The notes beneath the pieces are model-generated. The model had not been told where the DNA came from, searched no databases, and saw nothing but the letters and a program-made list of their open reading frames with translations. DNA of 64,000 nucleotides. Source: Paludibacteraceae bacterium. Its GTDB lineage: Bacteria; Bacteroidota; Bacteroidia; Bacteroidales; Paludibacteraceae. The DNA lies in assembly GCA_031553005.1 (NCBI GenBank), contig JAVBMA010000008.1, positions 78-64,077 on the forward strand, written 5' to 3'. A program made the translations under genes and the position numbers. Of the stretch, positions 1 through 64,000 are shown piece by piece. Position 1 is the first letter of the stretch. Every line of letters starts with the position of its first letter.

Positions 1-1847
1 AAAAGGCAATTTGTCAATAGGACAGCCGGCGGATAATTATTTTTAAAAAGATTATTCTTATTAATAAAACGCGCTTTTCCTCCTGATTCATCCAACAGTT
101 GCAAACCGCCTCCCAAAGTGGTCAGCCAAATTCGCCCCCGGCTATCCTCCAAAATATCATTTATTGCTAATGATATAGGAGAAAATTCGCTTTTTGGAGA
201 AGAGGTATATGATTGAACCGTAAATGAAACGGACTCGCGAGTCCGGGGAGTTAACTTGAATAATCCGGGATTTCCACCAATCCAAAATATGCCTTTCCGA
301 TCCTGATAGATAGACAGGACATTGGCAAAGGTGGACTCTGTTTTTGTTATTTCTCCTTTTTTATTCAAAAAACCGATGAACTGCCTGTTTTCATCATAAA
401 TCCGCACACGGTTGTCCTGCGTCGAAATCCATAACCGGTGCTTATCATCTTCGAAAAGAGCCAGAATATCGTTAGCTTCCGTATATTCCAACGAACTTTT
501 GCATTGTGTAAAATGAAAAGAAGAGTTTAATGAAACACATTTCCGGATACCTCCATAATGAGTTGTCATCCAAAAGACTCCGGCAGTATCGGAAAATGAT
601 TTATAAACAACCGAAGAAAACATCCCTTGCCCATTTTCACGGCTGAAGTAGGGTTTACTTCCTGCATAATTATCATTATACCAAACTTTTCCCGGCAGCG
701 GGGGCATCAGCCAGAGTTTATCTTTATCGTCCTTGAAAGAGAGAAAAAACGATGATTTACGGGATAAAGGGAAAGAGGTAAAATCTTCCTGGTAATAACG
801 AAACGGCATATAATATACCTTATCCTCCTTCGGATTATAGCGGATAAATCCAAATACATCGCCCGGCTTCATCCATATATCGCCTTGCATATCCTTCCAC
901 GAATTTTCTATTTCATCCGAAAGCATCCCTTTTACTTTACCGGAAAGAAAATGCCTGAGCTTGTTCGTGCTGTGGTTCAATAGAAAAAAGCCGTCGGAAT
1001 CGGTAGAAATAAAACAGACAGAGTCATTTAACGCTAATATATTATTGAGGTTGGAGGTAACCGGTAATTGAAAAACAGTAAATCTTTTTTTCGATTTGTT
1101 ATAACGGAAAAGCCGGCCTTCAGAGCCTGAAACCAACAGTTCTTCATTTGTCTCAACAGATGCAAAAAGAGCATTTTGCTTTGCCGAATCTTCCCTTTCG
1201 GTCAGGTAATAGCCCGAAGGTTCTTCCTCTCCTTCCGAAACAATTGCAATGCCATGTTCCGTAAACAACCACATCCGCTGGTCTTTATCCTGATAGATAG
1301 AATGAACTTCATGACCTGTTTTTTGTTGGTTTTGCGAGCAAAACAGCGTCAGTTTAACGGAAAAATCCGAAGTATCGGTTACCGCCCGTATGCATCCGTT
1401 ATCATAGCCCATCATCCAGATTTCCCCCGAAGAAGTTTTTTCCAAACGTTCAACGGAAATGTAATTATCTCCCCTGTTCTCGTCTGCCGACGGGTACAAC
1501 TGAAATGTTTCCGACCGTGAATCGAAACGAAAAACCTGCCCCATATAATTGACCACCCAGAAAAATCCGTAATCGTCTTTCAATATTTGCTGAAACCTGT
1601 TGCTGATACTTCGTTTCAGTTCTTTGGAGCTCGCTTTATAGTTTTTAAAATTATATCCGTCAAAACGACTCAGCCCGTCTCCGGTGGTAAACCAAAGAAA
1701 GCCCTCATCGTCTTTCAACATATCCGTCACCGAATTTTGGGACAAACCATTCTCTACCGAATAAGTTTCGGATATAATCTGATATTGCGCATTTGCATGC
1801 ACAATAAACCCGGTTAACAGTATAAATATGAAAATATATTTTTTCAT
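1..1847 (-). CDS. Sensor protein N-terminal region with two-component-regulator propeller repeats (hybrid two-component-system-like); 3' end runs off the left edge
   Basis: Absent from the ORF track (no in-window stop). Reverse-complement translation from the ATG at 1847-1845 gives MKKYIFIFILLTGFIVHANAQYQIISETYSVENGLSQNSVTDMLKDDEGFLWFTTGDGLSRFDGYNFKNY... I saw no stop down to position 1. Signal peptide plus repeated GLSxN / W-x-T motifs typical of Reg_prop repeats. Confidence 0.6.
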   Translation of the reverse strand, partial: MKKYIFIFILLTGFIVHANAQYQIISETYSVENGLSQNSVTDMLKDDEGFLWFTTGDGLSRFDGYNFKNYKASSKELKRSISNRFQQILKDDYGFFWVVNYMGQVFRFDSRSETFQLYPSADENRGDNYISVERLEKTSSGEIWMMGYDNGCIRAVTDTSDFSVKLTLFCSQNQQKTGHEVHSIYQDKDQRMWLFTEHGIAIVSEGEEEPSGYYLTEREDSAKQNALFASVETNEELLVSGSEGRLFRYNKSKKRFTVFQLPVTSNLNNILALNDSVCFISTDSDGFFLLNHSTNKLRHFLSGKVKGMLSDEIENSWKDMQGDIWMKPGDVFGFIRYNPKEDKVYYMPFRYYQEDFTSFPLSRKSSFFLSFKDDKDKLWLMPPLPGKVWYNDNYAGSKPYFSRENGQGMFSSVVYKSFSDTAGVFWMTTHYGGIRKCVSLNSSFHFTQCKSSLEYTEANDILALFEDDKHRLWISTQDNRVRIYDENRQFIGFLNKKGEITKTESTFANVLSIYQDRKGIFWIGGNPGLFKLTPRTRESVSFTVQSYTSSPKSEFSPISLAINDILEDSRGRIWLTTLGGGLQLLDESGGKARFINKNNLFKNNYPPAVLLTNCL

Positions 1848-1887
1848 TAAAATCATAAATCAGAACCCTAAAACCGAACCGCCATTC

Positions 1888-1908
1888 TTAACTTTCAACT
1901 TTCAATTG
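1888..1908 (-). repeat. GTGAAAG-family heptamer array (short; forms the 3' end of apbE)
   Basis: Minus-sense reads CAATTGAAAGTTGAAAGTTAA, encoding the last residues LKVES and the TAA stop. Confidence 0.6.
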
Positions 1909-2934
1909 TTCTGTAAAGTATTTCCTAAAACCCTCCGTATATTTTTCCGCCAAACAATTATAAGCGGTTGAATAAATGAAATAGGCTTCAATATCGGGCA
2001 TAAAATTAGCCACAATCAGGCTCTCCTCAAGCCCCATCACCATGAAAGCAGTAGCGTATGCATCGGCCAGCATACAGTTTGGAGCTATAACCGTCACACT
2101 CAACAAACTATGGTCAACCGGATAACCGGTATGAGGATTTATCGTATGTGCATATTTTTTTCCGTCCTTATGATAATATTGCCTGTAATTTCCGGAAGTT
2201 GCCAATCCTCCGCTTTCCATATAAACAATATTCTGGAGTTCTGTTCTCATCATCGTGCTGTCGTCAATAGGTTTGGTTATACCGATTGCCCAAGGCGTCA
2301 GCCTGTCATTATGCCCTTTCACCACCACTTCTCCGCCAATTTCGACCATATAGTTTTCTATTCCTTTGGAATCAAGGAAAGAAGCGACAACATCGCATGA
2401 ATATCCTTTTGCAATAGCAGATGCGTCGAGCATAACCGCCGGATTGCTTTTTACCACACGGTCGCCTTCCAGCTTCACTTTTTCATATCCCGTTTTTTTC
2501 AATAGCGAACTTATCAGTTCGGGTGTAATACTGTCTTTACGGTTAAAACCAAATCCCCAAGCATTAACCAATGGTGCAACCGTCATGTCGAATGCTCCGT
2601 TGGTTATCTCCGAAACCCGCTGGCCTGTTTCAAATACGGTGCGGAAATAATCGTCGACTACTACATCTGGGTCATTATTATTGATTCTTGAAATAACAGA
2701 ATTGTCATTAAATGTAGAAAGAGAAAGGTCGAAAGAGCGGAATATTTCGTTCAACCCCGACTCCAACGATTTTCCGTCGGGAGATTCATAGATTATTTTA
2801 TAAAAAGTACCAAATACGCGTCCTTCATTTGTCAAAAACGTTTTCTCTTTTTTACCTGAGTTATAAAAAAACAGAAAAAACATACCCACTACCAATGCAA
2901 AAAGCAAAAAAACTTTCTTTTTATCCAACTTCAT
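1888..2934 (-). CDS. apbE: FAD:protein FMN transferase (ApbE family lipoprotein)
   Basis: 348 aa ORF with a membrane-anchor N-terminus, the conserved AIAKGY motif and overall ApbE-like sequence. Confidence 0.85.
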   Translation of the reverse strand: MKLDKKKVFLLFALVVGMFFLFFYNSGKKEKTFLTNEGRVFGTFYKIIYESPDGKSLESGLNEIFRSFDLSLSTFNDNSVISRINNNDPDVVVDDYFRTVFETGQRVSEITNGAFDMTVAPLVNAWGFGFNRKDSITPELISSLLKKTGYEKVKLEGDRVVKSNPAVMLDASAIAKGYSCDVVASFLDSKGIENYMVEIGGEVVVKGHNDRLTPWAIGITKPIDDSTMMRTELQNIVYMESGGLATSGNYRQYYHKDGKKYAHTINPHTGYPVDHSLLSVTVIAPNCMLADAYATAFMVMGLEESLIVANFMPDIEAYFIYSTAYNCLAEKYTEGFRKYFTEQLKVES

Positions 2935-3046
2935 AAATAACTATTTTTTAAACCACACTATCCTTCCGGAAGAATATAGAGGGCTTTCATTCATTCTAAT
3001 TTTGAAAGAACAAAATAAACATTTTTTTCTGAATTTCTTGACAAAA

Positions 3047-3118
3047 GGGAAAATGAGAGGTGAAAAGTGAAAGATGAAAGGGGAGAGGTGAAAGATTAAG
3101 AGGAGAAATTTGGAAAGG
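3047..3118 (+). repeat. GTGAAAG-family heptamer array in the apbE / DUF4290 divergent spacer
   Basis: GGGAAAATGAGAGGTGAAAAGTGAAAGATGAAAGGGGAGAGGTGAAAGATTAAGAGGAGAAATTTGGAAAGG. It shares the 22-nt block GGTGAAAAGTGAAAGATGAAAG with 54277-54298. Confidence 0.8.
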
Positions 3119-3376
3119 TTTGTTGTTTGAGGGGAGATTCCTTGTGAAAATCGTTATCACAAAATAATTTGATGTACTCAAACCAGACTCTGAGTACACC
3201 TAAAATATTTTTTGTTCAACTTCTGGGTGCATTTCAAAAATATATTTTTTCATCAAAAAACATTATGCATATTGCTAAACCTGATTTTTTTCTATCTTTG
3301 TGAGACCAAATCCTTCCGATTAGAAATTTTTACAAACAGAAATTTTCTTTTCGTTTTTATATACCAATACAATTTA

Positions 3377-3979
3377 ATGGAATACAATACGCAGCAAAAA
3401 CGGCTCATATTGCCCGAATATGGCAGAAATATTCAAAATATGGTAGACCACTGCCTTACGATAGAAGACAGGGAAGAACGCGCACGCTGTGCCCAAACAA
3501 TTATTTCTACAATGGGGAATTTATTTCCTCACCTTCGCGATATCAACGATTTCAAACATATCTTGTGGGATCATCTGGCTATTATGTCCGATTTCCGGTT
3601 AGATATTGATTATCCTTACGAGATTATTAAGAAAGAAAACCTGTATACAAAACCGGAGCCTATCCCCTATTCTTCTCCTAAACAGATAAGGTACATGCAC
3701 TACGGCAAAACGTTGCAGCTTTTGCTTGATAAAGCAATGGACTATGAAGAGGGTGAAGAAAAAGAGCAACTGGTCTCTATGATTGCCAATCACATGAAAA
3801 AATGCTTTGCAGGATTCAATAAAGAAGGAATAGACGACCGCAAAATTTTTGACGATATCCGCGAATTTACCAAAGGGAAAATAGATTTGGACGAAACCAC
3901 CATGCAATTGGCAGAAGCTAAAGAGATTGCTCCCAACAAGAATAATTCCAATAAACAAAATAAGAAATCAGGAAGATAA
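3377..3979 (+). CDS. DUF4290 domain-containing protein
   Basis: Starts at internal ATG 3377 (MEYNTQQKRLILPEYGRNIQNMVDHCLTIEDREERARCAQTII...), the recognisable DUF4290 N-terminus. Lies upstream of murA, as is common in Bacteroidales. The upstream part of ORF 3212..3979 is AT-rich leader. Confidence 0.75.
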   Translation: MEYNTQQKRLILPEYGRNIQNMVDHCLTIEDREERARCAQTIISTMGNLFPHLRDINDFKHILWDHLAIMSDFRLDIDYPYEIIKKENLYTKPEPIPYSSPKQIRYMHYGKTLQLLLDKAMDYEEGEEKEQLVSMIANHMKKCFAGFNKEGIDDRKIFDDIREFTKGKIDLDETTMQLAEAKEIAPNKNNSNKQNKKSGR

Positions 3980-3985
3980 TTACTG

Positions 3986-4024
3986 AGGTGAAAGGTGAGA
4001 ATTGAAAGGGGAAAGTTGGAATGA
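3986..4024 (+). repeat. GTGAAAG-family heptamer array, begins 7 nt after the DUF4290 stop
   Basis: GAGGTGAAAGGTGAGAATTGAAAGGGGAAAGTTGGAATG. The 20-nt block TGAAAGGTGAGAATTGAAAG (3989-4008) recurs at 54320-54339. Confidence 0.8.
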
Positions 4025-4048
4025 CTTTCTGATTTATAATTAAAAAAG

Positions 4049-4093
4049 GATGGAGGAGAAAGAAGAGGTAAAACTGCTACTTTCTCCTCCATC
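4049..4093. repeat. Perfect 14-bp stem hairpin
   Basis: GATGGAGGAGAAAG (4049-4062) and CTTTCTCCTCCATC (4080-4093) are exact reverse complements, with a 17-nt loop. Confidence 0.8.
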
Positions 4094-4098
4094 TACTA

Positions 4099-4131
4099 AT
4101 TGGGAGGGCGGCTTAAAGTCGCCTTCCCAAT
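4099..4131. repeat. H-family hairpin (TTGGGAGGGCG..apex TTAAA..)
   Basis: ATTGGGAGGGCGGC TTAAA GTCGCCTTCCCAAT. The two non-Watson-Crick positions are G-T, i.e. G-U wobbles on the plus-strand RNA. Related to 20202-20234. Confidence 0.75.
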
Positions 4132-4325
4132 AGTAACAATAAAAGAACCTCATCACCTCACTTTTTATACTTTTTTTGAGCACCTAGCAACTTAAAATTA
4201 AGCGCAAACGCTTTTTCTTATTAAAAACAAATGTGCTAAGTCTCAATTTTTTTAGGACAAGTCTCTTATCTGTATTGTTAATTAATTCTTATCTTTAAGC
4301 AAAATTTTTCAGAAAACATTTATAC

Positions 4326-5633
4326 ATGGCAAAATTTGTTATCGAAGGCGGGCATTCACTCAATGGCACTATTTATCCGCAAGGAGCAAAAAACGAAGCA
4401 TTACAGATTATTTGTGCAACCCTCCTTACTTCCGAAGAAATTACTATTGAAAACATACCTAATATATTAGATATCAATAACCTGATTCAGTTATTAATTG
4501 ATATGGGTGTATCTGTCCGTAAGAAAGCCGCAGATACATACACCTTTAAAACCGAAAAAATAAACCTTGAATTTCTGAAAACAAAAGATTTTCAGAAACG
4601 ATGCGCTTCCTTGCGTGGTTCGGTTATGCTGATCGGCCCGATGGTAGCCCGCTTCAAACAAGCAATACTCCCTCAACCGGGAGGCGATAAGATAGGACGC
4701 CGGAGGCTTGATACTCATTTTATAGGACTGCAAAAACTCGGAGCTAAATTTACGTATAACTCCGACCAACAATTATATCAGGTTTCCGCAAAAAAACTGA
4801 AAGGTAGCTACATGCTGCTTGACGAAGCATCTGTAACAGGTACTGCCAATATACTTATGGCTGCTGTTCTTGCTGAAGGGAAAACCACAATTTATAATGC
4901 TGCTTGCGAACCATACATACAACAACTATGTAAAATGCTGAATAAGATGGGAGCTAAAATCAGCGGCATCGGTTCAAACCTTCTAATCATAGAAGGTGTT
5001 GAATGTCTGCATGGTTGCTCGCATAGAATTCTTCCCGATATGATTGAAATAGGCAGTTTTATTGGAATGGCAGCCATGACAAGTTCCGAAATTACCATCA
5101 AAAATGTCTGTTACGATGAATTGGGAATTATTCCGGACTCATTCCGCAAACTGGGAATCCGGATGGAAAGAATTAATGACGACATATATATCCCCAAACA
5201 GGAAAAATATGCGATAGATACATTTATCGACGGCTCGATAATGACCTTCGCCGATGCACCGTGGCCGGGACTTACGCCCGACCTGCTCAGCGTATTCCTT
5301 GTTGTAGCCATTCAGGCACAAGGAAGCGTGCTCATTCATCAGAAAATGTTTGAAAGCCGCCTCTTTTTTGTAGACAAGTTAATTGATATGGGAGCCCAGA
5401 TAATCCTTTGCGACCCGCACCGTGCAACGGTAATCGGATTGGGAAATCAAAATCCGCTCCGCCCGGCAAATATGAGCTCGCCCGATATCCGCGCAGGAAT
5501 CGCGTTGCTTATCGCTGCAATGAGTGCAAAAGGCACCAGCACAATCAGCGGGATTGAACAGATAGACCGGGGGTATCAAAACATTGACGAACGATTAAAC
5601 GCAATCGGCGCACAAATTACGCGCATTTCATAA
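4326..5633 (+). CDS. murA: UDP-N-acetylglucosamine 1-carboxyvinyltransferase
   Basis: 435 aa, MurA-like throughout (GGHSLNGTIYPQGAKNEALQI..., KIGRRRLDTH, DIRAGIALLIAA). Confidence 0.95.
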   Translation: MAKFVIEGGHSLNGTIYPQGAKNEALQIICATLLTSEEITIENIPNILDINNLIQLLIDMGVSVRKKAADTYTFKTEKINLEFLKTKDFQKRCASLRGSVMLIGPMVARFKQAILPQPGGDKIGRRRLDTHFIGLQKLGAKFTYNSDQQLYQVSAKKLKGSYMLLDEASVTGTANILMAAVLAEGKTTIYNAACEPYIQQLCKMLNKMGAKISGIGSNLLIIEGVECLHGCSHRILPDMIEIGSFIGMAAMTSSEITIKNVCYDELGIIPDSFRKLGIRMERINDDIYIPKQEKYAIDTFIDGSIMTFADAPWPGLTPDLLSVFLVVAIQAQGSVLIHQKMFESRLFFVDKLIDMGAQIILCDPHRATVIGLGNQNPLRPANMSSPDIRAGIALLIAAMSAKGTSTISGIEQIDRGYQNIDERLNAIGAQITRIS

Positions 5634-5640
5634 TAGCATA

Positions 5641-5667
5641 AAAAAAGGAGCCTAAGCTCCTTTTTTA
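5641..5667 (+). terminator. Rho-independent terminator of murA
   Basis: AAAAAAGGAGC CTAA GCTCCTTTTTT: GC-containing stem followed by a T6 run, 8 nt after the stop. Confidence 0.8.
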
Positions 5668-5686
5668 CCTTCTTTCCATTTCATGA

Positions 5687-5872
5687 TTAATTCAAAATCA
5701 TTGGTGTAGAAAACGTGATTTTTTTCATCCGTTTTTCTACATAGCAAACTTTGGCAAACTGAGAAATAAACATCAAAGCCTCTTTGCTTGGCTCCAAGTT
5801 TACTTTTTCCTCCTCTTTGTCTTCAGATAACTCATTAAAATTATTAGGTGTTTTCGTAAAAATATTCCTCAT
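5687..5872 (-). CDS. Hypothetical small protein (61 aa)
   Basis: ORF only; no recognisable motif; lies in an AT-rich spacer. Confidence 0.2.
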   Translation of the reverse strand: MRNIFTKTPNNFNELSEDKEEEKVNLEPSKEALMFISQFAKVCYVEKRMKKITFSTPMILN

Positions 5873-6257
5873 TCAATAATGTTTTTAATTCGACATGATT
5901 TTTTTTATTTTTAAAACGGCATTTTTACACGCTTATTGTATTCCGTTTCAAAAATTAATACGAACTAACTCAATTTTAATTTTTGGATTTCAGCCAATTA
6001 AAGCAAATTAAAAAGAGACTGACTAAAATTAATCAGCCTCTCATTATTGCCTGCAATCGCAAACAACTGCCGACAATTTATCTGACAACAGTCAGACTCT
6101 TTTTAGAATATTAAATTCACAGGCCAAGGTTTCAATGCAAAAATATAAAAAAAGAAAAATCAGACATTTTTTTTGTTTGCTTAATATAAAAAATCCTTTC
6201 AAAAAATTTATCAATTATATTTTAGATTAAAAATTTCATATTTTAAAATCGTTTTTA

Positions 6258-6265
6258 TACTTTTG
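6258..6265 (+). promoter_or_regulatory. Bacteroidota -7 promoter box (TAnnTTTG) for tRNA-Lys
   Basis: TACTTTTG, 15 nt upstream of the tRNA 5' end. Confidence 0.5.
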
Positions 6266-6279
6266 CAACCGTTTTGAAT

Positions 6280-6352
6280 GACTCAGTAGCTCAGCTGGTA
6301 GAGCAACAGACTCTTAATCTGTGGGTCCAGGGTTCGATCCCCTGCTGGGTCA
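6280..6352 (+). tRNA. tRNA-Lys (anticodon CTT)
   Basis: Cloverleaf folded by hand: acceptor GACTCAG/CTGGGTC, anticodon loop CTCTTAA, T-loop GGTTCGATCC. Confidence 0.9.
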
Positions 6353-6360
6353 CGACGCAA

Positions 6361-6396
6361 AATGCTAATAATCATATAAGGTTATTAGCATTTTTG
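6361..6396 (+). terminator. Terminator after tRNA-Lys
   Basis: AATGCTAATAA ... TTATTAGCATT: 11-bp stem followed by TTTTTG. Confidence 0.7.
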
Positions 6397-6583
6397 ATTT
6401 TAAGAAATTTTCTTTTTTTGTCCACTTTCCATTAAAACTATCTCTTTCCGTTTGAACAATATCTGATTTTCAATAAATCAAAACCATTATTTACAATGGT
6501 AAAGACTAACATTTCATTACCGGACAAGAAATGCTATTCAAAAATATTGCTAAAAAAACGATATACCGATTTATTTATTTTCG

Positions 6584-6591
6584 TACCTTTG
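6584..6591 (+). promoter_or_regulatory. -7 promoter box (TACCTTTG) about 170 nt upstream of the FabK-like gene
   Basis: Exact TAnnTTTG match. Implies a long leader containing a 43-codon uORF. Confidence 0.4.
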
Positions 6592-6763
6592 TCACTTGAA
6601 CAATAAAGTTAATAATGTATCTTTTTTCTCAATGTCCCGCTTTGCTCTTTAGCAGGCCTCTCATCGTAAGAATCGACATCAGTACCAACTTTTTTGCTTA
6701 TATTATTAACAACAAGTCGCGAAAGTATGAATCTCTATTATCGTGACACATTTTTAAAACAGA

Positions 6764-7852
6764 ATGAAATCTTTTTTTATAGGTAATCTGGAAATAAAAC
6801 TTCCGGTTATTCAAGGAGGAATGGGTGTTGGAGTTTCTTTGTCCGGCTTAGCTTCGGCGGTAGCTAATGAAGGAGGCGTAGGTGTTATTTCATGCGCCGG
6901 CCTTGGATTAATCTATCACAATTATCCGGGCGATTATTTAAATAAATGCATTATCGGATTAAAAGAAGAAATCCAGAAAGCGAAAGAAAAAAGCAAAGGC
7001 ATAATCGGCGTAAACATTATGGTTGCACTGACAAATTATGCCGACATGGTAAAAACATCGATAGCTGAAAAAGCCGACATTATTTTTTCCGGAGCCGGAC
7101 TTCCTTTCGATTTACCTTCTTATCTGACCAGCGACAGTAAAACAAAACTGGTTCCTATCGTTTCATCTTCCCGGGCTGCCAAAATCATATGTGACAAATG
7201 GAAAGCCAACTATAATTATTTGCCTGACGCAATAGTTGTAGAAGGCCCTAAAGCCGGAGGACACCTCGGTTTCAAGCTCAATCAGATTGAAGACGAGCAG
7301 TACTCTTTGGAAAAGCTTGTACCGGAAGTCATAGCCATTGCTAATTCATACAAAAGCGAAAAAGAGATTCCTGTAATTGCTGCCGGAGGCATCTCTTCGG
7401 GAAAAGACATCCTCCGCTTTATCGAAATGGGAGCTGCGGGCGTACAATTGGGTACTATGTTTGTTACCACTACGGAATGTGACGCATCCGAAACATTCAA
7501 AAATGTTTTTGTAAGTGCGAAACAAGAAGACGTAAAAATTATACAAAGTCCTGTCGGAATGCCGGGCAGAGCCATTGACGGCGAATTTATCAAAAGTGTT
7601 GAAAAAGGACAGGAAACACCAAAAAAATGTGCTTTCCATTGCATAAAAACCTGTGATTATACAAAAAGCCCTTATTGTATTATTCTGGCGCTCTATCAAG
7701 CAGCAAGAGGAAATATGAAAAAAGGTTATGCCTTTACAGGTATAAACGTCCATTTATCTCAAAAAATATCAAGTGTAAAAGAAGTTATTTCCAGATTGAA
7801 AACGGAATTTCTTAACGCAACACTCGAAAAAGAATTACTGAATAAAGAATAA
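6764..7852 (+). CDS. Nitronate monooxygenase family flavoprotein (FabK-like enoyl-ACP reductase II candidate)
   Basis: 362 aa; the N-terminal IQGGMGVGVS... and AAGGISSGKD motifs are typical of NMO/FabK TIM-barrel flavoenzymes. Confidence 0.75.
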   Translation: MKSFFIGNLEIKLPVIQGGMGVGVSLSGLASAVANEGGVGVISCAGLGLIYHNYPGDYLNKCIIGLKEEIQKAKEKSKGIIGVNIMVALTNYADMVKTSIAEKADIIFSGAGLPFDLPSYLTSDSKTKLVPIVSSSRAAKIICDKWKANYNYLPDAIVVEGPKAGGHLGFKLNQIEDEQYSLEKLVPEVIAIANSYKSEKEIPVIAAGGISSGKDILRFIEMGAAGVQLGTMFVTTTECDASETFKNVFVSAKQEDVKIIQSPVGMPGRAIDGEFIKSVEKGQETPKKCAFHCIKTCDYTKSPYCIILALYQAARGNMKKGYAFTGINVHLSQKISSVKEVISRLKTEFLNATLEKELLNKE

Positions 7853-8584
7853 ATGCAAAAATTAATAGCATATCCGCTTTCTGCAATTTATTACCTACTG
7901 TTTGGAGCTACTTTGGCTATCTTCCATCCGGTCCAGTGGCTATGCTTCAATTTATTCGGATACAAAGCCCACAAAAAAAGCGTGGATATCATGTCTTTCT
8001 TTCTGGTTGCTAATACTTATGTTTTAGGTACAAGGTATAAAATCAGTAATCCGGAAAAACTAATAACAGGTGTACCCTTGATTATCGTTGCCAACCATCA
8101 GAGCCTCTATGACATTACTACTGTTTGTTGGTTCCTGCGAAAGGTACACCCGAAATTTATCAGTAAGATTGAGCTCGGCAAAGGGATTCCCAGTATTTCC
8201 TACAATTTAAATCATGGAGGCTCTGTTCTTATTGACAGAAAAAATCCGAAACAATCCCTATCCGTAATAAGGGAAATGGGAGAATACATAGAAACTACTA
8301 AACGGTCAACCGTAATATTTCCGGAAGGAACGAGAAGTAAAACAGGCAAACCAAAACCATTTGCTGAAAACGGATTGAAAATCCTTTGTAAATATGCACC
8401 TTCTGCCTATATCGTTCCCTTAACAATCAATAATTCGTGGAAAATGACAAGATGGGGCTCCTTCCCTTTAGGAATTGGGAATAAACTCCATTTTACGATT
8501 CATGACCCCATCCCTGTCAAAGGGATGCCATTTCCCGACCTTCTACAAAAAGCCGAGCAAGCCGTTGTCGAAGCTATCTATTAA
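7853..8584 (+). CDS. 1-acyl-sn-glycerol-3-phosphate acyltransferase (PlsC/LPLAT family)
   Basis: 243 aa with HX4D motif (NHQSLYD) and FPEGTRS motif. The start directly abuts the upstream stop (TAA ATG). Confidence 0.8.
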   Translation: MQKLIAYPLSAIYYLLFGATLAIFHPVQWLCFNLFGYKAHKKSVDIMSFFLVANTYVLGTRYKISNPEKLITGVPLIIVANHQSLYDITTVCWFLRKVHPKFISKIELGKGIPSISYNLNHGGSVLIDRKNPKQSLSVIREMGEYIETTKRSTVIFPEGTRSKTGKPKPFAENGLKILCKYAPSAYIVPLTINNSWKMTRWGSFPLGIGNKLHFTIHDPIPVKGMPFPDLLQKAEQAVVEAIY

Positions 8585-8821
8585 CCCAATCCAAAGGATT
8601 GAATCTAAATAACCCCCAATAAAATTGGGAGAATAGAGCCCCCAACCTCTCCACACTCCCAAGAGCCGCTTCGAACTACACATACAAACCCAAACAAAAA
8701 ACTCACAAACTAATAATAAATTTCTGATTATTGTTAAAAACATTCATTATCTCTATTTGTTTTGTATATAGAAACTTAACCCATCTTGTCGTGAAACAAG
8801 TTGGCATAAAATTTATACAAA

Positions 8822-9838
8822 ATGAAAAAGAATCTATTCCTTCCGCTATTATTTACATTGTTACTCTTTTCCTGCAAACAAAACAACACGAAAACAGAAC
8901 AGGTGAAAACCGACCCTCTTCCATCGTGGAATGAAACAGAAAACAAAAAAGCCATTATTGACTTTGTTACGCAAGTAACTTCCGAAGGGAGTTCCGGCTT
9001 CATTCCGGCTGAAGACCGCATTGCAACATTCGACAATGACGGTACGCTTTGGAGCGAACAACCTCTATATTTCGAAATGGTGTATTCGATTGATATCGCG
9101 AAAAAGATAATCGCAGATAAACCTGAATTAGCCAAGAATCCCAAATTACAAGCACTGATAAATAAAAAACAATTCGAAAAAAATCCAGAAGAGGGAATTA
9201 TGGAAGCGTTTATAATTTCGCATTCAGGCGTCTCAACCGGCGAATTTTCGCAAATGGCTACAAACTGGTTAGATACGGCAAAACATAGCCGCTTCAAAGT
9301 AAAATATACCGAGTTGACTTATTTACCAATGGTTGAACTCTTACAATATTTACGCGAAAATGAATTTAAAACCTACATCGTATCGGGAGGCACTTCAGCC
9401 TTTATCCGCCAATTCAGCGACAAACTTTACGGTATTCCTTCGGAACAAGTAATCGGCACAATGCTCAAAAGCAAGTTTGTGGTTAAAGACAATAAATATC
9501 AGATAACTTTCGAACCCGAACTTTGGCACAACGACGATAACGTAGGAAAACCAATCGGTATAGAACAATTCATCGGTAAAAAGCCGGTACTTGCTTTTGG
9601 TAATTCCGATGGAGACCTGCAAATGCTTCAGTGGACTACGACCAATACTTATCCGAATTTGTGCCTTCTTTTGCACCATACTGATGGCGAACGCGAATAT
9701 GCCTACGATAGTCTTTCCCATATTGGAACATTAAAAAATGCCCTGATTGAAGGAGAACAAAAAGAATGGATTATAGTAGATATGAAAAATGACTTTAAAA
9801 CCGTCTTTTCTTTCCCTTCGCCAAGTAATTTGAAATAA
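8822..9838 (+). CDS. HAD-superfamily hydrolase, lipoprotein
   Basis: 338 aa with a lipobox-like LLLFSC, DxDxT motif (FDNDGTLW) and a late GNSDGD motif. Confidence 0.7.
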   Translation: MKKNLFLPLLFTLLLFSCKQNNTKTEQVKTDPLPSWNETENKKAIIDFVTQVTSEGSSGFIPAEDRIATFDNDGTLWSEQPLYFEMVYSIDIAKKIIADKPELAKNPKLQALINKKQFEKNPEEGIMEAFIISHSGVSTGEFSQMATNWLDTAKHSRFKVKYTELTYLPMVELLQYLRENEFKTYIVSGGTSAFIRQFSDKLYGIPSEQVIGTMLKSKFVVKDNKYQITFEPELWHNDDNVGKPIGIEQFIGKKPVLAFGNSDGDLQMLQWTTTNTYPNLCLLLHHTDGEREYAYDSLSHIGTLKNALIEGEQKEWIIVDMKNDFKTVFSFPSPSNLK

Positions 9839-9867
9839 GATATTTCGTAAAAAATCAAAAATAATTT

Positions 9868-9970
9868 AGCACACAGATGACGCAGATTTTACAGATTTAC
9901 ACAGAAAAAATATGGCTTTTAACAATATAAAATCTGTGTAAATCTGTAAAATCTGCGTCATCTGTGTGCT
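9868..9970. repeat. Perfect 37-bp inverted repeat (possible terminator of the HAD gene)
   Basis: 9868-9904 AGCACACAGATGACGCAGATTTTACAGATTTACACAG is the exact reverse complement of 9934-9970. The spacer is 29 nt and the repeat is followed by TTTT. Confidence 0.85.
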
Positions 9971-10139
9971 TTTGACCTACCTTATTTTAGTCTAAAAAGA
10001 ATCTTTATATCAATTTTTTATCTTATTTATAATTAATATCTGTATTTTTTGTGTTTGCTGCCAATCGAAATTCTCACTCAATTCCGGCTATATTAAATTT
10101 AAAATCAAAAAAATAGACCTATCAAAATCCCTATACAAA

Positions 10140-10200
10140 ATACAAATGAGACAAAAAACGTAAATTCAGTGAGAATTTACGTTTTTTGTCTCATTTGTAT
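10140..10200 (-). terminator. Perfect 28-bp stem hairpin, likely terminator of the 10248..10997 gene
   Basis: 10140-10167 ATACAAATGAGACAAAAAACGTAAATTC pairs perfectly with 10173-10200, with a 5-nt loop. A T-run follows on the minus strand. Confidence 0.7.
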
Positions 10201-10247
10201 TCTCCAACCTCTGCCTGATTCCGATGGCACGGATTCAATAAAAGGCT

Positions 10248-10997
10248 TTATTTTGTTTCAACAACGATATACGAATCCTGTCCTCCCTGAGTAATAGGTT
10301 CATAATATGTACCGTTGTATTCGACATATTTTTTACCATCGACAGTTGTCTCTTTAGCTCCGTCGGGCAAATGTGATACAACTGCTCCTGCCGGCGCTGT
10401 AACAACTTTATACTTACCGTCCGCTTTTACATAATACGCACCACCATAATAATAGTAAGTATTACCCGAAACGGAAATTTTCGTATATCCGCTCGGTAAA
10501 GACGAAATAACAGCTCCTATCGGTGCCGGAACAACCTTATATCCGCCTCCGCTTTCCTCAACATAATAAACCCCTTCATCATAATGATATTGCATATCAT
10601 TGATTGAAACAATAACTGCGGCTGTTGTCAAAGTTGCAACTACAAATCCTATCGGATGCCATACTGGTCCCCAATAATAAGGAACAAACGGATGATAATA
10701 ATATGGAAAAGCCGGAACAGGGACCGGGATTGGGCGGGGCACAGGAACCGGAACGGGTCTCGGTGGAGGTGGAACAGGCCGGGGTGGAGGCGGAACAGGA
10801 CGAGGACCGGGAGGCATTGGACGAGGTCCCGGATAATAACCTCTACTCGTCGACGTCGCAATAGTTCTTCCTGTATATGGATTATGTACGACAGTGGAAT
10901 GACGAAACCGCTGGGAAAAACTTTCCTGCACCGGTAAAAACAGAGCAGATGCTATTAACAGTCCTGTATATACCTTATTTTTTGACATCATTTTCAT
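10248..10997 (-). CDS. Secreted proline-rich protein with tandem C-terminal Y/G-rich repeats (DUF6515-like)
   Basis: 249 aa with a signal peptide, a PGPRPMPPGPRPVPPPPRPVPPPPRPVPVPVPRP tract and a duplicated (G)YKVV.AP.GAV.S.LP module. Confidence 0.55.
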   Translation of the reverse strand: MKMMSKNKVYTGLLIASALFLPVQESFSQRFRHSTVVHNPYTGRTIATSTSRGYYPGPRPMPPGPRPVPPPPRPVPPPPRPVPVPVPRPIPVPVPAFPYYYHPFVPYYWGPVWHPIGFVVATLTTAAVIVSINDMQYHYDEGVYYVEESGGGYKVVPAPIGAVISSLPSGYTKISVSGNTYYYYGGAYYVKADGKYKVVTAPAGAVVSHLPDGAKETTVDGKKYVEYNGTYYEPITQGGQDSYIVVETK

Positions 10998-11095
10998 ACT
11001 TAAAAATTTAAGGATTGAGAATTAAAGATGAAGCGCTTATTTCACTTTGGTTAGGACAATGACTTAAAACGTTTCAAATATGATTCGTTAAAAGT

Positions 11096-11848
11096 TTATT
11101 TTTTTTGGTCGGTTGTGTTCTGAACAAGCCTTACTTTAGTTGCCTTAGGAGGAATTGAAAATTCAAACATCGAATCCGGGATATTCGGGTTAAGATTCCA
11201 ATCGGAATAAGTTGCCTCATACTGGGACTGTCCGTTTTCGTCATTATATACAAGTACCATTTTTATCGGCAGGAAATAATCTTCTGCTGCAATCCAAAAC
11301 TGAAAACCGGTACCGTTCACATCTCTCCCTGCTATATGGAAACAACTTTTGCCATAAATATCGGTCATTCCCAAGAAAATCAATTTCGCTCCCGTATCAA
11401 CAACATCCTGTACAAATGAGCTATAAAAAAAGTCGGCCCCCGGAAAGTCAATATCATACAAGCGGTTTATTGTATCCATTACCTGAACGACATCTTTTTT
11501 AGGAAGCGGAAATATTGAATATTGGTTTCTTCCGTAAGAATAGTAACTGAAATTATTTCCATCGTAAAGGAAAACTTTATGCCCGTCGTCCCCATCTAGA
11601 TTTACCTTTAACTTATCCGGAAATTTCAGACTTACTTTATTCTCATTCGAATGTTTAATATACCCCAGCTCATCCAACCAGACATCATAGCTTATATGTG
11701 CCGTAAAACTGCATGATTGAAGACTTCGCATCTTATTATTTGTCTGTTCCAATACATATAAAGCAATAGAATCTGTTTTTGAAACCTGCGATTTAAGGGT
11801 AACCGGCATTATAAAACAAGCCAGTAGGAGGATGGCCGAATACTTCAT
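11096..11848 (-). CDS. DUF2092 / LolA-like periplasmic protein
   Basis: Start set at MKYSAILLLACF (signal peptide). Family assignment is from recalled similarity only. Confidence 0.5.
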   Translation of the reverse strand: MKYSAILLLACFIMPVTLKSQVSKTDSIALYVLEQTNNKMRSLQSCSFTAHISYDVWLDELGYIKHSNENKVSLKFPDKLKVNLDGDDGHKVFLYDGNNFSYYSYGRNQYSIFPLPKKDVVQVMDTINRLYDIDFPGADFFYSSFVQDVVDTGAKLIFLGMTDIYGKSCFHIAGRDVNGTGFQFWIAAEDYFLPIKMVLVYNDENGQSQYEATYSDWNLNPNIPDSMFEFSIPPKATKVRLVQNTTDQKK

Positions 11849-12034
11849 AATTTTTTCAATGAATAAATAAATATTGTATAATATAAACCCTTGTGATAAA
11901 AAAAGGTTCATTCTATTCAATACTTTTTATTTCAAAATCGGTCAGGATTACAACGCAAACAATACGAGGATTTTTGACATACCTCGTTTTATTTTTTCAT
12001 AGATATTAAGTAATTACAAATTACCAGTCTATTA

Positions 12035-12166
12035 AGTTTTATAAAGAATTTATTGTCATATTTTTAGTAGACAAGTTAACCAGAATAAGAATGACTTGTT
12101 TGCTCGTTTACTTGTCTACTCGTTTACTAAATTCCAAATTCATCATTAAATCTTATCAATTACTTA
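12035..12166. repeat. R-type repeat, copy 1
   Basis: TTTTATAAAGAATTTATTGTCATATTTTTAGTAGACAAGTT...ACTTGTCTACTCGTTTACT...ATCTTATCAATTACTTA. Direct copy of 14505-14649 except for an inverted core. The right end overlaps the DUF389 stop. Confidence 0.8.
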
Positions 12167-13552
12167 TTCTTTTCTAGTAACAGATTCATAAACCTTTACC
12201 TTTGAAAGAGAAAGTCTTACTTTTATCCAATCCAATACCTTTTCTCTATCAGCTGTGTCCGGAAATTTTTTCCAAATCAGAAACACGGTAGGAATCGTAT
12301 CTAATGTATTATCAGCACTTCCATATATTACATTTGCAACAGAAAAAGTATCCAAATCGGAAAAATTAATGAGTCCCTCTTTCATCAATTGCTCTATCGG
12401 ATATACCTGTTTCCGGTATTTTGCCAGCTCCTGCTCATACTGATGCAATTGAATCTCCCCTTTCTCGAAGCGGTTTTCATTTTGCTCTATATATTTTTGA
12501 AAAACAGAAATATCGCCACTCTCCGTAGACATCTGTTTAACAATCAGCCGTGTACCCTCCAATCCGAAATTCCTCATCCGGTTTTCCAATTCATCCTTTT
12601 GACCTACCGACAATGTATCGCCCATTATCGTAAGAGAAACGGTATTTCCTTTACGTGAATAATGTTTATCCGTTTTTATTATATAAACATTATCTAGCAT
12701 TATATTCTCCTGTACATAGTTCAGATAGCGGGCTGCATTGGCATCGAACGAACTCTGCTTTACTACATTAAACGCCATAAACACACTAGGAACAATCATC
12801 AAAAAGGAAAAAACGTAGATAGTAACCTTTACATGCTTTTCTTTTTTTTCGTCCATATAAGCCCGTTTGCGGAACTTCAAAATCCGAACCATAACAAAAG
12901 TGGCCAATGCAATAAAAAAGGCATTAATAAAAAAAAGGTAAAGAGCTCCGAAAAAAAACATGGCTTGTCCCGTTCCGATACCATAGCCGGCAGTACAAAG
13001 AGGCGGCATCAGTGCTGTAGCTATGGCTACACCTGAAATAACCGTTACTTTTTCCTCTTTACGCGATAACGCAGTAATTCCGGCAAGACCTCCAAACAAT
13101 GCAATAAATACGTCATAAATAGTAGGATTTGTACGCGCCAGCAACTCGGACTGAGGTTCGCTCAACGGTGAAATAAAAAAGTAAAGGGAAGAAGCCAGCA
13201 AACTGACCAATACCATGATAAACAAATTGATGAGCGAACGCCTCAGCATTATATTATCATTTATTCCGACTGATAATCCTATTCCCATAATAGGACCCAT
13301 CAGAGGAGAAATAAGCATTGCTCCGATAATCACTGCCGGAGAATTAACATTCAGCCCAACCGAAGCTACTATAAATGCAAAAATAAGAATCCAGACATTA
13401 GTTCCCTTAAAGTCAATTCCTTTCTCAATCCGGTCTATTGTTGCTTCATAATCCGTATCACCAAGCAAATTGGACATAATACGAAACCGGTTATAGGCTT
13501 CATTAAAATATCTATGAACAAAACTCTTTTCTTTTTCTTCCTTATTTTCCAT
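12164..13552 (-). CDS. DUF389 family membrane protein
   Basis: 462 aa, multi-TM N-terminal half with GAMLISPLMGP-type motifs and a soluble C-terminal half. Confidence 0.7.
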   Translation of the reverse strand: MENKEEKEKSFVHRYFNEAYNRFRIMSNLLGDTDYEATIDRIEKGIDFKGTNVWILIFAFIVASVGLNVNSPAVIIGAMLISPLMGPIMGIGLSVGINDNIMLRRSLINLFIMVLVSLLASSLYFFISPLSEPQSELLARTNPTIYDVFIALFGGLAGITALSRKEEKVTVISGVAIATALMPPLCTAGYGIGTGQAMFFFGALYLFFINAFFIALATFVMVRILKFRKRAYMDEKKEKHVKVTIYVFSFLMIVPSVFMAFNVVKQSSFDANAARYLNYVQENIMLDNVYIIKTDKHYSRKGNTVSLTIMGDTLSVGQKDELENRMRNFGLEGTRLIVKQMSTESGDISVFQKYIEQNENRFEKGEIQLHQYEQELAKYRKQVYPIEQLMKEGLINFSDLDTFSVANVIYGSADNTLDTIPTVFLIWKKFPDTADREKVLDWIKVRLSLSKVKVYESVTRKE

Positions 13553-13701
13553 TCAAAATATATTTTAAAATAAATTCTCTCAACTATAAACACTTTCAAA
13601 TTCTAAACAGAATGCATTCAGCGCAATTTACGGATAACCGGAAAGCAATTCATTGTAATACAACTATTTTTTACCCGCCACGGATATTTCCATTATTTTT
13701 T

Positions 13702-14481
13702 TTATGAAAACAACCATGCTTGAAAATCTAATGACCCGAATACATAATCCCAGCAATCATGCCCAACTCCGGGATATTCGATAAGTTCTACGACGGATGA
13801 CCCGGCAGCCTTCAATTCATAATATGCATCGCGGGAAAAAGAGACAGGAACAACAGCATCTTCCATACCGTGATAAAACCTAATCGGCATTTTTTTCAAC
13901 TTCTTCAAACGGCTCGGCTCAATGGCGCCGCAAATAGAAATTGCCCCGGCAAACATTTTCGGATTACGCACAACCAAATCCAACGCACCCATTCCTCCCA
14001 TTGACAATCCCATTATATAGACCCGTTTCGGATCGACCGGCGCATTTTTTAAATAATATTTAATCAAATCCTGCACCAATTCGCTAGACTTTGTCTGTTT
14101 CGGATTTTCGGGTATAGAGAATTTCCCTGTCACGGAATCCTTTGTATAAGTTGCCCACGAATCATCGTCAGGACACTGTGGGAAAATCACAATCGCAGGA
14201 TATTTTTGTCTGGCTACCGAATCCAGAAACGATGCAGAACCATATTTCAACTGTAATTCATTATCCGAACCACTCTCACCTCTTCCATGTAAAAAAACAA
14301 CCAGAGGATATTTTTTCTTACCGCCTTTTTTATATCCCTCCGGATACAGAATACGGTATTTCAGTACTTCTTCGCCACGACTATATTCCCTGCCGTAAAA
14401 AGTATTGGTATTAAGCTGCTGTGCGCAAACTTGCAATATCACAAAAACGTTTAAAATAAAGAATAAACCTATTTTTTTCAT
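13702..14481 (-). CDS. Secreted alpha/beta-hydrolase (carboxylesterase / peptidase S9-like)
   Basis: 259 aa with a signal peptide, GLSMGG nucleophile elbow and a late HD pair (GVGHDCW). Confidence 0.7.
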   Translation of the reverse strand: MKKIGLFFILNVFVILQVCAQQLNTNTFYGREYSRGEEVLKYRILYPEGYKKGGKKKYPLVVFLHGRGESGSDNELQLKYGSASFLDSVARQKYPAIVIFPQCPDDDSWATYTKDSVTGKFSIPENPKQTKSSELVQDLIKYYLKNAPVDPKRVYIMGLSMGGMGALDLVVRNPKMFAGAISICGAIEPSRLKKLKKMPIRFYHGMEDAVVPVSFSRDAYYELKAAGSSVVELIEYPGVGHDCWDYVFGSLDFQAWLFS

Positions 14482-14504
14482 ACAGAATATATATTATTAT
14501 TAAA

Positions 14505-14649
14505 TTTTATAAAGAATTTATTGCCATGATTTTAGTAAACAAGTTGACAAGTAAACAAAGTAAACAGGTCATTCTTATTCTGGTTTACTTGTCTACTCGT
14601 TTACTTGTATACTTTTCTAAATACTATATTAAGTCTTATCAACTACTTA
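14505..14649. repeat. R-type repeat, copy 2
   Basis: The left 41 nt match copy 1 at 37/41. ACTTGTCTACTCGTTTACT is identical. The core 14546-14585 is the reverse complement of 12078-12116. Confidence 0.8.
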
Positions 14650-14779
14650 AAAACTTCCAAAAAGAATTTTAAAAAATTCAAATAACGATGCAATTTAAAA
14701 CAAACTCAATTTTGGCACAAAGTATTTATCTTTTTTTTGAAATATTTTTCATTTTGATTGTGCAATAAAAAAAAGGGAT

Positions 14780-14787
14780 TATCTTTG
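14780..14787 (+). promoter_or_regulatory. -7 promoter box (TATCTTTG) for tRNA-Pro
   Basis: Exact TAnnTTTG, 28 nt upstream of the tRNA. Confidence 0.5.
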
Positions 14788-14814
14788 CAGCCGCAATGTA
14801 GCAATACAGACTAT

Positions 14815-14889
14815 CGAGGTGTAGCGCAGTCCGGTTAGCGCATCTGGTTTGGGACCAGAGGGTCGGGGGTTCGAATCCCTCTACCTCGA
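14815..14889 (+). tRNA. tRNA-Pro (anticodon TGG)
   Basis: Acceptor CGAGGTG/TACCTCG, anticodon loop TTTGGGA, T-loop GGTTCGAATCC. Confidence 0.9.
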
Positions 14890-14897
14890 CAATAAAG

Positions 14898-14935
14898 CGA
14901 GTTTGAAAATTTATCAAACTCGTTTCTTATTTTTA
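14898..14935 (+). terminator. Terminator after tRNA-Pro
   Basis: CGAGTTTGA / TCAAACTCG stem, then TTTCTTATTTTT. Confidence 0.65.
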
Positions 14936-15034
14936 GGGATTACCGCTAATTTTGCACCTCTGTTATTGCGAATTGTAAAAAATTAAATAACTTTGTTCTC
15001 ATTCCTAATACTTCAATTTATTATATAATAAAAT

Positions 15035-15682
15035 ATGAAAAAGATATTTTTCACCCTTTCTATCATGCTATTGTCATTTACTTGGACAATGCAAGCCCAG
15101 CAAGAAGTTAAAGTTCGTTTTGGAGGCGAAGCCGGTTTCAATATGAGTAAATGGGGAGGAAATTATGTCGATGACCTCGAAACCACATTCAAACCGGGAT
15201 TTCACATCGGAGGTGTTGCCGAAATGATGTTTAATCAACGATGGTCAATACAACCGGAAGTCGTTTTCTTTTATGAAGGAACCAACTCGGACATTCTGGA
15301 TAAAGGAATAAGTGCCATGTATATCAAATTCCCGCTTTTGGTATATTATAATTTCTTAAACGTAGGTCCGGGACGCCTGTCTCCCGGTGTAGGACCTTAT
15401 TGTGCTGCCGGAATTGCAGGAAAAATAGATGGTGATTACAATACATTCGACGAAATCGGACGATTTGACTGGGGTGTATCTGTAAAACTAGCATACGAAT
15501 TACAACACCTGAAAAAAGGGAACGGTATTTTTGCCAGCCTTGGATTTTCTCAGGGATTTATCGATAAAACCCGCAGCACGGAATTGATGCTATCCGTAGG
15601 ATATAAATTCCCATATAGCAAATGGTTAAGTTCGACTTACCATAAAAAAGATATACAAGAAAACAAATACACAAATGAGTAG
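15035..15682 (+). CDS. Outer-membrane beta-barrel (porin family, OMP_b-brl_2-like) protein
   Basis: 215 aa with a signal peptide and alternating aromatic/glycine beta-strand pattern. Confidence 0.6.
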   Translation: MKKIFFTLSIMLLSFTWTMQAQQEVKVRFGGEAGFNMSKWGGNYVDDLETTFKPGFHIGGVAEMMFNQRWSIQPEVVFFYEGTNSDILDKGISAMYIKFPLLVYYNFLNVGPGRLSPGVGPYCAAGIAGKIDGDYNTFDEIGRFDWGVSVKLAYELQHLKKGNGIFASLGFSQGFIDKTRSTELMLSVGYKFPYSKWLSSTYHKKDIQENKYTNE

Positions 15683-15756
15683 GGAAATTTTCTCTACCCT
15701 TTTGTTTATCCCATTTACAAAGAATAACAACAACTATACGTTTTAAAGTTCTTTGT

Positions 15757-16596
15757 ATGAGATTTAAGAAAATATATATTGAAATTACAAATGTCTGTAA
15801 TTTTTCTTGTAGCTTTTGCCACAAGACATTACGTCACAAAAAGTTTATATTGCCGGAAGAATTTTCGGCAATACTTCTTAAAATAAAACCCTATACGAAT
15901 TATATCTACCTCCACGTACTTGGAGAACCATTGTTACATCCTCAACTGGAAACCCTTCTCTCTATCGCCCATAAAGAAGGTTTTTTCATCAATATTACCA
16001 CCAACGGCTCGTTAATTGCAAAAAAAAGGAGCACATTAATCAGTCAACCAGTCCGGCAATTCAACATATCATTGCACGACGCGGAAGAAAATATTCCACA
16101 AGAAACAAGGGAAAGATACCTTTATGACATCTTTGACTTTGCTAATGAAAAGTCGGAAGATGCTTATTTTTCCCTTCGCCTATGGAACCAAGGCTCAGAG
16201 ACATCCAGCCAATTCAATAATGAGTGCCTAAATGCTATTAACAACTATTTTGGCAAGAATATTGATATGGATACAATCAGGAAAGAAAAAAACATAAAGA
16301 TAAAAGACCGGATTTTCTTGCAAAATGCCGTCCGCTTTTCATGGCCCGGAGAAAAAATTTTGGGAATCCAACAACGTACATGCTACGCACTAAAAGACCA
16401 TGTAGCCATTTTAGTAGACGGAACGGTAGTTCCCTGCTGTCTGGATGCCGATGCTCAAATGGCTTTGGGAAATATCTTTAACGATGATTTCGACAAAATT
16501 ATTAACGGGGAAAAAGCCCTGAAAATTCTTTCCGGATTTCAGAAACATATGGTTTCCGAAAAAATATGTACAGACTGCGGATTTGTATTATTATAA
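15757..16596 (+). CDS. Radical SAM / SPASM domain protein
   Basis: 279 aa with CNFSCSFC (CX3CX2C) at residues 14-21 and a Cys-rich C-terminus (CYALKD..., VPCCLD, CTDCG). Confidence 0.8.
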   Translation: MRFKKIYIEITNVCNFSCSFCHKTLRHKKFILPEEFSAILLKIKPYTNYIYLHVLGEPLLHPQLETLLSIAHKEGFFINITTNGSLIAKKRSTLISQPVRQFNISLHDAEENIPQETRERYLYDIFDFANEKSEDAYFSLRLWNQGSETSSQFNNECLNAINNYFGKNIDMDTIRKEKNIKIKDRIFLQNAVRFSWPGEKILGIQQRTCYALKDHVAILVDGTVVPCCLDADAQMALGNIFNDDFDKIINGEKALKILSGFQKHMVSEKICTDCGFVLL

Positions 16597-16921
16597 TATT
16601 GTGTTTCCGGTTTTATTGTATTGCAACATAAAAATTCAAGTTATTATAAGTTAAAGCCGGAATTATCTAATTTTTTTAATCATATATTTGCCAAGCAAAA
16701 AAATTATCATTTGATAAAAAGCAAGAAACAAATAGTCGTTATTTTCTCTTATAAAGATAAAAAAGCGAAGATAATAAGATAAAATATTTTTATGTAATTG
16801 CTTTATCAATGAACAAAACAATGAATACTGTTGTTTTTTCAAGAAACATTGCAACAAAATTTTGGAGTAAAAATTATTCAAACCGAATATTTAAATATTA
16901 AAAAATTATAAATTTAAATGA

Positions 16922-17473
16922 ATGAATATGAAAAAGTTATTTATGTCACTGGCAACTGCCACAATTGTTTTCTTTAATGCAAATGCTGCCACAGACGGAA
17001 TCACAGCTTTTCAAAAAGGCGATTTTGATTTAGGAATCATGATTGGTGTTCCTGCCGAAAGTCATGCAAATATGCCTACAGTTTCGTTAGACGGAGCATG
17101 GGGGCTTACTTCCGGCTTTATCAATACAAAAGCATTCGGACAAAACGGAGGCATTGACTTAGGATTCTATTATGGCATAACTTCTTATGACAATGCGCTT
17201 CAAAACTGTATTTTAGCTCGTTCGGCATTTCATTTTCAATTTGTAAAAAACTTAGATACTTATGCAGGTATACTTGCAGGGGTTAACATTTGGTCGCCTA
17301 CCGGAGATGCAAAAGACGCCGGAGCCGATACCAATACAAATGCCGCTTTCGGATTATATACCGGAGCAAAATACTACTTCAGCAACAAGATTGGTGCAAA
17401 ACTCGAACTTGCCAGCGATTTCAATGAAGGTGATGTGCCTTGGGTATCAGCAGGTATTACTTTTAAATTCTAA
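16922..17473 (+). CDS. Small outer-membrane beta-barrel protein (hypothetical)
   Basis: 183 aa with a signal peptide, a Gly/aromatic strand pattern and a C-terminal ...GITFKF. Confidence 0.5.
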   Translation: MNMKKLFMSLATATIVFFNANAATDGITAFQKGDFDLGIMIGVPAESHANMPTVSLDGAWGLTSGFINTKAFGQNGGIDLGFYYGITSYDNALQNCILARSAFHFQFVKNLDTYAGILAGVNIWSPTGDAKDAGADTNTNAAFGLYTGAKYYFSNKIGAKLELASDFNEGDVPWVSAGITFKF

Positions 17474-17603
17474 AAAACTTCGATGCGGATTTAAAACCGC
17501 TTAAAATAAATCGAATTTCATAACTCCTTTAAGCCTTCCGTCAAAGAAACTTAAAGGAGTTATTTATTTTAACCGGAGAAAAACAATTTGATAAAATAAC
17601 CTC

Positions 17604-17611
17604 TACCTTTG
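17604..17611 (+). promoter_or_regulatory. -7 promoter box (TACCTTTG) for the MFS gene
   Basis: Exact motif, 26 nt upstream of the ATG. Confidence 0.45.
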
Positions 17612-17636
17612 CACCTTCAAAACAGATAGAGGAAGT

Positions 17637-18842
17637 ATGACAACACCGAAAAAAGACAAATTATTTACTCCCGGTTATTTTTATGCCTGCAGCGCCAATT
17701 TTTTGCTGTTTTTCTGTTTCTACCTTCTAATGCCGATTTTAGCCTTATATCTTATCGACACTTTCCAGACATCTAAAAGCACGATTGGCACTATTCTGTC
17801 ATGCTACACCATAGCCGCCTTAATCATACGTCCGTTTTCCGGATTCCTTTTAGACTCATTTGCACGCAAACCGCTCTATTTGATTTCGTTGTTCATTTTT
17901 GTCATAATATTTGCCGGATATCCTTTAGCAACAAGCATAACCATGTTTGCAATCTTTCGCGTACTGCATGGATTTGCTTTCGGCACAGTTACTATTGCCG
18001 GAAATACAATCGTGATTGATATTATGCCTTCTTCACGAAGAGGCGAAGGACTCGGATATTACGGTTTATCAAATAATATAGCAATGGCTATCGGCCCTAT
18101 GACAGGTATGTACTTGTATGACCATTACAGTTACAATGTCATCTTCTACACGGCATTTGCAATTGGAATTATTTCCTTTATAATAGGTAGCCGTATTAAA
18201 ACCACTCCGAAAGTGCTGACTCCACCCGAAGCCATTTCGCTGGACCGCTTTATACTTTTAAAAGGAATACCCGCCGGAATTAATCTTTTTCTTATCGCCA
18301 TTCCTTACGGGATAGCAACAACTTATATTGCTTTATATGCAAAAGAGTTGAATATCACCGGAAAGATAGGTTTCTTTTATTGCGCTTTGGCGGTTGGGAT
18401 TGCACTTTCCAGGCTATTTTCAGGAAAACAGGTTGACCGGGGGAAGTTAACTCAAGTCATTGCTTCGGGAATATCTATTGCCACCGTTTCATTTTTATTA
18501 TTGGCAGCCTTAAAATATCTGCCGTCCGATTATTCCGCGCTATCTCAAAATATGTTCTATTTTGTAGCCCTTCTGATAGGGTTAGGTTATGGTTCGGTAT
18601 TCCCTGCCATGAATTCCCTTTTTATAGCCCTTGCTCCAAACAATAAGAGAGGAACGGCAAATTCCACTTATCTTATTTCGTGGGATATCGGAATTGGCGC
18701 AGGATTATTGCTCGGAGGAATTCTCAGTGAATTAGCCGATTTCTCAGTTGCCTTCTTTATGGGTGCCGCACTAAGCTGTATCTCTGTACTGTTTTTTATT
18801 TATTTCACAGGAGAACACTTCAAAAGAAACAAAGTCAGCTAA
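17637..18842 (+). CDS. MFS transporter
   Basis: 401 aa, about 12 TM segments, and an MFS loop motif (DSFARKP). Confidence 0.8.
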   Translation: MTTPKKDKLFTPGYFYACSANFLLFFCFYLLMPILALYLIDTFQTSKSTIGTILSCYTIAALIIRPFSGFLLDSFARKPLYLISLFIFVIIFAGYPLATSITMFAIFRVLHGFAFGTVTIAGNTIVIDIMPSSRRGEGLGYYGLSNNIAMAIGPMTGMYLYDHYSYNVIFYTAFAIGIISFIIGSRIKTTPKVLTPPEAISLDRFILLKGIPAGINLFLIAIPYGIATTYIALYAKELNITGKIGFFYCALAVGIALSRLFSGKQVDRGKLTQVIASGISIATVSFLLLAALKYLPSDYSALSQNMFYFVALLIGLGYGSVFPAMNSLFIALAPNNKRGTANSTYLISWDIGIGAGLLLGGILSELADFSVAFFMGAALSCISVLFFIYFTGEHFKRNKVS

Positions 18843-18915
18843 AATCCGGTTGAATATGAAGCGAATCATCCGAAAATAATTTAAATTTGGTAGCATATAA
18901 ATTTTATACCCAATA

Positions 18916-19890
18916 TTGAAAACCGTGCATTCTTTCTCATCCATCATCCTTGATTCAAAGTTTACAACCGGCTTTGACCTGATAACGATATTAGGCCCGA
19001 CGGCAAGCGGAAAAACCGGAATTGCCGCTCAATTGGCGTACGACATCGACTCCGAAATTATCAGTGGCGATTCAAGGCAAATATATCGAAAAATGGATAT
19101 CGGGACAGGAAAGGACCTTGAAGAATATACGGTAAAAGATAAAGCAATACCCTATCATTTAATTGATATTGCAGAGCCCGGTTATAAATATAACGTGTTC
19201 GAATATCAACAGGACTTTTTCCAAGCATACCAATCCATAAAAGAAAAAAACAAACTCCCGGTACTGTGCGGAGGAACCGGACTATATATTGAGTCGGTCC
19301 TGAAAGGGTATAAACTGCTTCCGGTACCTGAGAATAAAGAATTACGGGATTCTCTGTCAGGAAAAACATTACAGGAACTCACCGATATATTGAAAAGCTA
19401 TAAAACATTGCACAATACAACCGATGTTGATACTCCCAAAAGAGCTATCCGTGCAATCGAAATAGAAGAATTCTATCAAAACAATGAAATAAATAACCGG
19501 GACTTTGAAAAAATAAACAGCCTGATAATCGGCGTCCATATAGACCGCGAAGAACGGCGAAAAAAAATAACCCAACGCCTAAAAACCCGCCTGAAAGAAG
19601 GAATGGTTGACGAAGCAAAAGCAATACTTGATTCGGGTGTTTCTCCCGATGATTTAATCTACTACGGATTGGAGTATAAATACCTGACAAATTATATACT
19701 TGGAAACCTGACTTATGAGCAGATGTTTTCGGAATTGGAAATCGCCATTCATCAGTTTGCCAAACGCCAGATGACTTGGTTCCGAGGAATGGAAAGAAAA
19801 GGATTTCAGATCCATTGGATAGATGCCGCTCTATCAAACACAGAAAAAATAGAGAAAATATTGTCATTAGTACAAGCATCTTCGAAGTAA
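18916..19890 (+). CDS. miaA: tRNA dimethylallyltransferase
   Basis: P-loop GPTASGKT, DSRQIYR motif and QRQMTWFR-like C-terminal motif. The start codon is uncertain (the ORF track start is TTG). Confidence 0.9.
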   Translation: MKTVHSFSSIILDSKFTTGFDLITILGPTASGKTGIAAQLAYDIDSEIISGDSRQIYRKMDIGTGKDLEEYTVKDKAIPYHLIDIAEPGYKYNVFEYQQDFFQAYQSIKEKNKLPVLCGGTGLYIESVLKGYKLLPVPENKELRDSLSGKTLQELTDILKSYKTLHNTTDVDTPKRAIRAIEIEEFYQNNEINNRDFEKINSLIIGVHIDREERRKKITQRLKTRLKEGMVDEAKAILDSGVSPDDLIYYGLEYKYLTNYILGNLTYEQMFSELEIAIHQFAKRQMTWFRGMERKGFQIHWIDAALSNTEKIEKILSLVQASSK

Positions 19891-20003
19891 AATATTTATC
19901 CACAGAATTTTCTCTTAAAAATGATAAATCCAATCCGAAGGAGTGAATTATTTAAAACGTTCATTATAAATTAACAAAATTTTTAATATAAAAATCTTGT
20001 TAT

Positions 20004-20125
20004 CAATGCCGGAGGCATTGCATATTTATAGAAAAAGATGAAAACCCAGCCTGTATGACTCCATTCGGAGTCGAATATATAAAATCTTAAACAATTGACT
20101 ATAAATATATAAATCCTTCGGATTT
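20004..20125. repeat. N-type composite of short hairpins
   Basis: CAATGCC-GGA-GGCATTG, GACTCC-ATTC-GGAGTC and AAATCC-TTC-GGATTT, with flanking ATATTTATAG / CTATAAATAT inverted segments. Confidence 0.6.
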
Positions 20126-20201
20126 AATTTATCCAAAAATCAATAACTTACACATTATACTATATTAAACTCTCTTTAAAATATACTTTCAAGCATATAT
20201 C

Positions 20202-20234
20202 ATTGGGAGGGCGACTTGAAGTCGCCCTCCCAAT
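20202..20234. repeat. H-family hairpin
   Basis: ATTGGGAGGGCGAC TTGAA GTCGCCCTCCCAAT: perfect 14-bp stem. Confidence 0.85.
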
Positions 20235-20411
20235 TAGCAGATTTATATTGACAGGCGGATAAGCGCGTGGAAAGAAATTCAAACAACCTCTAAACCTCAA
20301 AAAACTTTCTATGCCAAATTCGGAATAAGCAAAATTCCTGATTTTTCAATATTTTATTACACCGAAACAAAAAAAGCCCTTAAAATTAGGGGCAAACACA
20401 CAAAATAATAC

Positions 20412-20419
20412 TACTTTTG
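20412..20419 (+). promoter_or_regulatory. -7 promoter box (TACTTTTG) for the glutamine synthetase gene
   Basis: Exact TAnnTTTG about 60 nt upstream of ATG 20480. A small hairpin (TACCCC..GGGGTA) lies in the leader. Confidence 0.45.
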
Positions 20420-20479
20420 CAAAGTTACCCCCATTTTTTTAGGGGTACATATAAGAAACAAGTAATAAACAATCGATTT

Positions 20480-22669
20480 ATGGCTACTTTACGATTTGAA
20501 GCTCTCCGGGAACTTGCACAAAGAAAACCAATGGAAGTAAATCCTCCGTCCGAAAAACTTTCCGATTATTTCGGAGTAAATGTTTTTTGTAGGGAAAAAA
20601 TGCAGGAATATTTGTCAAAAGACACATTCAAAGCATTTGTTGCAGCAGTAGAACAAGGTGTTTTATTCGACCGGAATATTGCAGATCAGATTGCCATGGG
20701 AATGCAAAAATGGGCTAAGGAACGTGGTGCTACACATTATACGCATTGGTTTCAACCATTGACAGATGGAACTGCAGAAAAGCATGATGGATTTATTGAT
20801 TTCGGAGACGACGGAAAAATAATCGAGCGTTTTTCGGGCAAACTGCTGATTCAGCAGGAACCGGACGCTTCTTCTTTTCCAAGCGGAGGTATCCGTAATA
20901 CATTCGAAGCAAGGGGATATACCGCCTGGGATCTCTCCTCTCCCGCTTTCGTTGTTGGTTCTACTCTCTGTATTCCTACTATTTTTATTTCATATACCGG
21001 CGAAGCGTTGGATTATAAAACACCCTTGCTGAAAGCGATAAATGCGGTAGACAAGGCGGCAGTAGAAATTTGCCAGTTCTTTGATAAAAATATAACCAAG
21101 GTAAATACCAATTTGGGTTGGGAACAAGAATACTTCTTAATTGACAGTGCCTTATATAATGCCCGTCCCGATTTATCATTGACCGGACGAACACTGATGG
21201 GACACGCTTCGGCCAAAGACCAACAGTTGGAAGACCATTATTTCGGTTCCATTCCCGAACGGGTCACCGCTTACATGCGCGACTTGGAGATTGAAGCCCA
21301 TAAACTAGGCATTCCGCTGAAAACAAGGCACAATGAAGTAGCTCCGAATCAGTTCGAGTTTGCCCCTATTTTCGAAGAAGCCAATCTGGCGAACGACCAC
21401 AACCAGCTGTTCATGGATCTGATGAAACGTATTGCCAGAAAGCATCATTTTCAGGTACTTCTGCACGAAAAGCCATTTGCAGGAGTAAACGGATCGGGCA
21501 AGCATAACAACTGGTCATTATGTACGGATACCGGAATCAACCTCCTTTCTCCGGCAAAAAATCCGAAAGGAAATATGCTCTTCCTTACATTCCTTGTAAA
21601 CGTTATGACTGCTGTTTATAGAAATCAGGATTTATTGAGGGCATCCATTATGAGTGCTGGAAATACGTACCGTCTGGGTGCCAATGAAGCGCCTCCGGCT
21701 ATCCTTTCCGTTTTTCTGGGGCAAAATCTTTCCGGCATGCTCGATAATTTAGTAGCGCGTGTAGGCGACAATAAGATGACACCGGAAGAAAAAACAGCGC
21801 TAAAACTGGGAATTGCCCGCATTCCGGAAATTATGTTGGATAATACAGACCGTAACCGGACTTCGCCTTTTGCTTTTACCGGAAATCGTTTTGAATTCCG
21901 CGCCGTAGGTTCGTCGGCAAACTGCGCCGCCTCTATTATAGCCCTGAATGCGGCGGTTTCTCATCAATTGAACCTTTTCAAAAAAGAAGTTGACAGTTTG
22001 ATGGAAAAAGGAGTTGGAAAAGACGAGGCTATATTTCAAACATTGAAACGCCTGATTATAGAATCCAAACCGGTTCGTTTTGAAGGTGACGGATATTCAG
22101 AAGATTGGAAAAACGAAGCCGTTAAACGTGGCCTCACAAACATTACAAATGCACCGGAGGCTATCGGAAAATATTTGGAAGAACCTGCTCGCCGCGTATT
22201 AATTGGAGAAAAAATATTTAATGAAACGGAACTACACAGCCGGGTGGAAGTTGAATATGAGAAATTTTCAAAGAAAGTACAAATTGAATCCCGCGTATTG
22301 GGAGATCTGGCTATCAATCATATCGTACCGACGGCTGTTACTTATCAAAACCGTTTGATTAAGAATCTGTGCGGATTGCAGCAGTTGTTTTCTCAGGAAG
22401 AGTTTGAGATGCTCTCTTCTGACCGCAAAGAATTAATAAGGGAGATTGCAAACCATATTACCACCATCAAGCTACTGGTAAAAGATATGACGGCAAACCG
22501 CAAAGAGGCAAACACCTCTTCTTGCGAAGAAGAAAAGGCAAAACTCTATGACCAGAAAGTAAAACCGGTGATGGAAGCTATTCGTAGCCATATAGATCAA
22601 CTGGAACTGGTAGTAGACAATGAAATCTGGCCCTTGCCGAAATACAGGGAATTACTCTTTTCAAAATAA
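20480..22669 (+). CDS. glnN: Glutamine synthetase type III
   Basis: 729 aa from ATG 20480 (MATLRFEALRELAQRK...). Size and motifs (NEVAPNQFE, NGSGKHNNWS) are typical of GSIII. The TTG start in the track at 20417 overlaps the promoter box. Confidence 0.9.
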   Translation: MATLRFEALRELAQRKPMEVNPPSEKLSDYFGVNVFCREKMQEYLSKDTFKAFVAAVEQGVLFDRNIADQIAMGMQKWAKERGATHYTHWFQPLTDGTAEKHDGFIDFGDDGKIIERFSGKLLIQQEPDASSFPSGGIRNTFEARGYTAWDLSSPAFVVGSTLCIPTIFISYTGEALDYKTPLLKAINAVDKAAVEICQFFDKNITKVNTNLGWEQEYFLIDSALYNARPDLSLTGRTLMGHASAKDQQLEDHYFGSIPERVTAYMRDLEIEAHKLGIPLKTRHNEVAPNQFEFAPIFEEANLANDHNQLFMDLMKRIARKHHFQVLLHEKPFAGVNGSGKHNNWSLCTDTGINLLSPAKNPKGNMLFLTFLVNVMTAVYRNQDLLRASIMSAGNTYRLGANEAPPAILSVFLGQNLSGMLDNLVARVGDNKMTPEEKTALKLGIARIPEIMLDNTDRNRTSPFAFTGNRFEFRAVGSSANCAASIIALNAAVSHQLNLFKKEVDSLMEKGVGKDEAIFQTLKRLIIESKPVRFEGDGYSEDWKNEAVKRGLTNITNAPEAIGKYLEEPARRVLIGEKIFNETELHSRVEVEYEKFSKKVQIESRVLGDLAINHIVPTAVTYQNRLIKNLCGLQQLFSQEEFEMLSSDRKELIREIANHITTIKLLVKDMTANRKEANTSSCEEEKAKLYDQKVKPVMEAIRSHIDQLELVVDNEIWPLPKYRELLFSK

Positions 22670-22682
22670 AAAACAGACAAAT

Positions 22683-22768
22683 AAACCGATAGCCGGATAA
22701 GCGAATAGATATTTACAAATTTTCCAATATTGGGGAATGTATCTATACGTTTATCCGGCTACCGGTTT
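22683..22768 (+). terminator. Long imperfect hairpin after the GSIII gene
   Basis: AAACCGATAGCCGGATAAGCGAATAGAT ... ATCTATACGTTTATCCGGCTACCGGTTT, about 25/28 paired. Confidence 0.5.
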
Positions 22769-22866
22769 ACTCGTTTTGTAACTTTGTAACTCATAAACTA
22801 CCTATTTGTCAACAATATTTATTAGATTTGTAGTCAGATCAATTTAGTACTACAACATAAGGTTTT

Positions 22867-23571
22867 ATGGCTGCTAAGAAGGAAGAGGAAGATTATAAGA
22901 GCATTGACGAAATTTCGGATATATGGAAAATGCTGACTCCCGAACAAACGGAATATCTAAAAAACAATTATCAGGTTCAAAAATATAAAAAGAACGAAAT
23001 AATTTATTGTGAAGGAGAAACTCCCACTCATGTGTTGTGTCTGGTAAAAGGGAAAGTCAAAATATTCAAAACCGGAGTTGGCGGACGCAGCCAGATCGTG
23101 CGCATGGTAAAGCCTTATGAAACATTTGCCTACCGGGCAATGTTTGCCGAAGAAGATTTTGTAACAGGCGCTTGTGCTTTCGAACCGACAGTCATATATG
23201 CCATTCCTAAAATTGTTATGAAAAGCCTTATCTCACAAAACAGCCAACTGGCTTGGTATTTTATTAATGCTCTATCTGTTGACTTGGGAATAGCCGATGC
23301 CCGCGCTGTTAGCCTGACACAAAAACACATTCGCGGCCGATTGGCAGAGTCTTTACTTTTCCTGAAAGAAAACTACGGATTGGAAGAAGACGGAGCTACA
23401 TTGAGCATATATCTCTCCAGAGAAGATCTGGCAAATCTCTCCAACATGACTACCTCAAATGCGATACGTACATTATCTAACTTTGTATCCGAAAAAATTA
23501 TCACAATGGATGGGCGGAAAATTAAAATTATTGACGAAGAACACTTGAAGAGAATCAGTAAAATAGGATGA
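22867..23571 (+). CDS. Crp/Fnr family transcriptional regulator
   Basis: 234 aa with a cNMP-binding-like N-domain and a C-terminal HTH (REDLANLSNMTTSNAIRTLS). Confidence 0.85.
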   Translation: MAAKKEEEDYKSIDEISDIWKMLTPEQTEYLKNNYQVQKYKKNEIIYCEGETPTHVLCLVKGKVKIFKTGVGGRSQIVRMVKPYETFAYRAMFAEEDFVTGACAFEPTVIYAIPKIVMKSLISQNSQLAWYFINALSVDLGIADARAVSLTQKHIRGRLAESLLFLKENYGLEEDGATLSIYLSREDLANLSNMTTSNAIRTLSNFVSEKIITMDGRKIKIIDEEHLKRISKIG

Positions 23572-23627
23572 TTGGCGAATTGAGGAACTGATAAATCGGC
23601 GAACTGATAAATTGACTAATTGAATTT
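23569..23627 (+). repeat. Stop-rich short-period array starting with the regulator's TGA
   Basis: TGATTGGCGAATTGAGGAACTGATAAATCGGCGAACTGATAAATTGACTAATTGAATTT. Confidence 0.7.
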
Positions 23628-23749
23628 AAGAAAACGAAAAAAATACCTTTTATATCTATCTGTAATAAATTGACATGTGTCGAGAAGAAGGCAAAACGGG
23701 CAGAGTCATTAGAGTAGAAAAAGTTATAATAATCTAAATTTATAAAGCA

Positions 23750-24913
23750 ATGAAGAAAATTTTATTTATTTCGACATTTTTTTGTCTTATAGCAAATGTG
23801 CAGATTTATGGACAAAGAGTCGAAACTATACATTTAACCGAAGCCGGTACACTTTCTAAGATTGTAACCAATCCCGTAGAAGTAACTCATCTAACCCTAA
23901 CTGGCACAATTGATGCCCGTGACATTTATTTTCTTGATGCATTATTTTACCTCGAAAGTTTAGATTTGAGTGATGCAAATATAGTGGAATTTGAAGGTAT
24001 CTCAAAACCGTCAAACCCTTATGATCAAAGTCGATTTTATCCGGCCAACCAATTACCCACATTTGCTTTTTCGTTATCCCGTTTATCTTCTCTGATTTTC
24101 CCAAAAACTTTAACAAGTATTGATTTTTATGGTATTAATCAAGATATGATGCCTTTGCCAATCCTTGTTATTCCTGAAGGTGTAACAACAATAGGAGATC
24201 GTTTTGCGTCATATCAACCTTTACTTAAAGCACTTACTTTACCAAGTACTTTAATGACTCTTGGAGACAGAAGCTTTATTAGTAGTGAAAATCTTTCCGT
24301 GATAATCAATTTCAATCCTACTCCGATAAATATTGATAATAGTGTTTTTGAAAGAGTGAATAAAAATGCCTGCATACTCTACGTCCCAATAAAAAGTAAA
24401 AGTGATTATGAGGTTGCAAATGTATGGAAAGAGTTTAATATCATCGAACTTCCCGAAATTGCAAAAGACGACATTACCATAACTCCATCAGACACCACAG
24501 CGTTAATAGAATGGAAATCCTACGAAAATGCAGAAGGCTACAAATTAATAATTTACGGAAATGAAACACATACTGATACTATTCTGATATTGGAGTTTGA
24601 CACAAAGGGTAAGTTACTTCGTTCGGAAAATACAACACTTTTCCATACAATAAAGAACTTGTCGACTAGTACCGATTATCATTATACATTTGAAATACTT
24701 GGTGTTAGCAATGTTGTATTGGCAAATCAATCGGGCGAATTTTCTACCACAGGCGAACCGACAAACATTATAAGAACAGTGAGTGCATCAAACAAAATCG
24801 AAGGTTATTACAGCATTTGGGGAACAAAACTACTTGAAGAACCAAAAAGTGGAATGTACATCATTTTGTATAGTAACGGACAGACAGAAAAAAGAATAAA
24901 AATAAATTATTAA
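23750..24913 (+). CDS. BspA-type leucine-rich-repeat surface protein with an Fn3-like domain and a T9SS-type C-terminal domain
   Basis: 387 aa with a signal peptide, LRR units (IPEGVTTIGDRF..., LPSTLMTLGDRSF), ITITPSDTTALIEWKSYENAEGYKLIIY, and C-terminal YYSIWGTKLLEEPKSGMYIILYSNGQTEKRIKINY. Confidence 0.7.
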   Translation: MKKILFISTFFCLIANVQIYGQRVETIHLTEAGTLSKIVTNPVEVTHLTLTGTIDARDIYFLDALFYLESLDLSDANIVEFEGISKPSNPYDQSRFYPANQLPTFAFSLSRLSSLIFPKTLTSIDFYGINQDMMPLPILVIPEGVTTIGDRFASYQPLLKALTLPSTLMTLGDRSFISSENLSVIINFNPTPINIDNSVFERVNKNACILYVPIKSKSDYEVANVWKEFNIIELPEIAKDDITITPSDTTALIEWKSYENAEGYKLIIYGNETHTDTILILEFDTKGKLLRSENTTLFHTIKNLSTSTDYHYTFEILGVSNVVLANQSGEFSTTGEPTNIIRTVSASNKIEGYYSIWGTKLLEEPKSGMYIILYSNGQTEKRIKINY

Positions 24914-24952
24914 TCTGCCAACCTTGACGGAAAGCAATAAAATATTTTTAAA

Positions 24953-25804
24953 ATGAAAAAAATAATTTTTCTTTTAGCAATATGCTTAATTAGCTCAATG
25001 AGTTTTGCCGAAATAATAGAAAGCGGTAATTTGAATGAAAATATTACATGGACGTTGGATAGTGATAGCACGTTAATGATTAACGGAGAAGGAGACATAT
25101 CAAGTTATCCTCCTTGGTGTAGTTATAGTATTACAAACAAAATAAAACAAATAATAGTATCAGAAGGCATTACTTCTGTCAGCAGTTTAACGTGTGGAAA
25201 TTACAATAATGTTTCATCAGTACAATTACCAAATTCATTAAAAACTATTGGTTATTGTGCTATTGGAGCGTGTAATGTAAAATCAGTCACAATTCCAGAA
25301 AATGTTACTACTATAGAAGGATTGGGATTTTATAAAATAGGTCTTGACACATTATATTACAATGCTATAAATTGTGTAGTCGAAGACCTTGATTTAGGTC
25401 TTAAAATTGTATTTATCGGAAAAAAAGTCACTCGTATTCCCGAATTTTTATTTGGCAAATGGAACGGATTAGAGCAATTAACAGTTTTATCGAATAATCC
25501 TTCTAATATAATTGTGGAAGAGAACGTTTTTAAATATGTGGATAATAACATACCTATTTATGTACCTAAGTGTGCAATAGAAGCGTATCAAACATCTGAG
25601 GGTTGGAATAAGTTTACAAATTTTATAGGTATAGAATCAGAGCTTTGCGAAGAAAGAACTAATATTGCGGAAACAAAGTGTATGTCAGACGAGATTGTTG
25701 GGTATTATAGTCTTATGGGTACAAAACTATCCGAAGAGCCAGAAAATGGCTTATACATCATTTTATATAGTAACGGACAGATAGAAAAAAGAATAAAAAA
25801 ATAA
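24953..25804 (+). CDS. BspA-type LRR protein with a T9SS-type C-terminal domain
   Basis: 283 aa with LRR units (LPNSLKTIGYCAIGACN, IPENVTTIEGLGF). The C-terminus is homologous to that of the preceding gene. Confidence 0.7.
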   Translation: MKKIIFLLAICLISSMSFAEIIESGNLNENITWTLDSDSTLMINGEGDISSYPPWCSYSITNKIKQIIVSEGITSVSSLTCGNYNNVSSVQLPNSLKTIGYCAIGACNVKSVTIPENVTTIEGLGFYKIGLDTLYYNAINCVVEDLDLGLKIVFIGKKVTRIPEFLFGKWNGLEQLTVLSNNPSNIIVEENVFKYVDNNIPIYVPKCAIEAYQTSEGWNKFTNFIGIESELCEERTNIAETKCMSDEIVGYYSLMGTKLSEEPENGLYIILYSNGQIEKRIKK

Positions 25805-25851
25805 ACTATTAATCTGCCAACCTTAACGGAAAGCTATAAAATATCTTTAAA

Positions 25852-26698
25852 ATGAAAAAAATAATTTTTCTTTTAGCAATATGCTTAATTAGCTCAATGA
25901 GTTTTGCCGAAATAATAGAAAGCGGCAATTTGAATGAAAATATTGCATGGACGTTGGATAGTGAAGGGACATTAATGATTAATGGAGAAGGAGAAATGCC
26001 GGACTATACTTCTGAGAATAATCCTCCTTGGTTTCAATATCGTGAGAAAATAACAAGTATAAAGATAAAAGGAGTATCAACTATTGGAGATTATGCTTTT
26101 AATAACTGTTATCTTACCACTTATGTCGAAATACCAAATTCAGTAATACAGTTCATTTCAAAGTTTACGCATAACAACTCTAACTCTTCCCCCCAATTTA
26201 ATAAGTATTGGACGTACCGCTTTTAATGCTTGTTTTTCACTAATAACCATTGAGATTCCCGCAAGCGTAACAACTATTGAAGACTTTGCTTTTGCACACT
26301 GTTTGGCAAAGAAAAAAATAATTATTAATTGGGAAACACCATTAGTTATCAATGGCCCAATTTTTGATATGATTTCGGGATGCGAACTCCTTGTTCCGGC
26401 AGGCACAAAAGAACTTTACGAAAAAGCCGTTGTTTGGAAAGATTTCCAAATAATAGAACAAATTGCCACTTCTCAGATTGACTCAAAAGAAAAATCGCCC
26501 ATTAATATATATACCGTTAACAACACAATATTCATAGAGAATGTAAAAAGTGAAAATATTACAATATACAACGCGCGAGGACAACTGATTACAAGTATAA
26601 GAAATACAAACAGAATAATGCAAATAAATGTACCACAAGCAGGCGTTTACCTTGTTTGGATAGACGAAAAGGTTTGGAAAATAGCAGTTACGAATTAA
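25852..26698 (+). pseudogene. Disrupted third BspA-type LRR / T9SS cargo gene (frameshifted)
   Basis: ORF 25852..26226 shares its first about 45 codons with 24953... The LRR-consistent reading continues in the +1 frame from 26147 (..SSFQSLRITTLTLPPNLISIGRTAFNAC..) to 26698, ending in a canonical T9SS CTD (ITIYNARGQLI...GVYLVWI). Confidence 0.6.
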
Positions 26699-26812
26699 CA
26701 GTAAAGAAGACAGACAAATAAACAGCCGATAACATACTATTTTTTGCATGAATAGAGGTGGAAACTGACAACAAATAAAAAATAAAATCAACAACAAAGA
26801 TAGACTAAAAAC

Positions 26813-28393
26813 ATGAAAACAATTCCAAGACTTATTTTTACAATAGCATTCACAATACTTGCGTGTGGATTATCAACCGCACAAACAACAAAAATCAAGA
26901 GTCAGTGGCAAACCGAAAAGGATAAAAATTTTTCAAAATCATCTTTTTTCGAGCATTTTCTTGGTCAAGATGAAGACAACTATTATATACTACTTCAAAA
27001 AACACGTAATACTACCTACTCGAATAGAGAGTACGAAATTGCGAAATACGACAAAAAAACACTTTCGCTAAAAGAACAGAAGAAAATTGATATGGACGTG
27101 GCTCTTGTTGAGAAAGTTCGTAATATAGCAGGAGAAACGTATGCTTATATTTGGGAAAATCCTCCGACTTCTCGCCTTAATTATATGAGCCGTTATAACA
27201 ATAAAAAACACGGTTTCTATAAATTTAATACGGAAAAAATGGAGTTTGAACTTTTACCCGGTCGAATAGATTTTTTGCCTTATGATTGGCCGTGTGAATA
27301 CTTCCTATCGCCGGATAGTTCCAAAATCCTATTCGTATACAACAAAATGTCAAAAAAAGAAAACTTACACCGCCTTGTTTTGGTTGATAATAAGATGAAT
27401 AAGATATGGGAAAAAGAGATAAATCTCCCTTTTAATTATTTTATTCTGAACGATGGGTTTGGCGATAGTTTCCTGACAAATACAACTATTGCGTTGGATA
27501 ATGCCGGTGCGGTTTATTTTGCAGATCGTATTTATTCTTCAAATACGGATTATAATTACCATATTTTGAAATATGAGGGAGGAAAATTTTCGCAAGATTT
27601 CAAATTGACAATGAACGGATTAAAATACAATAATTGCCAAGTAAATTTGGATAAAAACGATAATTTATTTGCTATTGGTTTTTATTCCGAAAACGAAAAA
27701 AAAATAGGAGGATACTATTTTACATTGGATAAAAATTTAACCCAAGCGAAAAATCTTTACTTCAAAGAGATGAAACTTGAACAATTGTATCTGACAAATC
27801 CAAAAGAAACGAAAAAGAAAAGTGTGGGCGAGATTTTAGAAGAATTTGCTTTTTACCCGGCAGAGTATAGTGCAAACGGCGATATAATAATAGGAGCAGA
27901 AGGCTCTGCCAGACCATCGAAAACTGAAACACCTCAAAAAGCAGCTAATGGAGGAAACAAAACAGAACGTATTCGTAAGGGTAATACCGATACTTACGTT
28001 TTCAGAATAAACCCCGAAAACGGTATAAGTTGGTTAAAACGAGTGCCCAAAAAACAAGAAATTGCAATAGATTATTCCGGTTCGAATAAAGAAGGTTGCA
28101 AATTCTTTGTGGAAAATGACAATGTTGTTCTGCTTTTTAACGATCATCCTAAAAATATCGATTTAGATGAAAATGCGACTAATGTATTGTTGGCTTGGAA
28201 TCTCAATGTCAAACCAATGATTGTAACCATTGACGCATACGGCAAACAAAAACGGCAACTTCTCAGTGTACCTGACAAGTTTATTTTAATCCCACAAATA
28301 TCAAATGGTTATTTTGTTGCCAATAACAAAATACTTATTTCAGCTCGCTATAAAAATGATGCCAAAATAGGAATTATAACGGTAGGAGAATAA
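26813..28393 (+). CDS. Hypothetical secreted protein (526 aa)
   Basis: Signal peptide; no motif I recognise; Asn/Lys/Tyr-rich. Confidence 0.5.
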   Translation: MKTIPRLIFTIAFTILACGLSTAQTTKIKSQWQTEKDKNFSKSSFFEHFLGQDEDNYYILLQKTRNTTYSNREYEIAKYDKKTLSLKEQKKIDMDVALVEKVRNIAGETYAYIWENPPTSRLNYMSRYNNKKHGFYKFNTEKMEFELLPGRIDFLPYDWPCEYFLSPDSSKILFVYNKMSKKENLHRLVLVDNKMNKIWEKEINLPFNYFILNDGFGDSFLTNTTIALDNAGAVYFADRIYSSNTDYNYHILKYEGGKFSQDFKLTMNGLKYNNCQVNLDKNDNLFAIGFYSENEKKIGGYYFTLDKNLTQAKNLYFKEMKLEQLYLTNPKETKKKSVGEILEEFAFYPAEYSANGDIIIGAEGSARPSKTETPQKAANGGNKTERIRKGNTDTYVFRINPENGISWLKRVPKKQEIAIDYSGSNKEGCKFFVENDNVVLLFNDHPKNIDLDENATNVLLAWNLNVKPMIVTIDAYGKQKRQLLSVPDKFILIPQISNGYFVANNKILISARYKNDAKIGIITVGE

Positions 28394-28478
28394 TTGCAAT
28401 ACAAAAGAGAAACAGTGATAGCGAAAACCTGAAAAAAGAGAGAAAACGAACTAATTTTAATTATTAAAAAAATCACAA

Positions 28479-29231
28479 ATGAGCAATCTTAAATTTTCAC
28501 TCACATTAGGCTTATTTGCCATAATGTTCAGTTCTTATGGCCAAGAAATATCTGATTCAACGTCAACAAATCCAAATGAACCACTGGCTTACGACAAAGG
28601 TGTAGTAATTAACGGTGTAAAATGGGCAACCCGAAATGTGGACAAACCCGGTACTTTTGCAACTAAACCCGAAGATTCAGGGATGTTCTATCAATGGAAC
28701 AAAAACATAGGTTGGTGTGCTGAATCGCCAATTACTGCATCAGACGGAACAACTAAATGGGATAAATTCTGGGAGTGGACGAAAGGAGGAAAACGCGTAA
28801 AAGAAGGAACATGGACAGGTGGTGATATGACTACTTGGGAAAGAAGTAATCAACCCTGTCCGAAAGGATGGCGTTTACCCACAAGCGAGGAACTAAAAAC
28901 ACTCGCCAAAGCAAAAGGTAAATTTACAGAATTGAATGGAGTGAAAGGATACACATTCGGCAGCGGTTCCAATTCAATTTTCATACCGGCAGCAGGTTTC
29001 ATTTCTCAAAGTACCTCAGGAAGTTTTAAAAATAAAACTACTACAATTTATAATTTTAGTAGGAATGTAGAAGGCTATATTTGGAGTGACACAAAGTATA
29101 AGTACGAATCACCGAGCGAAGGACATACTGCGAATACGTTGTTTTTTGACAAATATAACGTTATGGTAAACATAAAAAACAATAGAAGTCCGATTGATTT
29201 AGGATTATCATGTCGTTGCGTTGCTGAATAA
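28479..29231 (+). CDS. FISUMP (Fibrobacter succinogenes major paralogous) domain protein
   Basis: VINGVKWATRNVD..., FYQWN and CPKGWRLPTSEELKTL are hallmarks of the Fib_succ_major domain. Confidence 0.75.
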   Translation: MSNLKFSLTLGLFAIMFSSYGQEISDSTSTNPNEPLAYDKGVVINGVKWATRNVDKPGTFATKPEDSGMFYQWNKNIGWCAESPITASDGTTKWDKFWEWTKGGKRVKEGTWTGGDMTTWERSNQPCPKGWRLPTSEELKTLAKAKGKFTELNGVKGYTFGSGSNSIFIPAAGFISQSTSGSFKNKTTTIYNFSRNVEGYIWSDTKYKYESPSEGHTANTLFFDKYNVMVNIKNNRSPIDLGLSCRCVAE

Positions 29232-29241
29232 TTCAATAGAA

Positions 29242-29880
29242 ATGATGAACAAGTTTAATTTATTTTTGATAGGGTTGATGGGGATTTTATCCCTATCAAC
29301 CTCGTATGCCCAACGTGTGGGCGGTGGGGTGGAAATATCATATATTCGTCCAAATCCCAAACAAGAATTTGGTTTTATGTTAAAACAAGCACCGGGATTT
29401 GCAATTACAACTCGTAGTGACAATGAATATCGTTTACGTTGGGGCGTTTCTTTCGGCTATGTACCATTTACAACAACAATGGACGTATTCCCCACTTTTG
29501 CATACGAAACCGGAGATAATAAAGAGATTTATTACCAAGGAGAAGAATCATTAAAAAATAATCGCTATCATTATTTTTATGGGGCAGGAATCGGCGAATT
29601 TAAAATTTTGAAAACACCTTTTAGTCCGATAGTCGGATTGGATTTCAGAATTAATTTTTCAACTTATACATACACTTCATATTTCCTCGAAAATCCTTAC
29701 TCAGGCAGTATTGAAGATTCGAACAATGATATTTCCATATCGTTTGTTCCCAAAGCAGGCGTAGTCTATGACCTCAAAGATTTTTCTTTTTTACTTACCG
29801 CCGGCTATAATTGGGACATTACTCCACAAAATATGTATCCCTATACGACAGTTTCTTTTAGTGTAATTTATTACTTTTAA
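29242..29880 (+). CDS. Hypothetical outer-membrane beta-barrel-like protein
   Basis: Start set at ATG 29242 (MMNKFNLFLIGLMGILSLSTSYAQ). Alternating strand pattern and a C-terminal aromatic (..VIYYF). Confidence 0.45.
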   Translation: MMNKFNLFLIGLMGILSLSTSYAQRVGGGVEISYIRPNPKQEFGFMLKQAPGFAITTRSDNEYRLRWGVSFGYVPFTTTMDVFPTFAYETGDNKEIYYQGEESLKNNRYHYFYGAGIGEFKILKTPFSPIVGLDFRINFSTYTYTSYFLENPYSGSIEDSNNDISISFVPKAGVVYDLKDFSFLLTAGYNWDITPQNMYPYTTVSFSVIYYF

Positions 29881-29885
29881 TAACA

Positions 29886-30680
29886 ATGAGATATATTATT
29901 TTCTTTTTGACTACAGCACTATTTTTAACGAGTTGCAACGACGATAAATATCTTCGATTGCCCTCTGTAGAAACTTCGTTCGTAGAAGTTTCGGGAACAG
30001 ATGTTATTCTTTCCGGAAAAGTTATAGATGACGGTAATGCCGGAATATGGACACTCGGTTTTTGTTACGACCAAGACCAAGCCCCGTCAACAATTAAAAA
30101 AAATCAAACTTTGGTTGATTGGATGTACGAAGATGGCACATTTGGAGCAACTATACAAAGATTGAAACAAGATTCAACCTATTATTTCAAGGCGTTTATA
30201 GTTACAGATTTAGGATATGCTACAGGCGAAGTTATAGAATATACCGTACCTCGTTTTGAAGCTCCGGAATCACCTTGTGAAAACAAATTAATCACGAATC
30301 GAGTCACAGATGACGGACGGAATTATACGGTTACAGCTTACCAATCCGCAAAATTCGAAACGTATGATATTTTTGTAAATTGCGGCCCTTGGAATCCCGA
30401 CATCAAAATTTCTTTCAGAGAAAAACCGATAACAGGAATTTACAAAACAGTTGATAGAATTGAGCGTTACGGGGCAACTAACGATATATCAATAAATATC
30501 AGTAAAACAATTGGTTATAGCACTCCAACTATGCCTATCAATTCGGGGCAATCTGTCTATCTAAATTGTATAGATGAGAATAAAATTGTAATATCTTTTT
30601 GCGATTTAGCCTATCCTATGCAAGTAAACAATACGAATTATGATGTCACATTGAGCGGAAAGATTGAACTTGAAAATTAG
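29886..30680 (+). CDS. Hypothetical lipoprotein
   Basis: Lipobox LFLTSC; Ig/Fn3-like N-terminal segment; no known motif. Confidence 0.5.
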   Translation: MRYIIFFLTTALFLTSCNDDKYLRLPSVETSFVEVSGTDVILSGKVIDDGNAGIWTLGFCYDQDQAPSTIKKNQTLVDWMYEDGTFGATIQRLKQDSTYYFKAFIVTDLGYATGEVIEYTVPRFEAPESPCENKLITNRVTDDGRNYTVTAYQSAKFETYDIFVNCGPWNPDIKISFREKPITGIYKTVDRIERYGATNDISINISKTIGYSTPTMPINSGQSVYLNCIDENKIVISFCDLAYPMQVNNTNYDVTLSGKIELEN

Positions 30681-30728
30681 AAAATAAAGCCAAGCAAAAT
30701 AGCACCTCCGTTAAAAGAAAAAAAAATG

Positions 30729-30879
30729 AGGCTGTCTCAAAAGCCTATATTCTTTACAACAAAGGACACAAAGTAAATTCACAAAGAACACAATATACTG
30801 ATAATCAACCAACATACTTTGTATCCCTTAGTGTAAAACTTTGTGTCCTTTGTGGTAGAAAGACTTTTTGGACAGCTTC
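30729..30879. repeat. M-type MITE-like palindromic element, copy 1
   Basis: Inverted repeats ACAAAGGACACAAAGT / ACTTTGTGTCCTTTGT plus an outer pair GCTGTCTCAAAAG / CTTTTTGGACAGC. The right end, reverse-complemented, matches the left end of 53634-53727. Confidence 0.7.
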
Positions 30880-30982
30880 TTATAACCTTTATACTACGGA
30901 GAACAGAAATGAATTTACCGTTAAAATAGATTCTTCTATTATAAGAAAACTACTTTATAGAAAGTATAGAACTCGTTATTTC

Positions 30983-31828
30983 TTAGCCCCCAATAACTTC
31001 ATACAGCCATTTTATCTCTTCCGGCCATTTGGTTTCATCCGGCGTTTCGAGAATCAACGGAATATTGTCGAACCTTTCATCCTGCATAATCCATGCAAAC
31101 GGATCAAAGCCAAGAACTCCGGAGCCAAGGACTTCATGCCTGTCCACACGCGAACCTACTCCTTTTTTAGAATCGTTCAGGTGCATCCCTTTCAAATAAT
31201 GAAAGCCGATAATCTGAGCAAACGACTCAAAAGTTTTAACAAAACTATCTTTCTCCAACAGATCATACCCAGAGGTAAGCGCATGACAAGTATCTATACA
31301 AACGCCAACGCGGCTTTTGTCTTCCACCAAATCAATAATAAACTTCAACTCTTCAAACTTATTTCCCACATTACTCCCCTGCCCTGCCGTATTTTCAATA
31401 ACGGCACAAACATTTGCGGTCTTGCTTAATGTGATATTTATTGATTCTGCAATACGCTTAAGACACTGTTCGGTACTTATCTCTTTCAGTGAGCTGCCGG
31501 GGTGAAAATTAAGAAGTTGCAATCCCAATTGTTCGCAACGCTGCATTTCATCAAGAAAGGCTGCACGCGATTTTTCAAGACCATCTTTATTAGGATGTCC
31601 CAAATTAATCAGATAACTATCATGCGGAAGGATATATTCGGGTAAGAAACCATGTGTTTCACAATTCATTTTAAACTTGCCAATACTTTCGCGCGAAAGC
31701 GGCGCAGCGTTCCACTGTCTCTGGTTTTTAGTAAATAAGGCGAATGCTTTTGCTCCTATCCGGGCTGCATTCAACGGTGCATTTTCGACTCCTCCGGATG
31801 CACTTACATGAGCTCCAATATATTTCAT
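30983..31828 (-). CDS. nfo: Deoxyribonuclease IV (endonuclease IV)
   Basis: 281 aa, [13 protein letters not shown]..., HDSYLINL and CIDTCH motifs. Confidence 0.9.
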
Positions 31829-31935
31829 TATTTCTATTTTTACGGCAAGTTACATTTTTTGAATCAATTTCTCCCTCTTCAAAAAAATAAAAAAGGTGCG
31901 AAAGAAATAAAAATCTCCCCCTCGCACCCTCTCCC

Positions 31936-31963
31936 TTACTTTTCACCTTTCACCTTTCACCTC
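31936..31963 (-). repeat. GTGAAAG-family heptamer array that starts with the rubrerythrin TGA
   Basis: Minus-sense reads AAGAGG TGA AAGGTGAAAGGTGAAAAGTAA. The stop codon at 31957-31959 is the first TGA of the array. Confidence 0.85.
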
Positions 31964-32508
31964 TTAAAATACCGGTTGTACAACCCCTGAAAGCCCTGAC
32001 CATGTCTCGCCTCATCCTTAGCCATTTCATGAACAGTATCGTGAATTGCATCCAGATTCAATTCCTTTGCACGTTTGGCAATGCGCATTTTATCGGCACA
32101 AGCGCCGGATTCGGCATTCATACGTTTTTCCAAATTGGTCTTGGTATCCCAAACAACCTCGCCAAGCAATTCGGCAAATTTAGCAGCATGTTCGGCCTCT
32201 TCGATTGCATAACGTTTATATGCCTCGGCAATTTCAGGATAACCTTCACGGTCTGCCTGACGGCTCATAGCCAGATACATACCTACTTCGGTGCATTCAC
32301 CCATAAAATGAGCGTTCAAGTCCCTGATCATCTCCTCGTCGCAATCTTTTGCAACTCCGATTACATGCTCGGTAACAAATGATAAAGACTGTGTTTCGTC
32401 CAGTTCTTTAAACTTGCTTGCCGGAACTTTACATTGAGGACATCTTTCTGGTGCTTCTTCTCCTTCGTGAACATAGCCACATACTGTGCAAATAAATTTC
32501 TTTTTCAT
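31957..32508 (-). CDS. rbr: Rubrerythrin with an N-terminal rubredoxin-like domain (reverse rubrerythrin architecture)
   Basis: 183 aa with CTVCGY...CPQC at the N-terminus followed by ferritin-like E..EX2H motifs (EEAEHA, DEARH). Confidence 0.9.
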
Positions 32509-32526
32509 GATTGTTTTTAATTAAAA

Positions 32527-32538
32527 AAATAATTATTT
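32527..32538. promoter_or_regulatory. Fur/PerR-box-like palindrome upstream of rbr
   Basis: AAATAATTATTT is a perfect 12-bp palindrome, 19 nt upstream of the rbr ATG. Confidence 0.3.
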
Positions 32539-32590
32539 ATGTGTTTAACTTATGCAGGATTAATGAATAAAAAGTGTTTGAGAAGTTCTC

Positions 32591-33037
32591 TTAACCAATA
32601 GCATTTCCTGTCTTGCGTTCTTTGTCTTCCTTACATTTTTTGCAATAACCTTTATAATAAACATGAGTCTCGGTAATTGTCAGTTCTCCGATATTTTCGA
32701 CTGTTATTGCATCCAACTGTTCCATTTCAATATCATAAATACACCCGCATCCCAAACAGATAAAATGTGCATGTGGAGAGACATCTCCATCAAACCGGGC
32801 ATTTTTTTCCTCTATATTAATACATGTAACCGCCCCCTGTTCCATAAACAATTTTAAGGTATTGTAAACCGTCGTTTTTGATAAGGTTGGTATGGAAGGC
32901 GACAATGCATTAAAAATTTCTTCGACCGTAGGATGTGTTTTATGACTCCTCAAATAATCCATTATAGCTATCCGCTGAACAGAAGGCTTAATATCATATT
33001 CCATCAAATATTTATCAGTTGTCATTTTGAATATCAT
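32591..33037 (-). CDS. Fur family transcriptional regulator (PerR-like)
   Basis: 148 aa with a winged-helix N-domain, and CLGCG...CKKC zinc site. The start may be the second Met (33025). Confidence 0.8.
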   Translation of the reverse strand: MIFKMTTDKYLMEYDIKPSVQRIAIMDYLRSHKTHPTVEEIFNALSPSIPTLSKTTVYNTLKLFMEQGAVTCINIEEKNARFDGDVSPHAHFICLGCGCIYDIEMEQLDAITVENIGELTITETHVYYKGYCKKCKEDKERKTGNAIG

Positions 33038-33038
33038 T

Positions 33039-33051
33039 TGTAATTATTACA
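33039..33051. promoter_or_regulatory. 6-1-6 inverted repeat TGTAAT-T-ATTACA next to the Fur-family gene start
   Basis: Perfect palindromic half-sites resembling the Fur/PerR-box architecture. It sits very close to the start codon, so its role is uncertain. Confidence 0.25.
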
Positions 33052-33264
33052 CAATTGAAATCATTACAAATATGAGAAGTTATTTTAATCACTGCAAATT
33101 CTTGTTTATACTTTTTTGCTAAAAAATTATAAAATAATCCAACTTTACAATATAATCAATTATGAATTAAAGATTTATCACAAAAAAAGAATCTGATTTA
33201 GGAGGAAATTTATTTATTTGAAACGAATCAATAAGGTTTGAACAAATCTTCCTATTTAAATTTG

Positions 33265-33272
33265 TATTTTTG
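33265..33272 (+). promoter_or_regulatory. -7 promoter box (TATTTTTG) for nspC
   Basis: Exact TAnnTTTG about 90 nt upstream of ATG 33363. Confidence 0.4.
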
Positions 33273-33362
33273 CTTTCCGGATTTCGAAGATTCGCAATTC
33301 ATTTCATATCTCATTACATTTCAAATATTTAAAAAATATTCATTTTGCATTCAACTATACCC

Positions 33363-34502
33363 ATGATAGATTATTCAAAAATACCTTCTCCTTGCTATGT
33401 CGTAGACGAAGTCCGTTTACGCAAAAATTTAGAATTAATCCGCTCTGTAAAAGAACGCTCAGGAGCTGAGATCATTATGGCATTCAAGGCTTTTGCCTTA
33501 TGGAAAGTCTTTCCAATCGTAAAAGAATACATTCCCTGTTCTACGGCAAGCTCGCTTAGCGAAGCCCGATTGGCATTCGAAGAGATGGGAAAACCTGCCC
33601 ATACATACGCTCCGGCATATACTGATAAAGAGTTCCCGGAAATTGCCGGATACAGCAGCCATATTACATTCAACTCACTGAATCAGTTTCATCACTTCCA
33701 ACCTGTCCTGAAAAAACTGAATAAAGATATTTCCTGCGGATTAAGAATAAATCCGGAATTTTCGGATGTCGAAACCGATTTATATAATCCTTGTGCCCCG
33801 GGATCCCGTCTGGGTATTATCTCCGGTTTACTCGGAGAAGCCCTTCCTCAAGGTGTGGAAGGATTACATTTTCATACATTATGCGAATCCTCTGCATCCG
33901 ATCTGGAAAGGACACTGGCTGAGGTTGAATCCAAATTCGGAAAATATTTTCCACAAATCAAATGGATTAACATGGGCGGAGGGCATTTGATGACCCGTAA
34001 GGATTACGATGTCGAACATCTTATCTCTTTATTACGCGCTTTCAAATCCCGCTATCCATGGTTGCAAGTGATATTGGAACCGGGCAGCGCTTTTGCCTGG
34101 CAGACCGGTGAACTGGTGTCAACCGTTACGGATATTGTAGAAAATAAAGGCATCAAAACAGCTATTCTGGATGTTTCCTTTGCATGTCACATGCCCGATT
34201 GCCTCGAAATGCCTTATAAACCTGCAATATTAGGAGCTAAAGACGAAACTGAAGGTAAGCCGACCTACCGCATGGGTGGCAATAGTTGCCTTTCCGGCGA
34301 CTTTTACGGAAACTGGTCTTTCGACAAAGAGCTACAAATAGGCGACCGGATCGTATTTCTTGACATGATACACTATACAATAGTAAAAACAACCATGTTT
34401 AACGGAATATCGCATCCGTCAATTGCCCTTTGGACTAAAGAGGGGAAATTAAAGATGCTGAGGGAATTTGGGTATGAGGATTATAAGATGAGGATGAGCT
34501 GA
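33363..34502 (+). CDS. nspC: Carboxynorspermidine decarboxylase
   Basis: From ATG 33363 (MIDYSKIPSPCYVVDE...). PLP-dependent decarboxylase fold with the NspC-type N-terminus. Confidence 0.85.
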   Translation: MIDYSKIPSPCYVVDEVRLRKNLELIRSVKERSGAEIIMAFKAFALWKVFPIVKEYIPCSTASSLSEARLAFEEMGKPAHTYAPAYTDKEFPEIAGYSSHITFNSLNQFHHFQPVLKKLNKDISCGLRINPEFSDVETDLYNPCAPGSRLGIISGLLGEALPQGVEGLHFHTLCESSASDLERTLAEVESKFGKYFPQIKWINMGGGHLMTRKDYDVEHLISLLRAFKSRYPWLQVILEPGSAFAWQTGELVSTVTDIVENKGIKTAILDVSFACHMPDCLEMPYKPAILGAKDETEGKPTYRMGGNSCLSGDFYGNWSFDKELQIGDRIVFLDMIHYTIVKTTMFNGISHPSIALWTKEGKLKMLREFGYEDYKMRMS

Positions 34503-34523
34503 AAGGTGAAAAGGGAAAGGTTG
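34500..34523 (+). repeat. GTGAAAG-family heptamer array that starts with the nspC TGA
   Basis: GAGC TGA AAGGTGAAAAGGGAAAGGTTG. Confidence 0.8.
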
Positions 34524-34566
34524 TAATTCTTTTTTCAAAACTATTTTGGTGAAAAAGAAAAATAAC

Positions 34567-34574
34567 TATATTTG
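34567..34574 (+). promoter_or_regulatory. -7 promoter box (TATATTTG) for the tRNA-Gly/tRNA-Leu pair
   Basis: 13 nt upstream of tRNA-Gly. Confidence 0.5.
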
Positions 34575-34586
34575 CACGGTGAAAAT

Positions 34587-34662
34587 GCGGAAGTAGCTCA
34601 GTTGGTAGAGCATAACCTTGCCAAGGTTAGGGTCGCGGGTTCGAATCCCGTCTTCCGCTCCA
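34587..34662 (+). tRNA. tRNA-Gly (anticodon GCC), CCA encoded
   Basis: Acceptor GCGGAAG/CTTCCGC, anticodon loop TTGCCAA, T-loop GGTTCGAATCC, then TCCA. Confidence 0.9.
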
Positions 34663-34693
34663 ATTTGACAGGATATATCTGTCAATTTTTTTT

Positions 34694-34777
34694 GCTCAGG
34701 TGGTGAAATTGGTAGACACGCTACTTTGAGGGGGTAGTGCCGGTTCCGGTGTGTGAGTTCGAATCTCATCCTGAGCA
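34694..34777 (+). tRNA. tRNA-Leu (anticodon GAG), long variable arm
   Basis: Acceptor GCTCAGG/CCTGAGC, anticodon loop TTGAGGG, variable arm GTGCCGGTTCCGGTGT. Confidence 0.9.
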
Positions 34778-34781
34778 CTTT

Positions 34782-34809
34782 AAAAGCTGCGTAAATAGCA
34801 GCTTTTTTT
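34782..34809 (+). terminator. Terminator after tRNA-Leu
   Basis: AAAAGCTGC GTAAATA GCAGCTTTT followed by a T-run. Confidence 0.75.
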
Positions 34810-35050
34810 ATTATTTAATATTAAGTATATCTGTTTAAAGCAATTACGATTAATCTCCTTTCATATTTTACTAATTAATTGTATATTTGTTTCGCAATAG
34901 AATATTTATAATAGGTGTCCAAGAAAACATATATCCTCATTGCTGATTTTTAGTTATTTACAATAAAAAATTCATTATAATACAATGAACTAAAGGGAGT
35001 GAAAAAGTATTTCATTCTCAATCTTCAATTACTAATTTCAATTTTTACGT

Positions 35051-35635
35051 ATGAAAACACTGAAATCCATTTTAATCATTAGCTTATGCATTCTTGCCTT
35101 CGGATCATGTAAAAAAGACAATGATTTAGAAGAAACCGACAAAGAGCCTTCCGGCAAACTAATACTTTCTCAATTCGGAATGGAAGCCGAGTTTCCTTTA
35201 ACCGGATGGAGCAATCAATTTTATTATGATTTTGATGACCCTGGTTATGAAATGGAATGCATCTTGACCTATTTGAAAGATAGCAAAGAGATAACTAATG
35301 AAAAGGAAAATTATTCTGTTTGTATTTATTTTACGCGTCTTGTTTCTACTTTTGAAAATGAAGAGAAAGCAAATGGAATGATTAAAGAATTCAAAAATAT
35401 TTATGAAGGAAAACCAGAATATTCGTTTGTTTCTGATATTACATCTGCTCAAATAAGTAAATACAATGCTTCAAAAATGGAATGCAAACAGGAAAATTCA
35501 ATCGAGGAATCTTATTTTATATATCAGAATAACCGGCTTTACAGGATTGTCATTGTCATGCCCGAAGATAAAATTGACAATTACTATGCCGGATGTAAAG
35601 AAATCATTGATACATTAGTAATAACGGGTAATTAA
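35051..35635 (+). CDS. Hypothetical lipoprotein (194 aa)
   Basis: Lipobox AFGSC; no recognised domain. Confidence 0.5.
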   Translation: MKTLKSILIISLCILAFGSCKKDNDLEETDKEPSGKLILSQFGMEAEFPLTGWSNQFYYDFDDPGYEMECILTYLKDSKEITNEKENYSVCIYFTRLVSTFENEEKANGMIKEFKNIYEGKPEYSFVSDITSAQISKYNASKMECKQENSIEESYFIYQNNRLYRIVIVMPEDKIDNYYAGCKEIIDTLVITGN

Positions 35636-35640
35636 GTTTT

Positions 35641-35990
35641 TTGCCATATTTTTCAGGACACATATAAACCAGTTGACCAGTAATTCTTGTTTACTCCAGG
35701 GCATCCGCATCAAAATATTATCATTCTATATTAAAATCCGCATATATTGTTCCTAACGGAACAATATATTGGTAGAAACATTGGGTTAGTAATATTTTTG
35801 TGCCGTTAGAACAAAATGTTTTTATATTACGTACCTGACGGTACGATGAACGATGGAGAATCGTTTTTCTACCACTATGCTGTGCCTAACGGCACATTTC
35901 TCCCGTAATTCACATTATCATATCCATGACATTTTAATGCGGTTGCTCTGCGTTTACTCTGTTGACTTGTCTACTCGCCATTAAATTTTC
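35641..35990. repeat. R-type repeat, copy 3, split by an inserted element
   Basis: The left half 35641-35696 (TTGCCATATTTTT..AACCAG..TTCTTGTTTACTCC) and right half 35951-35990 (CGTTTACTCTGTTGACTTGTCTACTCGCC) match the R1/R2 ends. Confidence 0.55.
35701..35946. mobile_element. N-type MITE-like composite inserted into the R-type repeat (no transposase)
   Basis: Terminal inverted repeats GCATCCGCATCAAAAT / ATTTTAATGCGGTTGC (14/16). Interior hairpins GTTCC-TAAC-GGAAC, GTACC-TGAC-GGTAC and GTGCC-TAAC-GGCAC, with GGTAGAAA / TTTCTACC arms. Confidence 0.5.
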
Positions 35991-35991
35991 G

Positions 35992-35999
35992 TATCTTTG
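35992..35999 (+). promoter_or_regulatory. -7 promoter box (TATCTTTG) for the ABC-F gene
   Basis: 21 nt upstream of the ATG. Confidence 0.5.
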
Positions 36000-36019
36000 C
36001 CGCCAAAAAAATTTATACG

Positions 36020-37654
36020 ATGATTTCTGTAGACGGACTTACGGTAGAATTTGGAGGCTCAACTCTTTTTGAAAATATTTCCTTTCAGGTAAATGAAAAA
36101 GACCGGATTGCCCTGATGGGGAAAAACGGTGCGGGAAAATCCACCCTGTTGAAAATATTGGCAGGTGAACGGCAAGCCACCCGTGGCGTAGTATCTGCAC
36201 CTAAAGATACAATCGTAGCCTATCTGCCCCAACACTTGATGACCGAAGATTCGCGGACAGTGTTTGAAGAAGCGTCCCTTGCTTTTTCCGAAATATTCGA
36301 AATGGAACGGGAGATAGAAGAGCTTAACAAACAATTGTCCGAACGCACCGATTATGAATCGGACAGCTACATGGAACTAATCGAAAAGGTCTCTACCCTA
36401 AGCGAGAAATACTATTCCATAGAAGAAACAAATTTTGCCGGAGATGTTGAAAAAACATTGCTCGGGCTTGGTTTTGCACGAGGCGACCTGCATAAACCGA
36501 CCAAAGAATTCAGCGGAGGATGGCGCATGCGTATTGAGCTTGCCAAGATATTGCTCCGTAAGCCGGATGTTATTTTGCTTGATGAGCCTACCAACCATCT
36601 TGACATTGAGTCTATCCAATGGTTGGAGGATTTTCTCATCAACAGCGCCAAAGCGGTTATACTTATCTCGCACGACCGCGCTTTCGTAGACAATATCACT
36701 ACCCGTACCATCGAAGTTACCATGGGACGGATATACGACTATAAAGTAAATTACTCCCATTACTTGGAGCTTCGTAAGGAGCGCCGCGAACAGCAACAAA
36801 AAGCATTCGAAGAGCAGCAAAAGATGATTGCCGAAAACAAGGAGTTTATTGAACGTTTTAAAGGAACTTATTCCAAAACATTACAAGTGCAGTCACGCGT
36901 GAAAATGTTGGAGAAACTTGATATTATCGAAGTAGACGAAGAAGATTCTTCCGCTTTACGCCTGAAATTTCCACCTTCTCCACGATCGGGAAGCTATCCG
37001 GTCGTATTGGAAAATTTATCCAAAGCTTATGGGGAGCATCAGATTTTCAATAATGCTTCATTGACAATCGAACGGGGCGACAAAGTTGCTTTTGTCGGGA
37101 AAAACGGGGAAGGAAAATCAACACTGGTCAAATGTATTATGGGTGAAACCGATTTCGGCGGAAAACTTACATTAGGCCATAATGTAATGATCGGTTATTT
37201 TGCCCAGAATCAGGCATCGTTATTGGATGGAGAATTAACCGTTTTCCAGACAATAGATGATGTGGCAAAAGGAGATATCCGCAATAAAATTAAAGATTTA
37301 CTGGGTGCGTTCATGTTTGGAGGCGATAACTCGACCAAAAAGGTAAAAGTACTTTCAGGAGGCGAACGTACGCGTCTGGCAATGATAAAGCTATTGCTCG
37401 AACCTGTCAACTTATTGATTCTGGATGAGCCTACCAACCATTTGGATATGAAAACAAAAGATATCCTGAAAAGCGCTTTGAAAGATTTTGACGGTACGCT
37501 GATTCTCGTTTCGCATGACCGTGATTTTCTGGACGGGCTTGTAACTAAAGTATATGAATTCGGAAACAAAAAAGTAACCGAACATTTGGAGACTATTTAT
37601 GGATTCCTTGAGAAAAAGAAATTGGAGAATTTAAAGGAACTGGAAAGGAAATAG
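36020..37654 (+). CDS. ABC-F family ATPase (translation-factor type, no TM domain)
   Basis: 544 aa with two Walker A motifs (GKNGAGKST, GKNGEGKST), two LSGG signatures and an inter-domain linker. Confidence 0.9.
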   Translation: MISVDGLTVEFGGSTLFENISFQVNEKDRIALMGKNGAGKSTLLKILAGERQATRGVVSAPKDTIVAYLPQHLMTEDSRTVFEEASLAFSEIFEMEREIEELNKQLSERTDYESDSYMELIEKVSTLSEKYYSIEETNFAGDVEKTLLGLGFARGDLHKPTKEFSGGWRMRIELAKILLRKPDVILLDEPTNHLDIESIQWLEDFLINSAKAVILISHDRAFVDNITTRTIEVTMGRIYDYKVNYSHYLELRKERREQQQKAFEEQQKMIAENKEFIERFKGTYSKTLQVQSRVKMLEKLDIIEVDEEDSSALRLKFPPSPRSGSYPVVLENLSKAYGEHQIFNNASLTIERGDKVAFVGKNGEGKSTLVKCIMGETDFGGKLTLGHNVMIGYFAQNQASLLDGELTVFQTIDDVAKGDIRNKIKDLLGAFMFGGDNSTKKVKVLSGGERTRLAMIKLLLEPVNLLILDEPTNHLDMKTKDILKSALKDFDGTLILVSHDRDFLDGLVTKVYEFGNKKVTEHLETIYGFLEKKKLENLKELERK

Positions 37655-37730
37655 AATTAATACTATCCGTTGTTTCAATCAACAACGTCCGGTTTCGAAA
37701 AAAACAGCGCAAATAAAAGGATGATAAATC

Positions 37731-37760
37731 AAAACTTTCCCTTCGCAAAGGGAAAGTTTT
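37731..37760. terminator. Bidirectional terminator between ABC-F and panD
   Basis: AAAACTTTCCCT TCGCAA AGGGAAAGTTTT: 12-bp stem with A/T runs on both sides. Confidence 0.7.
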
Positions 37761-37761
37761 T

Positions 37762-38115
37762 TCATTTTATAACTTTGTTTGTTGCTGTATCGGGAAATAC
37801 GACAGCCGGCTTGAAATTTTTAGCCTCTTCAAAGTCCATCAAAGCATAGGACATAATGATAATGATGTCCCCTTTCTGAACCCTGCGTGCAGCAGCCCCG
37901 TTAAGGCAAACAACACCCGAACCGCGTTCTCCTTTAATGATATAAGTGTCAAAACGTTCGCCATTGTTATTATTTACAATGGAAACTTTCTCATTTGCAA
38001 TCAGATTGGCAGCATCCATCAGATCTTCATCCAACGTGATACTTCCCATGTAATTCAAATCGGCTTCCGTTACTGTAACCCGGTGAATTTTTGATTTTAC
38101 AACCTCTATAAACAT
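37762..38115 (-). CDS. panD: Aspartate 1-decarboxylase
   Basis: 117 aa, [29 protein letters not shown]..., with the Gly-Ser self-cleavage site. Confidence 0.95.
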
Positions 38116-38142
38116 TTTATTTATTTTACAAGAAAGCGAAAA

Positions 38143-38988
38143 TTATCTTTTATATTGTATATTATCAATCAGCCTCACATCGCCACAATAGACAGTAATA
38201 CATCCTACAACATACGTTGAACCGTCCCAACTATCTATCGGTTGTAAAGTCAACCCATCCACAATATCAAAATATTCAACATCCAAAAGAGGTTCTTCGT
38301 TAATCCGGTCTACAACCCACTTTCTCAATTCCGGTACGCTCTTTTGGTTTACAAAATTACAACTTTTTAATAAAGTACGGGATATTAATGTTGCTTTTTC
38401 TCTCCCTTCTTTTGAAAGGCGCATATTCCGGCTGCTTAAAGCCATGCCGTCTTCCTCCCTGACTATAGGACACCCTACGATTTCAACCGGTATTTGATAT
38501 TGCTTGACCATTTCCCTGACAATAGCGAGTTGTTGAAAATCTTTCTCGCCAAAATAGGCTTTCGACGGCTTCACGATATCAAACAAACGGCTCACAACCT
38601 GAGCAACTCCATTAAAATGTCCCGGGCGGTATTTTCCCTCCATCACTTCGCCAAACGCTCCAAAATCAAAGATACGGGTATCCGGTTCCGGATAAATCTC
38701 TTTTTCAGCAGGTGCAAAAATAATCGAACATTTCATCTTTTCCAGCAATTTAGCATCATCGTTTAATGTACGTGGATAGTTCTCTAAATCACTCTTATTG
38801 TTAAACTGTGTCGGATTGACAAAAATACTGACCACGCATATATCATTTTCTTCCACGCATCTCCGCACCAAGGTCAGATGCCCTTCATGCAATGCTCCCA
38901 TAGTAGGAACAAAACCGATTGTTTTTTTCCGGATTTGAAGGGCTTGTAATTCTTTTTGTAAATCAGCTACTGTTTCGTATATTTTCAT
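38143..38988 (-). CDS. panC: Pantoate--beta-alanine ligase
   Basis: 281 aa with the [11 protein letters not shown] motif. Confidence 0.95.
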
Positions 38989-39010
38989 ATTGTAATCGCG
39001 TTAGGGAATG

Positions 39011-39018
39011 CAAAGTTA
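39011..39018 (-). promoter_or_regulatory. -7 promoter box for panCD (TAACTTTG on the minus strand)
   Basis: Plus strand reads CAAAGTTA, 23 nt upstream of the panC ATG. Confidence 0.45.
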
Positions 39019-39323
39019 CGAGAAAGTAAATAAATAGAGAATGTAAACGAGTTTTATTTAAAACAAATATCTCCTAATTTAACGATCAGGAGATAATCTT
39101 CCCTGCTCAATGTATAATATGACCCTATCTTAACCTTACAATATAGAATTAATCGGCATCAGGACTAAAACAAAATACCCGCCGGACTTTACCAAGCAAA
39201 CCCTTTCTTACTCTCTGTTTCAAAAGGAGTTAAACATTTGTTCGTTATATATTCAAAATGTTATATTTACCAAATCATTAGGATTGAACCGCTTATAAAT
39301 TTGTCTATCTCAGTATATTTTAC

Positions 39324-39331
39324 TATCTTTG
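39324..39331 (+). promoter_or_regulatory. -7 promoter box (TATCTTTG) for the glycogen-synthase-like gene
   Basis: 32 nt upstream of the ATG. Confidence 0.5.
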
Positions 39332-39362
39332 CATACCTATTTTTTTCATTTAAAATAAATTA

Positions 39363-40175
39363 ATGGAAACCACAAAGATATTATTCATTGCTCAGGAAAT
39401 CACTCCGTACTTACCCGAAAGTGAGATCGCAAATGTTTGCAGATTTTTGCCACAAGCAATTCAGGAAAAAGGAAAAGAAATCAGAACATTCATGCCCCGG
39501 TACGGGTGCGTAAATGAGCGCCGTAACCAGTTGCACGAAGTGATACGCTTGTCCGGAATGAACCTGATAATTGATGATTCGGATCATCCTTTAATTATTA
39601 AAGTTGCTTCGATACAATCCGCACGGATGCAGGTTTACTTTATCGACAATGACGATTTCTTCCAACGCAAATATACATTTGCTGACGAAAAGGGAGAGTA
39701 TGAAGATAATGAAGACCGCGCTATATTTTTCGTACGGGGAGTACTGGAAACAGTAAAAAAACTCCGTTGGACGCCTGATATTATCCACTGCCACGGTTGG
39801 ATCGCATCACTTATTCCTCTCTATGTAAAAAAAGCATTCAACTCCGATCCGTTTTTCAAAAATTCAAAAATCGTATACTCCGTATATGGCGATGAATTTA
39901 AAAAACCATTCAGCAGCCGTTTCGGGGAAAAAGTAAAAATAGACGGGGTAAACAACGAAGATATCGATTCTATCCTGAATAAAAATATCTCATTTGCCGA
40001 CTTGTCCAAATTTGCCATCGAATACTCCGATGCCGTTATTCAAGGTAGCAGCGAGGTAGATGAAAGCGTTATCGAATACGCTAAAAAAAGCGGAGTGCCG
40101 TTTCTTTCTTACCAATCTCCGGAAAATTATATTGATGTATATAACGAATTTTATGATTCTGTATTGGGCAATTGA
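39363..40175 (+). CDS. Short glycogen/starch synthase-like protein (GT5 N-terminal domain only)
   Basis: 270 aa, ILFIAQEITPY...PRYG N-terminus. The conserved Bacteroidales neighbourhood is panC / this gene / DUF4270. Confidence 0.7.
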   Translation: METTKILFIAQEITPYLPESEIANVCRFLPQAIQEKGKEIRTFMPRYGCVNERRNQLHEVIRLSGMNLIIDDSDHPLIIKVASIQSARMQVYFIDNDDFFQRKYTFADEKGEYEDNEDRAIFFVRGVLETVKKLRWTPDIIHCHGWIASLIPLYVKKAFNSDPFFKNSKIVYSVYGDEFKKPFSSRFGEKVKIDGVNNEDIDSILNKNISFADLSKFAIEYSDAVIQGSSEVDESVIEYAKKSGVPFLSYQSPENYIDVYNEFYDSVLGN

Positions 40176-40300
40176 AAAATAAAACGAACAAAAGGACGTT
40201 GTACAAGCAATGCAATGATGATATAAAGCTATTATAATTGATTCATTCAAAAACGTTCATTTTTCAAGATATCAATGAATTATAAAAACAAAATATAAAG

Positions 40301-40356
40301 TCACAAAAACACAGGAAACCGTTGATCAAAAAACGCTGTGTTTTTGTGATTTTGTG
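40301..40356 (+). terminator. Hairpin terminator
   Basis: TCACAAAAACACAG ... CTGTGTTTTTGTGA: 14-bp perfect stem followed by TTTTGTG. Confidence 0.6.
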
Positions 40357-40435
40357 TTAACATAAATTACCTGTAAACAGATACAACGGAAGAATTTTTT
40401 GCACGATCTTAGTGCCTCAGAAATAAATACAAAAG

Positions 40436-41944
40436 ATGAAATTAAAATCAATATTTTTTATTCTAATATCAATCGTGTTTTTTACTGCCTGTAAGGATAC
40501 CGAGCAGGTAGGATCGAGCATCCAACCCGAAGAAGATCTACTGCATGTTTACTCCAATTCGATAGACATAGACATTGCATCCATATTGGTAGATTCGGCA
40601 TTAAGCAAATCTAGTTATCTTTTTCTGGGAAAATATCTTGACTCAAAATTAGGAGAAACAGATGTGGAATTTATGACCCAAATAGACTCCCGCCTGGGAG
40701 ACGACGGTCTGACAATACCAGATACGACAGTAGTTACAACGTCTTCTACTACCAACGGAATATTATCCGGTTTACTTACCGATTATGATTCTAATTACGG
40801 CCCTATTACAAAAATAAGTTCACCGACGAATGTAAAAGCTGACTCCATATTTTTTGTAATCAATTATTCTGACGATTTCTTTGGTGATTCGACTGCAAAT
40901 CAGGGAGTTTATGTATATGCTATGAATAAAACACTGGTTCCTTCTGCGGCATATAAATATTTCACTAATACAGATGTATCCGAGTTCTGTAAAAAAGACA
41001 CTCTATTGAATAGCGACGGAAAAGCCTACAAGTACAATCTTGCTAATAAAAATAAAAATGAAATTAAAATCAAATTGAAAGATGAGTTTGGCGAACGCCT
41101 TGCCAAGATTTATCAGAAAGGATCAACAATTACGAATCAAGCTGATTTTAATAACTTTTTCAAGGGCATTTATCTCTCGCATTACTTTAATAACGGATCC
41201 CTTATCAAAATCGAAGTTGCCGGAATCCTGCTTTACTACAGTTACGATGCCAATATAACCACTACCTATAACGGAGAAGAAGTTGTTGTCAATTCCGCTG
41301 ATTTAAAGGCTAAAGGATATAATCCGTTAGTATCTTCCATCTTCCTTTCCGCCAACAAAGCGGTAGAACGCGTAAATCTGGTAAGTCACCCTGATTTGGA
41401 ACAAAAATTCCCTTCTTTACAAAACCAGGATGTTACCTATGCCTATACTCCTGCCGGAATGTATACGAAAGTAAATATCCCTTTCAATACAATGATAGAT
41501 TCCGTTAAACTCAAAGCTCCCGATACGACCAAGGTTATGTTTAACAGTGCAAGGTTAACCCTTTACACCAAAACATTGGATTGGACACCTACCGATTTGA
41601 GTAAGACTCCAAACTCTTACATGTTATTGTTACATCAGGATTCCGTTGTACCATTCTTCTATAAAAATAAAACTCCGGACGGCTATTCATCTTTTGTTGC
41701 CTCCTACAACTCCACGACCGAATCATATACTTTCGATATCACAAAAGCCGTCCAGAAAAAATTAACCGGACAACAGGTTGCTTTCAGTGAAGAGATGGTA
41801 GTCGTTCCGATTGTAGTCGAACAGAGTAATAGCGTAAACTATTACAGGCAACAATTATGGCTGACAGCCACCATGCTCTACGGGCCAAATTCGGCCGACG
41901 ATAAAAAACCGCGGCTGGATATGATCTATACCCGAAGGCAGTAA
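40436..41944 (+). CDS. DUF4270 family lipoprotein
   Basis: 502 aa with lipobox FFTAC. Family assignment from size, position and recalled similarity. Confidence 0.6.
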   Translation: MKLKSIFFILISIVFFTACKDTEQVGSSIQPEEDLLHVYSNSIDIDIASILVDSALSKSSYLFLGKYLDSKLGETDVEFMTQIDSRLGDDGLTIPDTTVVTTSSTTNGILSGLLTDYDSNYGPITKISSPTNVKADSIFFVINYSDDFFGDSTANQGVYVYAMNKTLVPSAAYKYFTNTDVSEFCKKDTLLNSDGKAYKYNLANKNKNEIKIKLKDEFGERLAKIYQKGSTITNQADFNNFFKGIYLSHYFNNGSLIKIEVAGILLYYSYDANITTTYNGEEVVVNSADLKAKGYNPLVSSIFLSANKAVERVNLVSHPDLEQKFPSLQNQDVTYAYTPAGMYTKVNIPFNTMIDSVKLKAPDTTKVMFNSARLTLYTKTLDWTPTDLSKTPNSYMLLLHQDSVVPFFYKNKTPDGYSSFVASYNSTTESYTFDITKAVQKKLTGQQVAFSEEMVVVPIVVEQSNSVNYYRQQLWLTATMLYGPNSADDKKPRLDMIYTRRQ

Positions 41945-41953
41945 CACATAAAA

Positions 41954-41999
41954 AATAAGAGAAGCCCGAAGAACACATGTTCTTCGGGCTTCTCTTATT
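41954..41999. terminator. 22-bp palindromic hairpin between convergent genes
   Basis: AATAAGAGAAGCCCGAAGAACA CA TGTTCTTCGGGCTTCTCTTATT. Confidence 0.65.
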
Positions 42000-42006
42000 C
42001 TAGCCT

Positions 42007-42041
42007 TATTTAGTTGGTGACTTGAAGTCACCAACTAAATA
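42007..42041. repeat. H-family hairpin variant
   Basis: TATTTAGTTGGTGAC TTGAA GTCACCAACTAAATA. It has the same GAC-TTGAA-GTC apex as 20202-20234 but a different, fully compensated stem. Confidence 0.75.
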
Positions 42042-42048
42042 CGTCCGG

Positions 42049-42768
42049 CTAATTCAATAGCTTATCGGCAAACGGAATAATCAGAGCCGTCATAATGCCC
42101 ATAATACCGATTGCCAATCCACTGATTGCACCTTCTACGGCTCCCATTTGCAAAGCCCGTACTGTTCCCAATGCATGGGAAGAAGCGCCCATAGCAAGTC
42201 CTTGGGCAACACGGCTCTTAATACCTAGCTTACGAAGGATAATGGGTCCTACTATACCGCCGAAAATGCCGCATATGACAACAAATGCCGTGGCAAGGGC
42301 TGGTATTCCTCCCGTTTTTTCGACAATGCTCATAGCAATAGGTGTTGTAACCGACTTGGGTTCTAAAGAGGCTATCAGAATTTTGTCGGCTCCGAACGCC
42401 TTGGCAATCAGGACAACACTGACGATACTGATTATGCTGCCGACAAAAATAGAGGTAAAAATAGAAACTACATTGCCTTTGATATGCTCCATTTGCTCGT
42501 ATAAGACATACCCCAAAGAGACAACACTGGGGCCAAGCATAAAATTCAGTATCCTTGTCTGTTGGTAGAATGTTTCATACGGGACGCCTGTAATTTTCAA
42601 AAAAGAGATAACCAGAATAATGGATATGACCAGCGGTTGAAGAAGACTTATTTTGGTCTTCTTATAAATATATACTCCTAAAAGGAATGTCCCCAGTACA
42701 AGTGTCAGGAGAAAAACTTCGGAAGAAAAAAGATCCTCAAGGGAAAGGATATGGGATAAGCGTTGCAT
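42049..42768 (-). CDS. lrgB: LrgB/CidB family membrane protein
   Basis: About 239 aa from ATG 42768, with LrgB-like motifs (SLEPKSVTTPIAM, GLAMGASSHALGT). No lrgA-like ORF lies upstream. Confidence 0.8.
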   Translation of the reverse strand: MQRLSHILSLEDLFSSEVFLLTLVLGTFLLGVYIYKKTKISLLQPLVISIILVISFLKITGVPYETFYQQTRILNFMLGPSVVSLGYVLYEQMEHIKGNVVSIFTSIFVGSIISIVSVVLIAKAFGADKILIASLEPKSVTTPIAMSIVEKTGGIPALATAFVVICGIFGGIVGPIILRKLGIKSRVAQGLAMGASSHALGTVRALQMGAVEGAISGLAIGIMGIMTALIIPFADKLLN

Positions 42769-42826
42769 GCACAAAATTAAGAAATGTAAAATTTATAATG
42801 TAGAATTTACAATGAAAATTTATAGG

Positions 42827-43035
42827 ATTATCCGCAATCATACCACTAATTTAGAAGATTCCACACGCCACTTTATGGCGTGTGGAATGACTGATATTTT
42901 CAGCGTGCGGAAGAAAACGGAGAGAGGCGGCTTTGCCGCCTCTCTCCACTCTATATCCTTATAAGTTACGTTATCATTCTGACCATAGGGAAGAATCTCT
43001 CAAAAACAATCTTTAGTAGTATGATTGCGGATAAT
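42827..43035. mobile_element. MITE-like element with 17-bp perfect terminal inverted repeats (no transposase)
   Basis: ATTATCCGCAATCATAC (42827-42843) and GTATGATTGCGGATAAT (43019-43035). Internal hairpins at 42858-42888 (12 bp) and 42919-42947 (13 bp, GC-rich). Confidence 0.5.
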
Positions 43036-43169
43036 TACATAAATTTATTACTTATCATAATTTATTACTTTATGGATAAGATTTTTATTCGTTCTCAATA
43101 GAGAAAAGATTCCGCACGCAACGCAGTGGTATGAGAAATCTTGCTTATCCCAAACTCGAAGTCACCGCC

Positions 43170-44723
43170 TCAGTAAACCGCCTTCAATTCGTCAAGCAGC
43201 GTTTGCATCCCGACAATTCCGGCACATGTAAAAAACGAGGTCATGGAAACGCCCAGTATTCCGTGCAGGTTCAGGTTTTGTCCGGTCAGCAACAGATTGG
43301 GAACAGGAGTGCGGGGAGTCAATATAGTATACATAAGTTGATTATAGTCTTTTTGTATTCCATATGCCGAACCGTCTGCTGTCCCGGTATAATCGCGATA
43401 AGAGAGCGGCGTACTGGTATATACCTTTTGAATGCCGTCTTTCAGTCCGGGAATATATTGGGATGCCAATTCAATGCATTCCGACGCTTTTTGGAGTTTT
43501 AAATCTTCATACTCATCCCCCCGCTTTCCGATAAAGGTATCATGCCACTTTTCAACCTCCGCCCAATGCATTGGTGTCAGGATATCCAAATTGCGAGCAT
43601 ACTCATCCTCTTGCTCCGGAACCCGGTAACTCACGAGCACGCAAGATGCTTTTTTACCAGCCTCATAATGGGAATAAGACCAGACATCATTTGTTTTATA
43701 GATATATTGGTTCCGGTTAAGGTAAGGCACTGCGCTTTCTTTTAAGCTGATATTGGCGGTAAACATACCATAGGTATTAGGCAATCCGCTGATCCTTTTC
43801 CGGTAAATCCTGCGAATTTGTTTACTTTCGGTAATCAACTCCAATGTTCGTGCCGGATGTATACCGGAAATAAAATATGTGGCAGAGATCCGCTCTTCAT
43901 TATTCACTTCAACGGCGGCAATCTTTCCGTTTTCCTCAATCAGGTGGGTTACCTTTGCTTTAGTCAAAACAACTCCTCCCCTCTCCCTTATTTTGGTTGC
44001 CAGAGCATCGGCAATCAGCGAACCGCCGCCATTGAGCCGCCAAGCGCTCTGTATAAACGAATTGTTTATTTGCGCGAAGATATAAAGCGGGAGTTTCTGC
44101 GGATTTAATTCCATCTTCAGCGAAGTGCCCGAAAGGACATTCCGTAAAACCGGATCTGTGATTGTTTCATTTAGGAAATTAAAAGCCGACTTTGAAAAAA
44201 CAGATGTTGAGTAAAACTCTTCTTCATTCTTTTTTTCAAAGCTATGGTAGAGGTTATCTCCTACTTGCTTAAGGAAAGAGGCATAGTTTTGCAGGTTCTT
44301 CCGTTGATGCGGGAACTCCGCAGCCAATGTCTCTACAAAACGCTCGTGCCCGTTGGCAAAGGAATATGATTTTCCGTTGAGAATTATCTCGTCAAAACAT
44401 CCTTCGTCCAACTTATGCCACGGCAGATCCATGAGTTCAAAATAGCGGAACAGCTTATGCAGGGATTGCCCTTCTTCCAATCCTCCAACATAATGGAATC
44501 CGGTATCAAAGGTGCTTTTGCCTCTCCTGAATGTTTGCAGGCAGCCTCCTATCTGGGGGTTTTGCTCCAATACGCAGACATTCAGGCCTTTTTTGCTCAG
44601 GATATATCCACACTCCAATCCTCCGAGTCCGCTTCCTATTATGACTACATCAAAAGCCTTTCCCGGGGTTTTCTCCGAAAAAGATTGAAAAGTATCCTGA
44701 GTTATTTTGTTATCTATTGACAT
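43170..44723 (-). CDS. NAD(P)/FAD-dependent oxidoreductase, phytoene desaturase (CrtI-like) family
   Basis: 517 aa with the dinucleotide-binding motif VVIIGSGLGGLECG...LEQNPQIGG. Confidence 0.8.
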   Translation of the reverse strand: MSIDNKITQDTFQSFSEKTPGKAFDVVIIGSGLGGLECGYILSKKGLNVCVLEQNPQIGGCLQTFRRGKSTFDTGFHYVGGLEEGQSLHKLFRYFELMDLPWHKLDEGCFDEIILNGKSYSFANGHERFVETLAAEFPHQRKNLQNYASFLKQVGDNLYHSFEKKNEEEFYSTSVFSKSAFNFLNETITDPVLRNVLSGTSLKMELNPQKLPLYIFAQINNSFIQSAWRLNGGGSLIADALATKIRERGGVVLTKAKVTHLIEENGKIAAVEVNNEERISATYFISGIHPARTLELITESKQIRRIYRKRISGLPNTYGMFTANISLKESAVPYLNRNQYIYKTNDVWSYSHYEAGKKASCVLVSYRVPEQEDEYARNLDILTPMHWAEVEKWHDTFIGKRGDEYEDLKLQKASECIELASQYIPGLKDGIQKVYTSTPLSYRDYTGTADGSAYGIQKDYNQLMYTILTPRTPVPNLLLTGQNLNLHGILGVSMTSFFTCAGIVGMQTLLDELKAVY

Positions 44724-44730
44724 TTGTAAA

Positions 44731-44762
44731 ATTGGTTAACTGACTAATTGACTTATTGATGA
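44731..44762. repeat. Short-period stop-rich array next to the oxidoreductase start
   Basis: ATTGGTTAACTGACTAATTGACTTATTGATGA. Confidence 0.55.
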
Positions 44763-44837
44763 AAATCAGGGTTTTCAACTCTTGATTCGCATAATCCACT
44801 AATTACTACAGTCGGGCAGCAGACAAAAAACGCCTTT

Positions 44838-44863
44838 TTACCTTTCACCTTTCAATTTTCAAC
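44838..44863 (-). repeat. GTGAAAG-family heptamer array containing the MMPL gene stop
   Basis: Minus-sense reads GTTGAAAAT TGA AAGGTGAAAGGTAA. The stop is at 44852-44854. Confidence 0.8.
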
Positions 44864-47800
44864 TAAAATAGAAAAAGGTGACGATCCATTTTCATCTTCC
44901 GGGGCTTCCGGAAAATTCGAAGGGATTAACTCTTTTAATAATGGAAGATCCTCTTTCCGGAAAATGATTGTATGTACCCGGGAAGTAAGTTGTCGGATAT
45001 CCTCCTTATCAGAAGAGGTTATTTTATTCAAAATCAAAACGTCGTATTCCTCTTTCAAAAGGATATCCTTATCCGAAGAAAAACTGATCCGTTCATTTTT
45101 CAAATAACAATTCTCAGCTATGGCTATTGCTTCCGGATTGGAATCGTATCCCGAGACAAGGTTGTTTTTTCCTCTTATCATAAACCAATAGGCGATAAAA
45201 CCGTATCCGCAACCATACACCAATACCCGTTCTTGCTCTTTTATATATGGCTCAAAGATAGCGTACTTACCGGTCTCTTTCAGCTCTTCTCTCAGTAATT
45301 TTTCCACAGCAACTCCCTTATATGCATAATTGCTACGGATTTTCTGAACATCGGAAAGTCCTTTTTTTCCGAAATAAGAATCAGCATGCAGCAAGCCATG
45401 AACTGTAAGAGGGGCCTTTCCGCGCAATGCAGGGCGCTTAATCAGCCAATAGAATAAAAACGGCTGCAATGAATAGGCAATCAGAACGGAGGTAGTCATC
45501 CCGATAAGGGTAGAAATCCCGATGGAAGATATAGCCGGGTGAACGGCAAAGAGCAACGATGCAATCCCGATAATCAATACTATTGCCGAAAAGAATATAG
45601 CAGTTTTATGATATGTCAGCAACTGGTAACGGGTGCGGTAGCCTACTAACAAGCCATCCATAATGAATATGCTGTAATCGACCCCGATACCGAATATAAA
45701 GGTGGAAATGACAATATTTATCAAATTGAACTGTAACCCGAAAATCCCCATAATACCCAGCACAATGTACCAACTCAGCGCCATCGGAAGAAAAGCAAGT
45801 ACAGACAAGAGGAAATTCCGGTAAGAGAGCAGCAGCACAATGAAAACGAAAACGGAAGATATGCCGAGTATCGTATTGAAATCATCGTTCATAATGCGTA
45901 CCATATCTTTGGTGTAGTAAAAAGGATCGATCACGATACTGTTTTTGTCAGCAGATAATATATCGCTTACATCCGCCAAATCCTCTATTCTATGTTGTAC
46001 GGGCGTAAATACGATATATGTACTATCGGTATACTCAATCATATTTGCCAGAATGGCAGAAGGTATCATTCCGGAATCATATATGGAAACGGGGTCATAT
46101 TTTTTATCCAATGCATCAAAAAATGGTTGGAACATCTCTGGACGAAAATTATAAGCTGTTGCCGCATGGGTCAGGTCTTTTTCCACCTGTTCTCTTCTCT
46201 CCTTGCTCCAATAAGCATTCCATCTGCTAATCTTCTTTTGCTGTCCGGACACCGGTATAAAAAGGGAGGATGATTTTGAAAAACCAAGTATCTTCTTTTC
46301 CTGCAGAAGGGTATCCATCAGTTGCATCATCTGCCCGCTATAAACCAATGCCGAATCCAAATCATGAGAAGTAGCAGCAAAATAAGTGGTTACATATCCG
46401 GGAAGCGTATGCGAAGCCAACAGGTCATGTGATTCGGTTACCTTTTTTTCATGATAACCGATATTTTTCAGGTCGGGATCAAACGTAACCCAGCGGGAGG
46501 TATAAAAACAGATTCCGCTCAGGACAACGATCGTTATAATCAGCCATGTCTGTTTTTCCAACGGGTATGAATTGATTTTTTCTAAAAAAGCAAAAGCTTT
46601 ATCCGAGCGTTTATTTTTTTCCGGATTAAAAAAGTGAGGCAGGAAAATTAAGCTAAAGAAGGTGGTTCCCGCTAAAGCCAATGAAGCGAAAATACCGAAA
46701 TCCTTCAGTAAATCGGACTGGGTAAACAGTAATGCCGCAAATGCGCCAATAGTGGTAAGGCAACCTAAAGTAACAGGAACAGCCTGATCTTTCAATACGG
46801 TAACGGGATCGCTCACATATTTGTAATGGGTTAGTACATGCAGGCAATAACTCAGGGCGACACCAAGCACTACCGCTCCGATACCCAACGCTTGCAAAGA
46901 CATACTGCCCTTGATAAAATAAATAATGGTAAGGGAGAAGAAAGCACCGTAAACTACCGGAGCCAATAAATAGATCAGTGATGATTTATTCCGGAAACAA
47001 TAGAGTATGATACCGCAAATAATCAACAACGATACAACAAGCGTTACTACCAGGTCTTTTTTTATCTGCCGGGAATTATATACACTTTGTGCAGGTGCGC
47101 CATGGTAGCTTATTTTTATTTCGGGATGGGAGGTTTGAAAACGGTCAATCTCATCTTCGAGCATCTCGATCAGCTTGATACTCTCTTTGGAGTTGAACGA
47201 TTGGAAATTGGGAGATATAAATGCAATGCCAATAACCGTATCGGGCGTAAAAAAGTATCCGTCTTTTATGATGTAATTCGAGCCGAGCCCATCTTGCATT
47301 GCTCCCATTTTATCAATAAAAATATTGCGGAATGCAACGGGATCGTTCATGATAATATCGCGGAAAGCCATTCCTGCTGGCGATAATAAATTCATATAGT
47401 TATCAGCCATCTGCTTTTCAATATTCTCCTTTGCCAGTATCGAATCCATCTTCACATAATCAATACTGTCGAGAAACAAAGGGATATTTCCATACAGGAA
47501 TCCGATGCTATTACGGATAAAATCGTCTTCTATTTTGTAGAGGGCATCCTCTATCACGCTCTTTTCCTGAGCCGAATCCCTTGCCAAAAGGGAACCGACA
47601 AAGCTATCGCATACAACAGCGAGTTCTTCCGGACGAACGGAACCGGCATCGGAAGCAAAAAGAATAAAGAGCTTGTCTTTTACTTTTAAATTGGCAAAAA
47701 CTACTTTTTCGGAACCTCCCGATTCGGTAGAGGGCAAAAGCTTGGAGATATCTTCTTCATACTCGACCTTCGAACCGAAATAGATAAAAAACAGGCTACT

Positions 47801-47875
47801 GAAAATCAGAATCAGATAAAGCAATACCGGATGTTTCCGGAAAAACTGATATATGTAAATGGTAAATCTGGTCAT
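44852..47875 (-). CDS. MMPL/RND-type exporter fused to a C-terminal class I SAM-dependent methyltransferase-like domain
   Basis: 1007 aa with two blocks of about 6 TM segments and large loops (MMPL topology). The last about 200 aa contain VLVYGCGYG (motif I), GYDSNPEA and YDVLILN. Confidence 0.7.
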   Translation of the reverse strand: MTRFTIYIYQFFRKHPVLLYLILIFSSLFFIYFGSKVEYEEDISKLLPSTESGGSEKVVFANLKVKDKLFILFASDAGSVRPEELAVVCDSFVGSLLARDSAQEKSVIEDALYKIEDDFIRNSIGFLYGNIPLFLDSIDYVKMDSILAKENIEKQMADNYMNLLSPAGMAFRDIIMNDPVAFRNIFIDKMGAMQDGLGSNYIIKDGYFFTPDTVIGIAFISPNFQSFNSKESIKLIEMLEDEIDRFQTSHPEIKISYHGAPAQSVYNSRQIKKDLVVTLVVSLLIICGIILYCFRNKSSLIYLLAPVVYGAFFSLTIIYFIKGSMSLQALGIGAVVLGVALSYCLHVLTHYKYVSDPVTVLKDQAVPVTLGCLTTIGAFAALLFTQSDLLKDFGIFASLALAGTTFFSLIFLPHFFNPEKNKRSDKAFAFLEKINSYPLEKQTWLIITIVVLSGICFYTSRWVTFDPDLKNIGYHEKKVTESHDLLASHTLPGYVTTYFAATSHDLDSALVYSGQMMQLMDTLLQEKKILGFSKSSSLFIPVSGQQKKISRWNAYWSKERREQVEKDLTHAATAYNFRPEMFQPFFDALDKKYDPVSIYDSGMIPSAILANMIEYTDSTYIVFTPVQHRIEDLADVSDILSADKNSIVIDPFYYTKDMVRIMNDDFNTILGISSVFVFIVLLLSYRNFLLSVLAFLPMALSWYIVLGIMGIFGLQFNLINIVISTFIFGIGVDYSIFIMDGLLVGYRTRYQLLTYHKTAIFFSAIVLIIGIASLLFAVHPAISSIGISTLIGMTTSVLIAYSLQPFLFYWLIKRPALRGKAPLTVHGLLHADSYFGKKGLSDVQKIRSNYAYKGVAVEKLLREELKETGKYAIFEPYIKEQERVLVYGCGYGFIAYWFMIRGKNNLVSGYDSNPEAIAIAENCYLKNERISFSSDKDILLKEEYDVLILNKITSSDKEDIRQLTSRVHTIIFRKEDLPLLKELIPSNFPEAPEDENGSSPFSILVEN

Positions 47876-47908
47876 CTTATTTTAATATAAAATTACTTAT
47901 GTTATTAA

Positions 47909-48040
47909 ACTTCGCGTCTTCGCATTTCAAGTGCTTGCGCTTTTCCTTTTTAACGCAAAGACGCGAAGGTCGGAAAGACGCAAAGATTTTTATTTAACGT
48001 AGTAAATTGCAAACTTGACAGCTTGCGATTTCAAGATTAT
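47909..48040. repeat. P-type palindromic repeat
   Basis: CTTCGCGTCTT (47910-47920) / AAGACGCGAAG (47958-47968). It shares CTTCGCATTT and GCTTGCGCTT with 57775-57868. Confidence 0.6.
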
Positions 48041-48044
48041 CTGT

Positions 48045-48120
48045 TTTTCTACCAGGCAATAATGCCTACGGCATATGGCAATAAAAATTCAAAATATTTT
48101 CTACAAATACATAGAAAATA
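48045..48120. repeat. N-type fragment
   Basis: TTTCTACC..ATGCC-TAC-GGCAT..TTTCTACAAATAC. Confidence 0.45.
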
Positions 48121-48238
48121 ATCTATATTTTCTGTTCTCTTGCTAAATCGCAAAAATAAGATTATCCCCTTCCCTTATACAACATTGACAATAAAGCTTT
48201 TCTAAATCAGCTCACATTAACTCAAATCACTCAACCTA

Positions 48239-48272
48239 AACTTTCACTTTTCACTTTTCACTTTTCAACTTC
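48239..48272 (-). repeat. GTGAAAG-family heptamer array containing the dehydratase stop
   Basis: Minus-sense reads GAAGTTGAAAAG TGA AAAGTGAAAAGTGAAAGTT. The stop is at 48258-48260. Confidence 0.85.
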
Positions 48273-48635
48273 AAGCTCTCCCTTTAAATCCACAAAAGAG
48301 ACCGTATTTTCAGGATTAGTAATAGTTGCTTTTATCTTGTATGATTCTTCTCCGGTTTCGGTAATCTGCACACGGACAAAGAGTTCGGAGTTTTGTGCAG
48401 GAATTATTACGGACAAAAATTTGCATTGGGAAATCCGTTTCAATAGTAATTTTTTTCCGGTCTCCTGTTGAACGCACTCCTTGATCATCTGTATATTGCA
48501 AACTCCGGGTGCAACCGGCATATCCGGAAAATGCCCTTTGTAAACTTTATACGAAGGGTTCAGGGCAACTGAGAAAATCACGCTGTTTTCTTCCTCTATT
48601 CTGTCCTGTATGGTAAAATATTCTCCTAAAAGCAT
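48258..48635 (-). CDS. FabZ-like 3-hydroxyacyl-ACP dehydratase (hotdog fold)
   Basis: 125 aa with GHFPDMPVAPGV, the FabZ/FabA active-site motif. Confidence 0.7.
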   Translation of the reverse strand: MLLGEYFTIQDRIEEENSVIFSVALNPSYKVYKGHFPDMPVAPGVCNIQMIKECVQQETGKKLLLKRISQCKFLSVIIPAQNSELFVRVQITETGEESYKIKATITNPENTVSFVDLKGELEVEK

Positions 48636-48689
48636 ATTGAGTAACTGTTTAAAATTTTTATCACAAAATTATTAGATGTCCTCAAGCCG

Positions 48690-48895
48690 GACAAGCTCTT
48701 ACTTTTTTCCAGCAGCTGAAAAAAGTAAGCAAAAAAAGCCGCCGCTGTGGATTCTTCGCTAAAAATCTTCTGCATTACACTAAAACGTTTTAAACTCCTC
48801 CCTACGGTCGTCAGACAAAAAACGTTTTTTAACGCTCCATTCCGAAAATTTTCTTAACGCTTCGCCTCCAAGGCGGATGGAGCAGTAGCACCTTT
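48690..48895. repeat. Q-type cluster of hairpins inside the lipid cluster spacer
   Basis: CTTACTTTTTT..AAAAAAGTAAG (11 bp), CGCCTCCAAGGCG, CTCCAT(T)CCG...CGGATGGAG. Confidence 0.5.
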
Positions 48896-49000
48896 AGCAA
48901 AAATTTTTTATATCAAATTCATCTTAATATAAAATTTAAACAGTTTCCGAATAAAATTTAGAATTGATAGAAAAACGATCTCCGGTTTTCAACTTTCCGT

Positions 49001-49447
49001 TTATACATCCCAACGTTTTTTCCAATTGTCGAAAAAATCGGGATTGGAGATTTCAAAAATGCCGTCTTTCGTCATAAAAAGCTGGATAGAGGTAGCTTTC
49101 AACACAAGCGACTTATCGTTTTTCCGGTAAATAGTATATTCGAAAATAAGTTTTGCCGCCCGGCTGGGCACATAAGCTATCTCGATAATTATAGTATCGC
49201 CTACGGAAACAGGTTGTTTGTATTGAAGGTGCATATCGACAATCGGAGCTACATAGCCGCTGTTAAACATATACATGTATTCCAATCCGAATTTCCGCCC
49301 GAAAGCCTCTCTTGCATCTTCCATATATTTGACATAGTTTCCATGCCAAACCATATTGATAGAGTCAACCTCACTGAAACGGACATCTACCTCGATGCTC
49401 TCTGTCAGTTTTGGGAAGTCAGCCGCATCGCCACCTTGTTTTTTCAT
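49001..49447 (-). CDS. Acyl-CoA/acyl-ACP thioesterase (4HBT, YbgC-like hotdog)
   Basis: 148 aa with VRFSEVDSINMVWHGNYVKYMEDAR, typical of the 4HBT family. Confidence 0.75.
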   Translation of the reverse strand: MKKQGGDAADFPKLTESIEVDVRFSEVDSINMVWHGNYVKYMEDAREAFGRKFGLEYMYMFNSGYVAPIVDMHLQYKQPVSVGDTIIIEIAYVPSRAAKLIFEYTIYRKNDKSLVLKATSIQLFMTKDGIFEISNPDFFDNWKKRWDV

Positions 49448-49472
49448 ACAAAACGTTCATTTACGACAAACC

Positions 49473-49874
49473 TTATTCCTTAATAAATATTTTCATCTGG
49501 CAGGTTGCCACTGTACGGTCGCCCACTTTAGTTTCGGCAGAAAGGAGGCTTATATTCATCACTTCCGACAAAATGCGTATGTGTGTAACCAATTTATCGC
49601 CAACCCCGGGAAGTTCCAATGTCTCATATTTTTTGACTTCGCCGATAAAACCAACCGGAACCGGCTGATTTTTCTGTTTTGCCTTGTAACCGGCAAAAGC
49701 CGATGCAGACTGGGCAATATGCTCAATCAAGCCGGGTTCGGTAAAACGTCCGGACTCGCAAAACAAATTGTCCGGCAAAACGGTCAATCCCGTTACACAA
49801 TTATTTTCCTCCGCACTATACAGCACATCAACCATTATGATCGGCTCTCTCTGGGGAATAAAATCCTTCATCAT
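49473..49874 (-). CDS. Hotdog-fold dehydratase-like protein (ApeI/ApeP-type candidate)
   Basis: Start set at ATG 49874 (MMKDFIPQREP...). The upstream 28 codons of ORF 49473..49958 are read from the stop-free strand of the heptamer array. Confidence 0.5.
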   Translation of the reverse strand: MMKDFIPQREPIIMVDVLYSAEENNCVTGLTVLPDNLFCESGRFTEPGLIEHIAQSASAFAGYKAKQKNQPVPVGFIGEVKKYETLELPGVGDKLVTHIRILSEVMNISLLSAETKVGDRTVATCQMKIFIKE

Positions 49875-49878
49875 TATA

Positions 49879-49981
49879 GGTGAAAATTGAAAGGTGAAAA
49901 CTGAAATAGTTGAAAAGTGAAAAGTGAAAGGTGAAAGCTTTTTTATCTCACCTTTCATCTTTCACTTTTCACCTTTCACCC
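49879..49981. repeat. Inverted pair of GTGAAAG-family arrays between the ACP stop and the dehydratase start
   Basis: Plus-oriented units at 49879-49937 and minus-oriented units at 49947-49981. The ACP TGA (49976-49978) lies inside the second arm. Confidence 0.85.
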
Positions 49982-50221
49982 ATTTAACCTTTGGTAAATA
50001 AAATCGTACAGGCTTTCGAATGTTTGAACGGCTGCGATTTCCTGACCTTTAATTTTTACATTGAATGTATTTTCAATCAGAGCTACCAAATCAACCAAAC
50101 TCAAGCTATCCAGCATTAAAGTGGCTTTTATATTTGCATCGGGAGTAATTTCGGAAACTTCGATTTCAAACTCTTCTGCCAATACTTCATTCACTTGCTC
50201 TATCAATTCTTGCTTTTCCAT
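49976..50221 (-). CDS. Acyl carrier protein
   Basis: 81 aa with the LDSLSLVDLV phosphopantetheine attachment motif. Confidence 0.85.
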   Translation of the reverse strand: MEKQELIEQVNEVLAEEFEIEVSEITPDANIKATLMLDSLSLVDLVALIENTFNVKIKGQEIAAVQTFESLYDFIYQRLNG

Positions 50222-50258
50222 GCGTTGTAAATAATTTCGTTATTAATTATGTGTTTTC

Positions 50259-50293
50259 TTATTTATCTGATTATCTGACCATCTGATTATCTA
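50259..50293 (-). repeat. Period-8 stop-rich array starting with the KS stop codon
   Basis: Minus-sense reads TAG ATAATCA GATGGTCA GATAATCA GATAAATAA. Confidence 0.65.
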
Positions 50294-51514
50294 CTTTATA
50301 TCCTTCACGATCAAGGTGGAGTTTGTCCCTCCGAATCCGAAGGAGTTGGAAAGGAACATATCGAAATTTTTATCCACCCGTTGGGAAGGGATATTAAGTT
50401 TTGCGGAATCTTCGTCCGGATTTTCGAAATTGAGGTTTGGTGCGATAAAACCGTTCTTCATCATCAGCATCGAGTAAATTATCTCGCTAGCTCCCGCCAT
50501 CCACATTTCGTGTCCGGTCATCGATTTGGTCGAAGTTACTTCCGGGTTGTAGTCTCCGAAAACTCCGGAAATGGCTTTTGCCTCATTCTTATCGCCTACC
50601 GGAGTAGAAGTGGCATGTGCATTGATATAGCCGATTTCCTTCAGGTTTATTCCGGCTTCCCTGATTGCCATCTCCAACGAGCGGCTTGGGCCGTCTACGT
50701 TCGGAACGGAAATATGGTCGCCGTTGGATGAGAAACCGTATCCGGTAATTTCAGCCAAGATAGGCGCGCCACGTTTTATTGCCGACTCATAACTTTCGAT
50801 AATTACGGTAGCCGCTCCACCTCCTGGAACCAATCCGTCTCGATCGCGGTCGAACGGGCGGGATGCTTTCGCCGGATCGCTTTCGCGGACGGAAAAAGCG
50901 CTGATACCATCGAAACTACCGATAGAAAACGGATTGACTTCCTGTGCACCGCCACATATAATGCAATCCTGCAATCCCCACTTGATAAGCAACGAACCCA
51001 GCCCGATTGCGTGCGAGCCACTTGCACAGGCTCCGGAAACGGTCAGGTTCATACCTTTCAGTTTAAAGATGCATGCCAGATTCATGGTAACGGTAGAGTT
51101 CATGGACTGGAAAATGGCTCCCGAACCGATGAGGGTCGTGTCCTTTTTCTGGCGCATGATGTCTACGCTATTAACTACGGGATCGGCACTACTGTCATTT
51201 CCATATAATATACCTACTTCGTGGCTTTCCAGATAATCCATATCCAGTTTTGCATTTTTCAATGCTTCGCTGGTTGCTACATAAGCGTATTTACCTTGTT
51301 CGGGCATATATACACGTTGATTGCGGCTTAATACGCCTTTGAGGTCGGGAACTTCTAAAAAAGCGGTTAACGCGGAACGGAATCCCATCTCTTTGCGGGC
51401 AGGGTCAAAAACAATTCCCGACTTGCCTGTATAAAGAGATTCACGTACTTCTTCCATGTTTTTTCCTAAACATGAATAAATTCCCATTCCGGTAATCACA
51501 ACTCGTCTTTCCAT
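50291..51514 (-). CDS. Beta-ketoacyl-ACP synthase (KAS I/II family)
   Basis: 407 aa with active-site Cys (GACASGSHAIG) and His motifs (NAHATSTPVGD, SMTGHEMWMAG). Confidence 0.9.
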   Translation of the reverse strand: MERRVVITGMGIYSCLGKNMEEVRESLYTGKSGIVFDPARKEMGFRSALTAFLEVPDLKGVLSRNQRVYMPEQGKYAYVATSEALKNAKLDMDYLESHEVGILYGNDSSADPVVNSVDIMRQKKDTTLIGSGAIFQSMNSTVTMNLACIFKLKGMNLTVSGACASGSHAIGLGSLLIKWGLQDCIICGGAQEVNPFSIGSFDGISAFSVRESDPAKASRPFDRDRDGLVPGGGAATVIIESYESAIKRGAPILAEITGYGFSSNGDHISVPNVDGPSRSLEMAIREAGINLKEIGYINAHATSTPVGDKNEAKAISGVFGDYNPEVTSTKSMTGHEMWMAGASEIIYSMLMMKNGFIAPNLNFENPDEDSAKLNIPSQRVDKNFDMFLSNSFGFGGTNSTLIVKDIK

Positions 51515-51670
51515 ATATCTAATTTAAATTTATTTCAGTTTTTATCATACGCCAGAGTCCCGTTTCATTTACTTCGACATGAAGACACAAAGGCGTAAAG
51601 AAAATATAAATTGCAGTCTCTTTACCTTTAAAATATTTCTGACAACTTCCCCTACCTACAGCCACTCACC

Positions 51671-51699
51671 TTAACTTTCACCTTTCACTTTTCAACTTC
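51671..51699 (-). repeat. GTGAAAG-family heptamer array, 8 nt after the acyltransferase stop
   Basis: Minus-sense reads GAAGTTGAAAAGTGAAAGGTGAAAGTTAA. Confidence 0.8.
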
Positions 51700-51704
51700 T
51701 ACCC

Positions 51705-53102
51705 TCAAGCGGACTTCTGATATCCGTCAACAATACTTGATTTCAGTTCAATGTCTAAACATGAAAATATTTCTTTCCTTAATTGAATCAAATCCTGAAT
51801 TTTCCCACTTTTCAACAGCTTCCGGAAGCGTATTTCACTCCTCCATTTGATGAACGTTTTACGGTAATTCCATGCAAAAAGTCCAATAAACGGCAAAGTA
51901 AATAAATAAATCATAGCTATCCAAAACGAACCGGAGATAATCCGGCACAGGGCAAAGGCGAGGGTATAGAACAGAGGGATTGTAGCTAACACGCTGAGTC
52001 CGAAATTAAACGAACCGTAAAACATCTTATCTTTCAGCTTTCTGTTTATCAACCGGGGAGCCAGAAAAATAATGATATTCGGAATCAGGGAAAAAATAAA
52101 CAGGGGAAATAGCACTATATAGAGAAGAGCTCTTAACAATATAGAAAATATAGAAAATTTTCCATCAAAATTCCAATCCCTGATATTGAATTTCAATGTT
52201 TCTTCTTTTAATTTCAATACTTTCCGGAACAGGGCTTCTGTTTTTGATTCTTCTTTCTCCTTCAAATCTGCCATATCAGCAATAAATGCTTTATCCGAAA
52301 GCAATCTGTCCGGTAAAAGACCGGACTTGAACCCTCTTTTCTTTGCGTATTTTGCTCCGTATGTATTCCTGAGGTAATCCAACGCTTCATAATTTTCCAA
52401 ATCGGTGATATTAAGCATCAATTGCTCTATCTGTTCACGAACCAGCCTGTTTACCTCCCGCTGAGCCGTCCTCGGCTTTGTCTTATACAGCTCATAATAA
52501 GGAGCTAACGAGATAGGAGTCCCGAATTTAATCACTAACTCTTCCTGTATGCTAAAATAATTGGAATAATGGTTGCACGAGGGCAAAATAAGGATATCAT
52601 CCTGAAAACCTGCCTTTTCGGCAGCTCCGAATGCAAGCCTCAGATAGCCCAAGGAAAATTCACCCAGCCATCTTTTATCCTGATGTCCCGCTTCGGGATA
52701 GATAATAACCGACCGGCCTTTCATCAACTCCTTTCCGGCAGCTTCAAAAGTCTCGTTATTATTACCAAGCGCCGCTTCACCTTCATAATCCAACCTGAAA
52801 GCGGGCAACAGCCCGATAAAACGTAAAAATTTATTGGCTACCGGATGTTTAAATACATCGGCGCGTGCAATGAAGTTTGCCTTCCGTTTTCCCAAAGCAA
52901 AAAGGATACCGAGCGGATCATTCAGGCAGTTCTGGTGATTGGAAACAATCATCACGGGAGTTCCGTTTACCGGAATATTTTCCTGATTTACGGTGTATGT
53001 TTTTCTATAAAATATCTTATCGTGAAAAAAACGTACATAAGAGCGAAACATTTTGAAAGCCAATCCCGGCTTTAATTTTTCCGCATTTTCGTTTATGTTC
53101 AT
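51705..53102 (-). CDS. Lysophospholipid acyltransferase (LPLAT/PlsC family) with a C-terminal membrane domain
   Basis: 465 aa with HX4D (NHQNCLND) and YPEAGHQ motifs, plus C-terminal TM helices. Confidence 0.75.
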   Translation of the reverse strand: MNINENAEKLKPGLAFKMFRSYVRFFHDKIFYRKTYTVNQENIPVNGTPVMIVSNHQNCLNDPLGILFALGKRKANFIARADVFKHPVANKFLRFIGLLPAFRLDYEGEAALGNNNETFEAAGKELMKGRSVIIYPEAGHQDKRWLGEFSLGYLRLAFGAAEKAGFQDDILILPSCNHYSNYFSIQEELVIKFGTPISLAPYYELYKTKPRTAQREVNRLVREQIEQLMLNITDLENYEALDYLRNTYGAKYAKKRGFKSGLLPDRLLSDKAFIADMADLKEKEESKTEALFRKVLKLKEETLKFNIRDWNFDGKFSIFSILLRALLYIVLFPLFIFSLIPNIIIFLAPRLINRKLKDKMFYGSFNFGLSVLATIPLFYTLAFALCRIISGSFWIAMIYLFTLPFIGLFAWNYRKTFIKWRSEIRFRKLLKSGKIQDLIQLRKEIFSCLDIELKSSIVDGYQKSA

Positions 53103-53438
53103 AAAAATCCTTTCCTAATTTCTCATTCGTACTATTATGGTTCGGGACAGATAGTATAAAAAGCCGCTCCCGGCTATCTTAAAATTCAAGACTATGAATA
53201 AGTGATAAAACCCGAAAAATAAAATTCTTTTTTGTCTTCTTCTAAAAAATAACTTCGCAAAACTAATATTTTTTTTCAAATCAATTTTAGTCCCATTTTC
53301 CAGAAATAAGGTAATAAAAGCGGATTTGAGAGTAAAAACACCGGGATATCCGGGGTGCAACTTTCTGTCGCGCCCCGGATTGAAATACAAACATTATGAA
53401 AATTTGGAATAAAAATTTGGAATAAAAAAATAAAACAT

Positions 53439-53446
53439 TACCTTTG
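53439..53446 (+). promoter_or_regulatory. -7 promoter box (TACCTTTG) for tRNA-Lys(TTT)
   Basis: 36 nt upstream of the tRNA. Preceded by the direct repeat AAAATTTGGAATAAA x2. Confidence 0.5.
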
Positions 53447-53481
53447 CACCGCCTTACAAAAAAATAAGGCAATATAAGGAT

Positions 53482-53557
53482 GAGTTAGTAGCTCAGCTGG
53501 TAGAGCACATCCCTTTTAAGGATGGGGTCCTGGGTTCGAGCCCCAGCTGACTCACCA
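53482..53557 (+). tRNA. tRNA-Lys (anticodon TTT), CCA encoded
   Basis: Acceptor GAGTTAG/CTGACTC, anticodon loop CTTTTAA, T-loop GGTTCGAGCC. Confidence 0.9.
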
Positions 53558-53558
53558 A

Positions 53559-53597
53559 AGAAGCTTTCAAATTGTTTTGAAAGCTTCTCTTTTTTTG
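53559..53597 (+). terminator. Terminator after tRNA-Lys(TTT)
   Basis: AGAAGCTTTCAAA TTGT TTTGAAAGCTTCT: 13-bp perfect stem followed by a T7 run. Confidence 0.8.
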
Positions 53598-53629
53598 TAA
53601 TAATGCCAAAGATAAGAAGGTATCCTAAA

Positions 53630-53745
53630 AATACTTTAACCACAAAGTACACAAAGTTTTACACTAAAGGGCACAAAAAATAACAATTGACTATCAATAA
53701 ATTTTCCTTGTGTACTTTGTGGTAAAGAATTGACATTGCTGCTTT
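53630..53745. repeat. M-type MITE-like palindromic element, copy 2 (opposite orientation to copy 1)
   Basis: CCACAAAGTACACAAAGTTTTACACTAAAGGGCACAAA matches the reverse complement of 30819-30857. Its own inverted repeat partner is CCTTGTGTACTTTGTGG. Confidence 0.7.
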
Positions 53746-53796
53746 TGGTATTTTTTTACCGACCGAAAATTCTATTTAATCCAAAATATATGAAAA

Positions 53797-54267
53797 TCAC
53801 TTTCCTAAATTCCGTTTCTCCAATTCCAACAATCTCATTTTAACATCCAACCCTCCGGCATAGCCCGTTAGGCTTCCATTCGCGCCCACAACACGATGGC
53901 ATGGGATTAAAATCGGTATCGGATTGCGGTTATTTGCCATCCCGACCGCACGGCAAGCAGCAGGTTTGCCAATTGCCTCTGCTATCTGCTTATAGCTCCG
54001 GGTTTCTCCATAAGGTATCTCCAGCAATGCATTCCAAGTCAATTGCTGAAAAATGGTTCCTTCCAGCCTGAGCGGAACATCAAACAACTGCCGCTTCCCA
54101 TCAAAATATTCTTTCAGTTGCAGATACATTTTTTTTATCAAAGGAGTCTCCTCCTCGACCACGCTTGTCACTCTCTTTTCAAAAAAAGAGATCCCGGTAA
54201 TATATTCCGCATCGGCAAAAACCTGTAACCGCCCTATCGGGGTTTCGTAAAAAAAATAAAACTGCAT
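53797..54267 (-). CDS. ogt: Methylated-DNA--protein-cysteine methyltransferase
   Basis: 156 aa with the IPCHRVV active site. Confidence 0.9.
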   Translation of the reverse strand: MQFYFFYETPIGRLQVFADAEYITGISFFEKRVTSVVEEETPLIKKMYLQLKEYFDGKRQLFDVPLRLEGTIFQQLTWNALLEIPYGETRSYKQIAEAIGKPAACRAVGMANNRNPIPILIPCHRVVGANGSLTGYAGGLDVKMRLLELEKRNLGK

Positions 54268-54269
54268 AA

Positions 54270-54401
54270 GTTGAAAGGTGAAAAGTGAAAGATGAAAGTT
54301 AGAATACTTAGGTAAAAGTTGAAAGGTGAGAATTGAAAGCTGAAAGGTGAAATATTTCTATTTCATCAAAAACTTTCATCTTTCACTTTTCACCTTTCAA
54401 C
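54270..54401. repeat. Perfect 31-bp inverted GTGAAAG-family arrays filling the ndpA-ogt spacer
   Basis: 54270-54300 GTTGAAAGGTGAAAAGTGAAAGATGAAAGTT is the exact reverse complement of 54371-54401. An extra plus-oriented array lies at 54311-54352. Confidence 0.9.
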
Positions 54402-54405
54402 TTAT

Positions 54406-55458
54406 TCAAACTTCATATTCAAAGAAAAGCTTATAATAGTGTAGTCCTTTGCTTTGGTCGAAGCCTTTTTCGATAAAGCGACGGTTTCCGTGAACGTAGA
54501 CATGGAAATTTTTATCCAGCTTCAATACGGACTTAAAGGACTTGTTCTCTTTTTTAACTACATCGGGGGATATTTTGAACTCTTCATTCAAAGAAACATT
54601 ATTCTCTTTTTCGTAGAACTCTTTAAACTGGTTGAATGCATCTACAATATCGGGAGCAGCCAGTACTTCCCTTTCAAATTTATCTTCATCAAAAAGGGTA
54701 TTTTCTTTGAAGTAATTGATAGAACGGTTAAGCATGTCTATTTGCTCCGTACGGGGAACTTCGTTGGCAGGAGAAAAAACATCTTCGACAAATTCTTTAC
54801 AGACATTCAAGTAGTTATGAGTAAAAAAATTATTATCCTGCCGGTCTTCCAATCCCAGGAAATCTTCCTTCCAGAAAAGGGCTTCGTTTTGCTTGCTCAC
54901 TTTATCTATCAAAGAGACTACAAATCCTTTTTCGCGCTCAACGTCAAAAATCAGACATCCTTTGTCCAACTTCCGGATGTTAATGCCTTCTTCATAATTA
55001 ACATCAAACGAATTTTCGCCTGAACAGATTTTCAGGTAAGTCTCCTTATTTTCCGACTTAAAAATACCGAGGCACTTTACTGTCTGGTCAAAAATCTGGA
55101 CTCCGTCAAAAAGAGTAAGGTAAAATTCGCCGGGCTTGATCTGCGGATGGGATGAGTTTTCGTAGAGTGAAGCAGCCAGAATTCGGGAATGTTCGTAAAA
55201 AAGAGACGGATTGTCAAAAATTGCACAAGCAGACTGATAGACAATGTTTCCGGATAATCCTTTGGCTCCGCCTAAATGATAAAGGGATGGTTCGCGGAAA
55301 GAAGCCAGAAAATATTGTTTGAGCAGAAACGGTACAGGGCTTTCCTCTGCCATTTCCACACATTTTTGCGAATAAACATTTTCGGTATTATCGGTACGAC
55401 TGCCAATCTTATGGATCACCAGTTGTTCAATATCGGCATTTATTATATCAAAAAGCAT
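54406..55458 (-). CDS. Nucleoid-associated protein (NdpA/YejK, NA37 family)
   Basis: 350 aa with N-terminal ...QLVIHKIGSR..., typical of the family. Confidence 0.65.
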   Translation of the reverse strand: MLFDIINADIEQLVIHKIGSRTDNTENVYSQKCVEMAEESPVPFLLKQYFLASFREPSLYHLGGAKGLSGNIVYQSACAIFDNPSLFYEHSRILAASLYENSSHPQIKPGEFYLTLFDGVQIFDQTVKCLGIFKSENKETYLKICSGENSFDVNYEEGINIRKLDKGCLIFDVEREKGFVVSLIDKVSKQNEALFWKEDFLGLEDRQDNNFFTHNYLNVCKEFVEDVFSPANEVPRTEQIDMLNRSINYFKENTLFDEDKFEREVLAAPDIVDAFNQFKEFYEKENNVSLNEEFKISPDVVKKENKSFKSVLKLDKNFHVYVHGNRRFIEKGFDQSKGLHYYKLFFEYEV

Positions 55459-55460
55459 GT

Positions 55461-55498
55461 ATTTAGTGGTTAGTGATTAGTTATTAGTGGTTAGTGAC
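55461..55498. repeat. Period-7 array TTAGTGG/TTAGTGA next to the ndpA start
   Basis: ATTTAGTGGTTAGTGATTAGTTATTAGTGGTTAGTGAC. Confidence 0.65.
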
Positions 55499-55523
55499 AA
55501 AAAGAAAAGTAAAAAGTGATTGA

Positions 55524-56261
55524 TTATTTTTTATCACTTATCTTTTTATTATTAATCACCGTTAAAAGATCTTTGTATAAACTCTTCATATTCTTATAGA
55601 CCAGGTCGGCGCCGTTATCGGTCAACTCTTTATCTTTCAGTATACCTGTATTTACAGCAATAGTAAAAATCCCCGCAGCAACTGCCGAGCGAACTCCCAA
55701 CGGTGCATTCTCAACTACAACGGCTTGTCCGGGCTTTAAATTAGCTTTTTGCAAAGCCATCAAATAAGGTTCGGGATCGGGTTTTCCCTTTTTGACATCG
55801 TAAGCGGTTACCATTTTTTCCCGTTGGAAAAATCCGGGAAAAGAATGATCCAAGGTATCAAGCAAAGACAATTGGCCGGAACCGGTAACAATAAAAATCC
55901 CTAATCCGGCATCTTTAACCACCTGCAAAACATCTTTCACATGGGGAATTATCTTGGGAGCTCCCAATGAATCAAAACAATCCGACTTTGCTTTATAGAT
56001 TTTTTCACACTCTTCCTCGGTTGCATTGCGCCCCAACTGAAGCTGAAAAACATCGTTGATTGTGCCAACACTTGTCATGCCTTCACGCATATACGCTCCG
56101 TATTGGTCAAATTTGACACCTTGCTGTTCAAACGCATATACCCATGCTTTTGCATGGTTGGGCATCGAATCAAACAGCACGCCATCCATATCGAAAAAAA
56201 ATGCTTTTAAATCTAAAGAAGAAAGAACGGAAATTTTGTCTCCATTGCCTGAACAACTCAT
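55524..56261 (-). CDS. HAD family phosphatase (beta-phosphoglucomutase-like)
   Basis: Start set at ATG 56261 (MSCSGNGDKISV...), with FFFDMDGVLFDS as the DxDxV motif. The 81 upstream codons of the ORF are AT-rich leader. Confidence 0.8.
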   Translation of the reverse strand: MSCSGNGDKISVLSSLDLKAFFFDMDGVLFDSMPNHAKAWVYAFEQQGVKFDQYGAYMREGMTSVGTINDVFQLQLGRNATEEECEKIYKAKSDCFDSLGAPKIIPHVKDVLQVVKDAGLGIFIVTGSGQLSLLDTLDHSFPGFFQREKMVTAYDVKKGKPDPEPYLMALQKANLKPGQAVVVENAPLGVRSAVAAGIFTIAVNTGILKDKELTDNGADLVYKNMKSLYKDLLTVINNKKISDKK

Positions 56262-56500
56262 CTTTTGTGTTTTAAAAATATGAGAACAAAGATAAAAAAA
56301 ATAATGATGAAGAACGAAAAGAGGAAAAACCAATAATAAACTTTGCAATTTGCGAAGTTTATTGTTATTCTTGATAGTTATAGTTCTTAAATCGTACACG
56401 AACGTTTCAAACAAAGACCATTTATATATATATACATTTGAGCATTTGTATATCATTTTTAGAACATTGAGAAACAACATCCTGCCTTCTATTTTCACTA

Positions 56501-57733
56501 TCAATAACCGTGCTCCTCTTCCTCCATCTCTTCTTTACTTATTTTTGTCCGGTTCATTTTTTTCCATGCATAGGCGGTATATGCAAGAACAAAAGGGATG
56601 AGCAGCGAAACAACCGACATTACTTTTAAGGTAAATTCGCTCGAAGAACTGTTTTTCAGCGTCAGCGAGCTTTGTAAATCGGTCAAAGACGGATAATAGC
56701 TTGTGTTGTTGTATGCGGCAATAATCAGAAGAGAAAATACAACAAACACTATTCCGGTAGTGGCAAACCTGAAACCATTTTCACTGTCAGTAAACGCTCC
56801 TCTCCAAATTCCGGATAAAACACAGGCAATTCCCGACAGGAATAAAAAGAAAACTACCGGCATCTCTATAAAATTGCCGACATACTTATGGGGTTGTAAA
56901 AAAACTTCTCCGGTCGCGGGATCGACAGCAAAACCGTCTTTCAAAAATAATGCAACAACAAAATAGAGGAAGAAAACCAAAAATGGGATGGTTGCCCATT
57001 TTATAACTCTCCGGGCACGACCGGCAACTTCGTCCGAATCTACATTGCGGATAAAATAAAGCGCACCTGATATGCGCGAGAAAAAATAGAGCGCCAATCC
57101 TAATGCTACATTTACCGGATTTAATAACGCCTCCAATCCGTAAATAGCTCCTTGCCATTCGGAAATAGTCAACGAGCCTCCGTGAATATTGGTGATATTG
57201 CTTTTTGCAACCGTAAATTCGGCTCCTGTAAACATTGTTGCAACCACAACGCCCAATAGTAAAGGGCCAACAAACCCATTGATATACAAAAATGCATCAT
57301 AGGTTCTCTTTCCCAATAGGTTGCGGGACTTGGAACGAAATTCATAAGAGACAGCCTGAACGACAAAAGAAAACAAAATAATCATCCAGAGCCAATAAGC
57401 GCCTCCGAAACTGGTAGAATAAAACAGGGGAAAAGATGCGAAGAAAGCGCCTCCGAAAGTAACCAGCGTAGTAAAAGTAATTTCCCACTTCCGCCCAAGT
57501 ACATTTACAAGCAACAATCGTTCTTCCTCTGTTTTTCCCAACGAATAAATCAACGTCTGCCCTCCCTGCACAAACAGAAGAAAAACCAGCAAAGCTGCCA
57601 GGAGGGATATAATCGCCCACCAATAGTTTTGGAGGAATTGAAAGTTGAAAAGGGAAAGTTGAGAATTGGAAACAGCCAAGAGGATGAGAAGGTTGTTATG
57701 TACCCGGTTATCTGAGACTTTATTTTCCATCAT
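56501..57733 (-). CDS. cydB: Cytochrome bd ubiquinol oxidase subunit II
   Basis: NYWWAIISLLAALLVFLLFVQGGQTL is the conserved CydB N-terminus. The start codon is uncertain (ATG 57733 or an internal TTG at 57679). Confidence 0.85.
   Translation of the reverse strand: MMENKVSDNRVHNNLLILLAVSNSQLSLFNFQFLQNYWWAIISLLAALLVFLLFVQGGQTLIYSLGKTEEERLLLVNVLGRKWEITFTTLVTFGGAFFASFPLFYSTSFGGAYWLWMIILFSFVVQAVSYEFRSKSRNLLGKRTYDAFLYINGFVGPLLLGVVVATMFTGAEFTVAKSNITNIHGGSLTISEWQGAIYGLEALLNPVNVALGLALYFFSRISGALYFIRNVDSDEVAGRARRVIKWATIPFLVFFLYFVVALFLKDGFAVDPATGEVFLQPHKYVGNFIEMPVVFFLFLSGIACVLSGIWRGAFTDSENGFRFATTGIVFVVFSLLIIAAYNNTSYYPSLTDLQSSLTLKNSSSSEFTLKVMSVVSLLIPFVLAYTAYAWKKMNRTKISKEEMEEEEHGY
57631..57673 (+). repeat. 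GTGAAAG-family array overlapping the 5' end of the cydB ORF (antisense to cydB)
   Basis: GGAGGAATTGAAAGTTGAAAAGGGAAAGTTGAGAATTGGAAAC. Confidence 0.75.
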
Positions 57734-57774
57734 ATATAATCTTTATCTGTTATGTAATATTTTCTATCTAAAAA

Positions 57775-57868
57775 AGTGCTTTGCGACTTCGCATTTAATA
57801 GGAAAAAGCGCTTGCGCTTAACTTTAAAACGCTAAGGCTCAAAGTTCGCTAAGTCGCAATTTTTTTTG
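57775..57868. repeat. P-type palindromic repeat in the cydA-cydB spacer
   Basis: TTGCGACTTCGC ... GCTAAGTCGCAA. It shares CTTCGCATTT and GCTTGCGCTT with 47909-48040. Confidence 0.6.
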
Positions 57869-57890
57869 AATACGAATAATACAGATAGCT

Positions 57891-57951
57891 TAATCGGTTA
57901 ATCAGTTGGTCAATTGCCCGATTAGTCAATTAGTCAATTAGTCAATTAATC
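57891..57951 (-). repeat. Period-8 stop-rich array (minus-sense TTGACTAA x3)
   Basis: Plus strand reads ATTAGTCAATTAGTCAATTAGTCAATTAATC, preceded by degenerate units. Confidence 0.7.
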
Positions 57952-57988
57952 TGAATATCAGTATACAATTTTTGTCATGTACTAAGAA

Positions 57989-59557
57989 TCATTCATTTTC
58001 AGTAGTACCTTTTCGAATTTGCCTCAACATAATCATGACTTCGGCAACGGCTAATATTGAAAATAAGACGACAAAAAGCCAGAAAGTAATCTGAACGGAA
58101 GAGGCATCAATGCGGGAGACAGCAACCATTGTTGGCATCAAATCCTGAATCACCCAAGGTTGCCTGCCTACCTCGGCTACAATCCAACCTGTCTGAGATG
58201 CAAGATATACTAACGGTATGGATAAAAGAGAAAGCCAGAGTATGGGTTTAAATTTTTCTAATTTATCCTTTTTAGAAAGAAATAACATTACTGCAAACAG
58301 GAGGATAAACCAGAATCCCAACCCAACCATGATGCGAAACGAATAATAAGTCAATGGTACATTGGGAACAATATCTTCGGGCGAATTGAGATAACCATAA
58401 CCGAAATAGGCAAATTTTTCTTTCAGAAAAGTTTTTCCTTCCGGCGTATCTCTATCAAAATAACGTGCCAACTCCTCTGTTTTTTCTTTATTGCCGTCTT
58501 TCTTAGCATCGCTATATTCTTTCAAAAGCCCGATTGCTTCTTTGCCCCGTGTCATTTTCTCCCGTGCGGGTAATATTCCTTGTGCTTCGTTTCCATACGT
58601 TAAGTCATTGATGCCCGGAACATAGGCATTAAAATTGCCAAAGCCTAAAAAAGAGAGCATATAGGGAATCTCAATATTAAAATAATAACTCTCCTTCTGT
58701 GGTTTGCCCGGTTTCATATCCGGCTTCAATAAGCCTATCACACTCAATCCGGCTCCACTCCTGCCTTCATACAACGATTCGGCAGCAGCCAGTTTCACAG
58801 GTTGGTACTTTGATACACTCTTGGCTGAAGTATCTCCGGTATAGACAGTCAAAAGCGACATGCAAAGTCCGAAAACAGAAGCCATATAAATACTTTTTTT
58901 GGCGAGTACTATTTCCCTGCCTTTTATCAGGAACCAAGAGCTTACTCCTATCATAAAAACAGATGCCAGCAGGTAAGATGAAAAAATAGTATGAAAAAAC
59001 TTATTTATAGCCATCGGATTGAAAAGGACTTGCCAGAAATCGTTCATTTCATTACGCATTGTTTCGGGATTAAAGTGCATCCCGACAGGATTTTGCATCC
59101 AGCCATTTGCTACCAGAATCCATAATGCCGAGAGGCTTGCCCCGATAGCAGTCAGCCACGTCGCCGTCAAATGGACTTTCTTGCTGACCTTATTCCATCC
59201 GAAAAACATAACGGCAATGAAGACACTTTCCATAAAAAATGCAAAAATACCTTCGATAGCTAAAGGAGCTCCGAATATATCGCCTACAAACCACGAATAA
59301 TTAGACCAGTTTGTACCAAATTCAAATTCGAGGATAATACCGGTAGCAACACCGACGGCAAAATTTATCCCGAAAACCACCATCCAGAAACGGATTATAG
59401 GTTTCCACTCTTCGTTTCCGGTACGGACATAAATGGTCTCCATAAACGCTATCAGAAAAGTAATTCCAAGTGTCAACGGAACAAAAAGCCAGTGATAAAT
59501 TGCCGTTATGGCAAACTGAAGCCGAGACCAGTCTATCAGTGCAATATCATATTCCAT
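57989..59557 (-). CDS. cydA: Cytochrome bd ubiquinol oxidase subunit I
   Basis: 522 aa, with WSRLQFAITAIYHWLFVP and GWIVAEVGRQPW motifs. Confidence 0.95.
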   Translation of the reverse strand: MEYDIALIDWSRLQFAITAIYHWLFVPLTLGITFLIAFMETIYVRTGNEEWKPIIRFWMVVFGINFAVGVATGIILEFEFGTNWSNYSWFVGDIFGAPLAIEGIFAFFMESVFIAVMFFGWNKVSKKVHLTATWLTAIGASLSALWILVANGWMQNPVGMHFNPETMRNEMNDFWQVLFNPMAINKFFHTIFSSYLLASVFMIGVSSWFLIKGREIVLAKKSIYMASVFGLCMSLLTVYTGDTSAKSVSKYQPVKLAAAESLYEGRSGAGLSVIGLLKPDMKPGKPQKESYYFNIEIPYMLSFLGFGNFNAYVPGINDLTYGNEAQGILPAREKMTRGKEAIGLLKEYSDAKKDGNKEKTEELARYFDRDTPEGKTFLKEKFAYFGYGYLNSPEDIVPNVPLTYYSFRIMVGLGFWFILLFAVMLFLSKKDKLEKFKPILWLSLLSIPLVYLASQTGWIVAEVGRQPWVIQDLMPTMVAVSRIDASSVQITFWLFVVLFSILAVAEVMIMLRQIRKGTTENE

Positions 59558-59693
59558 TATTAATATTAGTTAGAAATTAGTATTATATCTACCGGAAATC
59601 GGAAACCTTCTAAGTTTTAAAAACTTAGAAGGTTTATAGAAACGGTTTATAGAGACGCTTTATTAAAACGGTTTCTATAAATGCCTTTCTTAT

Positions 59694-59918
59694 TTAGCCA
59701 CCCTTCGGGGATGAAGTTAATTGCTTCCTTACATATTCCGAACGTTCTTCTTCCGTATCAAACTTTTCTTTTAAGAAATTGGGAAAGAAAAACAGTTTCA
59801 GTACCAAAAACATAATTGTCAGCTTAATGAGAATGATAGGCCAAAGGACTCGTCCAATAGTCATACTTCGAAACCCATTGTAATAAAAGAAAAATATTTT
59901 TCTCGGAATATTATTCAT
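59694..59918 (-). CDS. DUF4492 small membrane protein (cydAB-associated in Bacteroidota)
   Basis: 74 aa with one or two TM segments, positioned directly upstream of cydA. Confidence 0.6.
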   Translation of the reverse strand: MNNIPRKIFFFYYNGFRSMTIGRVLWPIILIKLTIMFLVLKLFFFPNFLKEKFDTEEERSEYVRKQLTSSPKGG

Positions 59919-60024
59919 GCAAATGCGTTTAATTTTTCATATTTAGGACTTTCTTTCCGCTATTTAGCAAACGTGCAAACAAATATAAATAATTTTAATT
60001 ATTTAAAAACATATCAAAAACACT

Positions 60025-60069
60025 AAAAAGAAAAAAACGCACAGATTATTTTTCAACAATCTGTGCGTT
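60025..60069 (-). terminator. Hairpin terminator downstream of the DUF3078 gene
   Basis: AACGCACAGATT / AATCTGTGCGTT: 12-bp perfect stem. A T-run follows on the minus strand. Confidence 0.5.
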
Positions 60070-60185
60070 AACTCATTTTATAGCAAAATCAAATTAATAT
60101 TATCTTTGGGACTGATGCAGATACTCTAATTAAAAAATATCAAAAGTCTCACCATAAACTAATTTTTGACTCTTCTTTATATTTC

Positions 60186-61145
60186 TTAAAAATTATACGA
60201 GAATCCAACGGCAATCACATCCATAAACTGGACTTTCGGTCCGCCTTCAACGGTTGTCGGTACACCATCGATGACAACATCTTTTGTACTCTTGACATCA
60301 TCGTCATACTTCACTTGTGTACGGATAGAGGCGTTGATATATTTATTGACTTTCATAGATATTAGCAACTCCCAATTGACAACGACATTGCCGAAGGTTT
60401 CATAAGCGCTAAACAACTCTAGTTTACTGTTCAGGCTAATATTTTTCACTATATCAAAATTATTGAGTACGGTGGCATAAGCTCCGAATTCGGATTTTAT
60501 TCTTTTACCTTCATCTACACCGTATTTTGTCGATAATATTGTATCGCGTACAAAAATAAAACGGGCTGTAGTTGGCGAAACATAGAGCGATACATATTTA
60601 TTCGGGATATAATTCATACCGATAGAGGCAATGAGATAGCCGGGCGCCAAAAAGTCGGAAACATAGGTGCGGGTACTGTCATTCGGGTAATCATAGCCTT
60701 TATTAAACTGTGTTTTAAAATCTATCAATGCGGCATAATACCAATACTTGGTAGCCTGATAACCCAGATTGGAGGTTAAACTGAGTTTGTCGGAGTTTTT
60801 TCTCCAATTAAAATCTTTATTTGCTTCAGAATAGAACATGCCATACTCAGCCGAAAGATTATTAATCCAAAGCAACTTGTGCTTTTTATAATTTGCATTC
60901 AGTTGGACAAACGCACTTCCGGCTATTGAATTCTGTCCGCCTTCAGCCCAGTTGACAAATGCTGTTTGCGAGAAATTTAATCCCGTTAAACCCGGAAAAC
61001 GCCAATAAGTCGTATCTTTTGATGCCGCTTTTATCGAATCAATAGAAATATTGTTCGTACCCTTTGAGGCTGTCAATAAATCACTTTGAGCATACAATGA
61101 AATACTCAAAACCGCGAATAAAACTCCTAATAAAATTTTCTTCAT
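60186..61145 (-). CDS. DUF3078 outer-membrane protein
   Basis: 319 aa with a signal peptide, GLNFSQTAFVNWAEGGQNS motif and a C-terminal ..GFSYNF. Confidence 0.65.
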   Translation of the reverse strand: MKKILLGVLFAVLSISLYAQSDLLTASKGTNNISIDSIKAASKDTTYWRFPGLTGLNFSQTAFVNWAEGGQNSIAGSAFVQLNANYKKHKLLWINNLSAEYGMFYSEANKDFNWRKNSDKLSLTSNLGYQATKYWYYAALIDFKTQFNKGYDYPNDSTRTYVSDFLAPGYLIASIGMNYIPNKYVSLYVSPTTARFIFVRDTILSTKYGVDEGKRIKSEFGAYATVLNNFDIVKNISLNSKLELFSAYETFGNVVVNWELLISMKVNKYINASIRTQVKYDDDVKSTKDVVIDGVPTTVEGGPKVQFMDVIAVGFSYNF

Positions 61146-61627
61146 CTTACAAACTATATTTTAGTATATTATAATTAACAATCAAATCGGCAAAAAGTAA
61201 TTATTTCGGCAAAAATAAAGGTATTTTATGACTTTTTTCATTCTGATTACCTATTTAAAACAAAACAAGAGCAATTTTTGATTTTTTTAGAAATAAGTAT
61301 TTAATAAAAAAGATATATCATACGCATGCTAAATTAACATAAGTTCAATAAAAGACAGAATATAACAGATTGATTTTCAGCAAAATTAAATCCGAATTAT
61401 TTCGTTAAGCAATGGACAGAAACAAAATTTATTTTAGTTATGCCGTTACAAGAAATAATCGAATGGAGTTGTACAAATTGGATTATCACCTTATCTTCTA
61501 TAAATATGCAATACCTTCTTGAGAATAAAATTTTCCATATCAAACTCCATTTATTAGCTTTTGAGGGTACTTAAAACGATTTCTAATTCTTTGAATTCCG
61601 ATTATCCACATTCAAATTTTTATTTCT

Positions 61628-61635
61628 TATTTTTG
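61628..61635 (+). promoter_or_regulatory. -7 promoter box (TATTTTTG) for rlmD
   Basis: 53 nt upstream of the ATG. Confidence 0.4.
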
Positions 61636-61687
61636 CACAAGTAAATATTACTTATTCAACCTCCGTAAAATTCATAAAAACAATCCG

Positions 61688-63097
61688 ATGACAAGAAAAA
61701 AAAAGCAATTGCCTTTAATAGAAAATATTGAAATAACAGACATTGCAAACGAAGGAAAAGCAATTGCAAAGCTGGATAATATGGTCATTTTTACACAATA
61801 TGTTGTTCCGGGAGATGTTGTGGATATACAAGTTACCAAAAAGAAAAACAGCTACATGGAAGGGAAAGTGGTCAAAGTTCACTCTTTTTCCCAAAAAAGA
61901 GAAGTCCCTTTTTGTACTCATTACGGAGTTTGCGGCGGTTGTAAATGGCAAATTCTTCCATATCAGGAACAAATCAATCATAAAGAAAAACAAGTTATCA
62001 ATAACTTAACCCGCATCGGGAAAGTAGATTTGCCGGAAATCACGCCTATTTTGGGTTCCGAAAAAACCGTTTTTTACCGGAATAAACTGGAATTTACATT
62101 TTCCAACAAACGTTGGCTTACCGAAGAGCAGATTAAATCGGGAGAAACATTCGACAATATGAATGCACTCGGGTTTCATATTCCCGGAATGTTTGACAAA
62201 GTATTGGATATCGACAAGTGTTTTCTTCAGGAAGAAATTTCCAACGAGATACGAAATGCAATAAAGTCGTATGCCCTTGAACATGATTTGCCGTTTTTTG
62301 ACATACGGAACCAAGACGGATTATTAAGAAATATCATTATCCGTACATCCAGTACGGGAGAAACTATGTTGATTGTGGTCTTCTACAAAGAAAATAAAAA
62401 GGAGATTGAATCGTTATTAAATTACGTTGCCAACACGTTTCCTCAGATTACATCACTTATCTACATTATCAACGGAAAATGTAATGATACGATTACAGAC
62501 CAGGAAACAATCCTTTTTAAAGGAAGAGATTATATTCTGGAAGAAATGGAGGGATTGAAATTTAAAATAGGTCCAAAATCGTTTTACCAGACTAATAGCA
62601 AGCAAGCATACGAGTTGTATAAAATAACAAGGGACTTTGCGGCATTAACGGGAGAAGAGCTTGTATATGACCTTTATACGGGAACCGGAACAATAGCTTG
62701 CTTTGTAGCCAAACAGGCAAAAAAAGTGATTGGAATTGAGTATGTTCCCGAAGCGATTGAAGATGCAAAAGTCAATGCGGCAAACAACAAACTGGACAAC
62801 ACGCTTTTTTTTGCAGGCGATATGAAAAATATCCTTAATCAGGAATTTATAAACCAATACGGGCGTCCGGATGTTATAATCACCGACCCTCCGCGCGACG
62901 GGATGCATGCCGACGTTGTAGAGACCATTTTATTTGCAGAGCCTCAGCGTATCGTATATGTAAGTTGCAATCCGGCAACACAGGCGCGTGACCTGAATTT
63001 ATTAGATACTAAATATAAAGTAACAGCGGTTCAGCCAGTAGACATGTTTCCGCATACGCACCACGTAGAAAATGTTGTGTTGCTGGAAAGAAAATAG
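61688..63097 (+). CDS. rlmD: 23S rRNA (uracil-5-)-methyltransferase (RumA/RlmD family)
   Basis: 469 aa with a TRAM domain N-terminus, Fe-S Cys cluster (CTHYGVCGGCKWQ), DLYTGTGT SAM motif, DPPR and the catalytic VSCNP. Confidence 0.85.
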   Translation: MTRKKKQLPLIENIEITDIANEGKAIAKLDNMVIFTQYVVPGDVVDIQVTKKKNSYMEGKVVKVHSFSQKREVPFCTHYGVCGGCKWQILPYQEQINHKEKQVINNLTRIGKVDLPEITPILGSEKTVFYRNKLEFTFSNKRWLTEEQIKSGETFDNMNALGFHIPGMFDKVLDIDKCFLQEEISNEIRNAIKSYALEHDLPFFDIRNQDGLLRNIIIRTSSTGETMLIVVFYKENKKEIESLLNYVANTFPQITSLIYIINGKCNDTITDQETILFKGRDYILEEMEGLKFKIGPKSFYQTNSKQAYELYKITRDFAALTGEELVYDLYTGTGTIACFVAKQAKKVIGIEYVPEAIEDAKVNAANNKLDNTLFFAGDMKNILNQEFINQYGRPDVIITDPPRDGMHADVVETILFAEPQRIVYVSCNPATQARDLNLLDTKYKVTAVQPVDMFPHTHHVENVVLLERK

Positions 63098-63200
63098 AGT
63101 TTAGCTAATTGCCGGGATAACTTAAAACTGTCCCGGCAATAAAAAACAAATGCTTATCCGCAATATTACTCTTTAAAAAGAGTAGAAAAAAATATTGTGT

Positions 63201-63358
63201 ATTGTCCCGTTAGGGACGTAATATTGGCAGAAAGGAGAATTTTTTGTCAATCTAAGTCCCGTAGGGACACAATATAAGAAGAAAATATTTTGTCCCTGAC
63301 GGGACAAGGTAAGAAGATGGAACTTTTTCTACCAATATTACGTCCCTAACGGGACAAT
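63201..63358. repeat. N-type composite element with 33-bp terminal inverted repeats
   Basis: ATTGTCCCGTTAGGGACGTAATATTGGCAGAAA (63201-63233) matches the reverse complement of 63326-63358 at 32/33. Internal hairpins are GTCCC-GTA-GGGAC and GTCCC-TGAC-GGGAC. Confidence 0.85.
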
Positions 63359-63404
63359 AACGAACCTTAGGAGTAATAGTTAAAAATAATTACCACTTTT
63401 CTCA

Positions 63405-64000
63405 ATGAAAGTTTACGGAATATTTATCTTTTTCATTGTCCTCATAATCGTTATCCCGGATATATACATTTATCTGAGGTTTATACACAACCGTGTCCGC
63501 AGGTCATTAGGAGCATTGCACTGGGTAATATCCGCCTATTTTATCGTTGTATCCTTATCCATCCTTTTCAAAATCAATACGCTCCTTTCGCCCGAAACCA
63601 GCTATCATTTTATGATTTTCATAACCACCTTAGGGGCTATTTATATTCCGAAATTGATTTTTGTCTCTTTCGACCTCATATTTTTCCTGACAAAAAAACG
63701 ATGGCGAAAAATTCAATATGCAGGTTATGCTTGTGCCATCCTTGCTTTTATCGCCATTGTTTATGCCATTGGCTGGGGAAAATATAATTTCCAAAGGCGG
63801 GAGTTTGTCGTTGAGATAGAAAATCTGCCGGATGCTTTCGACGGATATAAAATAGTTCAAATTAGCGATATGCATTTGGGAAATTTTTCGGAATCCCAAA
63901 GAAGGGTGGCTCCTCTTTTTGATAGGGTTAATAAGGAAAATGCTGACATAATCGTCTTTACCGGCGATATGGTCAATAATTTCGCATCCGAAACGAAAGG
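63405..64000 (+). CDS. Membrane-anchored metallophosphoesterase (partial; 3' end off the right edge)
   Basis: Absent from the ORF track. Translation from ATG 63405 gives MKVYGIFIFFIVLIIV... (4 TM segments), then ISDMHLG and FTGDMVNN, which are calcineurin-like phosphoesterase motifs I and II. Confidence 0.65.
   Translation, partial: MKVYGIFIFFIVLIIVIPDIYIYLRFIHNRVRRSLGALHWVISAYFIVVSLSILFKINTLLSPETSYHFMIFITTLGAIYIPKLIFVSFDLIFFLTKKRWRKIQYAGYACAILAFIAIVYAIGWGKYNFQRREFVVEIENLPDAFDGYKIVQISDMHLGNFSESQRRVAPLFDRVNKENADIIVFTGDMVNNFASETK

Follow-up and report, generated by a model that had tools for sequence, protein, structure and literature searches.

The stop-to-start hairpin between ndpA and ogt of a Paludibacteraceae bacterium as a probable local copy of a dispersed heptamer repeat

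In a Paludibacteraceae bacterium, the stop codon of an ndpA-like gene and the initiation codon of an ogt-like gene behind it lie at the two ends of a long inverted repeat, which raises the question of whether this structure is a device dedicated to coupling the translation of both genes or something more generic that happens to sit between them. We studied the locus within a 64-kb stretch of DNA that is called the window throughout. Both genes are encoded on its minus strand: the ndpA-like gene (54406-55458) is an open reading frame for a 37-kDa nucleoid-associated protein of 350 aa (PF04245 NA37, E 6.8e-32) with a TGA stop codon at 54406-54408, and the ogt-like gene (53797-54267) encodes a methylated-DNA-protein-cysteine methyltransferase of 156 aa that was recognized from PF01035, PF02870 and its homologues and has an intact PCHR active site. 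A first-pass annotation made from the sequence had described 54270-54300 and 54371-54401 as reverse complements over 31 of 31 nucleotides within a 138-nt spacer composed almost entirely of arrays, with a third array between the arms, and had read the arrangement as a coupling or attenuation hairpin in which a ribosome at the ndpA stop opens a stem that otherwise buries the ogt start. These coordinates are correct, and we found the same spacer length and middle array; the inverted repeat can moreover be extended from its perfect 31/31 core to 38 nt at 97% identity with one mismatch (54263-54300 and 54371-54408).

On the minus-strand mRNA, the purine-rich 5' arm (54371-54408) consists of UGAAUAAGUU, the canonical 26-mer GAAAGGUGAAAAGUGAAAGAUGAAAG and UU and includes the ndpA stop codon, whereas the pyrimidine-rich 3' arm (54263-54300) ends in ...CAACUUAUGCA with the ogt AUG (54265-54267) inside it. 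The perfect part of the repeat begins 4 nt after the stop codon and ends 2 nt before the ATG. Each arm holds an array of 4-5 heptamer units, and the 70 nt that separate the arms contain a further pyrimidine-rich array of five units (54316-54357, minus strand), which repeats the left arm directly at 83% identity and shows 90% complementarity to the 5' arm; Tandem Repeats Finder (TRF) accordingly reports period-7 repeats at 54268-54352 and 54373-54403. Directly 3' of the stem follows a U-rich run, GUUUUAUUUUUUUUAC (54230-54262, minus strand), which codons 3-7 of ogt (F Y F F Y) make up. Read directly from the extended arms, the base of the helix sets the ndpA UGA opposite the ogt AUG, and the third bases of the two codons, A54406 of the UGA and the G of the AUG at 54265, form the sole mismatch of the 38-nt repeat. 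Perfect pairing at this position would cost one of the two codons, giving UGC in place of UGA or AUU in place of AUG. Arm 1 and the adjoining ndpA side recur in two further assemblies (L001 and L002), which are both 100% identical to the window and may therefore stem from the same strain or reads.

For the minus-strand spacer RNA, the predicted minimum free energy (MFE) lies between -58 and -61 kcal/mol with z-scores from -9.4 to -11.5; none of 200 shuffled sequences folded as well. In the unconstrained predicted fold, 91% of the ogt initiation region (-20 to +15) is paired, in agreement with the buried start that the first-pass annotation had proposed. Its second proposal, the opening of the stem by a ribosome at the ndpA stop, is borne out in silico as well: blocking the stop region to +12 nt, which mimics such a ribosome, left the ogt AUG fully unpaired and 87% of positions -10 to +5 unpaired, with a remaining stem of still -46 kcal/mol. 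In these models, the downstream initiation region is thus sequestered by sequence that a terminating ribosome would occupy, as expected of a coupling element that spans stop and start codon. Pairing of arm 1 with the middle array amounts to a modelled -40 kcal/mol, and in the order of transcription these two would pair first before arm 1 is captured by the perfect 3' arm.

The sequence that forms the arms is not confined to this spacer. Its unit is the heptamer NNTGAAA, with the 26-mer GAAAGGTGAAAAGTGAAAGATGAAAG as the canonical higher-order form, and a purpose-written scan of the 64-kb window with shuffled controls found 13 arrays of at least three units where 0.07 were expected and 18 arrays of at least two units where 2.6 were expected. 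All window arrays of at least three units are intergenic or overlap a stop codon. The exact 26-mer is present at three sites, i.e., in both arms and at 49952-49977, and a copy with one mismatch at 3055-3080, where none was expected; this sharing of an exact 26-mer between several loci indicates that the arrays were copied from locus to locus and did not originate independently at each site. The one-mismatch copy is part of a heptamer array in a divergent intergenic region (3055-3095, plus strand). Solo purine arrays start 9 nt past the stop of a DUF4290 gene (array 3989-4009, plus strand; gene 3212-3979) and 10 nt past that of an acyltransferase gene (51676-51694, minus strand), carry the stop TGA of a rubrerythrin gene in their first unit (31941-31959, minus strand) or have the stop codon of an MMPL-family gene (44843-44861, minus strand) or of a FabA/ApeI-like gene (48242-48267, four units, minus strand) inside. 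The first unit of a two-unit array at 34500-34513 (plus strand) likewise is the stop TGA of a decarboxylase gene (33345-34502).

Overall, five of the six solo arrays in the window contain a co-oriented stop codon or adjoin one within about 10 nt, compared to none in the antisense orientation. With a TGA in every unit and a period of 7, an array provides stop codons in all three frames. The solo purine arrays show the strongest placement bias of the family yet cannot form a hairpin, so that a hairpin function does not explain how the family is distributed. We discarded conservation of the TGAAA core as proof of selection because the detection rule requires this core and because the units were copied as a fixed 26-mer. 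The window also contains other short-period arrays, namely TCACTAA units that directly precede the ATG of ndpA and octamer arrays of TGACTAAT, TTATCTGA and GTTTACTT. Ten or more long inverted repeats that belong to other sequence families were found between genes as well. Long inverted repeats follow stop codons at a distance of 30 nt (I1), 8 nt (I7), 10 nt (I13) and 47 nt (I8).

A second hairpin of NNTGAAA arrays, to which the 26-mer copy at 49952-49977 belongs, occupies the spacer between an ACP gene and an ApeP-like gene (49878-49985, minus strand). There, the ACP stop TGA lies in the first heptamer and is followed by the purine array (49953-49978), a short loop and two pyrimidine arrays (49881-49936) ahead of the ATG at 49877, so the sense-strand order of purine, pyrimidine and pyrimidine is the same in both window hairpins. 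This spacer folds at -44.4 kcal/mol (z -6.0) with the distal pyrimidine array and the ATG mostly outside the main stem of the MFE structure, and no U-run follows the hairpin. The entire spacer is identical base for base in assembly L140, and no copy-number polymorphism of the arrays was seen among the strain-level copies L001, L002 and L140, which are all identical to the window. Exact look-ups of Ogt and of the 133-aa ApeP-like protein gave no match.

How the ndpA-ogt hairpin may have come about is best seen in relatives, several of which keep ndpA followed by ogt with a spacer of 52, 73, 245 or 389 nt compared to 138 nt in the window. The closest genome relative, a "Prevotellaceae bacterium" MAG with an NdpA that is 94% identical (L003), has a 52-nt spacer with two-unit heptamer arms (MFE -8.9 kcal/mol, z -2.2), and the 73-nt spacer of L134 and L135 has heptamer arms of 3-5 units (-21.1 kcal/mol, z -5.0). 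The window with its three arrays and arms of 4-5 units reaches -58.3 kcal/mol (z -11). In the 245-nt spacer of L131 and L133, we found an unrelated palindrome with arms of ca. 51 nt (-126 kcal/mol, z -20), the outer arm of which overlaps the ndpA stop codon in L131, and the 389-nt spacer of L138 contains a palindrome related to theirs with 45-nt arms (-120 kcal/mol, z -11). A hairpin is therefore present in the ndpA-ogt spacer of every relative examined, with varying sequence and size, and a hairpin just past the ndpA stop recurs while its sequence and size change quickly.

What the relatives do not share is the burial of the ogt start. In L003, L134, L131/L133 and L138, the hairpin spares the ogt AUG together with 12 nt or more of its leader, and only in the window does the start fall within the stem; occlusion of the start, which a conserved coupling element would show across orthologous operons, is thus absent from these relatives. 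L003 and L134 have the 3' arm and the free A-rich leader in common (...TTTTCAACTCTCAACTAAATAAAA(A)ATG), of which the leader, CAACTAAATAAAA(A)ATG, places 12-14 nt of A-rich sequence and the AUG outside the hairpin. The Ogt N-terminus is FY-rich in all cases but reads MQFYFFYE in the window, with one extra residue, versus MFYYFYE in relatives. This difference fits an ancestral ogt ATG that would have been overwritten by the end of the repeat, where the sequence is now CAG, and replaced by a new ATG one codon upstream. NNTGAAA arrays of at least two units are absent from L003 to L010 except for one two-unit run in L008 (5.4-9.0 kb each for L003 to L009).

The spacer on the other side of ndpA, between a HAD gene and ndpA, carries a second heptamer family. 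In the window, it is represented by a solo pyrimidine array with the units TCACTAA, CCACTAA, TAACTAA, TCACTAA and CCACTAA (55463-55497, minus strand) that ends 4 nt before the ndpA ATG. In L131, 7 and 4 units of the same GTGATTA/TCACTAA family make up a hairpin (-43.9 kcal/mol), the HAD-ndpA spacer of L003 has a 15-bp hairpin (-25.6 kcal/mol), and that of L133 has none; the GTGATTA/TCACTAA hairpins of relatives are positioned after the HAD stop codon.

Heptamer simple repeats of bacteria have been known since the STRRs of cyanobacteria were described, and their function is a matter of proposals so far. To our knowledge, the units of STRR1-3 are not NNTGAAA. A functional analogue is found in the REP/BIME elements of enterobacteria, dispersed extragenic palindromes after stop codons and in operon spacers that stabilize mRNA 3' ends and influence how strongly the adjacent cistrons are expressed. 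A REP is one imperfect palindrome of ca. 35 nt that has a conserved head and is mobilized by a RAYT transposase, unlike the arms of the ndpA-ogt spacer, which are tandem heptamers. Closer to our case, STRR heptamers form hairpins between hupS and hupL of Nostoc and Anabaena for which transcript stabilization or translational coupling has been proposed (PMC2670836). Like NNTGAAA, STRRs are dispersed intergenic 7-nt tandem units of which inverted arrays create a hairpin in an operon spacer, though in another phylum and with another unit, and in the ndpA-ogt spacer the stem reaches from stop to start codon.

The GGGAATC repeats of Xanthomonas and GGGGAYT repeats of Nostoc mostly comprise around four units with a conserved core and variable positions (Rehm et al. 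2015, PMC4692102). They lie between co-oriented ORFs, where those on the sense strand overlap a stop codon or are no more than 50 bp away from it and those on the antisense strand immediately precede an ORF; inverted arrangements were noted, and transcript starts or stops were more frequent at these repeats than at controls (PMC4692102). The arrays in the window are placed in the same manner, i.e., sense strand, at or near the stop and between co-oriented ORFs, but the repeats of Rehm et al. are G-rich with proposed G-quadruplexes, whereas NNTGAAA is A-rich, allows no G-quadruplex and has a TGA in every unit. TAACTGA direct repeats have been described in Beggiatoaceae, Cyanobacteria and five Bacteroidetes including Paludibacter (MacGregor 2015, PMC4679880). 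Their arrays provide a stop in each of the three frames and in some cases extend over the stop codon of the upstream gene, and they were proposed to act post-transcriptionally, but most sets lie directly upstream of start codons and only 1 of 170 is inverted (PMC4679880); NNTGAAA arrays, in contrast, are mostly found at stop codons and as inverted pairs twice in the window. It is rather the TCACTAA/TAACTAA array before the ndpA ATG that resembles the TAACTGA class in position.

With their tandem units, dispersal across the 64-kb window and placement, the NNTGAAA arrays belong to the class of heptanucleotide intergenic simple-sequence repeats. NNTGAAA is no rotation or complement of TAACTGA or GGGAATC, and Rfam 15 at gathering threshold recognized only five tRNAs in the window and no family at the spacer. 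A permissive search merely added sub-threshold generic hairpin matches (plant miRNA precursors and NsiR8), of which those resembling miRNA precursors arise because any long hairpin gives them. The difference to the named families and the absence of an Rfam match make NNTGAAA a separate family within the known heptamer class.

Beyond this genome, a metagenome scan for four TGAAA-core units returned at least 120 loci with a GC content of 29-69%, and a separate scan of viral contigs found such arrays as well. Among the matches listed, both scans show TGAAA-type heptamer arrays to be ubiquitous in metagenomes and viral contigs, which is a statement on their occurrence and not on their enrichment. 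Solo intergenic arrays in the metagenome matches listed are associated with a co-oriented stop codon in 35 cases versus an antisense one in 7, or in 15 versus 7 if the stop lies outside the array. Inverted pairs account for 9 of the 120 metagenome loci listed. In most cases, such a pair adjoins the stop codon of a long ORF, and frequently it does so on either strand because it is flanked by convergent genes; translational coupling can consequently not be the general role of such hairpins.

As far as the comparison of sequences goes, the ndpA-ogt hairpin is best described as one local copy of a dispersed heptamer repeat and not as a conserved, purpose-built switch. We consider it fairly probable that a lineage-specific repeat expansion created a stem that throttles ogt and protects the 3' end of ndpA as a tolerated by-product and not as a conserved regulator. 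Three copies of the dispersed NNTGAAA repeat in the order purine, pyrimidine, pyrimidine would have filled the spacer when a much smaller heptamer hairpin, as seen at this site in sister genomes, expanded and in part was duplicated locally in inverted orientation. This expansion would have overwritten the ancestral A-rich ogt leader and shifted the ogt start upstream by one codon, and the single mismatch of the repeat is what leaves UGA as well as AUG intact. A hairpin is nevertheless found in every relative examined, so the structure itself could be selected, and the term "by-product" may understate its function.

The Bacteroidetes promoter motif TAnnTTTG does not occur in the ndpA-ogt spacer, while the full motif finds three tRNA promoters in the window. 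We did detect -7 motifs upstream of the HAD gene and a lone -7-like motif inside ndpA at 54682 that comes without a properly spaced -33 element. With no promoter in the spacer, every ogt mRNA must include the 3' arm and in all likelihood the hairpin in full. The ndpA and ogt genes are probably co-transcribed, and the hairpin would fold in vivo and affect the level of Ogt. On a HAD-ndpA-ogt transcript, the stem of ca. 38 bp (-58 kcal/mol) would bury the ogt start, and a ribosome on the ndpA stop would melt the base of the helix. By analogy to the STRR hairpin between hupS and hupL and to REP/BIME elements, the stem may block 3'-to-5' decay and thereby protect ndpA mRNA. Independent initiation at ogt would be strongly lowered, possibly along with read-through, and the remaining Ogt synthesis would depend on ribosomes that finish ndpA.

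The same structure could instead act as an intrinsic terminator or attenuator within the operon, with the stem and UUUUAUUUUUUUU ending most transcripts at ogt codons 3-7 and ogt being expressed only by read-through, which we regard as unlikely. The U-run indeed begins only 1-2 nt past the extended stem, long hairpins shortly after stop codons (8-47 nt, in four cases 30 nt or less) are common in the window, array hairpins adjoin the stop codons of convergent genes among the metagenome matches listed, and the excess of transcript starts and stops at heptamer repeats over controls points in the same direction (Rehm et al., PMC4692102). Yet canonical terminators do not have an AU-rich stem, a loop of 70 nt and a middle arm that competes for pairing, as is the case here, and a sigma-70/terminator consensus scan of the minus strand gave nothing meaningful at the ndpA-ogt spacer. 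The hairpin in the ACP spacer lacks a U-run, and the stems of relatives are followed by A-rich, not U-rich, sequence. We rejected the U-run as evidence for an evolved terminator tail because it simply encodes the FY-rich N-terminus of Ogt that is conserved in relatives.

Judged by sequence, the role as an intra-operon stabilizer or terminator that the first-pass annotation had named as its fallback would still fit the family-wide placement at stop codons better than a coupling device does. Of its main proposal, the geometry holds up in folding, but the idea of a dedicated element finds no support in the comparison, given the dispersed arms, the free AUG of relatives and the array hairpins between convergent genes. 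We therefore see only a small chance that a dedicated translational-coupling device was selected here, one that would silence ogt as long as ribosomes do not reach the ndpA stop and thereby fix the NdpA:Ogt ratio. Such a device would account for a stop codon that faces the start codon at the base of the helix, for an AUG that is freed only when the modelled ribosome covers the stop and for a single mismatch that retains UGA and AUG alike. The same layout of stop, array, array and start in the spacer between the ACP and ApeP-like genes would support it, as would the coupling proposed for STRR hairpins in hupS-hupL (PMC2670836). Against it stand the occlusion of the start in the window genome only, as opposed to a free leader and AUG in L003, L134, L131 and L138, and arms that are generic copies of the family. 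Even the ACP example leaves the AUG and the distal pyrimidine array largely outside the main stem of its MFE structure, and array hairpins elsewhere lie between convergent genes among the metagenome matches listed.

No better a chance do we give to the opposite view of a neutral or selfish repeat without effect on expression that arises by slippage and template switching and is tolerated in spacers, with a stem that is irrelevant in vivo. The arrays are lineage-specific with fast turnover, identical copies are common to several loci, and TGAAA-type arrays are ubiquitous across metagenomes (GC 29-69%) and viral contigs among the matches listed, all as expected for such a repeat. Heptamers are also the commonest class of long simple-sequence repeats in bacteria, as Mrazek 2007 is cited in PMC4679880. 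Strong biases in orientation and toward stop codons, however, argue against neutrality, and so does the mismatch, which retains both UGA and AUG and thus points to selection on the sequence of the ndpA-ogt spacer. The Bacteroidetes phylum relies on unstructured A-rich leaders, and in the light of this general knowledge, a start codon covered by a stem of -58 kcal/mol would hardly remain without effect.

Improbable, too, is that the arrays are periodic binding sites for a protein, be it S1, a Csp, an RRM protein or a DNA-binding protein, and the hairpin is secondary. This would be in line with the unstructured solo purine arrays in sense orientation at stop codons, with the same proposal for TAACTGA repeats (PMC4679880) and with a near-invariant TGAAA core next to two variable flanking positions, a count that is biased by the detection rule. 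The variation between units, though, is part of a fixed higher-order copy of 21-26 nt and hence no proof of constraint, different heptamer families occupy equivalent positions, and no candidate protein was identified.

We give little credence to the idea that inverted NNTGAAA arrays are a termination-reinitiation platform on which ribosomes are shunted across the base of the helix to the next AUG. If this were true, the downstream AUG would be reached without scanning the 138-nt spacer, and NNTGAAA arrays might be a widespread, unrecognized functional "post-stop" RNA element. Its grounds are the two spacers with a purine-pyrimidine-pyrimidine layout, the mismatch that preserves both codons and the preference of arrays for sense-strand stops across very different genomes among the metagenome matches listed.

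Very improbable, finally, are a DNA-level switch, for which one could cite the 38-bp inverted repeats around a 70-bp segment in an order, the Bacteroidales, that is rich in invertons, and an assembly artefact, for which one could cite the origin of the window from a MAG and the break of short-k Logan contigs inside arm 1: we rejected the former because the 70-bp segment (54301-54370) has no TAnnTTTG promoter in either orientation, and against the latter speak the arm 1 junction in two other assemblies, the whole second hairpin in L140, smaller versions of the hairpin at the same site in other genomes and the fact that a Logan break is expected at a 38-nt inverted repeat for an assumed graph k of 31.

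The local expansion of a dispersed repeat, which we favor, has consequences for annotation as well as for biology. The pyrimidine-rich strand of the arrays is free of stop codons, so gene callers extend ORFs through them, as seen for the ApeP-like protein of 133 aa, which was called with 161 aa, and for NdpA, which was called with 381 aa although it has 350, and short-k assemblies break at heptamer arrays. For the biology of this group, the locus offers a natural test case, since the 38-bp stem of the window buries the ogt start while the heptamer hairpins of 2-3 units in its sisters leave the start free in the same operon context. Comparing the expression of Ogt and NdpA between them could tell transcript stabilization, termination and translational coupling apart.

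Repeats of period 7 and period 8 are generally abundant in the genome that the window comes from. Nearly all intercistronic spacers of an aryl-polyene-type lipid cluster on the minus strand (44852-51514; ketoacyl synthase, ACP, ApeP-like protein, 4HBT thioesterase, FabA/ApeI-like dehydratase and MMPL transporter) hold heptamer or octamer arrays, and octamer tandem arrays lie at 12094-12128, 14534-14614, 44737-44759, 50263-50292 and 57909-57948. One octamer, TGACTAAT, occurs at two sites in the window in opposite orientations, the array of another, TTATCTGA, starts where the ketoacyl-synthase gene has its stop codon, and an inverted pair is found among the octamers GTTTACTT and ACTCGTTT (14534-14605). 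We also note that a gene ends at 9838 and that its stop codon is followed, after 30 nt, by a perfect 38-nt inverted repeat made of ACAGATTT-like short repeats (9868-9905 / 9933-9970, with a loop of 27 nt); close to this repeat lies a separate perfect palindrome of 29 nt (10139-10201).

The spacer between the HAD gene and ndpA carries a second heptamer family, GTGATTA / TCACTAA (55463-55497 on the minus strand of the window; 1572-1675, 3933-3970 and 1-52 in the related loci L131, L003 and L138, respectively). Its representative in the window is a pyrimidine array of five units, with 4 nt separating its end from the ndpA ATG. In relatives, hairpins of this family lie directly 3' of the HAD stop codon: L131 has one of 7+4 units and L003 one of 15 bp, and L133 has none. 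In other termite-gut-type Bacteroidales, the ndpA-ogt spacer hosts a palindromic, MITE-like element of ca. 200 nt (L131 2745-2950, L133 1121-1330 and L138 1165-1360) with perfect arms of 45 to 51 nt containing …AACAAAACAACCT[C/A]AGTA… and with inverted octamer arrays inside (ACCTCATT / AATGAGGT). The outer arm of this palindrome overlaps the ndpA stop codon in L131.

Because the pyrimidine-rich strand of the arrays is free of stop codons, gene callers run ORFs on through them and over-extend the predicted proteins. The ApeP-like ORF (49473-49958, minus strand) was thus called at 161 aa, whereas homology starts only at the ATG at 49877, which gives a protein of 133 aa, and the NdpA ORF of L131 (1610-2755) was predicted to encode 381 aa rather than 350 aa. 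Heptamer arrays also break up short-read assemblies: the Logan contigs L001 and L002, both identical to the window, end at the same base (3428 and 1773, respectively) inside the purine-rich arm at the ndpA stop codon, 25 nt past that codon. Such a shared break would be expected for a short-k de Bruijn graph at a 38-nt inverted repeat, given an assembler k that we assume to be about 31.

Full matches to the Bacteroidetes promoter consensus (TTTG-N17-23-TAnnTTTG) lie on the plus strand 30 to 40 nt upstream of three tRNA genes (14753-14787, 34545-34574 and 53416-53446), which shows that the organism uses the promoter type of its phylum. A 13-mer in 2.3 copies (53399-53428) overlaps the third match.

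TGAAA-core heptamer arrays of at least four units are very widespread, with at least 120 metagenome loci (L011-L130), which span a GC content of 29% to 69%, and at least 120 viral stretches (L141-L220 listed); giant-virus MAGs are among the matches listed. Among these listed matches, inverted array pairs often lie between convergent genes with each stop codon at a purine arm (L040, L044, L046, L055 and L094).
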